Shown here: positions 1 to 64,000 of the stretch, piece by piece
Layout: the number at the start of each line of letters is the position of its first letter
How positions within the stretch are numbered: the stretch's first letter is position 1
Origin: an uncultured Mycoplasmatota bacterium
Lineage (GTDB): Bacteria; Bacillota_I; Bacilli_A; RF39; UBA660
NCBI GenBank assembly: GCA_900549625.1
Contig: URPE01000004.1
Coordinates: 10,885 to 74,884, forward strand
Length of the DNA stretch: 64,000 nucleotides
Direction of reading: 5' to 3'
Position numbers and translations under genes: made by a program
Notes under the pieces: generated by a model
What the model saw: the letters and a program-made list of their open reading frames with translations, nothing else
Database searches by the model: none
Told to the model about the DNA's origin: nothing

Positions 1-9256: not shown

Positions 9257-9530
9257 GTTTCTTTTTTTCGTCAATTCTTTTATAATTTGTTTCTAGTGAT
9301 TCATCATAGTTTAAAAGAGTACTAAACTTTAAGTTTAACGATTCATCATAAGCATTTAATCTACTTGTGAATTTGGCAATAGTTTTTAAACTAACATTTC
9401 TTTTTTGATTTTCTATTTCATTAAGATATGCTAGGGAAGTACCTAGGACCTCGGCAAACCTTTCTTGGGACATATTATAAATTTTACGATAATATTTTAA
9501 ATTTATGGCAAGTATTTTAAAAATAGTCAT
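9249..9530 (-). CDS. XRE-family HTH regulator
   Basis: LKYYRK..MSQERFAEVLG..YLNEIE HTH_3 pattern. SD AGGTGA. Paralog of 41461-41721. Confidence 0.75.
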   Translation of the reverse strand: MTIFKILAINLKYYRKIYNMSQERFAEVLGTSLAYLNEIENQKRNVSLKTIAKFTSRLNAYDESLNLKFSTLLNYDESLETNYKRIDEKKKPN

Positions 9531-9627
9531 GTTATCACCTAATATATTTTAACACAAAAATACTTGATAGTTATTTGATATTATAAGGGATATTTGCTAT
9601 ACTAATGATATAAATTCGAGGTGGATT

Positions 9628-10371
9628 ATGAAGAAAAATAATGATAAAACAGCTATACAGGTAATAGACGTTACAAAAACATTTAAAATCTATTATGATA
9701 AGGCTAGTACTTTAAAAGAAAAACTTATGTTTTGGAAGAGAAATGAAAGTGAAGTATTCACGGCTTTAAAGGATATTAATATAACTATTAAACGAGGAGA
9801 GACAGTAGGACTTGTTGGTGTTAATGGGTCTGGTAAAAGTACACTTTTAAAGTTAATGACAAAGATTATTTATCCTAATAAAGGTAAGATTGTTACGTAT
9901 GGTAAATTAACTAGTTTACTAGAACTAGGTGCTGGATTTCATCAAGATTTTACAGGAAGGGAAAATATTTATTTTAACGCGGCTATTTTTGGGTTAACAA
10001 AACAAGAAATTGATAAGAGATTAGATACAATTATTGAATTTTCTGAGTTAGGAGAATTTATTGATAATCCAGTTAGAACATATTCATCAGGTATGTATAT
10101 GCGACTTGCTTTTTCTATTGCTATTAATGTAGATGCTGATATTTTGTTAATTGATGAAATACTAGCAGTAGGTGATCAACATTTTCAAGAGAAATGTTTT
10201 AATAAGTTGCATGAACTAAAAGAAAGTGATAAGACAATTGTTATTGTAAGTCATAGTCTAGATCAAATAGAGGATTTATGTACAAGGGCTATATGGATAA
10301 ATCATGGGTCAGTGCAAATGGACGATACACCAGAGAAGGTTATTCCAGAATATTTAAAGGAGTGTAGATAA
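9628..10371 (+). CDS. polysaccharide/teichoic-acid export ABC transporter, ATP-binding subunit (TagH/RgpD-like)
   Basis: Walker A GVNGSGKST, signature YSSGM, Walker B LLIDE. Confidence 0.85.
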   Translation: MKKNNDKTAIQVIDVTKTFKIYYDKASTLKEKLMFWKRNESEVFTALKDINITIKRGETVGLVGVNGSGKSTLLKLMTKIIYPNKGKIVTYGKLTSLLELGAGFHQDFTGRENIYFNAAIFGLTKQEIDKRLDTIIEFSELGEFIDNPVRTYSSGMYMRLAFSIAINVDADILLIDEILAVGDQHFQEKCFNKLHELKESDKTIVIVSHSLDQIEDLCTRAIWINHGSVQMDDTPEKVIPEYLKECR

Positions 10372-10372
10372 T

Positions 10373-11146
10373 ATGAAGGCTTTTAAAGAATTATATGCCT
10401 ATCGTGAACTTTTAAAGACAAATGTGCAAAAGGAAATACGTGGTAAATATAAAGGCTCATTTTTGGGAGTACTTTGGAGTTTTTTAAATCCTCTTTTAAT
10501 GGTTTTAGTATATGCTTTGGTGTTTCCATATATTATGCGGATGAATGTTCCAAATTATTTAATTTATTTAATTACGGGTGTTATTCCTTGGAATTTTTTT
10601 ACGACTTGTATTACGACTGGTTGTAACTGTGTGTGGATAAATGGAGGAATTATTAAAAAGGTTTATTTTCCAAGAGAGATATTACCTATAAGTGTAGTAG
10701 TAGCAGGTTTAATAAATTTCCTTATTTCATGTGTTATTATATTAATATTTACTATTTTTGGAGGAATTGGCATAAGTATTCAACTTTTATGGTTACCACT
10801 TATTGCGATTATTCAAAGCGCTCTTAGTTTAGGATTATTATTTGTTTTGAGCGCGATTAATGTATATGTAAGAGATATTGAATATTTAGTAGCTTTCTTA
10901 CTTAACCTATTATTTTATGCAACACCTATTTTATATACAGCTTCAATGTTTCCAAGTAAAGTAAGGTGGATTTTGTATTTAAATCCGATGTCTACTATTG
11001 TTGATGCTTACCGAAGTATTTTCTATTATAAAGTAATGCCTAATTTAACTTCTTTAGCGTTAGTTGGCATATTATCCTTTATTATTTTGATAATTGGTTA
11101 TATAATATTTAGGAAACTAGAAAAAGGATTTGCAGAAGAGGTGTAA
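10373..11146 (+). CDS. ABC-2 type polysaccharide export permease (TagG/RgpC-like)
   Basis: Six-TM ABC-2 pattern, translationally adjacent to the ATPase. Confidence 0.8.
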   Translation: MKAFKELYAYRELLKTNVQKEIRGKYKGSFLGVLWSFLNPLLMVLVYALVFPYIMRMNVPNYLIYLITGVIPWNFFTTCITTGCNCVWINGGIIKKVYFPREILPISVVVAGLINFLISCVIILIFTIFGGIGISIQLLWLPLIAIIQSALSLGLLFVLSAINVYVRDIEYLVAFLLNLLFYATPILYTASMFPSKVRWILYLNPMSTIVDAYRSIFYYKVMPNLTSLALVGILSFIILIIGYIIFRKLEKGFAEEV

Positions 11147-11147
11147 T

Positions 11148-13286
11148 ATGCTTAAATATGATTTTATAGGAATAAGTCATCAAAGTATAAGGGGAGTAGT
11201 AAATCCCGGCCTTACTTTGATTGGAACGGTTAAAAAAGATAATTATAAATTTAAAGTGCTTGTTGATGGTGAAGAACGTAAAAGCGATTTAGTAATTAAC
11301 CCTTATAGTGGAGAATTTACATTAAAAGTATTATTAGATACGTCATGTAAGAATATATATGTCTATGTATTATGTGATAACAAGGAGTATTTGATTTATA
11401 GGGGTAAGAATACAAGACTTAGAAGATTAAATGGTAAAATAAAAGATGTTGTAGCTAATAAGTTAAAGTTAGTTAAAAGTTTTTTTATTACTTTATTTAA
11501 AGGTATTCGTTATTTATGGCGTGATTATCATTTTTTAGTGCCACCTAAAATGTGGAAAAAGTATTTTAATGATTTTAAGAAAAGAGTTAGAGAAAGAGGT
11601 AATAATTATTATTATGAGCCTTTTAATAAAGATGATTATAATCGTTATTTAGCTAAAAATAAATTAGAGATAGTACATAATGATTTAGAGTATAGACCAC
11701 TTATTTCTATTTTAATACCGGTTTATAATATTGGACGGGAATATTTAGTTCGTTGTTTAGATTCAATTCTTAATCAGACTTATGATAATTTTGAGGTTTG
11801 TTTGGTAGATGATTGTTCTACTAAAAAGGAGACTTTAGATACTTTAAAAGAGTATAGTGAGAAAGACCCACGAATACATGTTAGTTATCATAAGAAAAAT
11901 AAACATATATCAGAAACTACTAATGATGCTTTAAAGATGGCAAAGGGTGAGTTTATATCTTTAGTAGATGATGATGATGAGTTAAATAAAGACGCATTAT
12001 ACATGGTAGTAGAAGCTTTAAATGAAAATAAAGAACTTGATTTTATATATACAGATGAAGATAAGATTGATTTAGATGGTAAATATTGTGATCCACATTT
12101 TAAAGCAGATTATTCGCCAGATACACTTTTATCAAATAATTATATTTGTCACTTTACAACTATTCGTAAGAGTAAAGTAGAAGAAGTTGGGGGATTTGAA
12201 AAAGGCTTAGAAGGGGCCCAAGATTACGATTTATTTTTGAAGGTTACTGAGGTTACAAATAATATTTATCATATTCCAGAAATTTTATATCACTGGCGTA
12301 AAGTAGAAGGGTCAACGTCAATGACAATCGATAACAAAAGCTATGCGATTGATAAAGGAGCTTTAGCAGTTAGTAATGCTTTAAAAAGAAGAGGTATAAA
12401 AGGTAATGTTGTAAAAGATGAAAAAACCTTATACTATAAAGTTAATTATATTTTAGATAAAGAGCCTAAAGTATCTATTTTAATACCTACGAAAGATTAT
12501 GCTGATTCATTAGAAATGTGTTTGAAATCACTTTATGAGAAAACAACATATAAAAATTATGAAGTTATTGTGATGAATAACCAAAGTGAAAAGGAAGAAA
12601 CTTTTGAGTTATTTGAAAGTTATAAGAAAAAACATAAGAATTTTAAAGTTATAGATGCACCTTATCCATTTAATTATTCTAAGATTAATAATGATGGGGT
12701 AAAGGCGGCTTCTGGGGAGTTTATTTGTCTTTTAAATAATGATACAGAAATTATTAGTCCAGATTGGCTTTCTGTAATGGTATCTTATGCGGCTCAAAGT
12801 CACGTTGGGGCTGTAGGGGCAAAACTTTTATATCCTGATGATACAGTTCAACATGCGGGCGTTATATTAGGACTTGGTGGAGTTGCTAGTCATGCTTTTA
12901 TTGGAGCTAGCATGGAAGATGCTGGCATGTACGGAAGACTTATGGTACCTTATAATTATGCTGCGGTTACGGCTGCTTGTTTAGTTGTTTCTAAAGAAAA
13001 ATACTTAAGTGTAAGTGGCTTAGAAGAAGATTTAAAAGTTGCTTATAACGATGTTGACTTTAACTTAAAATTACTAGAGAAAGGACTTTATAACGTAGTA
13101 ACACCACAAGTTATGTTACATCATTTTGAATCTAAAACAAGAGGGTTTGATACAACACCAGAAAAGTATGAGTTATTTAAAAAAGAACAAAATTATATGT
13201 TTAATAAATGGGGTAAAATAATAGCAGATGATCCATTTTATAATAAACATTTTTCTAAACAAATAAGTTTTAAATTAAAGAAATAA
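11148..13286 (+). CDS. large glycosyltransferase with two GT2 domains
   Basis: Two ISILIP..YN.. modules, with DDDD and NNDTE motifs. ATG 11148 with SD AGAGGTG is preferred. Confidence 0.75.
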   Translation: MLKYDFIGISHQSIRGVVNPGLTLIGTVKKDNYKFKVLVDGEERKSDLVINPYSGEFTLKVLLDTSCKNIYVYVLCDNKEYLIYRGKNTRLRRLNGKIKDVVANKLKLVKSFFITLFKGIRYLWRDYHFLVPPKMWKKYFNDFKKRVRERGNNYYYEPFNKDDYNRYLAKNKLEIVHNDLEYRPLISILIPVYNIGREYLVRCLDSILNQTYDNFEVCLVDDCSTKKETLDTLKEYSEKDPRIHVSYHKKNKHISETTNDALKMAKGEFISLVDDDDELNKDALYMVVEALNENKELDFIYTDEDKIDLDGKYCDPHFKADYSPDTLLSNNYICHFTTIRKSKVEEVGGFEKGLEGAQDYDLFLKVTEVTNNIYHIPEILYHWRKVEGSTSMTIDNKSYAIDKGALAVSNALKRRGIKGNVVKDEKTLYYKVNYILDKEPKVSILIPTKDYADSLEMCLKSLYEKTTYKNYEVIVMNNQSEKEETFELFESYKKKHKNFKVIDAPYPFNYSKINNDGVKAASGEFICLLNNDTEIISPDWLSVMVSYAAQSHVGAVGAKLLYPDDTVQHAGVILGLGGVASHAFIGASMEDAGMYGRLMVPYNYAAVTAACLVVSKEKYLSVSGLEEDLKVAYNDVDFNLKLLEKGLYNVVTPQVMLHHFESKTRGFDTTPEKYELFKKEQNYMFNKWGKIIADDPFYNKHFSKQISFKLKK

Positions 13287-13299
13287 GGAGTGAATAATT

Positions 13300-15153
13300 A
13301 TGAAGTTAAAGAATAAATTACAATCAAAGCATATTTATATTGCGTTTCTCTTTATTTCTTTTTTTCTTGCACTTTTGTTTTGCATATTCATTTTGAATTT
13401 AAAATATTTTAGTAATGATTTTAAAGGGAAAAAAGATATTAATTTAACTATTAATGAAATAGATAATGGCATAGAACTTAAAAGTTCTTTAATTGATAGT
13501 TATGTTAAGGAGATTTCTTTTTTAGCGAGTACAAGTAGTGAAAATAAAATTGAAGTGCTTTTATATACAGTTAATAATGATGAAGAAGAGTATTTAAGAA
13601 GTGAGACTATCTATCCTACTTATAATGGTGAAAATTATTTTAAAATTGATAAGAATGTGTCTTCTATAGTTTTAAGAATTAATAATTTGAAGAAAGAAGA
13701 TATAACTATTAATAATTTTAAAATACATAATGAATTTAGTTTTAATTTAATTGTTTTTATATTTGTATTTTTAATTGTTTTTTATATTTGTTATTTTGGA
13801 AGAAAAATGATTTTAAAGGAAAATATTAGTATTGTTAAAACTTTTATTATGATTTCTTTACCAGTAGGGGTTATATATGCTTTAATTACACCTTTTGCCT
13901 ATTCTATGGATGAAAAAGAGCATTTTGTTCGGGCGTATAATATTTCTTATTTTAATTTTAATTTAGATAAAGGCGAAGAAGTGCTTTGGCCTTTAGATAT
14001 TAAACTTTATTTAGAACAACCTTATAATGTATTTGTGCCAACAACATATAGTTCATATAAAGCTTATATAAATGAATTAACTAATGTTGGTAATAGTAAT
14101 TATGAAAAAAAATATTATGCTTCAACTGCTGAGCCATATTTATTTTTAGCGTATGTTATTAGTGGTATAGGTATTTTAGTAGGACGAATACTTTCACTTT
14201 CTTTACCAATGCAGTTTTTACTGGGAAGGTTATTTAGCTTGTTATTTTTTACGTTAGTTGTAGCTATGGCTATTAAGCTTAGTGGTAAGTTTAAAAATCT
14301 TGTTTTTGTAGTTGGACTTATTCCGTTAGTACTCTTTCAAGCAGCATCATATTCGGCTGATATGTTTACCAATGCAATGTGTATTTTGTCTTTTGCTCTT
14401 ACAATATATTATAGTAATATGAAAAAGAAAATTGGTTTAAAAGAAATCTTGATACTTTCTTTATGTTATGCTTTTAGTTTCTTATCTAAAATAGCGTATT
14501 TTCCAGTATGTGGTTTGATATTCTTAATTAAGAATGAAAAATTTAATAGTAAATGTCAGTCATTTTTATATAAAGGACTATTAATATTAATTAATTTAGC
14601 TTTCTTTTATATTACTTATAAGTATGCTTCTATTCATGGGATCGTTCAATGGGCTGTGGAAGGTGTTGATTTAAAAAAACAAGTGCTATTTATTTTACAT
14701 AAACCATTATCTTATATAAATGTATTGTATCATACTTTTGATTTAGGAATTTTTTCCTTACTACTTACAGGAACTTTACAACTTGGTTATTTTGGTGATT
14801 TAGGTTATATGCCTCTTGTTCTTTTACTTGTAATCTTTGTAATTAGTATAGCGTCTACAAGTGTTAAAATGAGTATTTATGAAAAAATATTTATCTTCTT
14901 AGTTATTATAGGTTCTATCGTTGTTTCAATGACAAGTTTATATGTAAGTTTTACACCAGTTTCTAATACAACAGTCTTAGGTTATCAGGGACGTTACTTA
15001 ATACCAATATTTTTACCAACACTTGCTTTGTTTACATCACCTAAATTTAAGGTGGCATGGCAAGAAAAAACTATTAATTATTTTATTACTTATGGTATAC
15101 TTTTCTTGAATATATTTGGAATTTTTAAAATTCTAATAGATTATTATTTGTAG
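13300..15153 (+). CDS. large polytopic membrane protein, possible GT-C-like glycan polymerase or modifier
   Basis: More than 10 predicted TM segments, located inside the glycan locus. No specific motif recognised. Confidence 0.4.
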   Translation: MKLKNKLQSKHIYIAFLFISFFLALLFCIFILNLKYFSNDFKGKKDINLTINEIDNGIELKSSLIDSYVKEISFLASTSSENKIEVLLYTVNNDEEEYLRSETIYPTYNGENYFKIDKNVSSIVLRINNLKKEDITINNFKIHNEFSFNLIVFIFVFLIVFYICYFGRKMILKENISIVKTFIMISLPVGVIYALITPFAYSMDEKEHFVRAYNISYFNFNLDKGEEVLWPLDIKLYLEQPYNVFVPTTYSSYKAYINELTNVGNSNYEKKYYASTAEPYLFLAYVISGIGILVGRILSLSLPMQFLLGRLFSLLFFTLVVAMAIKLSGKFKNLVFVVGLIPLVLFQAASYSADMFTNAMCILSFALTIYYSNMKKKIGLKEILILSLCYAFSFLSKIAYFPVCGLIFLIKNEKFNSKCQSFLYKGLLILINLAFFYITYKYASIHGIVQWAVEGVDLKKQVLFILHKPLSYINVLYHTFDLGIFSLLLTGTLQLGYFGDLGYMPLVLLLVIFVISIASTSVKMSIYEKIFIFLVIIGSIVVSMTSLYVSFTPVSNTTVLGYQGRYLIPIFLPTLALFTSPKFKVAWQEKTINYFITYGILFLNIFGIFKILIDYYL

Positions 15154-15162
15154 GAGATGTTT

Positions 15163-15876
15163 ATGAAGAAGATTTTAATTATTATTCCAGCATATAACGA
15201 GGAAGAAAATATTTTAAATACTTATAATACTATAATGGATTATAATAAAAAAAATAAAACTAATTATGATGTGATAGTTATTAATGATGGGTCACGTGAT
15301 AATACTGAAGGTGTACTTACTATTAATAATATTCCCCATATTAAACTTATTTGTAATTTGGGTATTGGAGGGGCCGTTCAAACAGGATATAAATATGCTT
15401 TTAAAAATGGCTATGATATTGCGGTACAATATGATGGAGATGGACAACATGATGTTAGTTATGTAAAAACAATTACGGATCCAATTATTAATGGTGAATG
15501 TGATATGGTTATTGGATCAAGATTTGTAAGTGATTCACCATCAACATTTAAGTCTAGTTGGTTTAGAAGGTTAGGTATTAATTTGATATCAGGTGTTATA
15601 AAACTTAAAACTGGTAAAAAAGTATATGATACAACTAGTGGTTTTAGAGCAGTATCTAGAGATATAATTAAATTATTTACAATAAATTATCCGACTGAAT
15701 ATCCTGAACCAATTAGTACAGTTGATACAATAAAACAAGGCTATAAAGTAAGTGAGTTACCAGTTAAAATGAAAGAAAGAGAACATGGTAAAAGTTCAAT
15801 AACGCCTTTTAAAAGTGCTTATTATATGATTAATGTAATATTTTCAATATTAGTTATGAAAGCGGTGAAAAGATGA
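15163..15876 (+). CDS. GT2 polyprenol-phosphate glycosyltransferase-like
   Basis: IIIPAYNEE..NDGSRDNT..DGDGQH motifs. Confidence 0.75.
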   Translation: MKKILIIIPAYNEEENILNTYNTIMDYNKKNKTNYDVIVINDGSRDNTEGVLTINNIPHIKLICNLGIGGAVQTGYKYAFKNGYDIAVQYDGDGQHDVSYVKTITDPIINGECDMVIGSRFVSDSPSTFKSSWFRRLGINLISGVIKLKTGKKVYDTTSGFRAVSRDIIKLFTINYPTEYPEPISTVDTIKQGYKVSELPVKMKEREHGKSSITPFKSAYYMINVIFSILVMKAVKR

Positions 15877-16211
15877 GTCTTAAACTTATTATTTGTTTAA
15901 TAATTTATACAATATTTTGGTTATGTTTAGTAGTTTATTATGTAAGACATAAAAAAATAGCTGTTCGTTATTCTTTATTTTGGATTATACCAACGTTTTG
16001 TTTATTTTTAGCAAGTGTATTTCCAGGAATAATTTCTTCAATTAATAAGTTATTTGGCTTTGAGGTTTTATCTAATTTAATACTAGGGATATTTATTACG
16101 ATTTTAATGCTTATCACTTTTGTTTTAACAGTAGTTGTAACTAAACAAAAAGAAACTATTAAGGACTTAGTTCAAGAAGTTTCAATGTTAGAAAGTGAGA
16201 TAAGAAAATGA
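15873..16211 (+). CDS. small membrane protein, DUF2304-like
   Basis: ATGA overlap with the upstream GT2 gene. Three or four TM segments. This is the usual GT2 partner arrangement. Confidence 0.45.
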   Translation: MSLKLIICLIIYTIFWLCLVVYYVRHKKIAVRYSLFWIIPTFCLFLASVFPGIISSINKLFGFEVLSNLILGIFITILMLITFVLTVVVTKQKETIKDLVQEVSMLESEIRK

Positions 16212-16558
16212 AATATATTTTAATACTTGTTTACATTCTTTGTACGACAAGTGGAATTACTTTTATGAAACTTGGTGGAGATTCTTTACATTTAGGTATT
16301 AAGGGCGGACTAAGTTTTGGTGTTTCTTGGACAACTTTTTTAGGGTTATTGTTTTATTTAGTTAGTTTCTTGTTATGGCAAAGAATTGTCGTAAAGTATG
16401 ATTTGTCAATTATCGTACCCATTGTTAATGGTATTGTACAAGTAATTACTTTATTTATAGGACACTTTATCTTTAAAGAAACATTAAGTGTAACATCTTA
16501 TATTGGGACATTTTTAGTAATTATGGGTATTGGTCTTATTGGACTTGGTAGTAAATAA
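16208..16558 (+). CDS. small 4-TM membrane protein (SMR/EamA-like, possible lipid-linked sugar flippase)
   Basis: 116 aa, four hydrophobic segments, ATGA overlap with the upstream gene. Confidence 0.4.
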   Translation: MKYILILVYILCTTSGITFMKLGGDSLHLGIKGGLSFGVSWTTFLGLLFYLVSFLLWQRIVVKYDLSIIVPIVNGIVQVITLFIGHFIFKETLSVTSYIGTFLVIMGIGLIGLGSK

Positions 16559-16612
16559 CTTGCCAAGTCTTTTTTTGCTTGTTAAAATATATGTAGGAAT
16601 GGTGAATTAAAA

Positions 16613-17551
16613 ATGAAAAAGAAAATTAGTGTAATAGTATCTTGTTATAATGAAGAAGAATCACTCCCTTTGTTTTATAAAGAAATGAATAAAGTTATGG
16701 AAGAAATGACTAGTAATGAGTTTGAACTTGTATTTGTTAATGATGGTAGTAGTGATAAAACATTAGATGTTATAAAAAGTTTGCGAGAGAAAGACCCACG
16801 TATACGATATGTTTCTTTTTCCCGTAATTTTGGTAAGGAAGCCGCTATGCTTGCAGGTCTTGATTATGCAACAGGAGACTATATAACTCTTATGGATGCC
16901 GACTTACAAGATCCACCGCGTTTACTTCCAGAAATGCTTAAGTATATTAATGAAGGATATGACTGTGTTGGGACAAGACGAGTAACTAGAAAAGGTGAAC
17001 CACCTATTAGAAGCTTTTTTGCCCGTATGTTTTATAAACTTATTAATAAATTAAGTAAAGTAGAAATGGTGGATGGAGCTAGAGATTATAGGTTAATGAC
17101 TAGACAAATGGTTGATGCAATTACTAGTACTCGGGAATATAATCGTTATTCCAAGGGACTTTGGAGTTTTGTTGGTTTTAAAACAAAATGGCTAGAATTT
17201 GAAAATGTAGAAAGAATTGCTGGAGAAACAAAATGGAGTTTTTGGAAATTATTTAAATATGCTATAGAAGGCATAGTGGCTTTTAGTACTGTGCCTCTTA
17301 CAATGGCAGCATTTTTAGGAATACTTTTTTGTTTGATTTCGTTTGTAATGATTTTAGTTATTGTTTTTAAGACAATTATTTGGGGTGACCCCGTAGGTGG
17401 CTGGCCAAGCCTTGCTTGTATCATTATTTTTGTTAGTGGTATTCAATTATTTTTCATGGGTATATTTGGTGAATATTTAGCAAAAACATATTTAGAAACA
17501 AAGAAAAGACCAATTTATATAGTAAAGGAAACAGATAGTGATGATAATTAA
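16613..17551 (+). CDS. GT2 bactoprenol-glycosyltransferase (GtrB/CsbB-like) with C-terminal TM pair
   Basis: VIVSCYNEE..NDGSSD..DADLQDPP motifs plus two C-terminal TM segments. Confidence 0.8.
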   Translation: MKKKISVIVSCYNEEESLPLFYKEMNKVMEEMTSNEFELVFVNDGSSDKTLDVIKSLREKDPRIRYVSFSRNFGKEAAMLAGLDYATGDYITLMDADLQDPPRLLPEMLKYINEGYDCVGTRRVTRKGEPPIRSFFARMFYKLINKLSKVEMVDGARDYRLMTRQMVDAITSTREYNRYSKGLWSFVGFKTKWLEFENVERIAGETKWSFWKLFKYAIEGIVAFSTVPLTMAAFLGILFCLISFVMILVIVFKTIIWGDPVGGWPSLACIIIFVSGIQLFFMGIFGEYLAKTYLETKKRPIYIVKETDSDDN

Positions 17552-17612
17552 TAAAAAATTGACTTAACAATAATTTTGTGTTAGAGTATCCCTCAAGAAA
17601 AGGGGGATGGTT

Positions 17613-18773
17613 ATGAATTATGGTAACTATGAAAAAATATGTATACTTTTAAAAGAATGTATTGATTTATATGAACAAATTAATACTAAAAATTATACGT
17701 TTTCTTATAAGCTTGCTTCTGGGGATAATTTGAATTTTAAAATACAAGAAGTAAATGTTTCACATCTTCTTGGTGTTAATACGGAAGTGATAGGAAATTC
17801 GTTTCTTTCTATAAGATTAAAAAATATGAATAGTTATGAGCTACTTAATTTTTTGCTAGAAGATCCATATCGCTTTTCTAGATATCTAATGCGTAATAAA
17901 ATTGATTCTGGTTTTGTTTTTTCACCAATGATAGAAGAGAAAATTAAGTCTTTTGAGACTAGTATTAAGTTTAGCCTTTTGCCACTAGTAGGTATTATTA
18001 AAATTGATAAATCTAAGAAATGGCAAGATGATTTACCCGAAATAATGGATGTTGATTATCTGATTATAAAAGAATTTGAAGAAAATTATAGTGTTCTTGG
18101 TTTACGTAAAAAAGAGAATACTAGTTATTATGTGCCAATATCTAATATGTGTTGGAAAAAAAATGAAATTGATAAATATATGAAATATTTGAAAAATCAA
18201 GAATGTAGTTTGCCTTTTAGGCTTTATATTAAAGAATTGGATAAAAAGATGTGGTTTAATGAAAGCCAAAAGAAAGCAAGATTACAGACATTAAACGATT
18301 GGCGTGATAAGTTTGGTATGACTGTTTCTGTCGGTTTTGATTATGAAAAATTATTGCTTAGAAGTTGCATAAAAAGTGATGAAAATGAACAAATTTGTAG
18401 TTCAATTGAAACAATAACAACGGCTATAAAAGAAAAGAAATTTCCTATAGAAACTGATTATGAAAATTTAGCTTTAAAAAGACTTAGTTACGCTATTAAT
18501 GATTTTAATTATAAAAATTGTAGTGTTGGTAGTGAATCTTATTCTTTGATGAAAGAAGAGCTTGAAAATAAGAAAGTGGAATTAAATAGTATAAAAGAAA
18601 GAAATTTGGCTTTGGAACAGGAGAATCATTTACAACAAGAAGAATTAGAAACCATGCGTCTTGAACTTGATTTGTATAAATCGTTTTTTAATAGTTTAAA
18701 ACTAAGTGTAAATGATTTTACTGAGAAACAAATGAGTTTGACTAGAACATTTAATGAAGAAAAAGATAAGTAA
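17613..18773 (+). CDS. hypothetical protein with C-terminal coiled coil
   Basis: ORF with SD GGGGGA. The last ~80 aa are heptad-like and E/L/K-rich. No family recognised. Confidence 0.5.
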   Translation: MNYGNYEKICILLKECIDLYEQINTKNYTFSYKLASGDNLNFKIQEVNVSHLLGVNTEVIGNSFLSIRLKNMNSYELLNFLLEDPYRFSRYLMRNKIDSGFVFSPMIEEKIKSFETSIKFSLLPLVGIIKIDKSKKWQDDLPEIMDVDYLIIKEFEENYSVLGLRKKENTSYYVPISNMCWKKNEIDKYMKYLKNQECSLPFRLYIKELDKKMWFNESQKKARLQTLNDWRDKFGMTVSVGFDYEKLLLRSCIKSDENEQICSSIETITTAIKEKKFPIETDYENLALKRLSYAINDFNYKNCSVGSESYSLMKEELENKKVELNSIKERNLALEQENHLQQEELETMRLELDLYKSFFNSLKLSVNDFTEKQMSLTRTFNEEKDK

Positions 18774-18824
18774 AAAGACTAGACAAATTATGAAAATGAC
18801 TTATAATATTAATATAATTATTGA

Positions 18825-19012
18825 TTGCAAGAGTATTTTTAAATAATTTATAGAGACTTTATGGTTGGTGAAAATAAAGATGCATTTAAAAAGAAAGACA
18901 GCAACAAAATGATAAATCGTAATTCTTGCGTTAAAAGAAAAAGAGCATAGATTCTATGAAATAAGGTGGTACCGCGGATATATTCGTCCTTATGTTATAG
19001 AGTCTTTTTATT
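18825..19012 (+). promoter_or_regulatory. T-box leader (tRNA-sensing riboswitch) of aspS
   Basis: AGAGA and GGTGAAA stem I elements. T-box sequence AATAAGGTGGTACCGCGG at about 18958-18976. Terminator arms AGATTCTATGAAATAAGG / CCTTATGTTATAGAGTCT followed by a T-run. Confidence 0.8.
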
Positions 19013-19030
19013 TTAGAAAGAAGGATATTT

Positions 19031-20347
19031 ATGGAAAAAGTATATGTTAATGAACTTAGTAATTATATTGGTAAAACTATTTCTTTTAGTGGTTTTGTTG
19101 ATACGATTAGAGATAAAAAGTGGGTAATGTTTGTAATACTAAGAGACAGTACGGGAAAAGTGCAAATGACGATTGAAAAAAGTGAGGAAGAAAATCAAAG
19201 ATTACTTGATATTATGAAGAATGTTAGTACTGATAGTACTTTAAAAATTACTTGTGAGGTTAAAGAAAATGAAGCAGTTAAACTTGGAGGTATTGAGCTA
19301 ATACCTAAAAGTATTACTGTTACATCACTTGCTTGTGCATTACCATTTGATTACAATAATTTAGATGGAGTTAATATTGATACAAGACTTGACTATAGAT
19401 GGATTGATTTACGTAATCAAAAAAATATGTTAGCAAGACAAGTTGAATCTTTAATGGTCCAAGGGATGCGTGAATATTTATATAAAGAAGATTTTACAGA
19501 GATTCATACACCTAAGTTACTAGGGGCCGCTAGTGAATCTGGTAGTGAGGTATTTGAGGTAAAATACTTTGATAGATCTGCTTACCTTGCTCAGTCACCA
19601 CAATTTTATAAACAAATGGCAATGGCGGCTGGTATGAGTAAGATATTTGAAGTAGCACCGGCTTTTAGAGCAGAGAATTCTAATACTAATCGTCATGCGA
19701 CAGAGTTTACTAGTTTTGACCTTGAATTTAGTTATATTGATTCTTATGAAGATGTAATGAATTTAGAAGAAGATTTACTTATTGCAGGTCTTACTAAAGT
19801 TAAAGAAAAATATGGTGAGAAAATAAAAGATGTTTTTGGAACAGAAATCGTTATACCAACAAAGCCTTTTCCAAGAATAAAATTACAAGATTTATATAAA
19901 GAATTAAATGAAAGATATGGGTTTACGATACCTACTAGTGATGTAGGGGACTTAAATGCCGAAGCCGAAAAGTTAACTAGCCGTTATGCTATGGAGGTAT
20001 ATGGACATGAATTTATTTTCATAACTGGTTTTAGCGCGGCAAAAAGAGCATTCTATCATATGCGAGATGAAAATGGTGAATTACAAGGGTATGATTTGAT
20101 TTGGCGAGGAACAGAGATTACTACTGGTGCTCAAAGGGAACACAGATATGAAGAGATAGTTAAGAATGCTAAAGAAAAAAGTTTAGGAGAAGATGTTTCA
20201 TTCTATTTACAATTTTTCAAATATGGTTGCCCACCACATGGCGGATTTGCAATCGGTGTTGATAGACTTACTATGCTTATGCTAGGATTACCATCTGTAA
20301 AAGAAACACAGTTCCTATTTAGAGGACCTAATAGACTAAATCCATAA
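19031..20347 (+). CDS. aspS: class IIb aspartate--tRNA ligase, type 2 (short archaeal-like form)
   Basis: 438 aa. FRAENSNTNRHATEFTSFDLE (motif 2) and GGFAIGVDRL..FRGPNRLNP (motif 3) resemble AspRS2 more than AsnRS. Confidence 0.7.
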   Translation: MEKVYVNELSNYIGKTISFSGFVDTIRDKKWVMFVILRDSTGKVQMTIEKSEEENQRLLDIMKNVSTDSTLKITCEVKENEAVKLGGIELIPKSITVTSLACALPFDYNNLDGVNIDTRLDYRWIDLRNQKNMLARQVESLMVQGMREYLYKEDFTEIHTPKLLGAASESGSEVFEVKYFDRSAYLAQSPQFYKQMAMAAGMSKIFEVAPAFRAENSNTNRHATEFTSFDLEFSYIDSYEDVMNLEEDLLIAGLTKVKEKYGEKIKDVFGTEIVIPTKPFPRIKLQDLYKELNERYGFTIPTSDVGDLNAEAEKLTSRYAMEVYGHEFIFITGFSAAKRAFYHMRDENGELQGYDLIWRGTEITTGAQREHRYEEIVKNAKEKSLGEDVSFYLQFFKYGCPPHGGFAIGVDRLTMLMLGLPSVKETQFLFRGPNRLNP

Positions 20348-20414
20348 AATATCACGGGTTGAAATTACGAAATATCACGGAATAGTATGGTTCAATAAAA
20401 TCAGGTATAAAGAG

Positions 20415-20440
20415 AGATGATGAATTTTCATCTTTTTTTT
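20415..20440 (+). terminator. intrinsic terminator after aspS
   Basis: AGATGA/TCATCT hairpin followed by T8. Confidence 0.55.
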
Positions 20441-20486
20441 ATGTAGTAATATGTAGTAAATAATAATAATAGAATGGTGAGTATAA

Positions 20487-20757
20487 ATGAAAGATTATTA
20501 TTTACTAATAGGATTAAATGGTAAGGATGTTAAAATAGTTAACGTTAATAAATTTACAAGTTCAGTACATAATAAATTAAAACCTATAAGAAGCGTTTAT
20601 CTAGATAGTTGTTGTTCAAAGTAGAATTAATTATTTGTAAAAAAAGATATCATTGTTATAACTGCAATAAGATATTTACAGAGAAATTAAATATAAATGT
20701 TGATAAAGGTAATGTTTCAAATAATAATATAAAGGTATCAAAAAGGGTAGATATATG
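20487..20757 (+). pseudogene. degraded N-terminal fragment of an ISL3-family transposase
   Basis: Translations read YLLIGLNGKDVKIV.. then, after a stop and frameshift, KKRYHCYNCNKIFTEKL... This matches the ISL3 N-terminal and zinc-finger pattern. No catalytic domain follows. Confidence 0.45.
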
Positions 20758-21011
20758 ATATATTATGAAAAATTAGTTCCGTTCAGTTCTGTTCAGTTCA
20801 AACCATTAGTTGAATTACTTGTGATATATATAGTAATTCAAATGAGTAGAATATGTGTTATAACAAATGCTATTATGAATATACAAGATAAATTATAAAT
20901 ATATGAAATTATTTGGATAAATTTTATGAATGAATAAAAATATGATTTATTGTGTGATTATTATAATTTTGGTCTTAAATAATGTAATATGATTTTTTGG
21001 AACAAACAGAC

Positions 21012-21062
21012 TTTTTTCCAAAAGCTTCTCTATTTATATACTTTTGGAAAAATTTTTCCAAA
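21012..21062. promoter_or_regulatory. operator-like repeats upstream of the AAA ATPase gene
   Basis: TTTTTTCCAAAAG half-site, then a perfect 20-bp palindrome TTTGGAAAAATTTTTCCAAA abutting a TTGACT-N17-TACACT promoter. Confidence 0.5.
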
Positions 21063-21106
21063 ACTTGACTTTTTGCTTTTTGTGGTGTACACTTTAATTG
21101 AGGTGA

Positions 21107-22315
21107 ATGTTTGTGATAGAAAGAACTGAATATTTAGAACTTTTAAAACGTTTTAAAGATAAAGATTTAATTAAAGTTGTTACAGGTATTAGAAGATGTG
21201 GTAAATCAACATTATTTGAACTTTTTATAGATTACCTAAAAGAAATAGGAATAAAAGATGAGCAAATAATAAAAATAAATCTTGAAGATGTAAGTTATAA
21301 TTTTAAAGATTATAGAGAGTTATATGAATATATTAATAAAAAAATAGATTCAGAAAAGAAATATTATATTTTCTTAGATGAGGTTCAAAATGTTAATATG
21401 TTTCAAAAAGCAGTTGATGGATTATATATAAAGAAAAATGTAGATGTTTATATAACTGGGTCCAATGCTTATTTATTGTCTGGGGAACTAGCGACATTGT
21501 TATCTGGGCGTTTTGTAGAAATAAAAATGTTACCATTATCATTTAAAGAATTTTTAGAGGCAATGCCACAGAATAATAAAAGTCAATATGAATGTTTTTT
21601 AGAGTATATGGAATATGGAGGAATGCCTGGTAATTTACCTATTTTAAAAGAAAATATAAGTGATTTAGATGTGTATTTAGAAGGTATTTTTTCAACAATA
21701 GTTTATAAAGATATAATGATAAGAAATAATATTACTGATAAAACGCTTTTAGAAAATACTCTTAAATTTATTTTTGATAGTATAGGTAGTCCTATTTCTA
21801 CAAAGAAAATAAGTGATACCTTAACTAGTAAGGGTATTTCTACTTGTAATCATACTGTTATTAATTATATCAATGCTTTTATAGATAGCTTTTTAATATA
21901 TAAAGCAGAAAGATTTGATGTTAAAGGAAAAAATTTACTTGTTAGAGATTACAAATATTATGTGGCGGATGTTGGCTTGAGAAGTTATCTTTTAGGGAAA
22001 AAATCCGGTAGTGATATGGGACATATTTTGGAAAATATAGTTTACTTAGAACTTTTAAGAAGAGGATACAAAGTATATGTAGGTAAAGTTGATGACTTAG
22101 AAATAGATTTTGTTGCTCAAAATAGAGAAGGCATAAATTATTATCAGGTTGCTTTGTCTGTAAGAGATGAGAAAGTATTAAGAAGAGAACTTAATTCATT
22201 AGAAAAAACAGGAGATCATTATCCAAAATATTTACTTACATTAGACATGGATTTAGAAGCGGATTACAATGGTATAACAAAACTTAATGTAATAGAATGG
22301 TTACTAAATAAATAG
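21107..22315 (+). CDS. AAA+ ATPase with C-terminal DUF4143-like domain (COG1373 type)
   Basis: Walker A GIRRCGKST and Walker B IFLDEVQ, about 400 aa. The true start could be the GTG two codons downstream. Confidence 0.7.
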   Translation: MFVIERTEYLELLKRFKDKDLIKVVTGIRRCGKSTLFELFIDYLKEIGIKDEQIIKINLEDVSYNFKDYRELYEYINKKIDSEKKYYIFLDEVQNVNMFQKAVDGLYIKKNVDVYITGSNAYLLSGELATLLSGRFVEIKMLPLSFKEFLEAMPQNNKSQYECFLEYMEYGGMPGNLPILKENISDLDVYLEGIFSTIVYKDIMIRNNITDKTLLENTLKFIFDSIGSPISTKKISDTLTSKGISTCNHTVINYINAFIDSFLIYKAERFDVKGKNLLVRDYKYYVADVGLRSYLLGKKSGSDMGHILENIVYLELLRRGYKVYVGKVDDLEIDFVAQNREGINYYQVALSVRDEKVLRRELNSLEKTGDHYPKYLLTLDMDLEADYNGITKLNVIEWLLNK

Positions 22316-22376
22316 AAATAATAAAAATTAAAATAAATGGCTTGCATTATTTAAAAAAATTTCATATAATTTAGGC

Positions 22377-22556
22377 ATGCGATGAAGAAAGAGTAGTAAT
22401 AATTAGTCTTTTATAGAGAGTAAAGGGAGCTGGAACTTTACAAAGATGAGTTATGAACTTGCTTTTGGAGCTTTAGGAGAATACTCCTTTATCAAGTAAG
22501 AAAGTTAAATTAAGGATGGTACCGTCGTTATGACTCCTTTGGTGCTATCCTTTTTT
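22377..22556 (+). promoter_or_regulatory. T-box leader, candidate Leu (CTT) specifier
   Basis: Promoter TTGCAT-N17-TATAAT at 22342-22370. AGAGA box. GAACTTG with CTT at 22458-22460. T-box AAGGATGGTACCGTCG at 22512-22527. Terminator followed by T-run. Confidence 0.8.
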
Positions 22557-22576
22557 ATTTAGTTGGGAGTGGTGTT

Positions 22577-22963
22577 ATGGATATTAGTGATTTATTTCTA
22601 AATTTATTGATTTTTTTAGGAGGATTTTTAGTTATTTTTATAGTGACGTATGTTATATATTTTAAAAAACTTTCTTCTAAGAAAAGAAAAAATAAAAATA
22701 TTACAGAAATTACATATCTTGTTCATAAGTTTAATTTAGATGAAAAGGCATTACCTAAAAAGAAAATGATTTTATGGATAAGTATGCAAAATGCTTTTAT
22801 TATTTCATTTGTATGGGTGTTTATAAGTTCTTTAAGGATAAAGATTATGTGGCAGTTATTAATTGCTTTTGTAATGATTTTAGCACTGATTTATGCTTTA
22901 TATGAAATATATGGAAGACATTTAGTGAAAAAAGGATATCAAAAAGTGAAAGGAAGAAGATAA
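22577..22963 (+). CDS. small membrane protein (3 TM) of unknown function, first gene of the T-box-controlled leuS operon
   Basis: ORF lies between the T-box terminator and leuS, with 1 nt between its stop and the leuS start. Confidence 0.55.
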   Translation: MDISDLFLNLLIFLGGFLVIFIVTYVIYFKKLSSKKRKNKNITEITYLVHKFNLDEKALPKKKMILWISMQNAFIISFVWVFISSLRIKIMWQLLIAFVMILALIYALYEIYGRHLVKKGYQKVKGRR

Positions 22964-22964
22964 G

Positions 22965-25373
22965 ATGAATTTTAAAGAAGTAGAGAAAAAATGGCAAAAG
23001 TATTGGGAGGATAAACATACTTTTGAGGCTAAAAATGGTACTCATGAAAAACATTATTATATTTTAGTTGAGTTTCCATATCCTTCAGGGGCTGGATTAC
23101 ATGTAGGACATGCTAGAGTTTATACGGCAACTGATGTACTTGCACGTATGAAAAGAATGCAAGGATATAATGTTTTATATCCAATGGGATGGGATGCTTT
23201 TGGGGCACCAGCTGAACAATATGCTATTAAAATGCATGTTCATCCTAAAGAAGTTGTTAAGAAAAACATTGGTGTTTTTAAAAGTCAAATGCAAGGGTTA
23301 GGTTTGTCTTTTGATTGGACAAGAGAATTTTCTACAACTGACCCAGAATACTATAAATGGACTCAGTGGCAATTTATTCAATTTTATAAACATGGTATGG
23401 CTTATAAGGCTAAGACTAAAGTTAACTGGTGTCCAACTTGTAAAATGGTTTTATCAAATGAAGATGCTGCTGGTGGTGTATGCGAAAGATGTGGTAGTTC
23501 AGTAGTTCAAAAAGAAAAATCACAATGGATGCTTAGAATGAGTGATTATGCTGAAAGACTTATTGATGGGTTAAAAGATACTAACTTTTTAGAAAAAGTA
23601 AAATTAGGGCAAAAAAATTGGATTGGTAAATCAACTGGTGTTGAAGTAGATGTAGATATAAAAGATGGTGGTAAATTTTCAATATTTACAACTTGTATAG
23701 AAACTATATATGGGATAACTTTCTTTGTTATTGCGCCTGATGGAGAATTAATTAAAGAATTAATGCCACGTGTTACTAATAAAGAAGAAGTTATGGCATA
23801 TATTGAAGAAACAAAGGCTAAATCTAATTTAGAAAGAACCGATTTAAATAAAAGTAAAACAGGTTGTGAAGTTAAAGGTGTTAAAGCGATACATCCAATT
23901 ACTAAAGAAGAAGTACCGATTTTCTTAGGTGACTTTGTGTTGGGAGATTATGGAACGGGTGCTGTTATGGCTGTTCCTAGTCATGATGAAAGAGATTATG
24001 AATATGCCTTAGCCCATAATTTGCCGATGATCGTTGTTATTAATGGAGGAGACACCAGTACTCATGCGTTTGAAAAGCAAGATTATTTAGGCAAAGGTTG
24101 TACTTTAATTAATAGTGCGGAATTCACAGGTCTTACAGTGGAAGAAGCAAAAGAGGCAATTACTGAAAAATTAGTAAAGCAAAAAATTGCTAGACGTGTT
24201 AATAATTATAAGATGCGTGACTGGGTATTTGGTAGACAACGTTTCTGGGGTGAACCTATTCCAATGATTTATTGTGAGAATTGTGGTTGGGTACCAGAAA
24301 GTGAAGAAAATTTGCCAGTAGTTTTACCAGATGTTACAGAATATGAACCTACTGATAATGGGGAAAGTCCACTTGCTAAAATAGAAGAATTTGTAAATTG
24401 CAAATGTCCTAAATGTGGGCGTGATGCTAAAAGAGAAACTGATACAATGCCTCAGTGGGCGGGGTCTAGTTGGTATTTCTTAAGGTATATGGATCCTAAA
24501 AATAAAGAAGAATTTGCTAGTATGGAGGCAATGAAATATTGGGGACAAGTTGATTATTATGATGGTGGTAGTGAACATACGGCAAGACATTTGTTGTATG
24601 CCAGATTCTGGGTACAAATGCTTTATGATTATGGTTTGACACCAAAAAGTGAAATGATTTGGACACGTGTTGCCCATGGTATGGTATTAGGCTCTAATGG
24701 TGAAAAGATGAGTAAAAGTAAAGGTAACGTAATAAACCCAGATGACATGGTAAAGGAATATGGTGCTGATACTTTAAGAACTTATGAAATGTTTATGGGA
24801 GACTATCAAATGGACGCTCCTTGGAGTACAGAAACATTAAAGGGTTGTAAACGTTTCTTAGAAAGAGTAGCTAAATTAGGTTCTAAGTTAAATGAAAAAG
24901 TTGGTTATACAGATGAAGTATTAGTTAATAAAACTATTAAGAAAGTTACAAATGATAATGAAACATTAAAATATAATACAGCTATTTCAAGTTTAATGAG
25001 TATGTTAAATGAATATGATAAGTATAAAGATGGAATTACTAAAGATGATTACAGAGTGCTTTTACATTTATTAAATCCGGATGCTCCACATATAACTGAA
25101 GAATTAAATGAACAATATAATTTGGGAAAACCATTATGTGAATCACCATGGCCAGTTTATGATGAGGCTAAAACTATTGATAAAGAAATTACAATAGGAG
25201 TACAAATAAATGGTAAATTACGTAGTGAAGTTACTTTGGAATTAAATGAAAGTGAAGAGTTAGCTAAAGATAAAGTATTAAATCAAGATAATGTAAAAAA
25301 ATATATTGATGAAAAAGAAATAGTTAAATTTATTTATATTCCAAATAAAATAATTAATATTATTGTTAAATAA
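22965..25373 (+). CDS. leuS: leucine--tRNA ligase
   Basis: HIGH-type motif (GLHVGHARVY), KMSKS, CP1 editing domain, 802 aa. Confidence 0.95.
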   Translation: MNFKEVEKKWQKYWEDKHTFEAKNGTHEKHYYILVEFPYPSGAGLHVGHARVYTATDVLARMKRMQGYNVLYPMGWDAFGAPAEQYAIKMHVHPKEVVKKNIGVFKSQMQGLGLSFDWTREFSTTDPEYYKWTQWQFIQFYKHGMAYKAKTKVNWCPTCKMVLSNEDAAGGVCERCGSSVVQKEKSQWMLRMSDYAERLIDGLKDTNFLEKVKLGQKNWIGKSTGVEVDVDIKDGGKFSIFTTCIETIYGITFFVIAPDGELIKELMPRVTNKEEVMAYIEETKAKSNLERTDLNKSKTGCEVKGVKAIHPITKEEVPIFLGDFVLGDYGTGAVMAVPSHDERDYEYALAHNLPMIVVINGGDTSTHAFEKQDYLGKGCTLINSAEFTGLTVEEAKEAITEKLVKQKIARRVNNYKMRDWVFGRQRFWGEPIPMIYCENCGWVPESEENLPVVLPDVTEYEPTDNGESPLAKIEEFVNCKCPKCGRDAKRETDTMPQWAGSSWYFLRYMDPKNKEEFASMEAMKYWGQVDYYDGGSEHTARHLLYARFWVQMLYDYGLTPKSEMIWTRVAHGMVLGSNGEKMSKSKGNVINPDDMVKEYGADTLRTYEMFMGDYQMDAPWSTETLKGCKRFLERVAKLGSKLNEKVGYTDEVLVNKTIKKVTNDNETLKYNTAISSLMSMLNEYDKYKDGITKDDYRVLLHLLNPDAPHITEELNEQYNLGKPLCESPWPVYDEAKTIDKEITIGVQINGKLRSEVTLELNESEELAKDKVLNQDNVKKYIDEKEIVKFIYIPNKIINIIVK

Positions 25374-25402
25374 AAGACAGAGATGAAATATTCTCTGTTT
25401 TC

Positions 25403-25600
25403 TTAAGCTTTTGTTTTTTCTTTTTCTTCCTCTTCTATATTTTCTATTGCAAATTTACATGCTTGAATAACAAAGCTAGAAAAGGTTAGTTCAGTACCTG
25501 CTAAAATACTTTCAATTTTATCAATTAATGATACAGGAAACCTGATAGTTTTATTTTCAGTTTCTTTTTTTTCTAAATTTAATCTAAAGCCTGCTTTCAT
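25403..25600 (-). CDS. small ribbon-helix-helix (CopG/Arc-like) DNA-binding protein
   Basis: 65 aa. KTIRFPVSLIDKIESI fits a beta-strand followed by a helix. Acidic C-terminal tail. Confidence 0.5.
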   Translation of the reverse strand: MKAGFRLNLEKKETENKTIRFPVSLIDKIESILAGTELTFSSFVIQACKFAIENIEEEEKEKTKA

Positions 25601-25647
25601 TGTAACTCCTTCCTATACTTATTTTATGTCTTTTTTACATAATGAAA

Positions 25648-25681
25648 CGCATTGCAAAATGCAATGCGAATATGCTATAAT
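25648..25681 (+). promoter_or_regulatory. perfect inverted repeat abutting an extended -10 promoter
   Basis: CGCATTGCA-AAA-TGCAATGCG (25648-25668), followed by TGCTATAAT (25673-25681). Confidence 0.55.
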
Positions 25682-25724
25682 AACTTTAATTAAAATGGAC
25701 AATATAAAGTAGAGGAGTGTTGAT

Positions 25725-26954
25725 ATGAAGAAAATAAAAAAATATTTGTTATTAGCAATTATGTTAGTATTATTAATTTTATTTGGAATACAAAGAATTG
25801 TTTACAAACAACAATATAAAATTAATTCTTATTCTTTAGCAATATTTGTTGATGGAGAAAAGAAAGATACGTATCCTGAACGGGGAAACTATAATGTAAG
25901 TGTTGATTGCATGGGAAAGGCAAATGGTAGTTGGGACTATAATAACTGGGGACCAATCATAAAAAATTTTAATGATGGTGCTGCTTGTAATATTATCTTT
26001 ACAACTGGTAAAAAGTTTAATGAATATGTAATAGATGCATCAAAGACAGATAGTAATATTATTTATATAGAACAGTCTGATACAGTACAGACAGGTAGTA
26101 ATGCTAAAGAAGAGTATAGATATACTGGGGCTAATCCAAATAATTATGTTTATTTTGGTTGTGATAGTAATTGTACAGAAGATAATTTATACCGAATTAT
26201 AGGGGTATTACCTACTCAAAGCATTGAAGGCGGTACTTATGAAAAGAGAGTAAAACTTATAAAAAGTGATTATTATACAGAAACCGAAAGTGGGCTTTTA
26301 TTAGATTCTTCTGTTGCTCCTACTAATAAGGGGTACTATTGGTCAAACTTAACTCAAAATGACTGGGTTACATCTACGTTACAAACACAGGTTTTGAATG
26401 GTGTTTATTGGAAAAACTTAGGGGAATATCAGACTTATATTGTTAGCGTTTACTGGTATTTAGGTGGGGCTTTGTCTTATGGTACAGATAATAATTATGC
26501 AACTTATTCAGCAAATGATTTTTATGGATTTGAACGTGGTTCTACGCCTGGTGCTTATAGTTCTACATTGAAATATAAAACAAATATTGGTTTAATGTAT
26601 GTTTCTGATTTTGGCTTTTCTGCCGAAAAGGCATATAATTCATATAGCATAAATTCTTATCGAAATGTTTTTATAAATTCATGGCTTTATAAATTTTCTA
26701 ATGTTAGTAGTGAGAAAGCTGAGTGGACTATGAATAGTAATTCGGCCCAAGAAACTTATGATCCTTATGGCAGTTTAGCGTATGATATAAATTCCAATTC
26801 TAGTTTAGGCCCAGTTTATAGGCATTGGATTAAATCAACAAAAGAAAGTATTTTGGGCGTTAGACCTACTTTTTATTTAAAAGAAAATGTGTTATATCAA
26901 AATGGACTTGGTACAAAAGAATCACCATATAGAATAACATTGGGGGAATCTTAG
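25725..26954 (+). CDS. secreted/surface paralog family protein (short form)
   Basis: N-terminal TM. Shares EEYRYTGANPNNYVYFGCDSNCTEDNLYRIIGV, RVKLIK, GLMYVSDFG and GVRPTFYL blocks with 26956. Confidence 0.7.
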   Translation: MKKIKKYLLLAIMLVLLILFGIQRIVYKQQYKINSYSLAIFVDGEKKDTYPERGNYNVSVDCMGKANGSWDYNNWGPIIKNFNDGAACNIIFTTGKKFNEYVIDASKTDSNIIYIEQSDTVQTGSNAKEEYRYTGANPNNYVYFGCDSNCTEDNLYRIIGVLPTQSIEGGTYEKRVKLIKSDYYTETESGLLLDSSVAPTNKGYYWSNLTQNDWVTSTLQTQVLNGVYWKNLGEYQTYIVSVYWYLGGALSYGTDNNYATYSANDFYGFERGSTPGAYSSTLKYKTNIGLMYVSDFGFSAEKAYNSYSINSYRNVFINSWLYKFSNVSSEKAEWTMNSNSAQETYDPYGSLAYDINSNSSLGPVYRHWIKSTKESILGVRPTFYLKENVLYQNGLGTKESPYRITLGES

Positions 26955-26955
26955 T

Positions 26956-28644
26956 ATGAAAAAAAATTATAGAAAATTAATATTATCATTTTTGATTTTA
27001 TTTGTTTTTATTGGTGTTACTTATGCTTATATTAGGTTTGAGGCTGAACAAAAAGATATTAATACTGTAGCTTCATTATGCTTAAAGGTTAGTTTAGAAG
27101 AACAAGAGGGAAGTGATATTAAATTAACAGAAGCATTTCCTATAACAGATATAGAAGGTAAAAAATTATCTCCCTATGTATTTACAATAACAAATAAATG
27201 TGATACTGGTATTTTATATGAAGTTAATCTTGATATACTAAGTGATATTAATGATAATAATACATTGGGTTTAAGTTATATTAAATATATGCTTAATGAT
27301 GATGAACCTGGAATTTTAAATAATAGAGAAACTGTTAGTAAGACAAATAAAGATGCTTTTACAAGTAAACAGTTAAAAACTGCAGAATTAAGAGGAAAAG
27401 AAAGTATAACTTATAAACTTAGATTATGGATGGACTATGATACAACTATCGAAGAAGGATCAAATAAGACTTTTAAGAGTAAAATAGCTATTAAGGCTGT
27501 AAGTAAAAATTATAGTTATGATGGTGATGTAGTATTAAGTGTATATGTTGATGATAAATCAGTAAGTGAGGCTCCTAGTAAAGGTGCTTATGATGTAAGT
27601 GTTGATTGTAAAGGTACTGGCAAAGGAATTTGGAATTATGAGGAATGGGGAGCTGTTATTACAGGTTTTCAAAGTGGGGAAAAATGTGATGTTAATTTTA
27701 AAAGCAGAAAATATTTAAGTGATTATATAATAGCTAAAAGTGAAACTGAAAGTACTATAAAACATATAACTCAAGCAAGTACAATTCAGACTGGTTCTAA
27801 TGCTACGGAGGAATATAGATATGTAGGAGAAAGTTCAAGTTTAAATAATTGGGTATACTTTGGGTGTGATAGTAATTGTACAGAAGACAATTTATACCGA
27901 ATTATTGGCGTAATACCTACTCAAAAAGAAGTTGGTGGGAAATATGAAAATAGAGTAAAGTTAGTAAAAGCAAGTTATTATACAGAAACAGAGAGTGGTT
28001 ATTTAAAAGATGGTTATGGTTATGGATGGAATACCGATGGAACTAATAACTGGGAATATAGTAAAACACAAATAAATGTTTTAAATGGAGTTTATTGGAA
28101 GAGTTTAAGTGAATATCAAAAATATATAGATCAAACTGTTTGGTATCTAGGGGCTGTTGGTAATGGTGCCAATGATAATTCTTATGCTAGTTTAACTGCT
28201 AAACAATTCTATCAATATGAAAGAGGAAGTATAAAAGCAGGAAGTGGAGGAATTTTACAATACACAAATTATATAGGACTAATGTATCCAAGCGACTACG
28301 GTTTTTCAATTAGTAGTAATTATTGGAATGCAGCAGTGGATAGTAATTCTAGTATTTATATGACTTCGAATGCATGGCTTTATCCAACTTTTTCACCTGG
28401 GGTAGCTAGGGAATGGCTTATAACTCCTGATGGTGGTGCAATGGCTAGTACTTACAATTCTACTTTAGCATACAATATACATCGTTCTTCTAATCCAACA
28501 TTGTATATGGAGCCTTTATATAGGCACTGGGTTAATGTTAATTCAACTGGTTATATTAGACCATCATTTAATTTAAAAGCAAATGTAATGTATAAAAGTG
28601 GTGATGGGACAAGTTCTAATCCATATCGTATTGAAATTAATTAA
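26956..28644 (+). CDS. secreted/surface paralog family protein (long form with TasA/camelysin-like N-terminal domain)
   Basis: N-terminal TM ending in TYAYIRFEAE. Extra beta-rich N-terminal domain. C-terminal half is paralogous to 25725. Confidence 0.7.
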   Translation: MKKNYRKLILSFLILFVFIGVTYAYIRFEAEQKDINTVASLCLKVSLEEQEGSDIKLTEAFPITDIEGKKLSPYVFTITNKCDTGILYEVNLDILSDINDNNTLGLSYIKYMLNDDEPGILNNRETVSKTNKDAFTSKQLKTAELRGKESITYKLRLWMDYDTTIEEGSNKTFKSKIAIKAVSKNYSYDGDVVLSVYVDDKSVSEAPSKGAYDVSVDCKGTGKGIWNYEEWGAVITGFQSGEKCDVNFKSRKYLSDYIIAKSETESTIKHITQASTIQTGSNATEEYRYVGESSSLNNWVYFGCDSNCTEDNLYRIIGVIPTQKEVGGKYENRVKLVKASYYTETESGYLKDGYGYGWNTDGTNNWEYSKTQINVLNGVYWKSLSEYQKYIDQTVWYLGAVGNGANDNSYASLTAKQFYQYERGSIKAGSGGILQYTNYIGLMYPSDYGFSISSNYWNAAVDSNSSIYMTSNAWLYPTFSPGVAREWLITPDGGAMASTYNSTLAYNIHRSSNPTLYMEPLYRHWVNVNSTGYIRPSFNLKANVMYKSGDGTSSNPYRIEIN

Positions 28645-28659
28645 AAGGAGAACACTTTA

Positions 28660-28974
28660 TTATTTAGTGTTCTCTTCATTTGTTATAACGACACCCCATT
28701 TAGCATAATATACTGAGTCCTTTTGAATGATTGTTTTTTCATCTAATCTATTATTATCTTCATCATACCAACCAATGAAAACATGTTCATTTTTTTGTGG
28801 GCTATCAATTTCTTTTAATGATGTGTTTTTACGAATGTTTACTGTTTTATAGAGATTATTATCTACTATGAATGCTACTTGGTATACATCTGTTTTAATA
28901 TATATTATTAACATATAAAACAATATACATATTAAAAATATTGTGAGAAAAATACTTTTTTTCAAGATTTTCAC
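28660..28974 (-). CDS. small membrane-anchored protein with one Listeria-Bacteroides (Flg_new) repeat
   Basis: N-terminal TM. FIGWYDEDNNRLDEKTIIQKDSVYYAKW matches the repeat pattern. Confidence 0.55.
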   Translation of the reverse strand: MKILKKSIFLTIFLICILFYMLIIYIKTDVYQVAFIVDNNLYKTVNIRKNTSLKEIDSPQKNEHVFIGWYDEDNNRLDEKTIIQKDSVYYAKWGVVITNEENTK

Positions 28975-29024
28975 CTCAGATACTTAATTTATAAATAAAT
29001 TGGCTTTAAACCAATAATTGTTTA

Positions 29025-29100
29025 ATGGTGCTGAAAACAGGACTCGAACCTGCGACCTACGCGTTACGAGGGCGTTGCTCTACCAGCTGAGCTAATTCAG
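29025..29100 (-). tRNA. tRNA-Thr (anticodon CGT)
   Basis: Reverse complement folds as a cloverleaf: GCTGAAT acceptor, GCTC/GAGC D stem, loop CTCGTAA, TTCGAGT T loop, encoded CCA. There is one mismatch each at 7-66 and 31-39. Confidence 0.8.
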
Positions 29101-29158
29101 CATAGATACATTATAATGCAAAAATAAAAAAAATTCTATAAAAAGTGCGAAAAAAATA

Positions 29159-29186
29159 TTGATATTTATTTATGATGTGATATAAT
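29159..29186 (+). promoter_or_regulatory. promoter of tRNA-Gly
   Basis: TTGATA-N16-TGATATAAT (extended -10). Confidence 0.55.
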
Positions 29187-29204
29187 TAAGTGGTCAAAGC
29201 AAAT

Positions 29205-29278
29205 GCAGGTGTAGTTAAATGGTATAACTCTAGCCTTCCAAGCTAATATCGGCAGTTCGATTCTGCTCACCTGCTCCA
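29205..29278 (+). tRNA. tRNA-Gly (anticodon TCC)
   Basis: GCAGGTG acceptor, anticodon loop CTTCCAA, GTTCGATTC T arm, encoded CCA, 74 nt. Confidence 0.9.
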
Positions 29279-29318
29279 TAAGATAATATCGTTACACCAA
29301 TGTGACGTTAGATTTAAG

Positions 29319-29343
29319 TCAACTAGAAATAGTTGATTTTTTT
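29319..29343 (+). terminator. intrinsic terminator after tRNA-Gly
   Basis: TCAACTA/TAGTTGA hairpin followed by T7. Confidence 0.65.
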
Positions 29344-29561
29344 GTGCGTTTGTGAATAATGAGTGAAAATGATAGTAATTTATATTAAAAAAGCCTCTTG
29401 TATTCGAAGAGGTTTTTTGTGTTGAAGAAATGCGAAAAAAAATATGATGCTGTATCAAAATTTGTATCAAAAGAAATTGAAATAAGGTAGGTGATGAAAT
29501 TATTAGATTTGAAAGAATGTTAAATTTAAAGAGTGTGTAAGAAATTTTATTTACACACTCT

Positions 29562-30263
29562 TTAAAATCTTTTTAATCTTTTTACTGGACCTTCTTGTTT
29601 GTGAGGAGCAAATGCATTCATTGTTTCGTCCCAGCCTTCAATAACATCCATTAATGTATTATCTCCTCTTTCATCTAAAACATCCCAATATTCTCTAGGA
29701 AGTGGACTTTCATTTACACCTGTGAACATTCTATGTCCTGCTTGTTGTTCTGCTCTAAATTGTCTTCTTCTGCGTTCTAATTCTCTAGGATTAGTTACTT
29801 CTTCACCATTAGTATAAAATGTTATATCTTCAGCCATTGTTTCTTTCCAACCGAATAATTGGCAATTATCTTTAGCAAATCTTCCTGTAAAGAATGTTTT
29901 ACGAATTTTCATAATATCTTCAAAAGTTAAATCCTTTTTGTATCCAAAATATTTAAGAAGTGCCGCTAAATTACAAGCATCCTTTATAACTATACTATTT
30001 TTACCTAAATTTAAACAAGTTTCATCATCAGTAACATTAAGAATAGGATAATTTGGAGATCTATATAATAAGTCGTTAGATAATTTATCTTCATTTGGTA
30101 CAAATAACATACTTCTATAACTTCTCCAAGAACTTGTACTTAATTGTCCTGGCTTAGTTTTAAAAAAGTCGTGGTCGCCATCATAACGATATATACTATC
30201 TGTTCTTACAACTTCTCCAACATAAATATTATCTCTACACACTACATATTTTTTGTTTTCCAT
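29562..30263 (-). CDS. hypothetical cytoplasmic protein
   Basis: 233-aa ORF with SD (AGGGAGG) and a hairpin at its 3' end. No family recognised. Confidence 0.5.
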   Translation of the reverse strand: MENKKYVVCRDNIYVGEVVRTDSIYRYDGDHDFFKTKPGQLSTSSWRSYRSMLFVPNEDKLSNDLLYRSPNYPILNVTDDETCLNLGKNSIVIKDACNLAALLKYFGYKKDLTFEDIMKIRKTFFTGRFAKDNCQLFGWKETMAEDITFYTNGEEVTNPRELERRRRQFRAEQQAGHRMFTGVNESPLPREYWDVLDERGDNTLMDVIEGWDETMNAFAPHKQEGPVKRLKRF

Positions 30264-30413
30264 ACAAAAACCTCCCTTTAATTGCTATATATAATAGCAT
30301 AAATTAGTTAAAATTACAAATCTTAATTTGTTTTATAAATCACAATATGTTTAAACTTCACTTGTTTTTTACGTGTATTTATAGTAACATTTCATTATAT
30401 ATGGGGTGAGATT

Positions 30414-33400
30414 ATGAAGAAAATTTTAGATGGAAATAAAGCAGCAGCATTGAATGCTTATTTATTTAGTGAAGTGGCCGCAATTTATCCGATTACGCCT
30501 TCTAGTACTATGGCAAGTGAAATAGAATTATTAAAAGATAAGAATAAAAAAAATCTATTTCATGAAAGTGTAGAGATAGAAGAAATGCAAAGTGAAGCTG
30601 GGGCTGCAGGGGCGATGCATGGGGCGTTATTAACAGGGTCTTTAGCGACAACTTTTACAGCTAGTCAAGGACTACTTTTAATGATTCCTAATATGTATAA
30701 AATGGCAGGTGAATGTCTACCTGGTGTTATTCATGTGGCTTCAAGAACTATTGCTACACACGCTTTATCGATTTTTGGCGATCACTCTGATATTTATGCA
30801 GTTCGAGATACTGGATTTTGTATTTTAGCAAGCAGTAGTGTAGAAGATGCTTATTATATGTCTATCGTAGCTCATTTAGCTGCTATTAAAGGGTCTTTGC
30901 CATTTGTACATTTTTTTGATGGTTTTAGAACTAGTCATGAAATTAATGTTATTGATGGGTTAGATGATAAAGATATACTTAGTCTTATTAATAAAGATGC
31001 TTTAAATAGATTTAAAGAAAGAGCTTTAAATGTTGGTAAGGCTATGCAATATGGTATGAGTGAAATGGAAGACATATATTTTCAAAGTGTTGAAGCACGT
31101 AATAAGTTGTATGAAGATATGCCTAATATTGTTAATGATTATATGGAAAGTATTAATAAACTTGCTCATACGAACTATAAACCATTTACTTATTATGGTG
31201 ATGAAAAGGCTCGTTTTGTAGTAGTTAGTATGGGTTCTGTTTCTGATACAATTAAATTAGTAATAGATAAAGAAAATAGACAAGGGGGGAGTTATGGTTT
31301 AGTTGAAGTACATTTATATAGACCATTTAGTAAAAAATATTTTTTAGATGCTTTACCTAAAACAAGCGAAGTAGTAACTGTTTTATCAAGAGTTAAAAAT
31401 CATGGTAGTATGGAACCTCTTTATTTAGATGTTTTAAATGTTTTAAAAGATAAAAAAATAACAGTTTTGGGAGGACATTATGGATTATCTGGTAAAGATA
31501 CAACCCCTAGTGACATTTATAGCGTACTAAAAATGATGGAAGAAAATCCAGTTAATGACTTTTCCTTAGGAATAGTTGATGATGTTACAAATAAAAGTTT
31601 GAAACCTTGCAAATATGAACTTGATATGGCATGGGTAGAAGCACAAATATTTGGCTTTGGTAGTGATGGCATGGTTACTTGTAGTAAAGACATTTTAAAT
31701 ATTTTAGGTAATAATTATTATGTACAAGGTTATTTTGCTTATGATTCTAAAAAATCTGGTGGTGTAACAGTTAGTCATTTAAGATATGGTAAAGATAAAA
31801 TAAAAGCGCCTTTTTATGTTACTAATAGTAAAATAATTGTTGTTACTAAGGCTAGTTATTTTAAAGAGTTTTCTTTATTAGATACATTAGTTAAAGGGGG
31901 TACTTTAATTGTAAATAGTAAAGATACTGAGTTTTTAAATAATTTAACTTTAGAAAACTATGAAAATTTAAAGAATAAAAATATTAAGTTATTTATAGTA
32001 GATGCGGATGAGTTAGCAGAATTACATCATATACCAGGAAAAATAAGTATGATTATGGAGGCTGTTATATTAAATATGCTTGGTATTACTGATTATGAAG
32101 AAATATTAGTTAAAAGAATTAAGGAAAAGTTCATTAGTAAGGGTGAAGATATTGTTAATAATAATATTTTATCGATAAAAGATGCGACTAAGAATGTTTA
32201 TAGAATAGAACAAGTAATTGGTAATAGTTTGGAAGATAAATCAAAAGATGTATTTGACGTGATGAAGAAAAGATGTGGTAACTTACTTAAAGTAAGTGAA
32301 TGCATGTCTTTTGCAAATGGAGCTTTCCCTGGTGGTAATAGTAAAAGAGAAAAAGGATTCAATACAACAAAAGCACCTAAATGGAATAAAGATTATTGTA
32401 TACAATGTGGTATGTGTTCCCTTGTTTGTCCACATGGGGTTATAAGACCATTTTTGACGGATAAAAATATAGGTTTAAAAGAACTTGGTAAGGGTAATAA
32501 TAATTTTATTATTAGTGTATCAGAACAAAATTGTACAGGATGTGGTTTATGTATAGAGGCTTGTCCTGGTAAGAATGGTATAAAGGCTTTAGAGTTTGGG
32601 GACCCATGTTTAGAGAAACAGCGAGAGTTTGATTATTATGAAAAAAATAATAAAAATGATGAAACTATAAGTGCTTATACGGTTAAAGGAAGTCAATTGT
32701 TAGAACCAAAATTTAAATATTCGGGAGCTTGTGCTGGTTGTGGGGAAGCTTCTTATATAAAACTAATGACACAGTTATATGGTGATAATATAGTGATAGC
32801 AAATGCAACAGGATGTTCATCTATATATGGCGGGTCTACCCCTTATACGCCTTACAGTATACCATGGGCTAATTCTTTATTTGAAGATAATGCCGAGTTT
32901 GCTTTAGGAATGCATTTATCTTATCAAAATAAACAAAAGAGAATAAAGAATATTATGGAAGGTACTAAAGAACTAGTTACTAGTGAGGTAAAAGAGTTAT
33001 TTTGTGAATACTTAGAAAATTGTAATGACTACAAAAAGACTAGAGAAATAAAGAATAAGTTAGAAAATATGGAAATACCTTATGACTTACGAGAATTACT
33101 TAATTATATTCCAGCACGCATGGTGGTAGCAGTAGGTGGAGATGGTTGGGCTTATGATATTGGTTTTGGTGGGCTTGATCATGTGTTACATAGTAATGAA
33201 AACATAAAAATAATGGTGCTTGATACGGAGGTTTATTCTAATACGGGAGGACAAGCTAGTAAGTCGACAAGACTAGGGGCAGTGGCCGAGTTTACTAATA
33301 TGGGTAAGAAAACACAAAAAAAAGATTTGTTTAGATATGCAATGGGAATACCAAATGTTTATGTAGCAAGTGTTTCTTTAGGGGCTAGTCCTATGCAAAC

Positions 33401-33752
33401 TATTAGGGCTTTTAAAGAAGCAATGGAACATGTAGGACCAAGTTTATTAATTTGCTATTCACCATGTATTGAACAAGGAATTAAAAATGGTATGACGTGT
33501 TCTTTAGAAGAACAAAAGTTAGCGATTAAGGCAGGTTATAATTTACTTATGCGTTATGATGGGACAAGTGAGACACTTACTATTGATTCAAAAGAACCAG
33601 ATTTTGGCTTATACGAAGAATTATTAAATAAAGAAGTTCGTTATAAAGCTTTAAAGATTAAAGATGAGAATTTAGCAAATGAATTATTAAAAATGCAGAA
33701 AGATAATGCTATTAAACGTTATAAGTATTATGAAAATTTGGTGAAAAAGTAG
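30414..33752 (+). CDS. nifJ: pyruvate:ferredoxin (flavodoxin) oxidoreductase
   Basis: 1112 aa. Two 4Fe-4S motifs (CIQCGMCSLVCP, CTGCGLCIEACP). TPP-binding GGDGWAYDIGFGGLDH. Confidence 0.9.
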   Translation: MKKILDGNKAAALNAYLFSEVAAIYPITPSSTMASEIELLKDKNKKNLFHESVEIEEMQSEAGAAGAMHGALLTGSLATTFTASQGLLLMIPNMYKMAGECLPGVIHVASRTIATHALSIFGDHSDIYAVRDTGFCILASSSVEDAYYMSIVAHLAAIKGSLPFVHFFDGFRTSHEINVIDGLDDKDILSLINKDALNRFKERALNVGKAMQYGMSEMEDIYFQSVEARNKLYEDMPNIVNDYMESINKLAHTNYKPFTYYGDEKARFVVVSMGSVSDTIKLVIDKENRQGGSYGLVEVHLYRPFSKKYFLDALPKTSEVVTVLSRVKNHGSMEPLYLDVLNVLKDKKITVLGGHYGLSGKDTTPSDIYSVLKMMEENPVNDFSLGIVDDVTNKSLKPCKYELDMAWVEAQIFGFGSDGMVTCSKDILNILGNNYYVQGYFAYDSKKSGGVTVSHLRYGKDKIKAPFYVTNSKIIVVTKASYFKEFSLLDTLVKGGTLIVNSKDTEFLNNLTLENYENLKNKNIKLFIVDADELAELHHIPGKISMIMEAVILNMLGITDYEEILVKRIKEKFISKGEDIVNNNILSIKDATKNVYRIEQVIGNSLEDKSKDVFDVMKKRCGNLLKVSECMSFANGAFPGGNSKREKGFNTTKAPKWNKDYCIQCGMCSLVCPHGVIRPFLTDKNIGLKELGKGNNNFIISVSEQNCTGCGLCIEACPGKNGIKALEFGDPCLEKQREFDYYEKNNKNDETISAYTVKGSQLLEPKFKYSGACAGCGEASYIKLMTQLYGDNIVIANATGCSSIYGGSTPYTPYSIPWANSLFEDNAEFALGMHLSYQNKQKRIKNIMEGTKELVTSEVKELFCEYLENCNDYKKTREIKNKLENMEIPYDLRELLNYIPARMVVAVGGDGWAYDIGFGGLDHVLHSNENIKIMVLDTEVYSNTGGQASKSTRLGAVAEFTNMGKKTQKKDLFRYAMGIPNVYVASVSLGASPMQTIRAFKEAMEHVGPSLLICYSPCIEQGIKNGMTCSLEEQKLAIKAGYNLLMRYDGTSETLTIDSKEPDFGLYEELLNKEVRYKALKIKDENLANELLKMQKDNAIKRYKYYENLVKK

Positions 33753-33813
33753 GATTTTATAACACAATGGTTGTTTGTTATGATAGAATGATTACTGGAA
33801 GTGAGGATTTTTT

Positions 33814-34413
33814 ATGAAATTTTTAAGAAATGGACTATTTGTAGTTATTTTAACTTTTTTGTTTACTTTAAATGTAAATGCTTCTGTTAAAGGAGAAACA
33901 CTTAAAGAAGCATGTGAAGCAGAAGGACTAACTTGTAATTTTAAAGAGAAAGATACTAGTAAGTTACCAAGTGTATATGTTTTTCGTGGTACTGGTTGTG
34001 GGTATTGTAAAAGACTTATTACACATTTAGCAAGTATTTATGATGAATATAGTGATAAAGTTAATATTGTTTTATATGAGGTAACTAGTAATCAAGACAA
34101 TTATGCTTTATATGAAAAGGTAGCTGCTAAGTTTTCTGATACTGTACAAGGATATCCTTATTTAGTAATTGGTAAAACTAAGTTTGATGGTTATGCTAGT
34201 AGTTTTGATAGTGATATTAAAGCAGCCTTAGATAACATGAATAGTGAATCATATGATGTTGTGGCTGAAGTTAATGCTGGTAATACTGATATTGTTGAAG
34301 CAGAAAGCGTTAACAGTGAAGAAAAGAATAATACAGGAGCAGTTTTAGCTTTTATATTTGGTGTAGTTGTTGTTCTTGGTGTTATTATGGGTTATAGTGT
34401 TAAAAAGAAATAG
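33814..34413 (+). CDS. secreted thioredoxin-fold protein (CGYC) with C-terminal anchor
   Basis: Signal peptide. VFRGTGCGYCKRL CxxC motif. C-terminal EKNNTG, then hydrophobic stretch, then KKK. Confidence 0.6.
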   Translation: MKFLRNGLFVVILTFLFTLNVNASVKGETLKEACEAEGLTCNFKEKDTSKLPSVYVFRGTGCGYCKRLITHLASIYDEYSDKVNIVLYEVTSNQDNYALYEKVAAKFSDTVQGYPYLVIGKTKFDGYASSFDSDIKAALDNMNSESYDVVAEVNAGNTDIVEAESVNSEEKNNTGAVLAFIFGVVVVLGVIMGYSVKKK

Positions 34414-34554
34414 ATTTAAGTCTATTTTTTTTTGATGTTAATTAAATTATAAAATTTAATGATTATGGAACAATTTATATGTTTTATCTGTTAGTTAAAG
34501 ATAAGTAGTAATGCTACTTTCTTTTTTTATTCATATAATATTTTGAGGTGACTT

Positions 34555-35631
34555 ATGAATAAATTAAAAGTAGTTGTTTATGCTATTGCTAAAGATGAAA
34601 GTAAATATGTTAATAAATGGGTAAGTTCAATGAGTGAGGCTGATGAAATAATTGTTTTAGATACAGGGTCAACTGATGATACAGTAGAGTTATTAAAAAA
34701 ACAAAATGTTAAAGTTTATGAAAGTAAAATTAGTCCTTGGCGTTTTGATACAGCGAGAAATAAGTCTTTAAGTTATGTAGCAAATGATACTGATATATGT
34801 GTATGTACTGATTTAGATGAGGTATTTGAAAGTGGTTGGCGTAAAATACTAGAAGAAAATTGGGAACCTGGTATTACTACAAGAGCTCGTTATAATTATA
34901 ATTGGAAATTAGATGAAGAAAATAATCCATTAGTAAGTTTTTGTATTAATAAAATTCATGGGCGTGACAATTATACTTGGACTCATCCTGTCCATGAAGT
35001 TTTAGAGTGTTCTAAAGAAGAAAGGGAAAAATACGTTCCTATTACTTTGAATCATTATCCAGATAAAAATAAATCGCGGTCTTCATATTTGCCTTTACTA
35101 GAATTAAGTGTTAAAGAAAGTCCAGAAGATGATCGTAACCTGCATTACTTAGGCCGTGAATATATGTTTCATAATAGGTGGCTTGATGCGATTAAAACAC
35201 TTCACAAGCATATCCATTGTCCTTTTGCTACCTGGAAAGATGAAAGATGTGCTTCCATGCGTTTTATGGGACGTTCTTATGATGCTTTAGGACTATCTGA
35301 AGAAGCTGAATATTGGTTTTTACAAAGTATAAAAGAAGCTCCATATTTAAGAGAAGGGTATGTTGAACTTGCTAGTTTTTATATTTTAAAAGATAATTAT
35401 GAGTCTGCTTATTCGTTACTTAAAAAGGCTTTAAAAATTAAAGAAAAAAGCAAATCTTATATAAATGAAGAATTTGCTTGGAATGATGCTTTTTATGATT
35501 TACTTAGTCTTGCAGCATATTATACTAATCATAAAAAAGAATCTCTTACTTATGTTAAGAAAGCTATTAAATTAAATCCTAAGAATACTAGGTATCAAGA
35601 GAATTTAAGTATTATTAAACAAAATTTATAA
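34555..35631 (+). CDS. glycosyltransferase-like domain fused to TPR repeats
   Basis: VVYAIAKDE..VLDTGSTDDT N-terminal GT2-like motif. The C-terminal half is TPR-like. Confidence 0.6.
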   Translation: MNKLKVVVYAIAKDESKYVNKWVSSMSEADEIIVLDTGSTDDTVELLKKQNVKVYESKISPWRFDTARNKSLSYVANDTDICVCTDLDEVFESGWRKILEENWEPGITTRARYNYNWKLDEENNPLVSFCINKIHGRDNYTWTHPVHEVLECSKEEREKYVPITLNHYPDKNKSRSSYLPLLELSVKESPEDDRNLHYLGREYMFHNRWLDAIKTLHKHIHCPFATWKDERCASMRFMGRSYDALGLSEEAEYWFLQSIKEAPYLREGYVELASFYILKDNYESAYSLLKKALKIKEKSKSYINEEFAWNDAFYDLLSLAAYYTNHKKESLTYVKKAIKLNPKNTRYQENLSIIKQNL

Positions 35632-37170
35632 TCTTTTAGCGTGAATAACTAATCTTTCATTGTCTCCTGTACAAGTGGATAAAGTAAGTAAGTAATCTTC
35701 ACTTGTAACAGATATATCAAAATTAGTTATACTTCTTTCTTTTACTTTATCTATATATTCTTGTTTATCTTCTAATGTGTCAAAAGAAACTCTTAAATAA
35801 TCACTTGTTTTTCTTATTGTATAAATAGAAAATATTTGCCAGTTCATTGTTTCATACATAGTATTAAAACTAATTATTAAATTGTCTTTGTTTGTATACC
35901 AACTAGAGTTAAGAGCTCTATGCAAAGTGCCAAACATAACTCCACTATAGTACATATTGTGGCCATATATGATGGTATTATCATTTAAAAATTTATCTGA
36001 GTTTCTAAAGTCCATATAAATCCAACCATTTTTATCATTTTCACCATAGAAGTTTTTCTTTAAATAATAGTCATTGTCGGCATATTGAACTACAGGATAA
36101 TCAACATTAGTATTATTAACTTTTAAATAACCAACTACATCTTTATTTATTTCTAAAAGAGAGGCAATATACTTATTTTTTATGATAAGTCCTTCTTCTG
36201 TTTTTTCTTCTATGTTAGTGTCATTATTTTTTTGTTCATCTATTTTCTTTTGGACAGCCTCACTAATACTACTGACTTCCCTCATAGCTAAATAATTACT
36301 AGTCATAACATAACCTACTGTTCCTAAAAGTAAAACAACTAAAATAATGCCACATACTTTTAATGTATTTAAACTTATTTGTTTCATTAAATTACTTTTA
36401 ATATATTCATCAGAATAAACAAGATTAATATATATTTTTTTACTTTTATACTTTTTATTTAGATTTTTTAAATAATGGAATTCTTCTTCACTATTAATAT
36501 TTTCGCAGATGCCAATACTAACATTTTTAACACGATAAGCCAAAAGTGTCTCTAATAAAAATTCTAAATCCATTCTATTATATTTGTAAATTAAAATTCT
36601 TTTTAAATATTTATTAATTTTTAAGAATGATTCAAAGTCTTCTTTGTCTTCATCGGTTAGAGTGTTTTGTAATTTAATTTCTTTTTTGTAAAATATTTTA
36701 GCATAATCAGTAAGAAAGTTATTTTGCATAAAATTAGAAATATAGAAAACTTCACTATGGGTTGTAACTAAAACATGGTGTTTATCTAGATAATCGAGCA
36801 TGAAATTAGCTACTTCATAACAATCAAGTTCTTTAATAGAGTTTTTTACAATTACTTCACAAAGACTATATGGTATACATTCTTTGTTTTTAATACTTAC
36901 TTTTTGAATAGCAATATTCTTAAATAAAGATAACATGAATAATGCAATACTTGCATTTTGGAAAGTAAGGGTATTAATATGATTCATACTACATAATTCT
37001 TTGAAAAAAGGGATAACTATTTTTTTGTTTTCTAAAATATAATCATCACTAAAAACAATTTCACTATCACTTATTATGTTTGTATTCATTAAGTCTTCTC
37101 TTATTAAAGAGTTTCTTTTATAAGCAAAATATAAAGTATTACCTTGTATTTGAATAACAATTTTCTTCAT
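35626..37170 (-). CDS. class B sortase domain fused to a ~270-aa N-terminal cytoplasmic domain of unknown function
   Basis: C-terminal DVVGYLKV..VDYPVVQ, IYGHNM and TLSTC motifs. One TM at about residues 275-295. ATG 37170 with SD GGTGG is preferred. Confidence 0.75.
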   Translation of the reverse strand: MKKIVIQIQGNTLYFAYKRNSLIREDLMNTNIISDSEIVFSDDYILENKKIVIPFFKELCSMNHINTLTFQNASIALFMLSLFKNIAIQKVSIKNKECIPYSLCEVIVKNSIKELDCYEVANFMLDYLDKHHVLVTTHSEVFYISNFMQNNFLTDYAKIFYKKEIKLQNTLTDEDKEDFESFLKINKYLKRILIYKYNRMDLEFLLETLLAYRVKNVSIGICENINSEEEFHYLKNLNKKYKSKKIYINLVYSDEYIKSNLMKQISLNTLKVCGIILVVLLLGTVGYVMTSNYLAMREVSSISEAVQKKIDEQKNNDTNIEEKTEEGLIIKNKYIASLLEINKDVVGYLKVNNTNVDYPVVQYADNDYYLKKNFYGENDKNGWIYMDFRNSDKFLNDNTIIYGHNMYYSGVMFGTLHRALNSSWYTNKDNLIISFNTMYETMNWQIFSIYTIRKTSDYLRVSFDTLEDKQEYIDKVKERSITNFDISVTSEDYLLTLSTCTGDNERLVIHAKRL

Positions 37171-37213
37171 GTATACCACCAATTTCTATTCTCTTTATTA
37201 TAATATCATATTT

Positions 37214-37302
37214 TACACACTTTGTGTGTATTTACACTAGAATTTGTAAAAAAGTAAAATTAAGATGAAAAATGTAGAAAAAATGTATTTTTATGGTATA
37301 AT
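37214..37302 (+). promoter_or_regulatory. divergent control region: palindrome plus extended -10 promoter
   Basis: TACACAC-TTT-GTGTGTA (37214-37230). TGGTATAAT at 37294-37302. Confidence 0.45.
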
Positions 37303-37334
37303 TGGTCTATAATAAAAAAAGAAAGAAGAGGTAT

Positions 37335-38042
37335 ATGATGAAAAAAAGAAATTTTGTATGGTTTGTTTTAATGCTAGTTAGTGTACTAGGTTTTCCAATG
37401 AGTACTTATGCTGCTAGTGGTGCTATTTTCGGAGCAAATTCTGATGGTTATGTTAGTTCAACAAAAACATTTGATGAAGCTAAGACTACTTTAAACGGTA
37501 ATGCTGTAAGTGTTCAAAATCAAGGTGATAGTACAGTTATTTACTTAGGTGTTAAGGTTACAGATGGTACTGTTAATAATTTCAATGCGACATTAACTTT
37601 ATCAAAATCAACATTTAAGTTTAAAAAATATGCTCGTGCTTCTGGTTGGAGTGGCTCTATTAAAGACAATGGCGATGGAACTATCAGTGTTAATTTAACA
37701 AATGCTACTGGTGTTACAAAATCAACTGGTGACGCTAATGGTAATAACTTAGTTGCAACAATTACATTAGATGCATCTGGGGCTACATCTACAGATACTT
37801 GTGAAATTGGTTTAAAACAAAACACTACTACTACTGAAACACCAAAATGTAAAATTGAAAATGGTAAATACTATGATAACAGTGGTAAAGAAGTAACTGA
37901 AGCTGAATACAAAGCTGCTTGTGAAACTACTGAAAATCCTCAAACAGGTTCATTCTTGCCATATGCTGTAATTGTTGGTGGCGTTTTAGTTGCTGGTGCA
38001 TTATATTTCATGACTAAGAAAAATAAAATATATCATATATAA
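37335..38042 (+). CDS. cell-wall-anchored protein (cohesin-like beta domain) with NPQTG sorting signal
   Basis: Signal peptide. C-terminal NPQTG, then hydrophobic stretch, then KKNK. The TTG start at 37302 is rejected because it overlaps the -10 box. Confidence 0.7.
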   Translation: MMKKRNFVWFVLMLVSVLGFPMSTYAASGAIFGANSDGYVSSTKTFDEAKTTLNGNAVSVQNQGDSTVIYLGVKVTDGTVNNFNATLTLSKSTFKFKKYARASGWSGSIKDNGDGTISVNLTNATGVTKSTGDANGNNLVATITLDASGATSTDTCEIGLKQNTTTTETPKCKIENGKYYDNSGKEVTEAEYKAACETTENPQTGSFLPYAVIVGGVLVAGALYFMTKKNKIYHI

Positions 38043-38125
38043 TTAAGGGCAAGGAAACTTGCTTTTTTCTTTGACTTGAAATATCTTAGAAATTTGTTTA
38101 TACTTGTATTAGAAAGTAGGATTTT

Positions 38126-38572
38126 ATGAAGAAAGGGTTTACTTTGATTGAAGTATTAGCAGTTTTAGTTATTTTAGCACTTTTAGCTTTGGTGGCTGTT
38201 CCTGGGGCAATGCGTATTTCAGGGGATATGAAAAAAGAGTTGTATTGTAAGAAAGTTAATCTTATTTTAAATGATATTAAAAGATATGGAGATGAACATA
38301 TAAGTAGTTTAAGTACTAGTTGCTATAAACAATTTAGTGTTAAAGAAATTGTAAGTATGGGTATTACTAAAAGAGAAGATAAAGATAGTGATATATATAT
38401 TAAAAATCCATTTACTAATTTAGCTATGGATGATGATAAAATACTTCTTTATGTTAAAAATAATCGGGCATATGCTTATTATGTTCCTAGTTATAGTGAT
38501 GATGCAGATTTATTAAAAAAAGAATGTAATTTGCAAATAATTGATATTAATAATGTGAGGTTGTGTAATTAA
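38126..38572 (+). CDS. type IV pilin-like (prepilin-type N-terminal cleavage/methylation) protein
   Basis: MKKGFTLIEVLAVLVILALLA is a class III signal (G/FTLIE). Confidence 0.8.
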   Translation: MKKGFTLIEVLAVLVILALLALVAVPGAMRISGDMKKELYCKKVNLILNDIKRYGDEHISSLSTSCYKQFSVKEIVSMGITKREDKDSDIYIKNPFTNLAMDDDKILLYVKNNRAYAYYVPSYSDDADLLKKECNLQIIDINNVRLCN

Positions 38573-40077
38573 TGATGAAAAAAGGGTTTACATTAGTGGA
38601 ATTGCTTGCGGTGGTTGCTTTGATAGCTATTTTATCTTTGGTGGCAACAGTAAGTTTTATGAAAATTAGTAATGATACTAAGAAAAATATGTATTTTGCT
38701 AAAACTGATCAGTTGTTAACTGACGCTAAAAGATATGGTGAAGATAATAAAGCAGCTTTTGAAAGCGAATTTGATTGTTTTATTGAGGTGAGTGTTGCAG
38801 ATTTAATATTTGAAGGATATTCAAAAAAAGAACAAGAAAATACGCCTTTTATAGAAAATCCATATACTAGTGCTAGTATGGATTCTGATATGATAAGACT
38901 ATATCAGAAAAATAATAGAATTTATGCTTATTATGTTCCAGCAAGTGACTCAGAACAAGATATATATAAAGAACATGATATATATAGAGTATGTGATGAT
39001 GGTGAAGATGAAGTTAAAGACGCATGCGTTAAAGAGGGAAGACCTAAATTAAAATGTGGTACTAAGATATATAAAGTTAATACTAATCATATTTATTTTT
39101 ACCATAATAGTGAATGGAAAAGACAAGGGGATACTACAACAAGAAGCGTAATTGAAGGGAACACTTATATTCCGAGTGTTATTGATGCTCCTAGTGGCTA
39201 TCATGCTGCTAATAGGTTTGAATACTTTGATTCTTTAGGTAACAAACTAGGAAGTGGAACTATTGGTGAAGATAGTATTACTGTTAATAGTGATATGACT
39301 GTAAATGTTTTATATTATCCAGATGAATATACCATTACTTACAGCGCTAATGGTGGGTCAGGGGGGCCTACAACCCAAATTAAGTATTATGATACACCAC
39401 TTGCAATAACAGATTTGGAACCTACAAAAACTGGTTATACGTTTGTTGGTTGGGCTAGAACAAATAATGCGCATACAGTTGATTTTAATAAGGGGCAAAA
39501 ATACAATGGTAATAGTGATTTACTTCTTTATGCTATTTTTAAAAAGCCACTTATAGTTACATATTATGATGGACAAGGTACGCAAAGCAATTCCGTTGAT
39601 ATTTACAATGATGAAAATTCTGGGACAATAAGACTTTTAGAAGAACGGCAATATAGTGATAATTGTGGTGGTTCTCCTTGGAACCACATTTATACTAATT
39701 TAGGGTGGAGTAGAAATACTAATCCTGATGGACGAATTGATTATGAAAATGGAAAAGAGATACCTATTTCAAGTGATATTACTTTGTATGGACAATATAG
39801 AAAGGAAGTTAAAGCTGTTTATAATGGTAATGGTGGTACTTGTGATAGAGATTATTCAACTGATGTTAAATATATTTATTATAATGGGGCTGGCAATTCT
39901 AGTCCTGGAGTTCCACTTGATGTTAACCTTGATGTTACTTGTACAAGACCAGGTTATACATTTAATAAAAAAATATATTGTAATGGAGCTCCTGATGGAT
40001 TAAAAATGATCGGTGGTACATGGAATATAGGTGATAATTTTACTTGTGGAGTAATGTGTGAAGCAGGATGGGATTAA
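38572..40077 (+). CDS. type IV pilin-like protein fused to Listeria-Bacteroides repeat domains
   Basis: MMKKGFTLVELLAVVALIA. N-terminal domain is paralogous to 38126. YTITYSANGG..TGYTFVGWA repeats follow. Confidence 0.75.
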   Translation: MMKKGFTLVELLAVVALIAILSLVATVSFMKISNDTKKNMYFAKTDQLLTDAKRYGEDNKAAFESEFDCFIEVSVADLIFEGYSKKEQENTPFIENPYTSASMDSDMIRLYQKNNRIYAYYVPASDSEQDIYKEHDIYRVCDDGEDEVKDACVKEGRPKLKCGTKIYKVNTNHIYFYHNSEWKRQGDTTTRSVIEGNTYIPSVIDAPSGYHAANRFEYFDSLGNKLGSGTIGEDSITVNSDMTVNVLYYPDEYTITYSANGGSGGPTTQIKYYDTPLAITDLEPTKTGYTFVGWARTNNAHTVDFNKGQKYNGNSDLLLYAIFKKPLIVTYYDGQGTQSNSVDIYNDENSGTIRLLEERQYSDNCGGSPWNHIYTNLGWSRNTNPDGRIDYENGKEIPISSDITLYGQYRKEVKAVYNGNGGTCDRDYSTDVKYIYYNGAGNSSPGVPLDVNLDVTCTRPGYTFNKKIYCNGAPDGLKMIGGTWNIGDNFTCGVMCEAGWD

Positions 40078-40144
40078 TATTATAATTGCAATTTTTTTTG
40101 TTTATTGATAAAATATTCATCATTAGAAATGAGGTGCGTTTATT

Positions 40145-41449
40145 ATGAAAACTGTTTGTTTAATAGGTAGACCTAATACGGGTAAGTCATCTTTATTTAA
40201 TAGGTTGATTAGAGAAGAACGTTCTATAATTATGGATGAGCCTGGTATAACTAGAGATAGAATTTATGGTGTAGTTAGACATAATAATAAAGCTTTTGAT
40301 TTAATAGATACAGGTGGATTAGAGTTAGGAACTGATAATTTTAGGCAAGATATTTTAATGCAAGCTACATTTGCTATCGATGAGGCAGATCTTGTTTTAT
40401 TTGTAGTAGATGGTAAAACAGAACTTAATCAAAGTGATTATATGATAAGAGATATGCTTAGAAAAGCCAAAAAAGAAGTTATTGTAGTTGTAAATAAACT
40501 TGATAATGATAAAAGGGCTAATGATGTTTATAATTACTATGAACTTGGGTTTTCACGCGTATTTGGCATTTCAGTAGCTCATAAGATAGGACTTGTACCT
40601 CTTTTAGATGAAATTACTAATGATTTAGGGGATAATTACTTTGAAGAGCATAAGGGGTGCAGATTTTCTGTTATAGGACGACCTAATGTGGGAAAGAGTA
40701 GTTTAGTTAATGCTTTATTAAATGAAGAAAGAGCAATTGTAAGTGAGGTTGCAGGTACTACTCGTGATGCGACTGATACAGTGTTTAAATATCATGGTGA
40801 AGAATATACAATGATTGATACAGCTGGAATTAGAAAACGTGGTAAAATATATGAAAATGTTGAAAAATATAGTTTGTTTCGTAGTTTAAAGGCTATTGAA
40901 AGAAGTGATGTTTGTGTATTAGTTATTGATGCTTCAAAAGGTATTATAGAACATGATAAACATATTGCGGGAATGGCAATAGAAGCTGGGAAAGCACTAG
41001 TTATATGTGTTAATAAATGGGATATGGTAGAAGACGCTAATACAGCACTTAAAAAATGGAAAGAATTAATACATTATGAATTTCAGTTTGCAACTTATGC
41101 TAAAGTAGTATTTTTATCAGCTTTAACTAAAAAAAGAGTGCATATGTTAATGCCTGAAATTATAGAGGCTTATAATAATCATGAAAAAATGATTCCTACT
41201 AGTAAACTTAATGAAGTAATTGAAGAGGCTACACATTTACATGAGGCACCTTCTTATAAAGGAAGAAGATTAAAAATATACTTTGTTAATCAAGAAGAAG
41301 CACATCCACCTAAGTTTACATTTAGGGTAAATGATAAGGGGTTAGTACATTTTAGTTATCAAAGATATTTAGAGAATAAAATAAGAGAGAATTTCGATTT
41401 CTCTGGAACACCTATTATTATAAAGTTTAAAAATAAAGCAGAAGATTAA
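40145..41449 (+). CDS. der: ribosome biogenesis GTPase Der (EngA)
   Basis: Two G domains (GRPNTGKSS, GRPNVGKSS) plus a KH-like C-terminus. Confidence 0.95.
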   Translation: MKTVCLIGRPNTGKSSLFNRLIREERSIIMDEPGITRDRIYGVVRHNNKAFDLIDTGGLELGTDNFRQDILMQATFAIDEADLVLFVVDGKTELNQSDYMIRDMLRKAKKEVIVVVNKLDNDKRANDVYNYYELGFSRVFGISVAHKIGLVPLLDEITNDLGDNYFEEHKGCRFSVIGRPNVGKSSLVNALLNEERAIVSEVAGTTRDATDTVFKYHGEEYTMIDTAGIRKRGKIYENVEKYSLFRSLKAIERSDVCVLVIDASKGIIEHDKHIAGMAIEAGKALVICVNKWDMVEDANTALKKWKELIHYEFQFATYAKVVFLSALTKKRVHMLMPEIIEAYNNHEKMIPTSKLNEVIEEATHLHEAPSYKGRRLKIYFVNQEEAHPPKFTFRVNDKGLVHFSYQRYLENKIRENFDFSGTPIIIKFKNKAED

Positions 41450-41460
41450 AAAAGAAAACC

Positions 41461-41721
41461 TTAGTGGTTTTCTTTTTCGTCTATTCTTTTTTTAGTTATA
41501 ATCTTTTTAGGGTCAAATGTAATTAATTCTTGGGGAGTTGTACCAATTACCCGGGCTAGTTCTTGTAAAAGTTCAACGCCAATATTGATTTCACCACGTT
41601 CAACGCTTGAGAAATATTTAGCACTTAGTTTATATTTTTCGTAAAACTTTTCTTGGCTTAAACCATTTTGATGTCTTATATATTTTAAGTTTATTCCAAT
41701 TATTTTTTTAATGTCTTGCAT
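41461..41721 (-). CDS. XRE-family HTH regulator
   Basis: HTH_3 pattern. SD GAGGTG precedes ATG 41721. C-terminal KRIDEK is shared with 9249-9530. Confidence 0.7.
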   Translation of the reverse strand: MQDIKKIIGINLKYIRHQNGLSQEKFYEKYKLSAKYFSSVERGEINIGVELLQELARVIGTTPQELITFDPKKIITKKRIDEKENH

Positions 41722-41814
41722 ACTACACCTCAACATCTTTCTTAAATTAGTCTATTAATCGTTAGTTAAAAAGTCTACCTAGTGATTAATGGAAGAAAAT
41801 AATTTAAAAAATGC

Positions 41815-41897
41815 TTACACAAAAATTTATTTTGTGCTATACTCATTAAGTCGTGTGGCAAAATAAGCGTAAATCCAGACATTTACGTATTTTTTTT
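41815..41897 (+). promoter_or_regulatory. promoter plus short leader containing an intrinsic terminator (attenuator candidate) upstream of the MATE gene
   Basis: TTACAC-N17-TGCTATACT, then CGTAAAT-CCAGAC-ATTTACG followed by a T-run, ending 20 nt before ATG 41918. Confidence 0.45.
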
Positions 41898-41917
41898 CGC
41901 TTAGAAAGAGGTGGATT

Positions 41918-43858
41918 ATGAAAAAAATTGATTTAGCAAACGATAAGATAAGTAAGCTTTTGGTGGCTTTTTCAGTTCCTTGTATTATAAGTATGCTTGT
42001 TAATGCTTTTTATAATATAATTGATCAAATATTTATTGGTAAGGGTGTAGGAACACTTGGTAATGCTGCTACAAATGTAATATTTCCTCTTATTATGTTT
42101 AGTAGTGCCCTTGCTAGTTTAGTAGGTAATGGGTGTGCTGCTTATCTTAGTTTAAAGATGGGGGAAGGAAAGAAAGATGAGGCTAAAAAAAGCATAGGAT
42201 GTTCTTTTTTATTACTATGTTTAATAGGTATTTTAGTTTTAGCAGTAGGGATGTTTCTATTACCTAAATTAATTTATTTCTTTGGGTGTACAGAAAGTGT
42301 TTATCCGTATGCAATGACATATAGTAAAATAATTTTGTTAGGTATTTTATTTTCAATTGTATATACTGGTATGGCTAGTATTATAAGAGCTTGTGGTGAC
42401 CCAAGATATTCAATGATTTGTTTAGTTAGTGGGGCACTTCTTAACTGCGTATTAGATCCTTTCTTTATATTTGGGTTTAATATGGGAGTTGCGGGTGGAG
42501 CTCTTGCGACAGTTATTGGTCAAGTTGTATCATTTTTATTAAGTGTTTTTTATATACCAAGAATGAAAACTTTTAAACTTAAAAAAGGTGATTTTAAATT
42601 AAATAAATCAGCTTTTAAAATAATAAGTTTAGGTCTATCTAGTTTTATAACTCAAATGACAGTGGTAGCTTTATTTATTGTTATGAATAATTTAATGACT
42701 AAATATGGGGCAAGTAGCATTTATGGAAGTGATATACCACTTTCTGTGTATGGAGTTATGTCTAAACTTAACTCTGTGTATGTTAACTTTATTTTAGGTG
42801 TTTCTTTGGGTGCTCAACCAATAATTGGGTTTAACTATGGGGCTGGTAACTATGAAAGAGTAAAAGAAGTTCTTAGACGTGTTTTAGTTATTGGCTTAAT
42901 TGTTGGTGTGATATTTAATATATTATTTTATTTCTTTCCAAGTGCTTTAGTTTCTATTTTTATTTCTAGTAATGATGGCAATTATGATTTGTTTATGGAA
43001 TTTGCTACTTTATTTTCAAGAACTTTCTATTTAGTATGTGCTTTAAATTTCTTTGAAATGACTACTAGTATAGTTATTCAATCACTTGGTAATGTTAAGA
43101 AAGCAACAGCAGTTTCTTTTGCAAGACAAATTGTTTTATTTATTCCACTTGCTATTATATTAACGCATTTTCTTGGTTTAAAAGGAGCGTTATATGCCGC
43201 GCCAATAGCGGATGCTTTATGTTTTATATTTGCATTATTTGTGTTTTTAAGTGAATATAAAAAATTAGATAAAGTAAATAAAAGTGAAACTTATGAAGAA
43301 GAAGGAAGTATAAGTGAATCTTTGACAAATTATGTAATAGTTATTAGTCGTGAGTATGGTAGTGGTGGACATTATGTTGGTAAGTTACTAGCTGAAAAGT
43401 TATCTGTACCATTTTATGATAAAGAAATAATTAGAATGACTGCCCATATTAGTGGTTTAAATGAAGAATATATTAAAGATAATGAAGAAAGTAATACTTT
43501 ATATTATGAACAAAATAATGAAATCTTTTTAGCAGAAAGTAAAGTAATTAAAAATTTAGCTAAAAAACCATGTGTTATTGTGGGAAGATGTGCAGATTAT
43601 ATATTAGAAAATAATAAAAATGTTTTTAAAGTGTTTTTATATAGTGATGAGGCATCTAAACTTAAAAGAATTAAAAAGTATTATCATGAAGATAAACCAA
43701 TAGTTGTTATGAAAAAGAAAGATAAAGAAAGAAGTAAGCATTATAAGTATTATACAGGACGTGATTGGAAAAACTATGAAAATTATGATATGGCTATTCA
43801 TGTTGATAAATTTGGCGTAGAAAATGTATCACAGATGCTTGCAGATTTATTAAAATAA
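41918..43858 (+). CDS. MATE-family efflux transporter fused to a C-terminal cytidylate-kinase-like domain
   Basis: About 450 aa with 12 TM and a MATE pattern. Then ISREYGSGGHYVGKLLAEKL, typical of the cytidylate kinase-like family. Confidence 0.7.
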   Translation: MKKIDLANDKISKLLVAFSVPCIISMLVNAFYNIIDQIFIGKGVGTLGNAATNVIFPLIMFSSALASLVGNGCAAYLSLKMGEGKKDEAKKSIGCSFLLLCLIGILVLAVGMFLLPKLIYFFGCTESVYPYAMTYSKIILLGILFSIVYTGMASIIRACGDPRYSMICLVSGALLNCVLDPFFIFGFNMGVAGGALATVIGQVVSFLLSVFYIPRMKTFKLKKGDFKLNKSAFKIISLGLSSFITQMTVVALFIVMNNLMTKYGASSIYGSDIPLSVYGVMSKLNSVYVNFILGVSLGAQPIIGFNYGAGNYERVKEVLRRVLVIGLIVGVIFNILFYFFPSALVSIFISSNDGNYDLFMEFATLFSRTFYLVCALNFFEMTTSIVIQSLGNVKKATAVSFARQIVLFIPLAIILTHFLGLKGALYAAPIADALCFIFALFVFLSEYKKLDKVNKSETYEEEGSISESLTNYVIVISREYGSGGHYVGKLLAEKLSVPFYDKEIIRMTAHISGLNEEYIKDNEESNTLYYEQNNEIFLAESKVIKNLAKKPCVIVGRCADYILENNKNVFKVFLYSDEASKLKRIKKYYHEDKPIVVMKKKDKERSKHYKYYTGRDWKNYENYDMAIHVDKFGVENVSQMLADLLK

Positions 43859-43950
43859 CAAAGACTTTCCCTTACAAAAGGGAATTTTTTGTGGTATAAT
43901 TTAGTTACAGAAGTTTTGGGTTAGCTTATTAATCACAAGGGGGGATATAT

Positions 43951-44430
43951 ATGAAAAATGTAGGCGATTATATAGTTTATCAAAAAGATGTTTGTAAGAT
44001 AGTAAAGATTATGGAGAATCCCTTTTCTCATGTTCTTTGTTATTCTTTAGTGCCACTTAGAGATGAAAGTTTAAAACTAAGTGTGCCAGTTACTAATCAA
44101 AGTATTAGAGAACTTATGTCTAAAGAAGATGTAGAAAATCTAATACTTAAAATAAGAGATATTCCTGTTATTACTATTACTGAAGGACAAATTGAAAATG
44201 AATATAAAAGAATTCTTAGTAATGGCACACCAGAAGATTTAGTGGCCATTATTAAAACTACTTATGAACGTAATCAAAGAAGAATTGATCGAAATAAAAA
44301 AACAAGTGATAAAGATAGTAGATATTTAGAACTAGCAGAAAATTATTTATATTATGAGATTGCAACAGTTTTAGAAAAGACATTTGATGAAGCTAAGAAA
44401 TATGTTTTAGAACGTGTTGATTCAATGTAA
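43951..44430 (+). CDS. CarD/CdnL-family transcription factor
   Basis: N-terminal GDYIVY..VCKIV Tudor-like motif, 159 aa. Confidence 0.7.
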   Translation: MKNVGDYIVYQKDVCKIVKIMENPFSHVLCYSLVPLRDESLKLSVPVTNQSIRELMSKEDVENLILKIRDIPVITITEGQIENEYKRILSNGTPEDLVAIIKTTYERNQRRIDRNKKTSDKDSRYLELAENYLYYEIATVLEKTFDEAKKYVLERVDSM

Positions 44431-44488
44431 TTTTGACAAAATAAAACTTTTTATGTATAATAAGCCCTCGTAAATGGGGGTTTTTATT

Positions 44489-45364
44489 ATGGATTTATTA
44501 GAACAACTTAAATTAGAAATAACTAAAAAGGGTATTATGAATGATAAGTTTGCTATTGCAAGATATATTTATATTAGAACTGGTCAGTTATTTGATTATT
44601 ATGCTTTATATACAATTTTTCCTAGTTTTATTAAAGATGATTTTAATAAAGAAGTAAAAGATATTAGATGTATAAGAGACTTTAATATTGTGTGTTTTTC
44701 ATGGGCTAGATTATATATTGATTTATTAGAAGAGTTTGGTATTGAAGCTAGAATTGTTGAAAATAATGAACATGCTAAAGTTAAATTTAGTAGTGGAGAA
44801 TATGAAATTACGGCTGATTTAACTGATGCATTTACTGATCTTTTTAGAGTTAAGTTTGGATTTGATACTTGGAATTATAATGGCTTTAAGAGTGATGGAA
44901 CAAGAATTGGATTTAGTAATAAACTTTTAGAAGTTGATAAAAGGATTAATTATTATCAGGGTATTAGTGGGTTAGAAATTTTAAGTATGTTAGAAAAAGA
45001 TGTAAATGATTGTTCAAAGACTTATGAAGAAAGAATAAGAAATATGTTTGGAATATGTCAAAGTTATTTTAATTTTCACAAGCCTTCTAATGTTGCGGCT
45101 AATGCTTTTATTATATATATGTTAAATAATTTATCAGATTATTTATTTAATGATAAAGGGTTTCATACTTTTTTTTATGATTTATCTAATAATAAAAGAA
45201 TAGATGTTTATGGCTTTGAAGATATTATTTATTTATATAACCCTACTTTAGAAAATCCTTTTTATGAAGCTTCTTTAGATGAAGTATTGTTACTTAAAAA
45301 TGATATGGAGATAATTTCTGAACATAAATTAAATGAATTACAATTAAAAAGAAAAAATAAATAA
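44489..45364 (+). CDS. hypothetical protein, possible transglutaminase-like cysteine protease fold
   Basis: CFSWARLYIDLLEEFGIEARIV..EHAKV..ADLTD fits a Cys-His-Asp arrangement. Weak call. Confidence 0.35.
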   Translation: MDLLEQLKLEITKKGIMNDKFAIARYIYIRTGQLFDYYALYTIFPSFIKDDFNKEVKDIRCIRDFNIVCFSWARLYIDLLEEFGIEARIVENNEHAKVKFSSGEYEITADLTDAFTDLFRVKFGFDTWNYNGFKSDGTRIGFSNKLLEVDKRINYYQGISGLEILSMLEKDVNDCSKTYEERIRNMFGICQSYFNFHKPSNVAANAFIIYMLNNLSDYLFNDKGFHTFFYDLSNNKRIDVYGFEDIIYLYNPTLENPFYEASLDEVLLLKNDMEIISEHKLNELQLKRKNK

Positions 45365-45403
45365 TAATATACTTTTGGATAAGTGAATGGATAGTTTTTT
45401 TGG

Positions 45404-45432
45404 TTGACAAATGGGGTTAATTAATGGATAAT
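45404..45432 (+). promoter_or_regulatory. promoter of paralog 45462, related to the G10 promoter at 4170
   Basis: TTGACAAATGGGGTTAATTAATGGATAAT, i.e. TTGACA-N17-GATAAT. It carries only G4 where 4186-4195 has G10. Confidence 0.5.
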
Positions 45433-45461
45433 TATGGTAGTTAAAGTAAAGAGGGTGTCAT

Positions 45462-46952
45462 ATGAAAAGAAAGTATTTTTATATTGTTTTTTCTTCTACA
45501 TTGTTGATATTATTTACCCTTATGTATGAAGGAAGTTATGCTTATTTTAATGCTGCAATTAGTGGAACTGGCAGTAAAAAAACTATTGTTAAAACAAATG
45601 AGTTTAAAGATATAATAATTTCTAACACTTCTGTTTCATCTAGTAGTACCCTTATGCCGGGTGAGTCTGTTTCGACAACATTTACAATTAATAATCCTAA
45701 TAGTGTCAGTGTTTGTTTTGATTTATTATGGGATACTGTAAAAAATACTTTTACTAATAAGAATGATTTGGTAATTACCCTTGCTAAAAATGATAATGAA
45801 GTAAATACTAGTAGTACTATTTTCCCAAGTAGTAATGGCGAAACTTTAGCTTCACTATCAATAAAGGCTAATACAACTGATACATATAAATTAACTGTTA
45901 CATATAAAGAAACTGATATAGATCAATCTGCTGATATGAAGAAAACTTTTAGTGGTATTATTGTAGGTTCTTTAAAAGAATGTACTTTAGCTGGTTATGT
46001 TTCAGAACTAGCAACAACAGATACAACAAACTTAGCAGTAGATGATTATGGTAATACAAGATATATAGGAAAAGACCCGAATAACTACGTAAGTTTTGAT
46101 GGAGATATATGGCGTATTATTGGTGTCATGAAAGACGTTGATGATGGTAGTGGCAATAAAGAAGATCGTGTAAAAATAATAAGAAGTACATCAATAGGTG
46201 ACTATGCATGGGACACAAGTGAATCAAGTATAAATAAAGGCTATGGCGTTAACGAATGGGGCCAGGCAGACTTAATGAAACTATTAAATCCAGGCTATGA
46301 AAGTGAATCAGTAGGTGGGTCTCTATACTGGAATAATAAATCAGGAACATGTTACTCATCTTATAGCAATGGTACAAAAAGTTGTAATTTCACAAGTACA
46401 GGTATAAAAGACAAATTAAAAAATATGCTAGGTAATGCCGTATGGAATACGGGAGCGAATGATGGTGTTACATATACATATAAAAATATAACAACCTCAA
46501 AATTTTATGAATTAGAAAGAAGTACAAACACAGGTAAAATCTGTACAAGTGGCAGCTGGTGTAATGATACGGTAGCAAGAACAACAACATGGACAGGAAA
46601 GATAGGCTTAATGTATCCATCAGATTATGGATATGCAACAAGTGGCGGAAGTGGGGCAGACCGAGCAACATGTTTAAATAAAGAACTTTATAATTGGTCT
46701 GATAGTAGTGTAAGTGATTGCTATAATAATGATTGGCTATTTAATAGTAGTAGTAAATATCAATGGACATTATCGTCGCATGCTAGCTATTCCAGTGCTT
46801 ACCTTGTGTTCATTGTGGACAGCTCTGGCCGCGTCGACTCCAACATTGCGTACTTCTTCAATGGCGTCCGTCCCGTCGGTTATCTGTTACCCTCTGTAGG
46901 AATAGAAAGTGGAGATGGCAGCTCAGGAAATCCGTTTACGCTTAAATCTTAA
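45462..46952 (+). CDS. secreted/surface paralog family protein (long form) with compositionally aberrant 3' end
   Basis: N-terminal TM ending in GSYAYFNA. TasA-like N-terminal domain. The central region is close to 2467-3877 (ADLMKLLNPGYESE, KFYELERS, GLMYPSDYGYATSGGS). Confidence 0.8.
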   Translation: MKRKYFYIVFSSTLLILFTLMYEGSYAYFNAAISGTGSKKTIVKTNEFKDIIISNTSVSSSSTLMPGESVSTTFTINNPNSVSVCFDLLWDTVKNTFTNKNDLVITLAKNDNEVNTSSTIFPSSNGETLASLSIKANTTDTYKLTVTYKETDIDQSADMKKTFSGIIVGSLKECTLAGYVSELATTDTTNLAVDDYGNTRYIGKDPNNYVSFDGDIWRIIGVMKDVDDGSGNKEDRVKIIRSTSIGDYAWDTSESSINKGYGVNEWGQADLMKLLNPGYESESVGGSLYWNNKSGTCYSSYSNGTKSCNFTSTGIKDKLKNMLGNAVWNTGANDGVTYTYKNITTSKFYELERSTNTGKICTSGSWCNDTVARTTTWTGKIGLMYPSDYGYATSGGSGADRATCLNKELYNWSDSSVSDCYNNDWLFNSSSKYQWTLSSHASYSSAYLVFIVDSSGRVDSNIAYFFNGVRPVGYLLPSVGIESGDGSSGNPFTLKS

Positions 46953-46955
46953 TTA

Positions 46956-46981
46956 GGACCCGTTAAGGGGTTCTTTTTTTT
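46956..46981 (+). terminator. intrinsic terminator
   Basis: GGACCC/GGGGTTC hairpin followed by T8. Confidence 0.6.
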
Positions 46982-47074
46982 GACTTGTAATACGAACAAA
47001 TATATGATATATTATTTTTACAAATATTTTTCTTTATTTGTGGTAGAATAATAAACGTTTGGAGAGTGAATGTA

Positions 47075-49885
47075 ATGAACGATAAAATAATTGTAAAGGG
47101 TGCGAGAGAAAATAATTTAAAGAACATAGACATTACTTTACCTAAAAATAAATTAATTGTAATGACAGGTGTTTCTGGGTCTGGTAAAAGTAGTCTTGCT
47201 TTTGATACTATTTTTGCAGAAGGACAAAGAAGATATGTTGAGAGTTTATCGGCTTATGCTAGGCAATTTATAGGAAATACTGATAAACCAGATGTTGATT
47301 CTATTGAAGGGTTAAGTCCTAGTATTTCTATCGATCAAAAAACGACTAATAAAAATCCACGTAGTACAGTTGGTACTATTACAGAGATTTATGATTTTTT
47401 AAGACTTTTGTTTGCAAGAATTGGGACACCTTATTGTCCTAATCATCATATGCCAATTAAGAGTCAAAGTATTGAAGAAATGACTAATAAAGTTATGAGT
47501 ATGGAAAGTGGTACGAAGTTAGAGATTTTAGCGCCAATAGTACATGGAGAGAAAGGTACACATAAAGAATTACTTGATGATTTAAGAAAGGAAGGGTATG
47601 CAAGAGTTAGGGTAAATGGTAATACTTTAAGTTTAGATGAAGATATTACTTTAGAAAAAAATAAAAAAGATAATATAGATGTTGTAGTTGATAGAGTAGT
47701 TGTTAAAGAAAGTGAAAGAAGTCGTATTTTTGAATCAATTGAAACAAGTACACATCTTGCTGATGGAAAAGTTCTTTTAAATGTTATTGGAGGAGAAGAA
47801 ATATTACTTAGTGAGCATTATGCTTGTGTGCATTGTAATTTTTCTATACCAGAGTTAGAACCTAGGTTATTTTCATTTAATAGTCCATATGGGGCTTGTC
47901 CAGAATGTAAAGGGCTTGGTACTAAGTTAAAGATTAGTGAAAATCTTATATTACCTAATAAAGATAAAAGTTTAAATGAGAATGCATTACTTGGGTTTAC
48001 GATAGATAATAATACTAATTATACAACTGTTAAAACTGTTTGTGATTTATATGGTATAGATATGAATATGCCAGTTAAAGATATACCAAAAGATAAACTT
48101 AAGATTTTATTATATGGTAGTAAAGAACCAATTGAGTTTAAGTATGTAGCTAAAAATGGTAATGTTAGATATAAGAATGATTATTTTGAAGGGGCTATTC
48201 CTAATTTAGAGAGAAGATATATGGAAACAACTAGTGCTTGGACAAGAGAATGGCTAGAAACATTTATGGTGGAAATGGATTGCCCGGTTTGTCATGGAAC
48301 AAGACTACAAGATAGTGTTTTGTCTGTTTATATTAATAAGAAAAATATTTATGATTTAACTATGATGAGTATTAAAGATTTAAGAGATTTCTTAAGAGGG
48401 TTAAAGCTTAGTCCGGAGCAAGAAAATATTAGTAAATTATTATTAGTAGAGATTGATAATAGATTATCTTTCTTAGTTAATGTGGGACTTGAATATTTAA
48501 CACTTAATAGAAAGGCTGGTACTTTATCAGGGGGTGAATCACAACGTATTAGACTTGCAACTCAGATAGGTAGTAAGTTATCTGGTGTTTTGTATGTTTT
48601 AGATGAACCAAGTATAGGATTACACCAAAAAGATAATGAAAAATTAATTCATTCTTTAGAAGAAATGCGTGATTTAGGTAATACTTTGATAGTCGTAGAG
48701 CATGATGAAGATACAATGCGGGCTAGTGACTATTTAGTTGATATTGGTCCTGGGGCAGGTGAAAATGGTGGATATGTAGTAGCGGCTGGAACACCAGAAG
48801 AAGTTATGCGTAATGAAAAAAGTTTAACAGGACGTTATTTAAGTGGTAAAGAGAAAATTGAGGTACCTAAAAAAAGAAGAAAGGGAAATGGTTTATTTTT
48901 AGAAGTTGTTAAAGCAGAAGAACATAACTTAAAGAAAGTAAACGTTAAATTTCCACTTGGTAAATTTATTTGTGTAACTGGGGTTTCAGGTTCTGGTAAG
49001 AGTACACTTGTTAATGAAATTTTATATAAGACACTGGCTAATGAATTATATCGTAGTAAAGAAATTCCTGGTAAATGTAAAGAAATTAAAGGTTTAGAAA
49101 ATATTGATAAAGTTGTTATGATTAGTCAAGACGCGATTGGAAGAACACCTAGAAGTAATCCGGCTACTTATATTGGGGTGTTTGATGATATAAGAGATTT
49201 GTTTGCTACTACGAAAGAAGCTAAAATGCGTGGTTATGATAAGGGAAGATTTTCTTTTAATGTTAAGGGCGGACGTTGCGAAGCTTGTTGGGGTGACGGT
49301 GTAAAGAAAATAGAAATGCACTTTTTGCCTGATGTATATGTTCCTTGTGATGTTTGTCATGGCAAACGTTATAATAAAGAAACCTTAGATATTACTTTTA
49401 AAGGGAAGAATATTAGTGAAGTACTTAATATGCGAGTTAGTGAAGCTGTAGAATTTTTTGAAAATGTACCAAAGATTAAAAGAAAATTAGATGTTTTAAT
49501 GGATGTTGGGCTTTCATATATTACGCTTGGGCAAAGTGCACCTACTTTATCAGGTGGTGAGGCTGGACGTGTTAAACTTGCTAAAGAATTACAAAAGAAA
49601 GCAACTGGTAAAAGTTTATTTATTTTAGATGAACCAACTACTGGATTACATTCACATGATATAAAAAAATTACTTGCTATTTTAAATAGAATTGTTGATA
49701 ATGGGGATACTGTTATTGTAATAGAACATAATATGGATGTTATAAAAGTAGCTGATCATATTATTGATTTAGGTCCTGATGGTGGTATTAATGGGGGCAC
49801 GATTGTGGCAACTGGTACACCAGAACAAGTAAGCAAAGTAGAAAACTCTTATACAGGACAATGGTTAAAAAAATATTTAAATTAA
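47075..49885 (+). CDS. uvrA: excinuclease ABC subunit A
   Basis: Two ABC modules (GVSGSGKSS, GVSGSGKST), zinc-finger Cys clusters, about 936 aa. ATG 47075 lies 8 nt after GGAGAG. Confidence 0.95.
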   Translation: MNDKIIVKGARENNLKNIDITLPKNKLIVMTGVSGSGKSSLAFDTIFAEGQRRYVESLSAYARQFIGNTDKPDVDSIEGLSPSISIDQKTTNKNPRSTVGTITEIYDFLRLLFARIGTPYCPNHHMPIKSQSIEEMTNKVMSMESGTKLEILAPIVHGEKGTHKELLDDLRKEGYARVRVNGNTLSLDEDITLEKNKKDNIDVVVDRVVVKESERSRIFESIETSTHLADGKVLLNVIGGEEILLSEHYACVHCNFSIPELEPRLFSFNSPYGACPECKGLGTKLKISENLILPNKDKSLNENALLGFTIDNNTNYTTVKTVCDLYGIDMNMPVKDIPKDKLKILLYGSKEPIEFKYVAKNGNVRYKNDYFEGAIPNLERRYMETTSAWTREWLETFMVEMDCPVCHGTRLQDSVLSVYINKKNIYDLTMMSIKDLRDFLRGLKLSPEQENISKLLLVEIDNRLSFLVNVGLEYLTLNRKAGTLSGGESQRIRLATQIGSKLSGVLYVLDEPSIGLHQKDNEKLIHSLEEMRDLGNTLIVVEHDEDTMRASDYLVDIGPGAGENGGYVVAAGTPEEVMRNEKSLTGRYLSGKEKIEVPKKRRKGNGLFLEVVKAEEHNLKKVNVKFPLGKFICVTGVSGSGKSTLVNEILYKTLANELYRSKEIPGKCKEIKGLENIDKVVMISQDAIGRTPRSNPATYIGVFDDIRDLFATTKEAKMRGYDKGRFSFNVKGGRCEACWGDGVKKIEMHFLPDVYVPCDVCHGKRYNKETLDITFKGKNISEVLNMRVSEAVEFFENVPKIKRKLDVLMDVGLSYITLGQSAPTLSGGEAGRVKLAKELQKKATGKSLFILDEPTTGLHSHDIKKLLAILNRIVDNGDTVIVIEHNMDVIKVADHIIDLGPDGGINGGTIVATGTPEQVSKVENSYTGQWLKKYLN

Positions 49886-50014
49886 GAATGAGATATATTA
49901 AAAACTTATTCTTTTTTTGTTGCTCTATTAATGATAGTTATTTTTAATAAAAGCTTGGCAAATATATTTTTAAAGTGTTAGAATAGTTTTTAACTTTTAT
50001 ATTGGGAGGTTTTA

Positions 50015-50986
50015 ATGACAAAAATTTTGATAGGTGATATGTTAGAAAAAAGTGAAGAAGCATTTTTGATGGCAATTGAAATATATAATAAACCAACAAT
50101 TAATTATAGAATAGAAGGTTTTTCATTCTTTATATGTAATGCTTGGGAATTGTTATTAAAAGCTCGTTTAGCACAAGAAGGGAAAAGTATATATTATAGT
50201 GATAAGCCTAATAGGACAATCTCTTTGTCAAGATGTGTAAGTATGGTGTTTACTAATGATAAGGATCCGATTAGAAAAAATCTGGAGATTATAATAAATT
50301 TAAGAAATACATCAACACATTTTATAATAAAGGAAATGGATTCTATTTATTTTCCGTTTATGCAAGCTAATGTTTTGAATTATTCTCAGAAATTGTTTGA
50401 TTTTTTTGGGAGAGATATAACTAATAAAATAAATAGTTCTTTTATGACTTTAGTTACTAATCATGAAGATGTTTTGGAAGAAAACATACTTAGCCGATAT
50501 GGTGATATTATTTTTTCAAAATATAGTAAATTAAAAAGCGAAACAACTAGTTTAATTAGTGATAATGCCAGTGATAAATTAGCTATAGTTGTTGATTTAA
50601 ATTTAAGGGCTGTTAAAGATAAAGACCAAGCTAAATTAACTTTTAGGTTTGCAAAAGATGCTTTAGAGCCAGCTAAAGTTATTACTAAAGTAAAAGATCC
50701 GAATTTAACCCATAATTTTACCCAAAAAAGAGTAATTGAAATTGTTACTGAGAATTTGAAACGAAGAAATATTGAATTAAAAATAAATCAATATGAATTA
50801 AAGTTGATAGTTGATAAATTTAATTTAAAAGGTAATGACAAATATTATTATCTTCATGAAATGACTGGCCGTTGGGGTTGTTCACAACAATTAATTGATT
50901 TTATTACAGATTTGCTTTATAAAGAACCAAATATCTTGGATACAATTAAACTTGAATTAAAAGAGAAAGGGAAAGTTAAGAAATAA
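50015..50986 (+). CDS. DUF3644-like protein
   Basis: N-terminal AIEIYNKP..FFICNAWELLLKARL..ISL..NLRN..TH pattern, recalled for DUF3644. Not verified by search. Confidence 0.5.
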   Translation: MTKILIGDMLEKSEEAFLMAIEIYNKPTINYRIEGFSFFICNAWELLLKARLAQEGKSIYYSDKPNRTISLSRCVSMVFTNDKDPIRKNLEIIINLRNTSTHFIIKEMDSIYFPFMQANVLNYSQKLFDFFGRDITNKINSSFMTLVTNHEDVLEENILSRYGDIIFSKYSKLKSETTSLISDNASDKLAIVVDLNLRAVKDKDQAKLTFRFAKDALEPAKVITKVKDPNLTHNFTQKRVIEIVTENLKRRNIELKINQYELKLIVDKFNLKGNDKYYYLHEMTGRWGCSQQLIDFITDLLYKEPNILDTIKLELKEKGKVKK

Positions 50987-51288
50987 AAAAACTTACCCCA
51001 GGAGCAAAGGAATTCTAAATATACAAGTGTATATCTACCCTCATTTGAGGACCCAGCTTTTATCCGTCTCAGGTAAGTTGTTAAACATAATATACCGAAA
51101 AATGTATTTTATGTCAATTTATTTTATGAATTTAATATAAAATTATGTATAAAGTTTTAATTAATTTAAGTTATTATTCTTTTTAACTTGAATTTTTCTT
51201 TACACGTTTACATTTTATTTATTGATTATTTATTGCTTATAGTAATACTTTTTGATATCTTTAATAGGCAGCTAGAAAGAGTGAGAAT

Positions 51289-51432
51289 ATGATAAATAGT
51301 ATTATCTCTGTATTAATTCAAAAAGATTTATATAGTTTTATTATGTATTTTATATCGTTTATTTTATTATTATGTGGATTTACAGCTATCTTGCTTATAA
51401 TTACTATAAGAAATATAGAGAAGAATAAATAG
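51289..51432 (+). CDS. possible 47-aa hydrophobic peptide (below the ORF-track cutoff)
   Basis: ATG 51289 after GAAAGAGTGAG. One TM (FISFILLLCGFTAILLIITI). Followed by the hairpin TTTCGCAAAA..TTTTGCGAAA. Confidence 0.25.
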   Translation: MINSIISVLIQKDLYSFIMYFISFILLLCGFTAILLIITIRNIEKNK

Positions 51433-51681
51433 AAAGATAAGTTTCGTTTCGCAAAATCAAAAAAAATTGCTTTTTGCGAAATGGAAAATGATATAAAAAG
51501 TTATTGTAATTGCTAGAACAAAACATGAAGATTATAAATATGAAGGAATTAAAATAATTAATATTGCTAATAGGTTAGCAGGTAGTAAGTTTTAAGTTTA
51601 CATTTTTGATATGTAAACTTTTTTGGCGTTGATTGTAAACAATATGGAAAATTGTTATCCTTTTAGTAGGAGAGTGGTTGG

Positions 51682-52635
51682 ATGAAAAAGATTATATTTG
51701 TTTTTTTATTTATGATGTTATTTTGTTTTAATTTAAACGTAGTTCGGGCATTAACTCGTGATGAAGAACTGTTAAATGCTATTAAAAACGATGACATTTA
51801 TAAAGCTTTGATTTCAGAAAATAATGCATGTGAGGTCGTTATTAATGATGACAAATTAATATATACTTATAATGTAAACAATGAAAGTTACACTACAACA
51901 TTTATGTTAACTAATGAAGATATTATGTTAATAAATAGTAGTGAGACAATGAATGGTAAAATAATTGATGGTTTCTTTGTTTCTAGTGTTATTAGAAGTG
52001 TGGCTTCATTAAATGGGAATACAAAAGAAGAAATTGATAATCTAAATATTACTGAACTTAATAATTATAATTATGAAGATAATGGTATAGAACTTAAAAC
52101 TACAACTAAAAAAGTAGAAGAAGAAACTCTATATGGACATTCTTCAGTTACATATGATGAGATTAATTCTTTTAAAATTAAAAGAAATTTTAAAGTTGTT
52201 AGGACAAGTGATTATAAGGATACAAGAGTTGTTAATGGGGTAATTAATGGTAATACGTTGACAATAACTGGTGATTATAGTAATGGTGATGAATGTAATG
52301 TTTATGTAAGTGATGAAGCGGATGCCCTATTTTATACACGTTATAAAACTATTGCCTGTAATAATCAGGTAGATTTAAGCGAGTTTAATGATAAGACATA
52401 TTATTTTAAAGTGGCTATTAGTACTTCTAATACTTGGAGTAGTCCAATTACTTATAATTATGTTAATAATACTAGTGTGGTTAAAAGTTCTGTTATTAAA
52501 GAGAGTATTAAAGAAGGTGAAGTGGAAAATCCAGATACTGGTTTTAAGACACCTATTATGGAAATAGTACTATTTTTAGGTTTATCTTTAGGTGTATTCT
52601 TTATTAGTCGTAAGAAATATTTAAGGAGGTTATAA
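51682..52635 (+). CDS. cell-wall-anchored surface protein with NPDTG sorting signal
   Basis: Signal peptide. C-terminal ENPDTG, then hydrophobic stretch, then RKKYLRRL. Confidence 0.7.
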   Translation: MKKIIFVFLFMMLFCFNLNVVRALTRDEELLNAIKNDDIYKALISENNACEVVINDDKLIYTYNVNNESYTTTFMLTNEDIMLINSSETMNGKIIDGFFVSSVIRSVASLNGNTKEEIDNLNITELNNYNYEDNGIELKTTTKKVEEETLYGHSSVTYDEINSFKIKRNFKVVRTSDYKDTRVVNGVINGNTLTITGDYSNGDECNVYVSDEADALFYTRYKTIACNNQVDLSEFNDKTYYFKVAISTSNTWSSPITYNYVNNTSVVKSSVIKESIKEGEVENPDTGFKTPIMEIVLFLGLSLGVFFISRKKYLRRL

Positions 52636-52636
52636 T

Positions 52637-52999
52637 GTGTGTTGTATATTTTGTGATATAGTTAGTGGAAAAGGTGATTGTCTTAAGTTTTATGAAGATG
52701 ATTTAATAATTGGGATTATGGATAAGTATCCCTTTTGTGATGGGCATGCTCTTTTAATACCAAAAATACATTACGAAGATGTTTTTGCATTACCTAGTGA
52801 GGTCTTATATCATATTAGCGAAGTTGCTAAAAAGTACACACCAATTTTTATGGAAAAATTAGGAAAAGAAAGTATGACAATTTCTTATAATTATGGTAAT
52901 AAGCAAAAAGTTAAACACTTTCATATGCATATATTACCTAATATTGATGATGAAGCACATAGCAATATAGATGATATATATAAAAGAATAATTGGTTAA
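52637..52999 (+). CDS. HIT-family (histidine triad) protein
   Basis: HFHMHILP triad. GTG start 7 nt after AGGAGG. Confidence 0.8.
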   Translation: MCCIFCDIVSGKGDCLKFYEDDLIIGIMDKYPFCDGHALLIPKIHYEDVFALPSEVLYHISEVAKKYTPIFMEKLGKESMTISYNYGNKQKVKHFHMHILPNIDDEAHSNIDDIYKRIIG

Positions 53000-53065
53000 A
53001 ATTACTAGTAATAAATAAATACTATAAACCATATTATTAATGGTATAGATTTTAAAATATAATTA

Positions 53066-53107
53066 TTAGCACTTTTTATTGACAAGTGCTAATAATAGTG
53101 GTATAAC
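53066..53107 (+). promoter_or_regulatory. CIRCE-like HrcA operator overlapping the hsp20 promoter
   Basis: TTAGCACTT-N9-AAGTGCTAA (consensus TTAGCACTC-N9-GAGTGCTAA). TTGACA lies inside the spacer, then 17 nt, then TATAAC. Confidence 0.75.
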
Positions 53108-53134
53108 TATATCGTGAAAGGAAATGGTGAATGT

Positions 53135-53521
53135 ATGAAATTAATACCAAGAAATTATTATTTAGATGATTTATTTGATAGTTTTCTATCAAGTGAGGAG
53201 GTTAACATGAAATGTGATATTTATGAACATGATAATAAGTATCATATTGAAATGGATATTCCAGGATATAAGAAAGATGAAATTAAAATTGAAAGTAATA
53301 AAGGTAATATTGTAATTACTGCTGAAAAGAAAGAAGAAACTAAAGATGAACATAAAAAATATCTTCGTAAAGAAAGAGTTTATGGTAAAGTTCAAAGAAG
53401 TTTCTATCTAGGCGATATTAAAGAAGATGAAATTGAAGCATCTTTCAAAGATGGAATATTAGAAGTAGTTGTTCCTAAACTTGAAGAAAAAGAAACTAAA
53501 AAATATATTGAAGTTAAATAG
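53135..53521 (+). CDS. Hsp20/alpha-crystallin small heat-shock protein
   Basis: Alpha-crystallin domain (DIYEHDNKYHIEMDIPG..GILEVVVPK). ATG 53135 is preferred over the track's upstream start at 53114. Confidence 0.85.
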   Translation: MKLIPRNYYLDDLFDSFLSSEEVNMKCDIYEHDNKYHIEMDIPGYKKDEIKIESNKGNIVITAEKKEETKDEHKKYLRKERVYGKVQRSFYLGDIKEDEIEASFKDGILEVVVPKLEEKETKKYIEVK

Positions 53522-53624
53522 TGAAAGAGAGAAAAATGTTTTTTCTCTTTTTAATTGGTTGAAATTTATTGCATGTTGTAAAAAAAATTGGTACAATTTA
53601 GGGGAATAGAATAAGAGGGATATT

Positions 53625-54986
53625 ATGAATAATGATAATAATGAAAAAAATATTAATACAACAGAAAGTTTAGGTAATATTGATACATTGGGAAGTATTG
53701 ATAATAATCCGTTTCCTGGGTCTATTAATTTACAACCTGAGGGAGTGGTAAAACCTATAGAACCAGAAGTAGCAAATCAAGGTAATATAGAGCCACTTAT
53801 GTCGGCACCACTTACTAGTGAAACTAATCTAAATGAGTCACAGAATATGAATAATAATGTCTATCCTAATCAAATGAATATGACAACTGCAAGTCAACTA
53901 GGAGATAACAACATTAATCAAATAAATCCTATGAATTCTGTAACGCAAAATAATAACGATGTTTTTGCTAATCAAATGAATATGAATAATCAATTTGCTA
54001 ATAATGGTATTAATCCTATGAATGAAAATAATATGATGGGTGTTCCTGTACCACCACAAGTGGAAGCTGAAAAACCAAAAAAACCAAAGAATGGTAGTAA
54101 AAAGATACTTATTTTGCTTATTGTTGTAGTTCTTATTGCAGCTATAGGAGTTGGTGTTTATTTTGTTTTAAATAAAAGTAAAAATAAAGTTGAAAAGATT
54201 GTTATAACACCAATTGTAAGTCGTATAGAACTTGGAAGTGATTTGGATTATACAAAAGCAAATACACTTGTTAAAGTAACCGGATATGATATTAATAGTT
54301 GTACTGTTACAGGTAATTTAAATGTCTTTTTAGCTGGTACTTATTCTTATACAGTTACTTGTGGTAGTACTACTTTGTCTTCACAAACAGTTGAGGTAAA
54401 AGATACTACTGTACCAGTTGTAGAGTTAAAAGAAGTTGTTGTAAGACCTAACTCAGAAGTTTCTGCCATGGATTTTGTGGCAAGTGTTACTGATGCTTCT
54501 CCTTATACAGCTGAATATGTAACAGAACCAGATACTAGTGCTATAGGAACTTATGAAGTTTCAATAATAGTAAGTGATGCTTATGATAATAAAACAGAAG
54601 AATTAAAGGGAACTTTAGTTGTTAGTGAAAATGCTCCAGAGTCATATTTGATTTGTGCAAGTGATAATGCAGAAACAAAGTTTACAACTAATTATCGTTT
54701 TGGTATTTCAGAAGGTGGAGCTTTATATAATCAAAAGAAAGAGCTTACTTATACTCTTGATACAAAAGAGGCTTATGAAGCAATGAAAAATGAATATAAA
54801 GAATCTAAAACAATAAATGGAGTTAAAGGATTAGCTGTTTTTAATGATAAAAAATTAGAAGTAGTGTTTACATATGAAGTGTCTTTAGAAGATTTAGCTA
54901 AAGAATTTAATCTAAGTGAATTTCCAACTGTTGATGGAGAAATTGAAGGATTATTCCCTAATGGCTGTGAGATTGAAGGAAATTAA
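53625..54986 (+). CDS. single-pass membrane protein with N/Q/M-rich cytoplasmic N-terminus and extracellular Ig-like domain
   Basis: About 150 aa of low complexity (NQMNM repeats). TM KKILILLIVVVLIAAIGVGVYFVL. DTTVPVV..Ig-like segment. Confidence 0.6.
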   Translation: MNNDNNEKNINTTESLGNIDTLGSIDNNPFPGSINLQPEGVVKPIEPEVANQGNIEPLMSAPLTSETNLNESQNMNNNVYPNQMNMTTASQLGDNNINQINPMNSVTQNNNDVFANQMNMNNQFANNGINPMNENNMMGVPVPPQVEAEKPKKPKNGSKKILILLIVVVLIAAIGVGVYFVLNKSKNKVEKIVITPIVSRIELGSDLDYTKANTLVKVTGYDINSCTVTGNLNVFLAGTYSYTVTCGSTTLSSQTVEVKDTTVPVVELKEVVVRPNSEVSAMDFVASVTDASPYTAEYVTEPDTSAIGTYEVSIIVSDAYDNKTEELKGTLVVSENAPESYLICASDNAETKFTTNYRFGISEGGALYNQKKELTYTLDTKEAYEAMKNEYKESKTINGVKGLAVFNDKKLEVVFTYEVSLEDLAKEFNLSEFPTVDGEIEGLFPNGCEIEGN

Positions 54987-55040
54987 TAATTAGGACAAAT
55001 ATTATAGTTTGTCTTTTTTCTTAAGGAAAGAGGTGTTTTA

Positions 55041-55799
55041 ATGCTTGCATTAATTACAGGGGCTTCATCTGGAATTGGAAGAGATATGGCTCGTTATTTA
55101 GCTACTAAAAATATAGATTTAATATTAGTAGCTAGAGATAAAGATAGTTTAGAAAAATTACAAAATGAATTAAAGGTTAATGTTAAGATTTATGTAAATG
55201 ATTTAAGTATTAAAGAAAACGTATATGAACTTTATGAAAAAGTGAAAGATGAAAATATTGATATTTTAATTAATAATGCAGGTTTTGGCTTGTTTGGAGA
55301 ATTTGCTAAAACAGAGTTAAACCGAGAATTAGAAATGATTAATTTAAATGTTGTTGCTTATCATATATTAACAAAACTTTTTTTGCAAGATTTTATTAAG
55401 AAAAATAATGGATATATATTAAATGTTTGTTCTAGTGCGGGGTTTATGGCAGGACCACGTCTTTCAACTTACTATGCAACTAAAAATTATGTTTTAAAAC
55501 TTACAATGGCTATTTATGAAGAACTAAAACAAAGTAATAGTAATGTTAAAATATCTGCTTTATGTCCAGGACCAGTTAATACTAATTTTAATAGAGTAGC
55601 GCATGGATCGTTTACTATAAAAGGGGCAAGTAGTGAATATGTAGCAAAATATGCGATTGATAAAATGTTTAAAAATAAGTTACTTATTGTACCAAAGTTT
55701 TCGATTAAATTAGCTATCTTTTTAACAAGGCTTGTTCCAACAAAACTAATTCTACCAATTGTTTATCATATACAGTATCGTAAAGAAAGGAATTATTAG
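55041..55799 (+). CDS. short-chain dehydrogenase/reductase
   Basis: TGASSGIG, NNAG and YYATK motifs. Confidence 0.85.
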   Translation: MLALITGASSGIGRDMARYLATKNIDLILVARDKDSLEKLQNELKVNVKIYVNDLSIKENVYELYEKVKDENIDILINNAGFGLFGEFAKTELNRELEMINLNVVAYHILTKLFLQDFIKKNNGYILNVCSSAGFMAGPRLSTYYATKNYVLKLTMAIYEELKQSNSNVKISALCPGPVNTNFNRVAHGSFTIKGASSEYVAKYAIDKMFKNKLLIVPKFSIKLAIFLTRLVPTKLILPIVYHIQYRKERNY

Positions 55800-55870
55800 A
55801 ATTTTTTTCTTTTTTAGATTGCAATGTTTTTTTTCTTAAGTTATAATCATTTTATTGTGAAGGATGTGTA

Positions 55871-57994
55871 ATGATGAATAATAAAGAAATGCTTGCTAAA
55901 GAATTAAATGTTAAAGTATCACAAGTAGAGGCAGTATTAAATTTACTTAGTGAAGGCTGTACAATTCCTTTTATAGCTCGTTATAGAAAAGAAGTTACGG
56001 GTTCTTTAGATGAAGAACAAATAAGAAGTATTGAAAAAGAATATGCTTATTTAGAAAGTTTAAAGAAACGTAAAGAAGATGTTATAAGACTTATTAAAGA
56101 AAAAGAAATGCTTACTGATGAACTAGAAAAAGAAATAATGAATGCAACTAAGTTAAGTGAAATAGAAGATTTATATAGACCATTTAAAGAAAAGAAAAAA
56201 ACTAAGGCTAGCGAAGCTATTAAAATGGGTTTAGAGCCACTTGCTAAGAAAATTATGTCTTTTCCAGTAAAGGGTGATATAGAAACACTTGCCTCTCATT
56301 ATAACATGGATACGGCTAAAGCATTAGAAGGGGCTAAATATATAATTAGTGAATGGATTAGTGATAATGCTTATTATCGTAAAAGAATTAAAGGTGAAAT
56401 ACTTAGAGATGGTAAAATTTCTAGTAAATTAAAAAAAGGGGCTATTGATGAGCATAAAACTTATGAAATGTATTACAACTTAGAAGAAAAAATAAAATAT
56501 GCTAAGCATTACCGTATTTTAGCTATGAATCGTGGAGAAGATGAAAAAATACTTAATGTCTCTCTTTCTTTTGATAAAGAAAAAATATTAAGTGATTTAG
56601 AGAATAAAATTATTAAAAATAAGGATTCTTTTGTAGTGCCTTATGTTACTGAAGCTATAGAAGATGCATTAAAACGTTTAATATATCCAAGTGTAGAAAG
56701 GGAAATACGTTCTTTACTTACAAGTGAAGCTGAAAAGAAGGCTATTGTAACATTTCAAGATAACTTAGAACATTTATTAATGACTAAACCAATAAAAGGT
56801 AAAACTGTCATGGGCTTTGATCCGGCATTTAGAACTGGTTGTAAATTAGCTGTATTAAATCCTTATGGGCAAGTACTAGAAATAGCTACAATTTATCCTC
56901 ATGAACCTAAAAAAGAAATTGAAAAAAGTAAAGAAGTTATTAAAAAGCTTATTGATAAGTATGGTGTACAAATAATAGCTATTGGTAATGGAACTGCATC
57001 AAGAGAAAGTGAAGCATTTGTAGGTGAGACTATTCATGGGACTAATGTTTTATATAACCTTGTTAGTGAAGCTGGGGCAAGTGTTTATTCGGCAAGTCCT
57101 TTAGCTATTGCTGAGTTTCCAGATTTAACGGTTGAAAAAAGAAGCGCTATTTCAATAGGAAGAAGAATACAAGATCCATTATCAGAATTAGTTAAAATAG
57201 ATCCTAAGAGCATTGGTGTAGGAGAATACCAACATGATGTTAATCAAAAAGAATTAACAGAAGCTCTAGATTTTACGGTATCTAAAATAGTTAATGAAAT
57301 TGGTGTAAATATTAATACAGCAAGTAGTAGTATCTTATCACATATATCTGGTTTAAATAAAAAGACAATTAATGAAATATTAAAATTTAGAGAAAAAAAT
57401 ACTTTTAAAAATAGATATGATGTTAAGTCTTTGCCTGGATTTAGTGATAAAGTATTTGAACAAGCAATTGGTTTTTTAAGAATAGTTGATGGTGATAATA
57501 TTTTAGATAAGACAAGAATTCATCCAGAAAGTTATGATTTAGTTTATAAAATGCTTGATATTCTTCATCTTGATATAAAGGATTTTGATACGACTAATTT
57601 TAAAGAAACTATTAAAAACGCACAAGTTGATAAACTAGCAAGTACTTTAGAAACCGATATATATACTTTAAAAGACATAAAAGAAGAACTAGTGACACCG
57701 GGTATTGACTACCGTGATAAATTAGATGATGTAATATTAAAAAGTGATGTTTTAAATATTCATGATTTACATATTGGTATGGAACTTACGGGAACAGTAC
57801 GTAATGTTACTAGTTTTGGGGCATTCGTAGATATAGGACTTCATGATGATGGACTTGTTCATATTTCCAAAATGAGTAAACAATTTGTAAGCAATCCAAG
57901 TGATATTGTAAGTGTTGGTGATATTGTAAAGGTTTATGTTTGTAAAATTGATTTAGATAAAGAACAGGTTGGTTTATCTTTAATTAAGGAATAA
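55871..57994 (+). CDS. tex: Tex-like transcription accessory protein (YqgF, HhH and S1 domains)
   Basis: N-terminal IPFIARYRKE. C-terminal S1 domain GTVRNVTSFGAFVDIG. 707 aa. Confidence 0.9.
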   Translation: MMNNKEMLAKELNVKVSQVEAVLNLLSEGCTIPFIARYRKEVTGSLDEEQIRSIEKEYAYLESLKKRKEDVIRLIKEKEMLTDELEKEIMNATKLSEIEDLYRPFKEKKKTKASEAIKMGLEPLAKKIMSFPVKGDIETLASHYNMDTAKALEGAKYIISEWISDNAYYRKRIKGEILRDGKISSKLKKGAIDEHKTYEMYYNLEEKIKYAKHYRILAMNRGEDEKILNVSLSFDKEKILSDLENKIIKNKDSFVVPYVTEAIEDALKRLIYPSVEREIRSLLTSEAEKKAIVTFQDNLEHLLMTKPIKGKTVMGFDPAFRTGCKLAVLNPYGQVLEIATIYPHEPKKEIEKSKEVIKKLIDKYGVQIIAIGNGTASRESEAFVGETIHGTNVLYNLVSEAGASVYSASPLAIAEFPDLTVEKRSAISIGRRIQDPLSELVKIDPKSIGVGEYQHDVNQKELTEALDFTVSKIVNEIGVNINTASSSILSHISGLNKKTINEILKFREKNTFKNRYDVKSLPGFSDKVFEQAIGFLRIVDGDNILDKTRIHPESYDLVYKMLDILHLDIKDFDTTNFKETIKNAQVDKLASTLETDIYTLKDIKEELVTPGIDYRDKLDDVILKSDVLNIHDLHIGMELTGTVRNVTSFGAFVDIGLHDDGLVHISKMSKQFVSNPSDIVSVGDIVKVYVCKIDLDKEQVGLSLIKE

Positions 57995-58084
57995 AAGTGT
58001 ACATTTTGTACATTTTTTTACTTGTTTTCTTTTAAATTAAAAAATAATTGGTTATAATAAGTAGTAGAAAGACATGGTGATTTT

Positions 58085-64000: not shown

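Follow-up and report, generated by a model that had tools for sequence, protein, structure and literature searches.

Our analysis indicates, with a probability of about 90%, that positions 46773-46876 form the variable region (VR) of a remote target of a chromosomal diversity-generating retroelement (DGR). The VR lies at the 3' end of gene 45462-46952 in the window, by which we mean the whole 64,000-nt (64-kb) stretch of DNA analyzed here, from a contig of an uncultured Mycoplasmatota bacterium. A sequence-only reading of this DNA had proposed a DGR variable region on account of the base composition of the segment. That hypothesis is now supported by adenine-specific differences between template repeat (TR) and VR, by hypervariability among relatives, by the presence of a DGR cassette in related contigs, and by the predicted fold of the target domain. 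The features of the locus are collected in Table 1.

Table 1. Features of the proposed DGR target locus (positions in the 64-kb window)
Feature	Positions	Strand	Basis
Proposed DGR target gene	45462..46952	+	ORF; about 7000 homologs; orthologs syntenic upstream of uvrA
C-terminal domain, aa 175-496, predicted DUF6273-like; VR at model residues 264-298	45984..46949	+	AlphaFold2, Foldseek
Proposed variable region (VR), 104 nt, aa 438-472	46773..46876	+	Template-repeat homology; hypervariable among orthologs
GC-rich 14-mer GGCGTCCGTCCCGT, candidate IMH-like element	46863..46876	+	3' end of the TR/VR match
Coding sequence of the conserved scaffold (..GYLLPS..), beyond the template homology	46877..46895	+	Alignments
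Intrinsic terminator of target gene, stem-loop then T run	46955..46974	+	Conserved in orthologs

Base composition and variability at the 3' end of the gene

For the interval originally singled out, 46773-46895, an exact count finds 17 A, 41 T, 38 C, and 27 G (A, 13.8%; T, 33.3%; GC, 52.8%), which reproduces the numbers and percentages given by the sequence-only reading. When all 123-nt subwindows of the 64 kb are compared, this interval is both the GC maximum and the A minimum, and it is the sole cluster with a GC fraction of ≥0.48 as well as the sole cluster with an A fraction of ≤0.15. The window as a whole has 28.3% GC, and the gene outside the interval has 37.9% A. The depletion is strand asymmetric, as had been claimed: A is poor and T is normal, with an AT skew of about -0.30 in the interval and a positive skew in the flanking gene. 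None of the 123-nt subwindows of the 64 kb shows the mirror-image (T-poor) anomaly, the T minimum being 0.18. The interval is in frame from its first base, and C is the last base in exactly 20 of its 41 codons, a figure that had been put at about 20; elsewhere in the gene, C occupies 8.7% of the third positions.

Three paralogs of the gene exist in the window (2483-3877, 25725-26954, and 26956-28644), and a (G)VRP..YL strand ends all four proteins. In the three paralogs, the equivalent regions have an ordinary composition (29 to 34% A and 31 to 33% GC), as had been noted for one of them, and among the four family genes only the 45462-46952 copy is anomalous. The boundaries of the interval had to be revised in part. 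Positions 46773-46876 (104 nt) are homologous to template repeats, as described below, and this part of the original interval stands, whereas the last 19 nt (46877-46895) encode conserved scaffold outside the template homology.

A protein search with the product of 45462-46952 yields about 7000 relatives, including syntenic orthologs from human-gut metagenomes with identities of 68 to 82%. The ortholog alignment is hypervariable only at about aa 438-467, a block in which fixed and free positions alternate (SPxAxSSxAxxxFxVxSxGxVxxxxAxxxxGVRPVVYL). At the DNA level, in eight orthologs, 46773-46876 has 26 invariant columns, none of which is an A (0/26), and about 40 columns with three or more different bases; among the invariant columns elsewhere in the gene, 36% are A. 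Viewed by codon, a fixed scaffold of TCT TCC, TTC, GTG, GGC, GTC, and GCG stands between series of NNT/NNC codons. Variation among syntenic orthologs and paralogs is thus centered on 46773-46876, in agreement with the idea, raised from the composition of the segment, that hypervariability would be confined to it.

VR variation was assessed over 8 to 11 homologous segments. Across 11 VRs, the mean number of distinct bases is 3.4 at positions where the TR has A and 1.8 at non-A positions, and the bases at the template-A positions add up to 158 A, 91 T, 75 G, and 61 C. A search of the genome collection with the pattern of invariant positions found three further VRs at the 3' ends of three genes on three contigs, all of them in a single MAG (uncultured Bacilli bacterium, CAKOMI01). 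Because one MAG carries three different VRs, several members of the family per genome appear to be diversified as remote targets. No RT (reverse transcriptase) or Avd was found in the ORFs adjoining these three VRs. Since the first bases of the search pattern, CANT, were taken from TGGACATT, a sequence located 5' to the start of the TR homology, the pattern can find VRs and never TRs.

Cluster mates with 88 to 92% identity have an identical VR and differ in their N-terminal and middle parts, and the same VR allele can be present on as many as 16 contigs of separate samples. Diversification is therefore not frequent on that timescale, and DGR activity appears to be infrequent, to judge from these sequences.

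Template repeats and the cassette in related contigs

A template was predicted by placing A at the hypervariable columns, which gives AAT NCN AAC TNT NCC AAT GCN AAC AAT GNN TTC AAT GTN AAC. The metagenome collection contains a single exact match to this prediction, at positions 14106-14147 of L017, where a TR of 104 nt (14100-14203) reads SPNANSSNANNAFNVNNSGNVNNNNAYNNNGVRPV. It is rich in Asn codons; the AAC-type template expected by the sequence-only reading, predicted here from variation, was thus found. A paralogous target gene (573 aa), with a VR of its own, is situated 385 nt upstream of the L017 TR. The two repeats differ at 16 of 34 adenines and at none of the 70 other bases (p = 8e-10), and they form a genuine TR/VR pair.

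Three TR alleles were recovered (L017, L018, and L025/L026). The window VR differs from the L017 TR at 20/34 A and 9/70 non-A positions (p = 3e-6), from the L018 TR at 21/34 and 11/70 (p = 4e-6), and from the L026 TR, the closest allele, at 19/31 and 7/73 (p = 1e-7). The signature of adenine-specific mutagenesis, which had been postulated from the composition of the segment, is accordingly seen in the L017 pair (16/34 versus 0/70) and again in the window VR (19/31 versus 7/73). When each TR was scanned across the 64-kb window, 46773-46876 was the sole match, with 7 to 11 non-A mismatches versus a background minimum of at least 38. As these 7 to 11 mismatches indicate, the exact cognate TR is not among the three recovered alleles; only 2 of the 104 VR positions (46776 T and 46789 A) fit none of the three. 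The non-A differences are mostly common to L009, L010, and L014, and they correspond to alleles of real TRs (GCT, GTG, TCT GGC, and CGT CCC). Because they are shared in this way and occur in real TRs, the cognate template is probably a fourth, unsampled allele.

The TR/VR homology extends from 46773, the start given originally, to 46876, directly after GGCGTCCGTCCCGT. TR and VR are collinear to ...CCCGT, after which the VR continues with CGGTTATCTG and the TR continues with TTGGTAGCCC. The 14-mer GGCGTCCGTCCCGT may represent an IMH-like element at the 3' edge of the VR, given that a GC-rich IMH is the 3' boundary of mutagenesis in described DGRs (PMC5758913). No hairpin was detected 3' of the VR: the DNA fold of 46863-46990 has a z score of +1.5, with 188 of 200 shuffles folding equally well or better, and the sole structure found in this region is the terminator at 46955-46974. 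A downstream hairpin or cruciform is present in BPP-1 and in many DGRs but is not universal.

The non-A positions of the templates are 67 to 73% GC, and the cassette and its contigs are 24 to 30% GC. The closest template has 17 variable codons, which correspond to about 1.9e18 protein variants; the templates range from 1.9e18 to 2.6e19 variants, and none of their codons is able to become a stop codon. Scans of viral contigs gave no match with either the generic or the TR-specific pattern, and a blastn search of GenBank phages with the inferred TR gave just weak partial matches, in phage nd12 and in unannotated gut phages.

In the window itself, no TR-like copy was found by blastn-short, permissive blastn, an adenine-tolerant sliding matcher, or a repeat search, and no plausible RT was found by six-frame motif searches, the one YVDD being located inside an unrelated paralog. 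The earlier observation that the window holds neither TR nor RT is therefore upheld by both kinds of search, and because TR and RT are missing from the window, 45462-46952 would be a remote target.

Related contigs contain the cassette in the order target, ORF93, TR, MutS-like gene, avd, RT. The small ORF 3' of the L017 TR has weak similarity to MutS domain I (MutS_I; E = 9e-4), and contigs with the full cassette were reached via homologs of this MutS-like ORF. The cassette genes encode a MutS-like protein of 121 to 123 aa, a bAvd protein (PF22296) of 110 to 112 aa, and an RVT_1 protein of 349 to 351 aa. The RT contains the motifs IGNM(T/S)SQ and YMDD and is located 1.0 to 1.1 kb downstream of the TR (L019-L023). 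Its best sequence match in the PDB is 8ub7, "Reverse transcriptase" (2e-20), it matches a PHROG RT family at 6e-63, and among its phage relatives, at identities of no more than 34%, are Bordetella phages as well as nd12 and nd4, which are DGR phages. The Avd protein matches the PHROG family "Avd protein of DGR" at 4e-18 and NF033474 (DivGenRetAVD) at 3e-14, the latter below the curated cutoff. ORF93 is a conserved 93-aa ORF without a known family; it lies between target and TR, and its stop codon abuts the TR. It is conserved at 69%, and the RT is conserved at 62%. A TR adjoining a DGR-type RT, which had been expected to lie outside the window, thus exists in related contigs, next to MutS-like, Avd, and RT genes.

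In L019-L021, the cassette has a spoIIGA-type peptidase gene, a sigma factor gene, rimP, nusA, and infB as neighbors, which indicates that it is chromosomal. MutS-like (MSL) accessory genes have been documented together with avd and remote targets in non-phage DGRs (Wu et al. 2018, PMC5758913), and the MutS_I-like ORF matches this known class. In the closest lineage, most cassette contigs are shorter than 2 kb, which is consistent with assembly breaks at the TR/VR repeats. Since contigs of this size are likely missing from MAG bins, the absence of a cassette from such bins is uninformative. The same cassette is presumably present in the genome from which the window derives.

The C-terminal domain and known DGR systems

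The product of 45462-46952 is a secreted protein of 496 aa with an N-terminal signal and a YAYF motif, followed by a beta-rich N-terminal domain and then by a DUF6273-like C-terminal domain that ends in the VR. The gene is located upstream of uvrA. No Pfam family scores above threshold in this protein. Peptidase_M73/camelysin matches the N terminus in 21 of 60 scanned family members. Discrete recombination alleles occur elsewhere in this gene, at aa 31-167 and at about aa 333-350.

An AlphaFold2 model of aa 175-496, built with a 60-sequence alignment as input, has a pLDDT of 80.6 and a pTM of 0.86, with the lowest confidence over the VR. In a Foldseek search with the C-terminal domain, PDB 9qa6 is the sole significant solved structure (E = 1.5e-6; TM 0.48 on the query); this protein is the Thomasclavelia ramosa IgA peptidase, in which residues 31-322 are annotated as DUF6273. 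In a viral structure library, at least 8 phage "DUF6273 domain-containing" proteins match the model with probabilities of 0.93 to 1.0. The TM-scores of the DUF6273-protein matches are just 0.32 to 0.48, and classical C-type lectins match over about 30 residues with E values of around 3. By sequence, the window protein has no match to Pfam DUF6273 (PF19789), 5 of 60 family members have one (best E = 0.01), and the L017 paralog scores 14.9 bits (cutoff, 23.5) in an alignment to the C-terminal end of the Pfam model. According to the structural model, then, the C-terminal domain has a DUF6273-like fold that carries the VR at its C-terminal end. DUF6273 in gut phages is a C-type-lectin-like domain with DGR VRs at its C terminus (PMC10743442, PMC11792537), and the match of the model to DUF6273 proteins lends support to the lectin-like layout that had been suggested from the sequence.

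The DGR of Legionella pneumophila and that of Treponema denticola, with its seven remote targets, are chromosomal comparators with remote or multiple targets and with MSL and Avd (Wu et al. 2018, PMC5758913). The system described here resembles them in (i) the Asn (AAC/AAT) codons of the TR, the adenine-specific TR/VR differences, and the C-terminal VR, (ii) an RT with an IGNxxSQ motif and a small MutS_I-like ORF with avd, and (iii) several targets, not all of them close to the cassette, and a chromosomal location outside phages. It differs from them in that the host is an uncultured low-GC lineage of gut Bacilli, the targets belong to a large secreted paralogous family with a SipW/camelysin-type N terminus, and an extra gene, ORF93, is present in the order target, ORF93, TR, MSL, avd, RT.

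Gut phages offer DUF6273 targets of DGRs, namely, the tentaclins of nd4 and nd12 (PMC10743442) and Faecalibacterium prophage targets (PMC11792537). As in these, the VR is at the C terminus of a DUF6273-like, C-type-lectin-like domain; the inferred template has its weak blastn match in nd12, both nd12 and nd4 are among the nearest phage relatives of the RT, and the model structurally matches phage DUF6273 proteins. However, the present system is cellular, with an RT that shares no more than 34% identity with that of any phage, and the domain, which matches Pfam below threshold, is C terminal in a secreted bacterial protein and not part of a virion.

With the prototype, the DGR of Bordetella phage BPP-1 (mtd / avd / TR / brt), the system shares an Avd partner and presumably the mechanism, namely, mutagenic retrohoming in which TR adenines become N in the VR, along with a candidate GC-rich element where the VR ends on its 3' side. 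Unlike in BPP-1, neither a cruciform nor a hairpin was detected 3' of the VR, target and cassette are remote from each other, MSL and ORF93 are additional genes, and the target fold is DUF6273-like and not that of Mtd. The N-terminal DUF6273 domain of the Thomasclavelia ramosa IgA peptidase (PDB 9qa6; PMC12402451) is of similar size and also comes from a gut bacterium; unlike the window domain, to which it is 14% identical, it is attached to an M64 peptidase and is without known DGR diversification. The paper on 9qa6 establishes no function for this N-terminal domain (PMC12402451).

Alternative explanations, proposed mechanism, and significance

The sequence-only reading named a recombination mosaic as its alternative. 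In this case, horizontal replacement from a higher-GC homolog would have supplied the 3' end of the gene without reverse transcription, as might be suspected from the recombination alleles at aa 31-167 and around aa 333-350 and from a local GC content that is twice the genome average. However, A is depleted and T is not; the segment differs in each ortholog, with no A in the 26 invariant columns; and the differences from the recovered templates are adenine specific. Moreover, the GC-rich template itself is found in cassettes and contigs of 24 to 30% GC, so that a high-GC donor is unnecessary. This alternative is thus not supported for 46773-46895, and we consider it very improbable. It is scarcely credible that an overlapping element sets the composition, whether a structured RNA, a tRNA-like attachment site, or the 61-codon ORF in another frame (46714-46899) that does span the segment. 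Although RNA genes often account for GC-rich islands when a genome is AT rich, neither an Rfam nor a tRNA/tmRNA match overlaps 46773-46895, and the region folds no better than shuffled sequence. An embedded element would also be conserved between strains, whereas the segment is the most variable part of the gene.

It is possible, if doubtful, that the VR is a fossil, that is, that it was written by a DGR in the past, that the cassette has since been lost or silenced, and that the VR is now slowly decaying coding sequence. Such a history competes with present activity only and not with DGR origin. Several observations fit it: three alleles with differences of 8 to 12% elsewhere share an identical VR, the cassette is absent from the 64-kb window, and the VR has two unexplained positions and 7 non-A mismatches to the nearest TR. 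Furthermore, the VR of L001, from a sister lineage, is clearly decaying (28/70 non-A mismatches, 23 GC to AT) and, by its sequence, seems to have lost its servicing. Unlike L001, the window VR shows no decay of this kind and keeps 54% GC and 49% C-ending codons in a genome of 28% GC. Most of its non-A differences, being common to L009, L010, and L014 and matching real-TR alleles, point to an unsampled cognate TR and not to decay, and the missing cassette carries no information, because the cassette contigs of the lineage are mostly shorter than 2 kb.

For the preferred reading, in which 46773-46876 is the VR of a remote target of a chromosomal DGR, we infer the following retrohoming steps. A cassette elsewhere in the genome would transcribe the 104-nt template repeat, in which about 13 AAC/AAT codons and 4 codons with a single A are set among fixed GC-rich scaffold codons. 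The RT would copy the template RNA and misincorporate opposite adenines only, and the cDNA would replace the homologous 3' end of target genes, changing AAC/AAT codons to NNC/NNT. About 60% of the template adenines would become T, G, or C, and non-A positions would be copied faithfully. A faithfully copied GC-rich scaffold combined with replacement of about 60% of the adenines would yield a VR that is A poor, T normal, and rich in third-position C. Up to about 2e18 protein variants would result, with stop codons impossible, and these variants would be displayed on the C-terminal face of a secreted domain of the DUF6273 (C-type-lectin-like) type with a presumed ligand-binding role.

The system is real but belongs to a well-known kind, and it brings no mechanistic novelty to DGR biology unless ORF93 is a new accessory factor. 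Its target was recognizable from local base composition alone, with the retroelement absent from the assembly and at least tens of kilobases distant. The location of TR-MSL-avd-RT cassettes of this lineage mostly on contigs shorter than 2 kb creates a blind spot, in that genome-resolved surveys would list the targets as ordinary hypothetical genes. A wider reading, which we regard as unlikely to hold in all its parts together, is that a lineage-specific type of chromosomal DGR exists in uncultured gut Bacilli, that ORF93 is an undescribed fourth cassette gene, that it services many dispersed members of a secreted DUF6273-like family of about 7000 proteins whose diversified surface is tuned to host or mucosal ligands (for example, antibodies or glycans), and that breaks at the TR/VR repeats make the cassettes systematically invisible in MAG catalogues. 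For the family itself, which is very large, secreted, and unannotated and comes from an uncultured lineage of human-gut Bacilli, our findings provide one member with a mechanism of variation and mark the proteins as likely ligand-binding molecules under diversifying pressure.

ORF93 and the spacer on either side of the template repeat

The cassettes share a small gene, ORF93, whose position is constant, always between the target gene and the template repeat (TR), and whose stop codon abuts the TR. Between cassettes, ORF93 shows 69% identity, versus 62% for the reverse transcriptase (RT). No family was found for ORF93 in Pfam, NCBIfam, or PHROG, and we suggest that it could represent a DGR accessory gene not described before. 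On the other side of the TR, the spacer preceding the MutS-like gene is also conserved. Folding of this spacer gives stem-loops, among them GGAAAGAYATACGTRTCTTTCC, and eight pairs are maintained despite changes on both sides, in a sample of only about three independent lineages. The spacer probably forms the structured portion of the DGR RNA.

Features of the cassettes, their targets, and the window
Feature	Location	Remarks
ORF93	L017 13817-14098; L019 7015-7296; L026 134-433	93 aa; between cassette target gene and TR
TR-to-MutS-like-gene spacer	L017 14204-14420; L018 797-1009; L019 7402-7562	about 160-215 nt
Target paralogs (two) ending in VR-like sequence	L019 371-1984 and 5350-6921	upstream of TR
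VR of ortholog P0019	L001 11250-11360	
Allelic blocks of window gene 45462-46952	window 45552-45962; about 46458-46511	aa 31-167; aa ~333-350
Intergenic repeat family	window 2201-2431, 4067-4152, 60134-60361	families D4, D5, D12
Sortase gene and the two genes that follow it	window 35626-40077	sortase on - strand
The two genes after the sortase gene (N-terminal methylation motifs, type IV pilin-like)	window 38126-38572, 38572-40077	
T-box leader	window 18812-18994	upstream of ORF at 19031
tRNA-Thr(CGT) and tRNA-Gly(TCC)	window 29026-29101; 29205-29278	divergent

Cassette integrity and assembly breaks

In the closest lineage, nearly all cassette contigs are shorter than 2 kb (L018 and L022-L027, 0.5-2 kb), with the TR lying at the contig start or end; one of them, L027, starts with VR-like bases joined directly to TR sequence. 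The TR/VR repeats are break points of assemblies, and loss of the cassette from MAG bins is therefore likely. On L017, the source contig of another TR allele, avd is broken after codon 9 by unrelated sequence (14803-14894), at which the L017 sequence ends. The interrupting sequence, composed of three hairpin repeats of about 19 nt (CTCCACGAATGAGTGGGAA-like), may reflect either an insertion or an artefact of the assembly.

Variation of the targets within and among lineages

In a more distant lineage with a chromosomal cassette (L019), both target paralogs lie no more than 7 kb upstream of the TR; therefore, the number of targets and their spacing differ among lineages. Compared with the nearest TR, the VR of the ortholog P0019, on the related contig L001, is mismatched at 28/70 non-A positions; 23 of these mismatches run from GC to AT and 3 from AT to GC, and the GC content of this VR is down to about 42%. 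In this VR, rewriting appears to have ceased, with the composition drifting toward that of the genome. Outside the VR, the window gene itself exists as a few discrete alleles shuffled among otherwise near-identical copies, which is ordinary recombination, additional to the DGR variation.

Setting of the target paralogs in the window

Intergenic repeats (units of 84-86 nt, 74-94% identity) occur on the flanks of the secreted paralog at 2483-3877 and again upstream of an ORF at 60410. The T-box leader and the two tRNA genes are ordinary features. The sortase gene, the two genes with pilin-like motifs, and the four secreted paralogs mark a region rich in surface structures.
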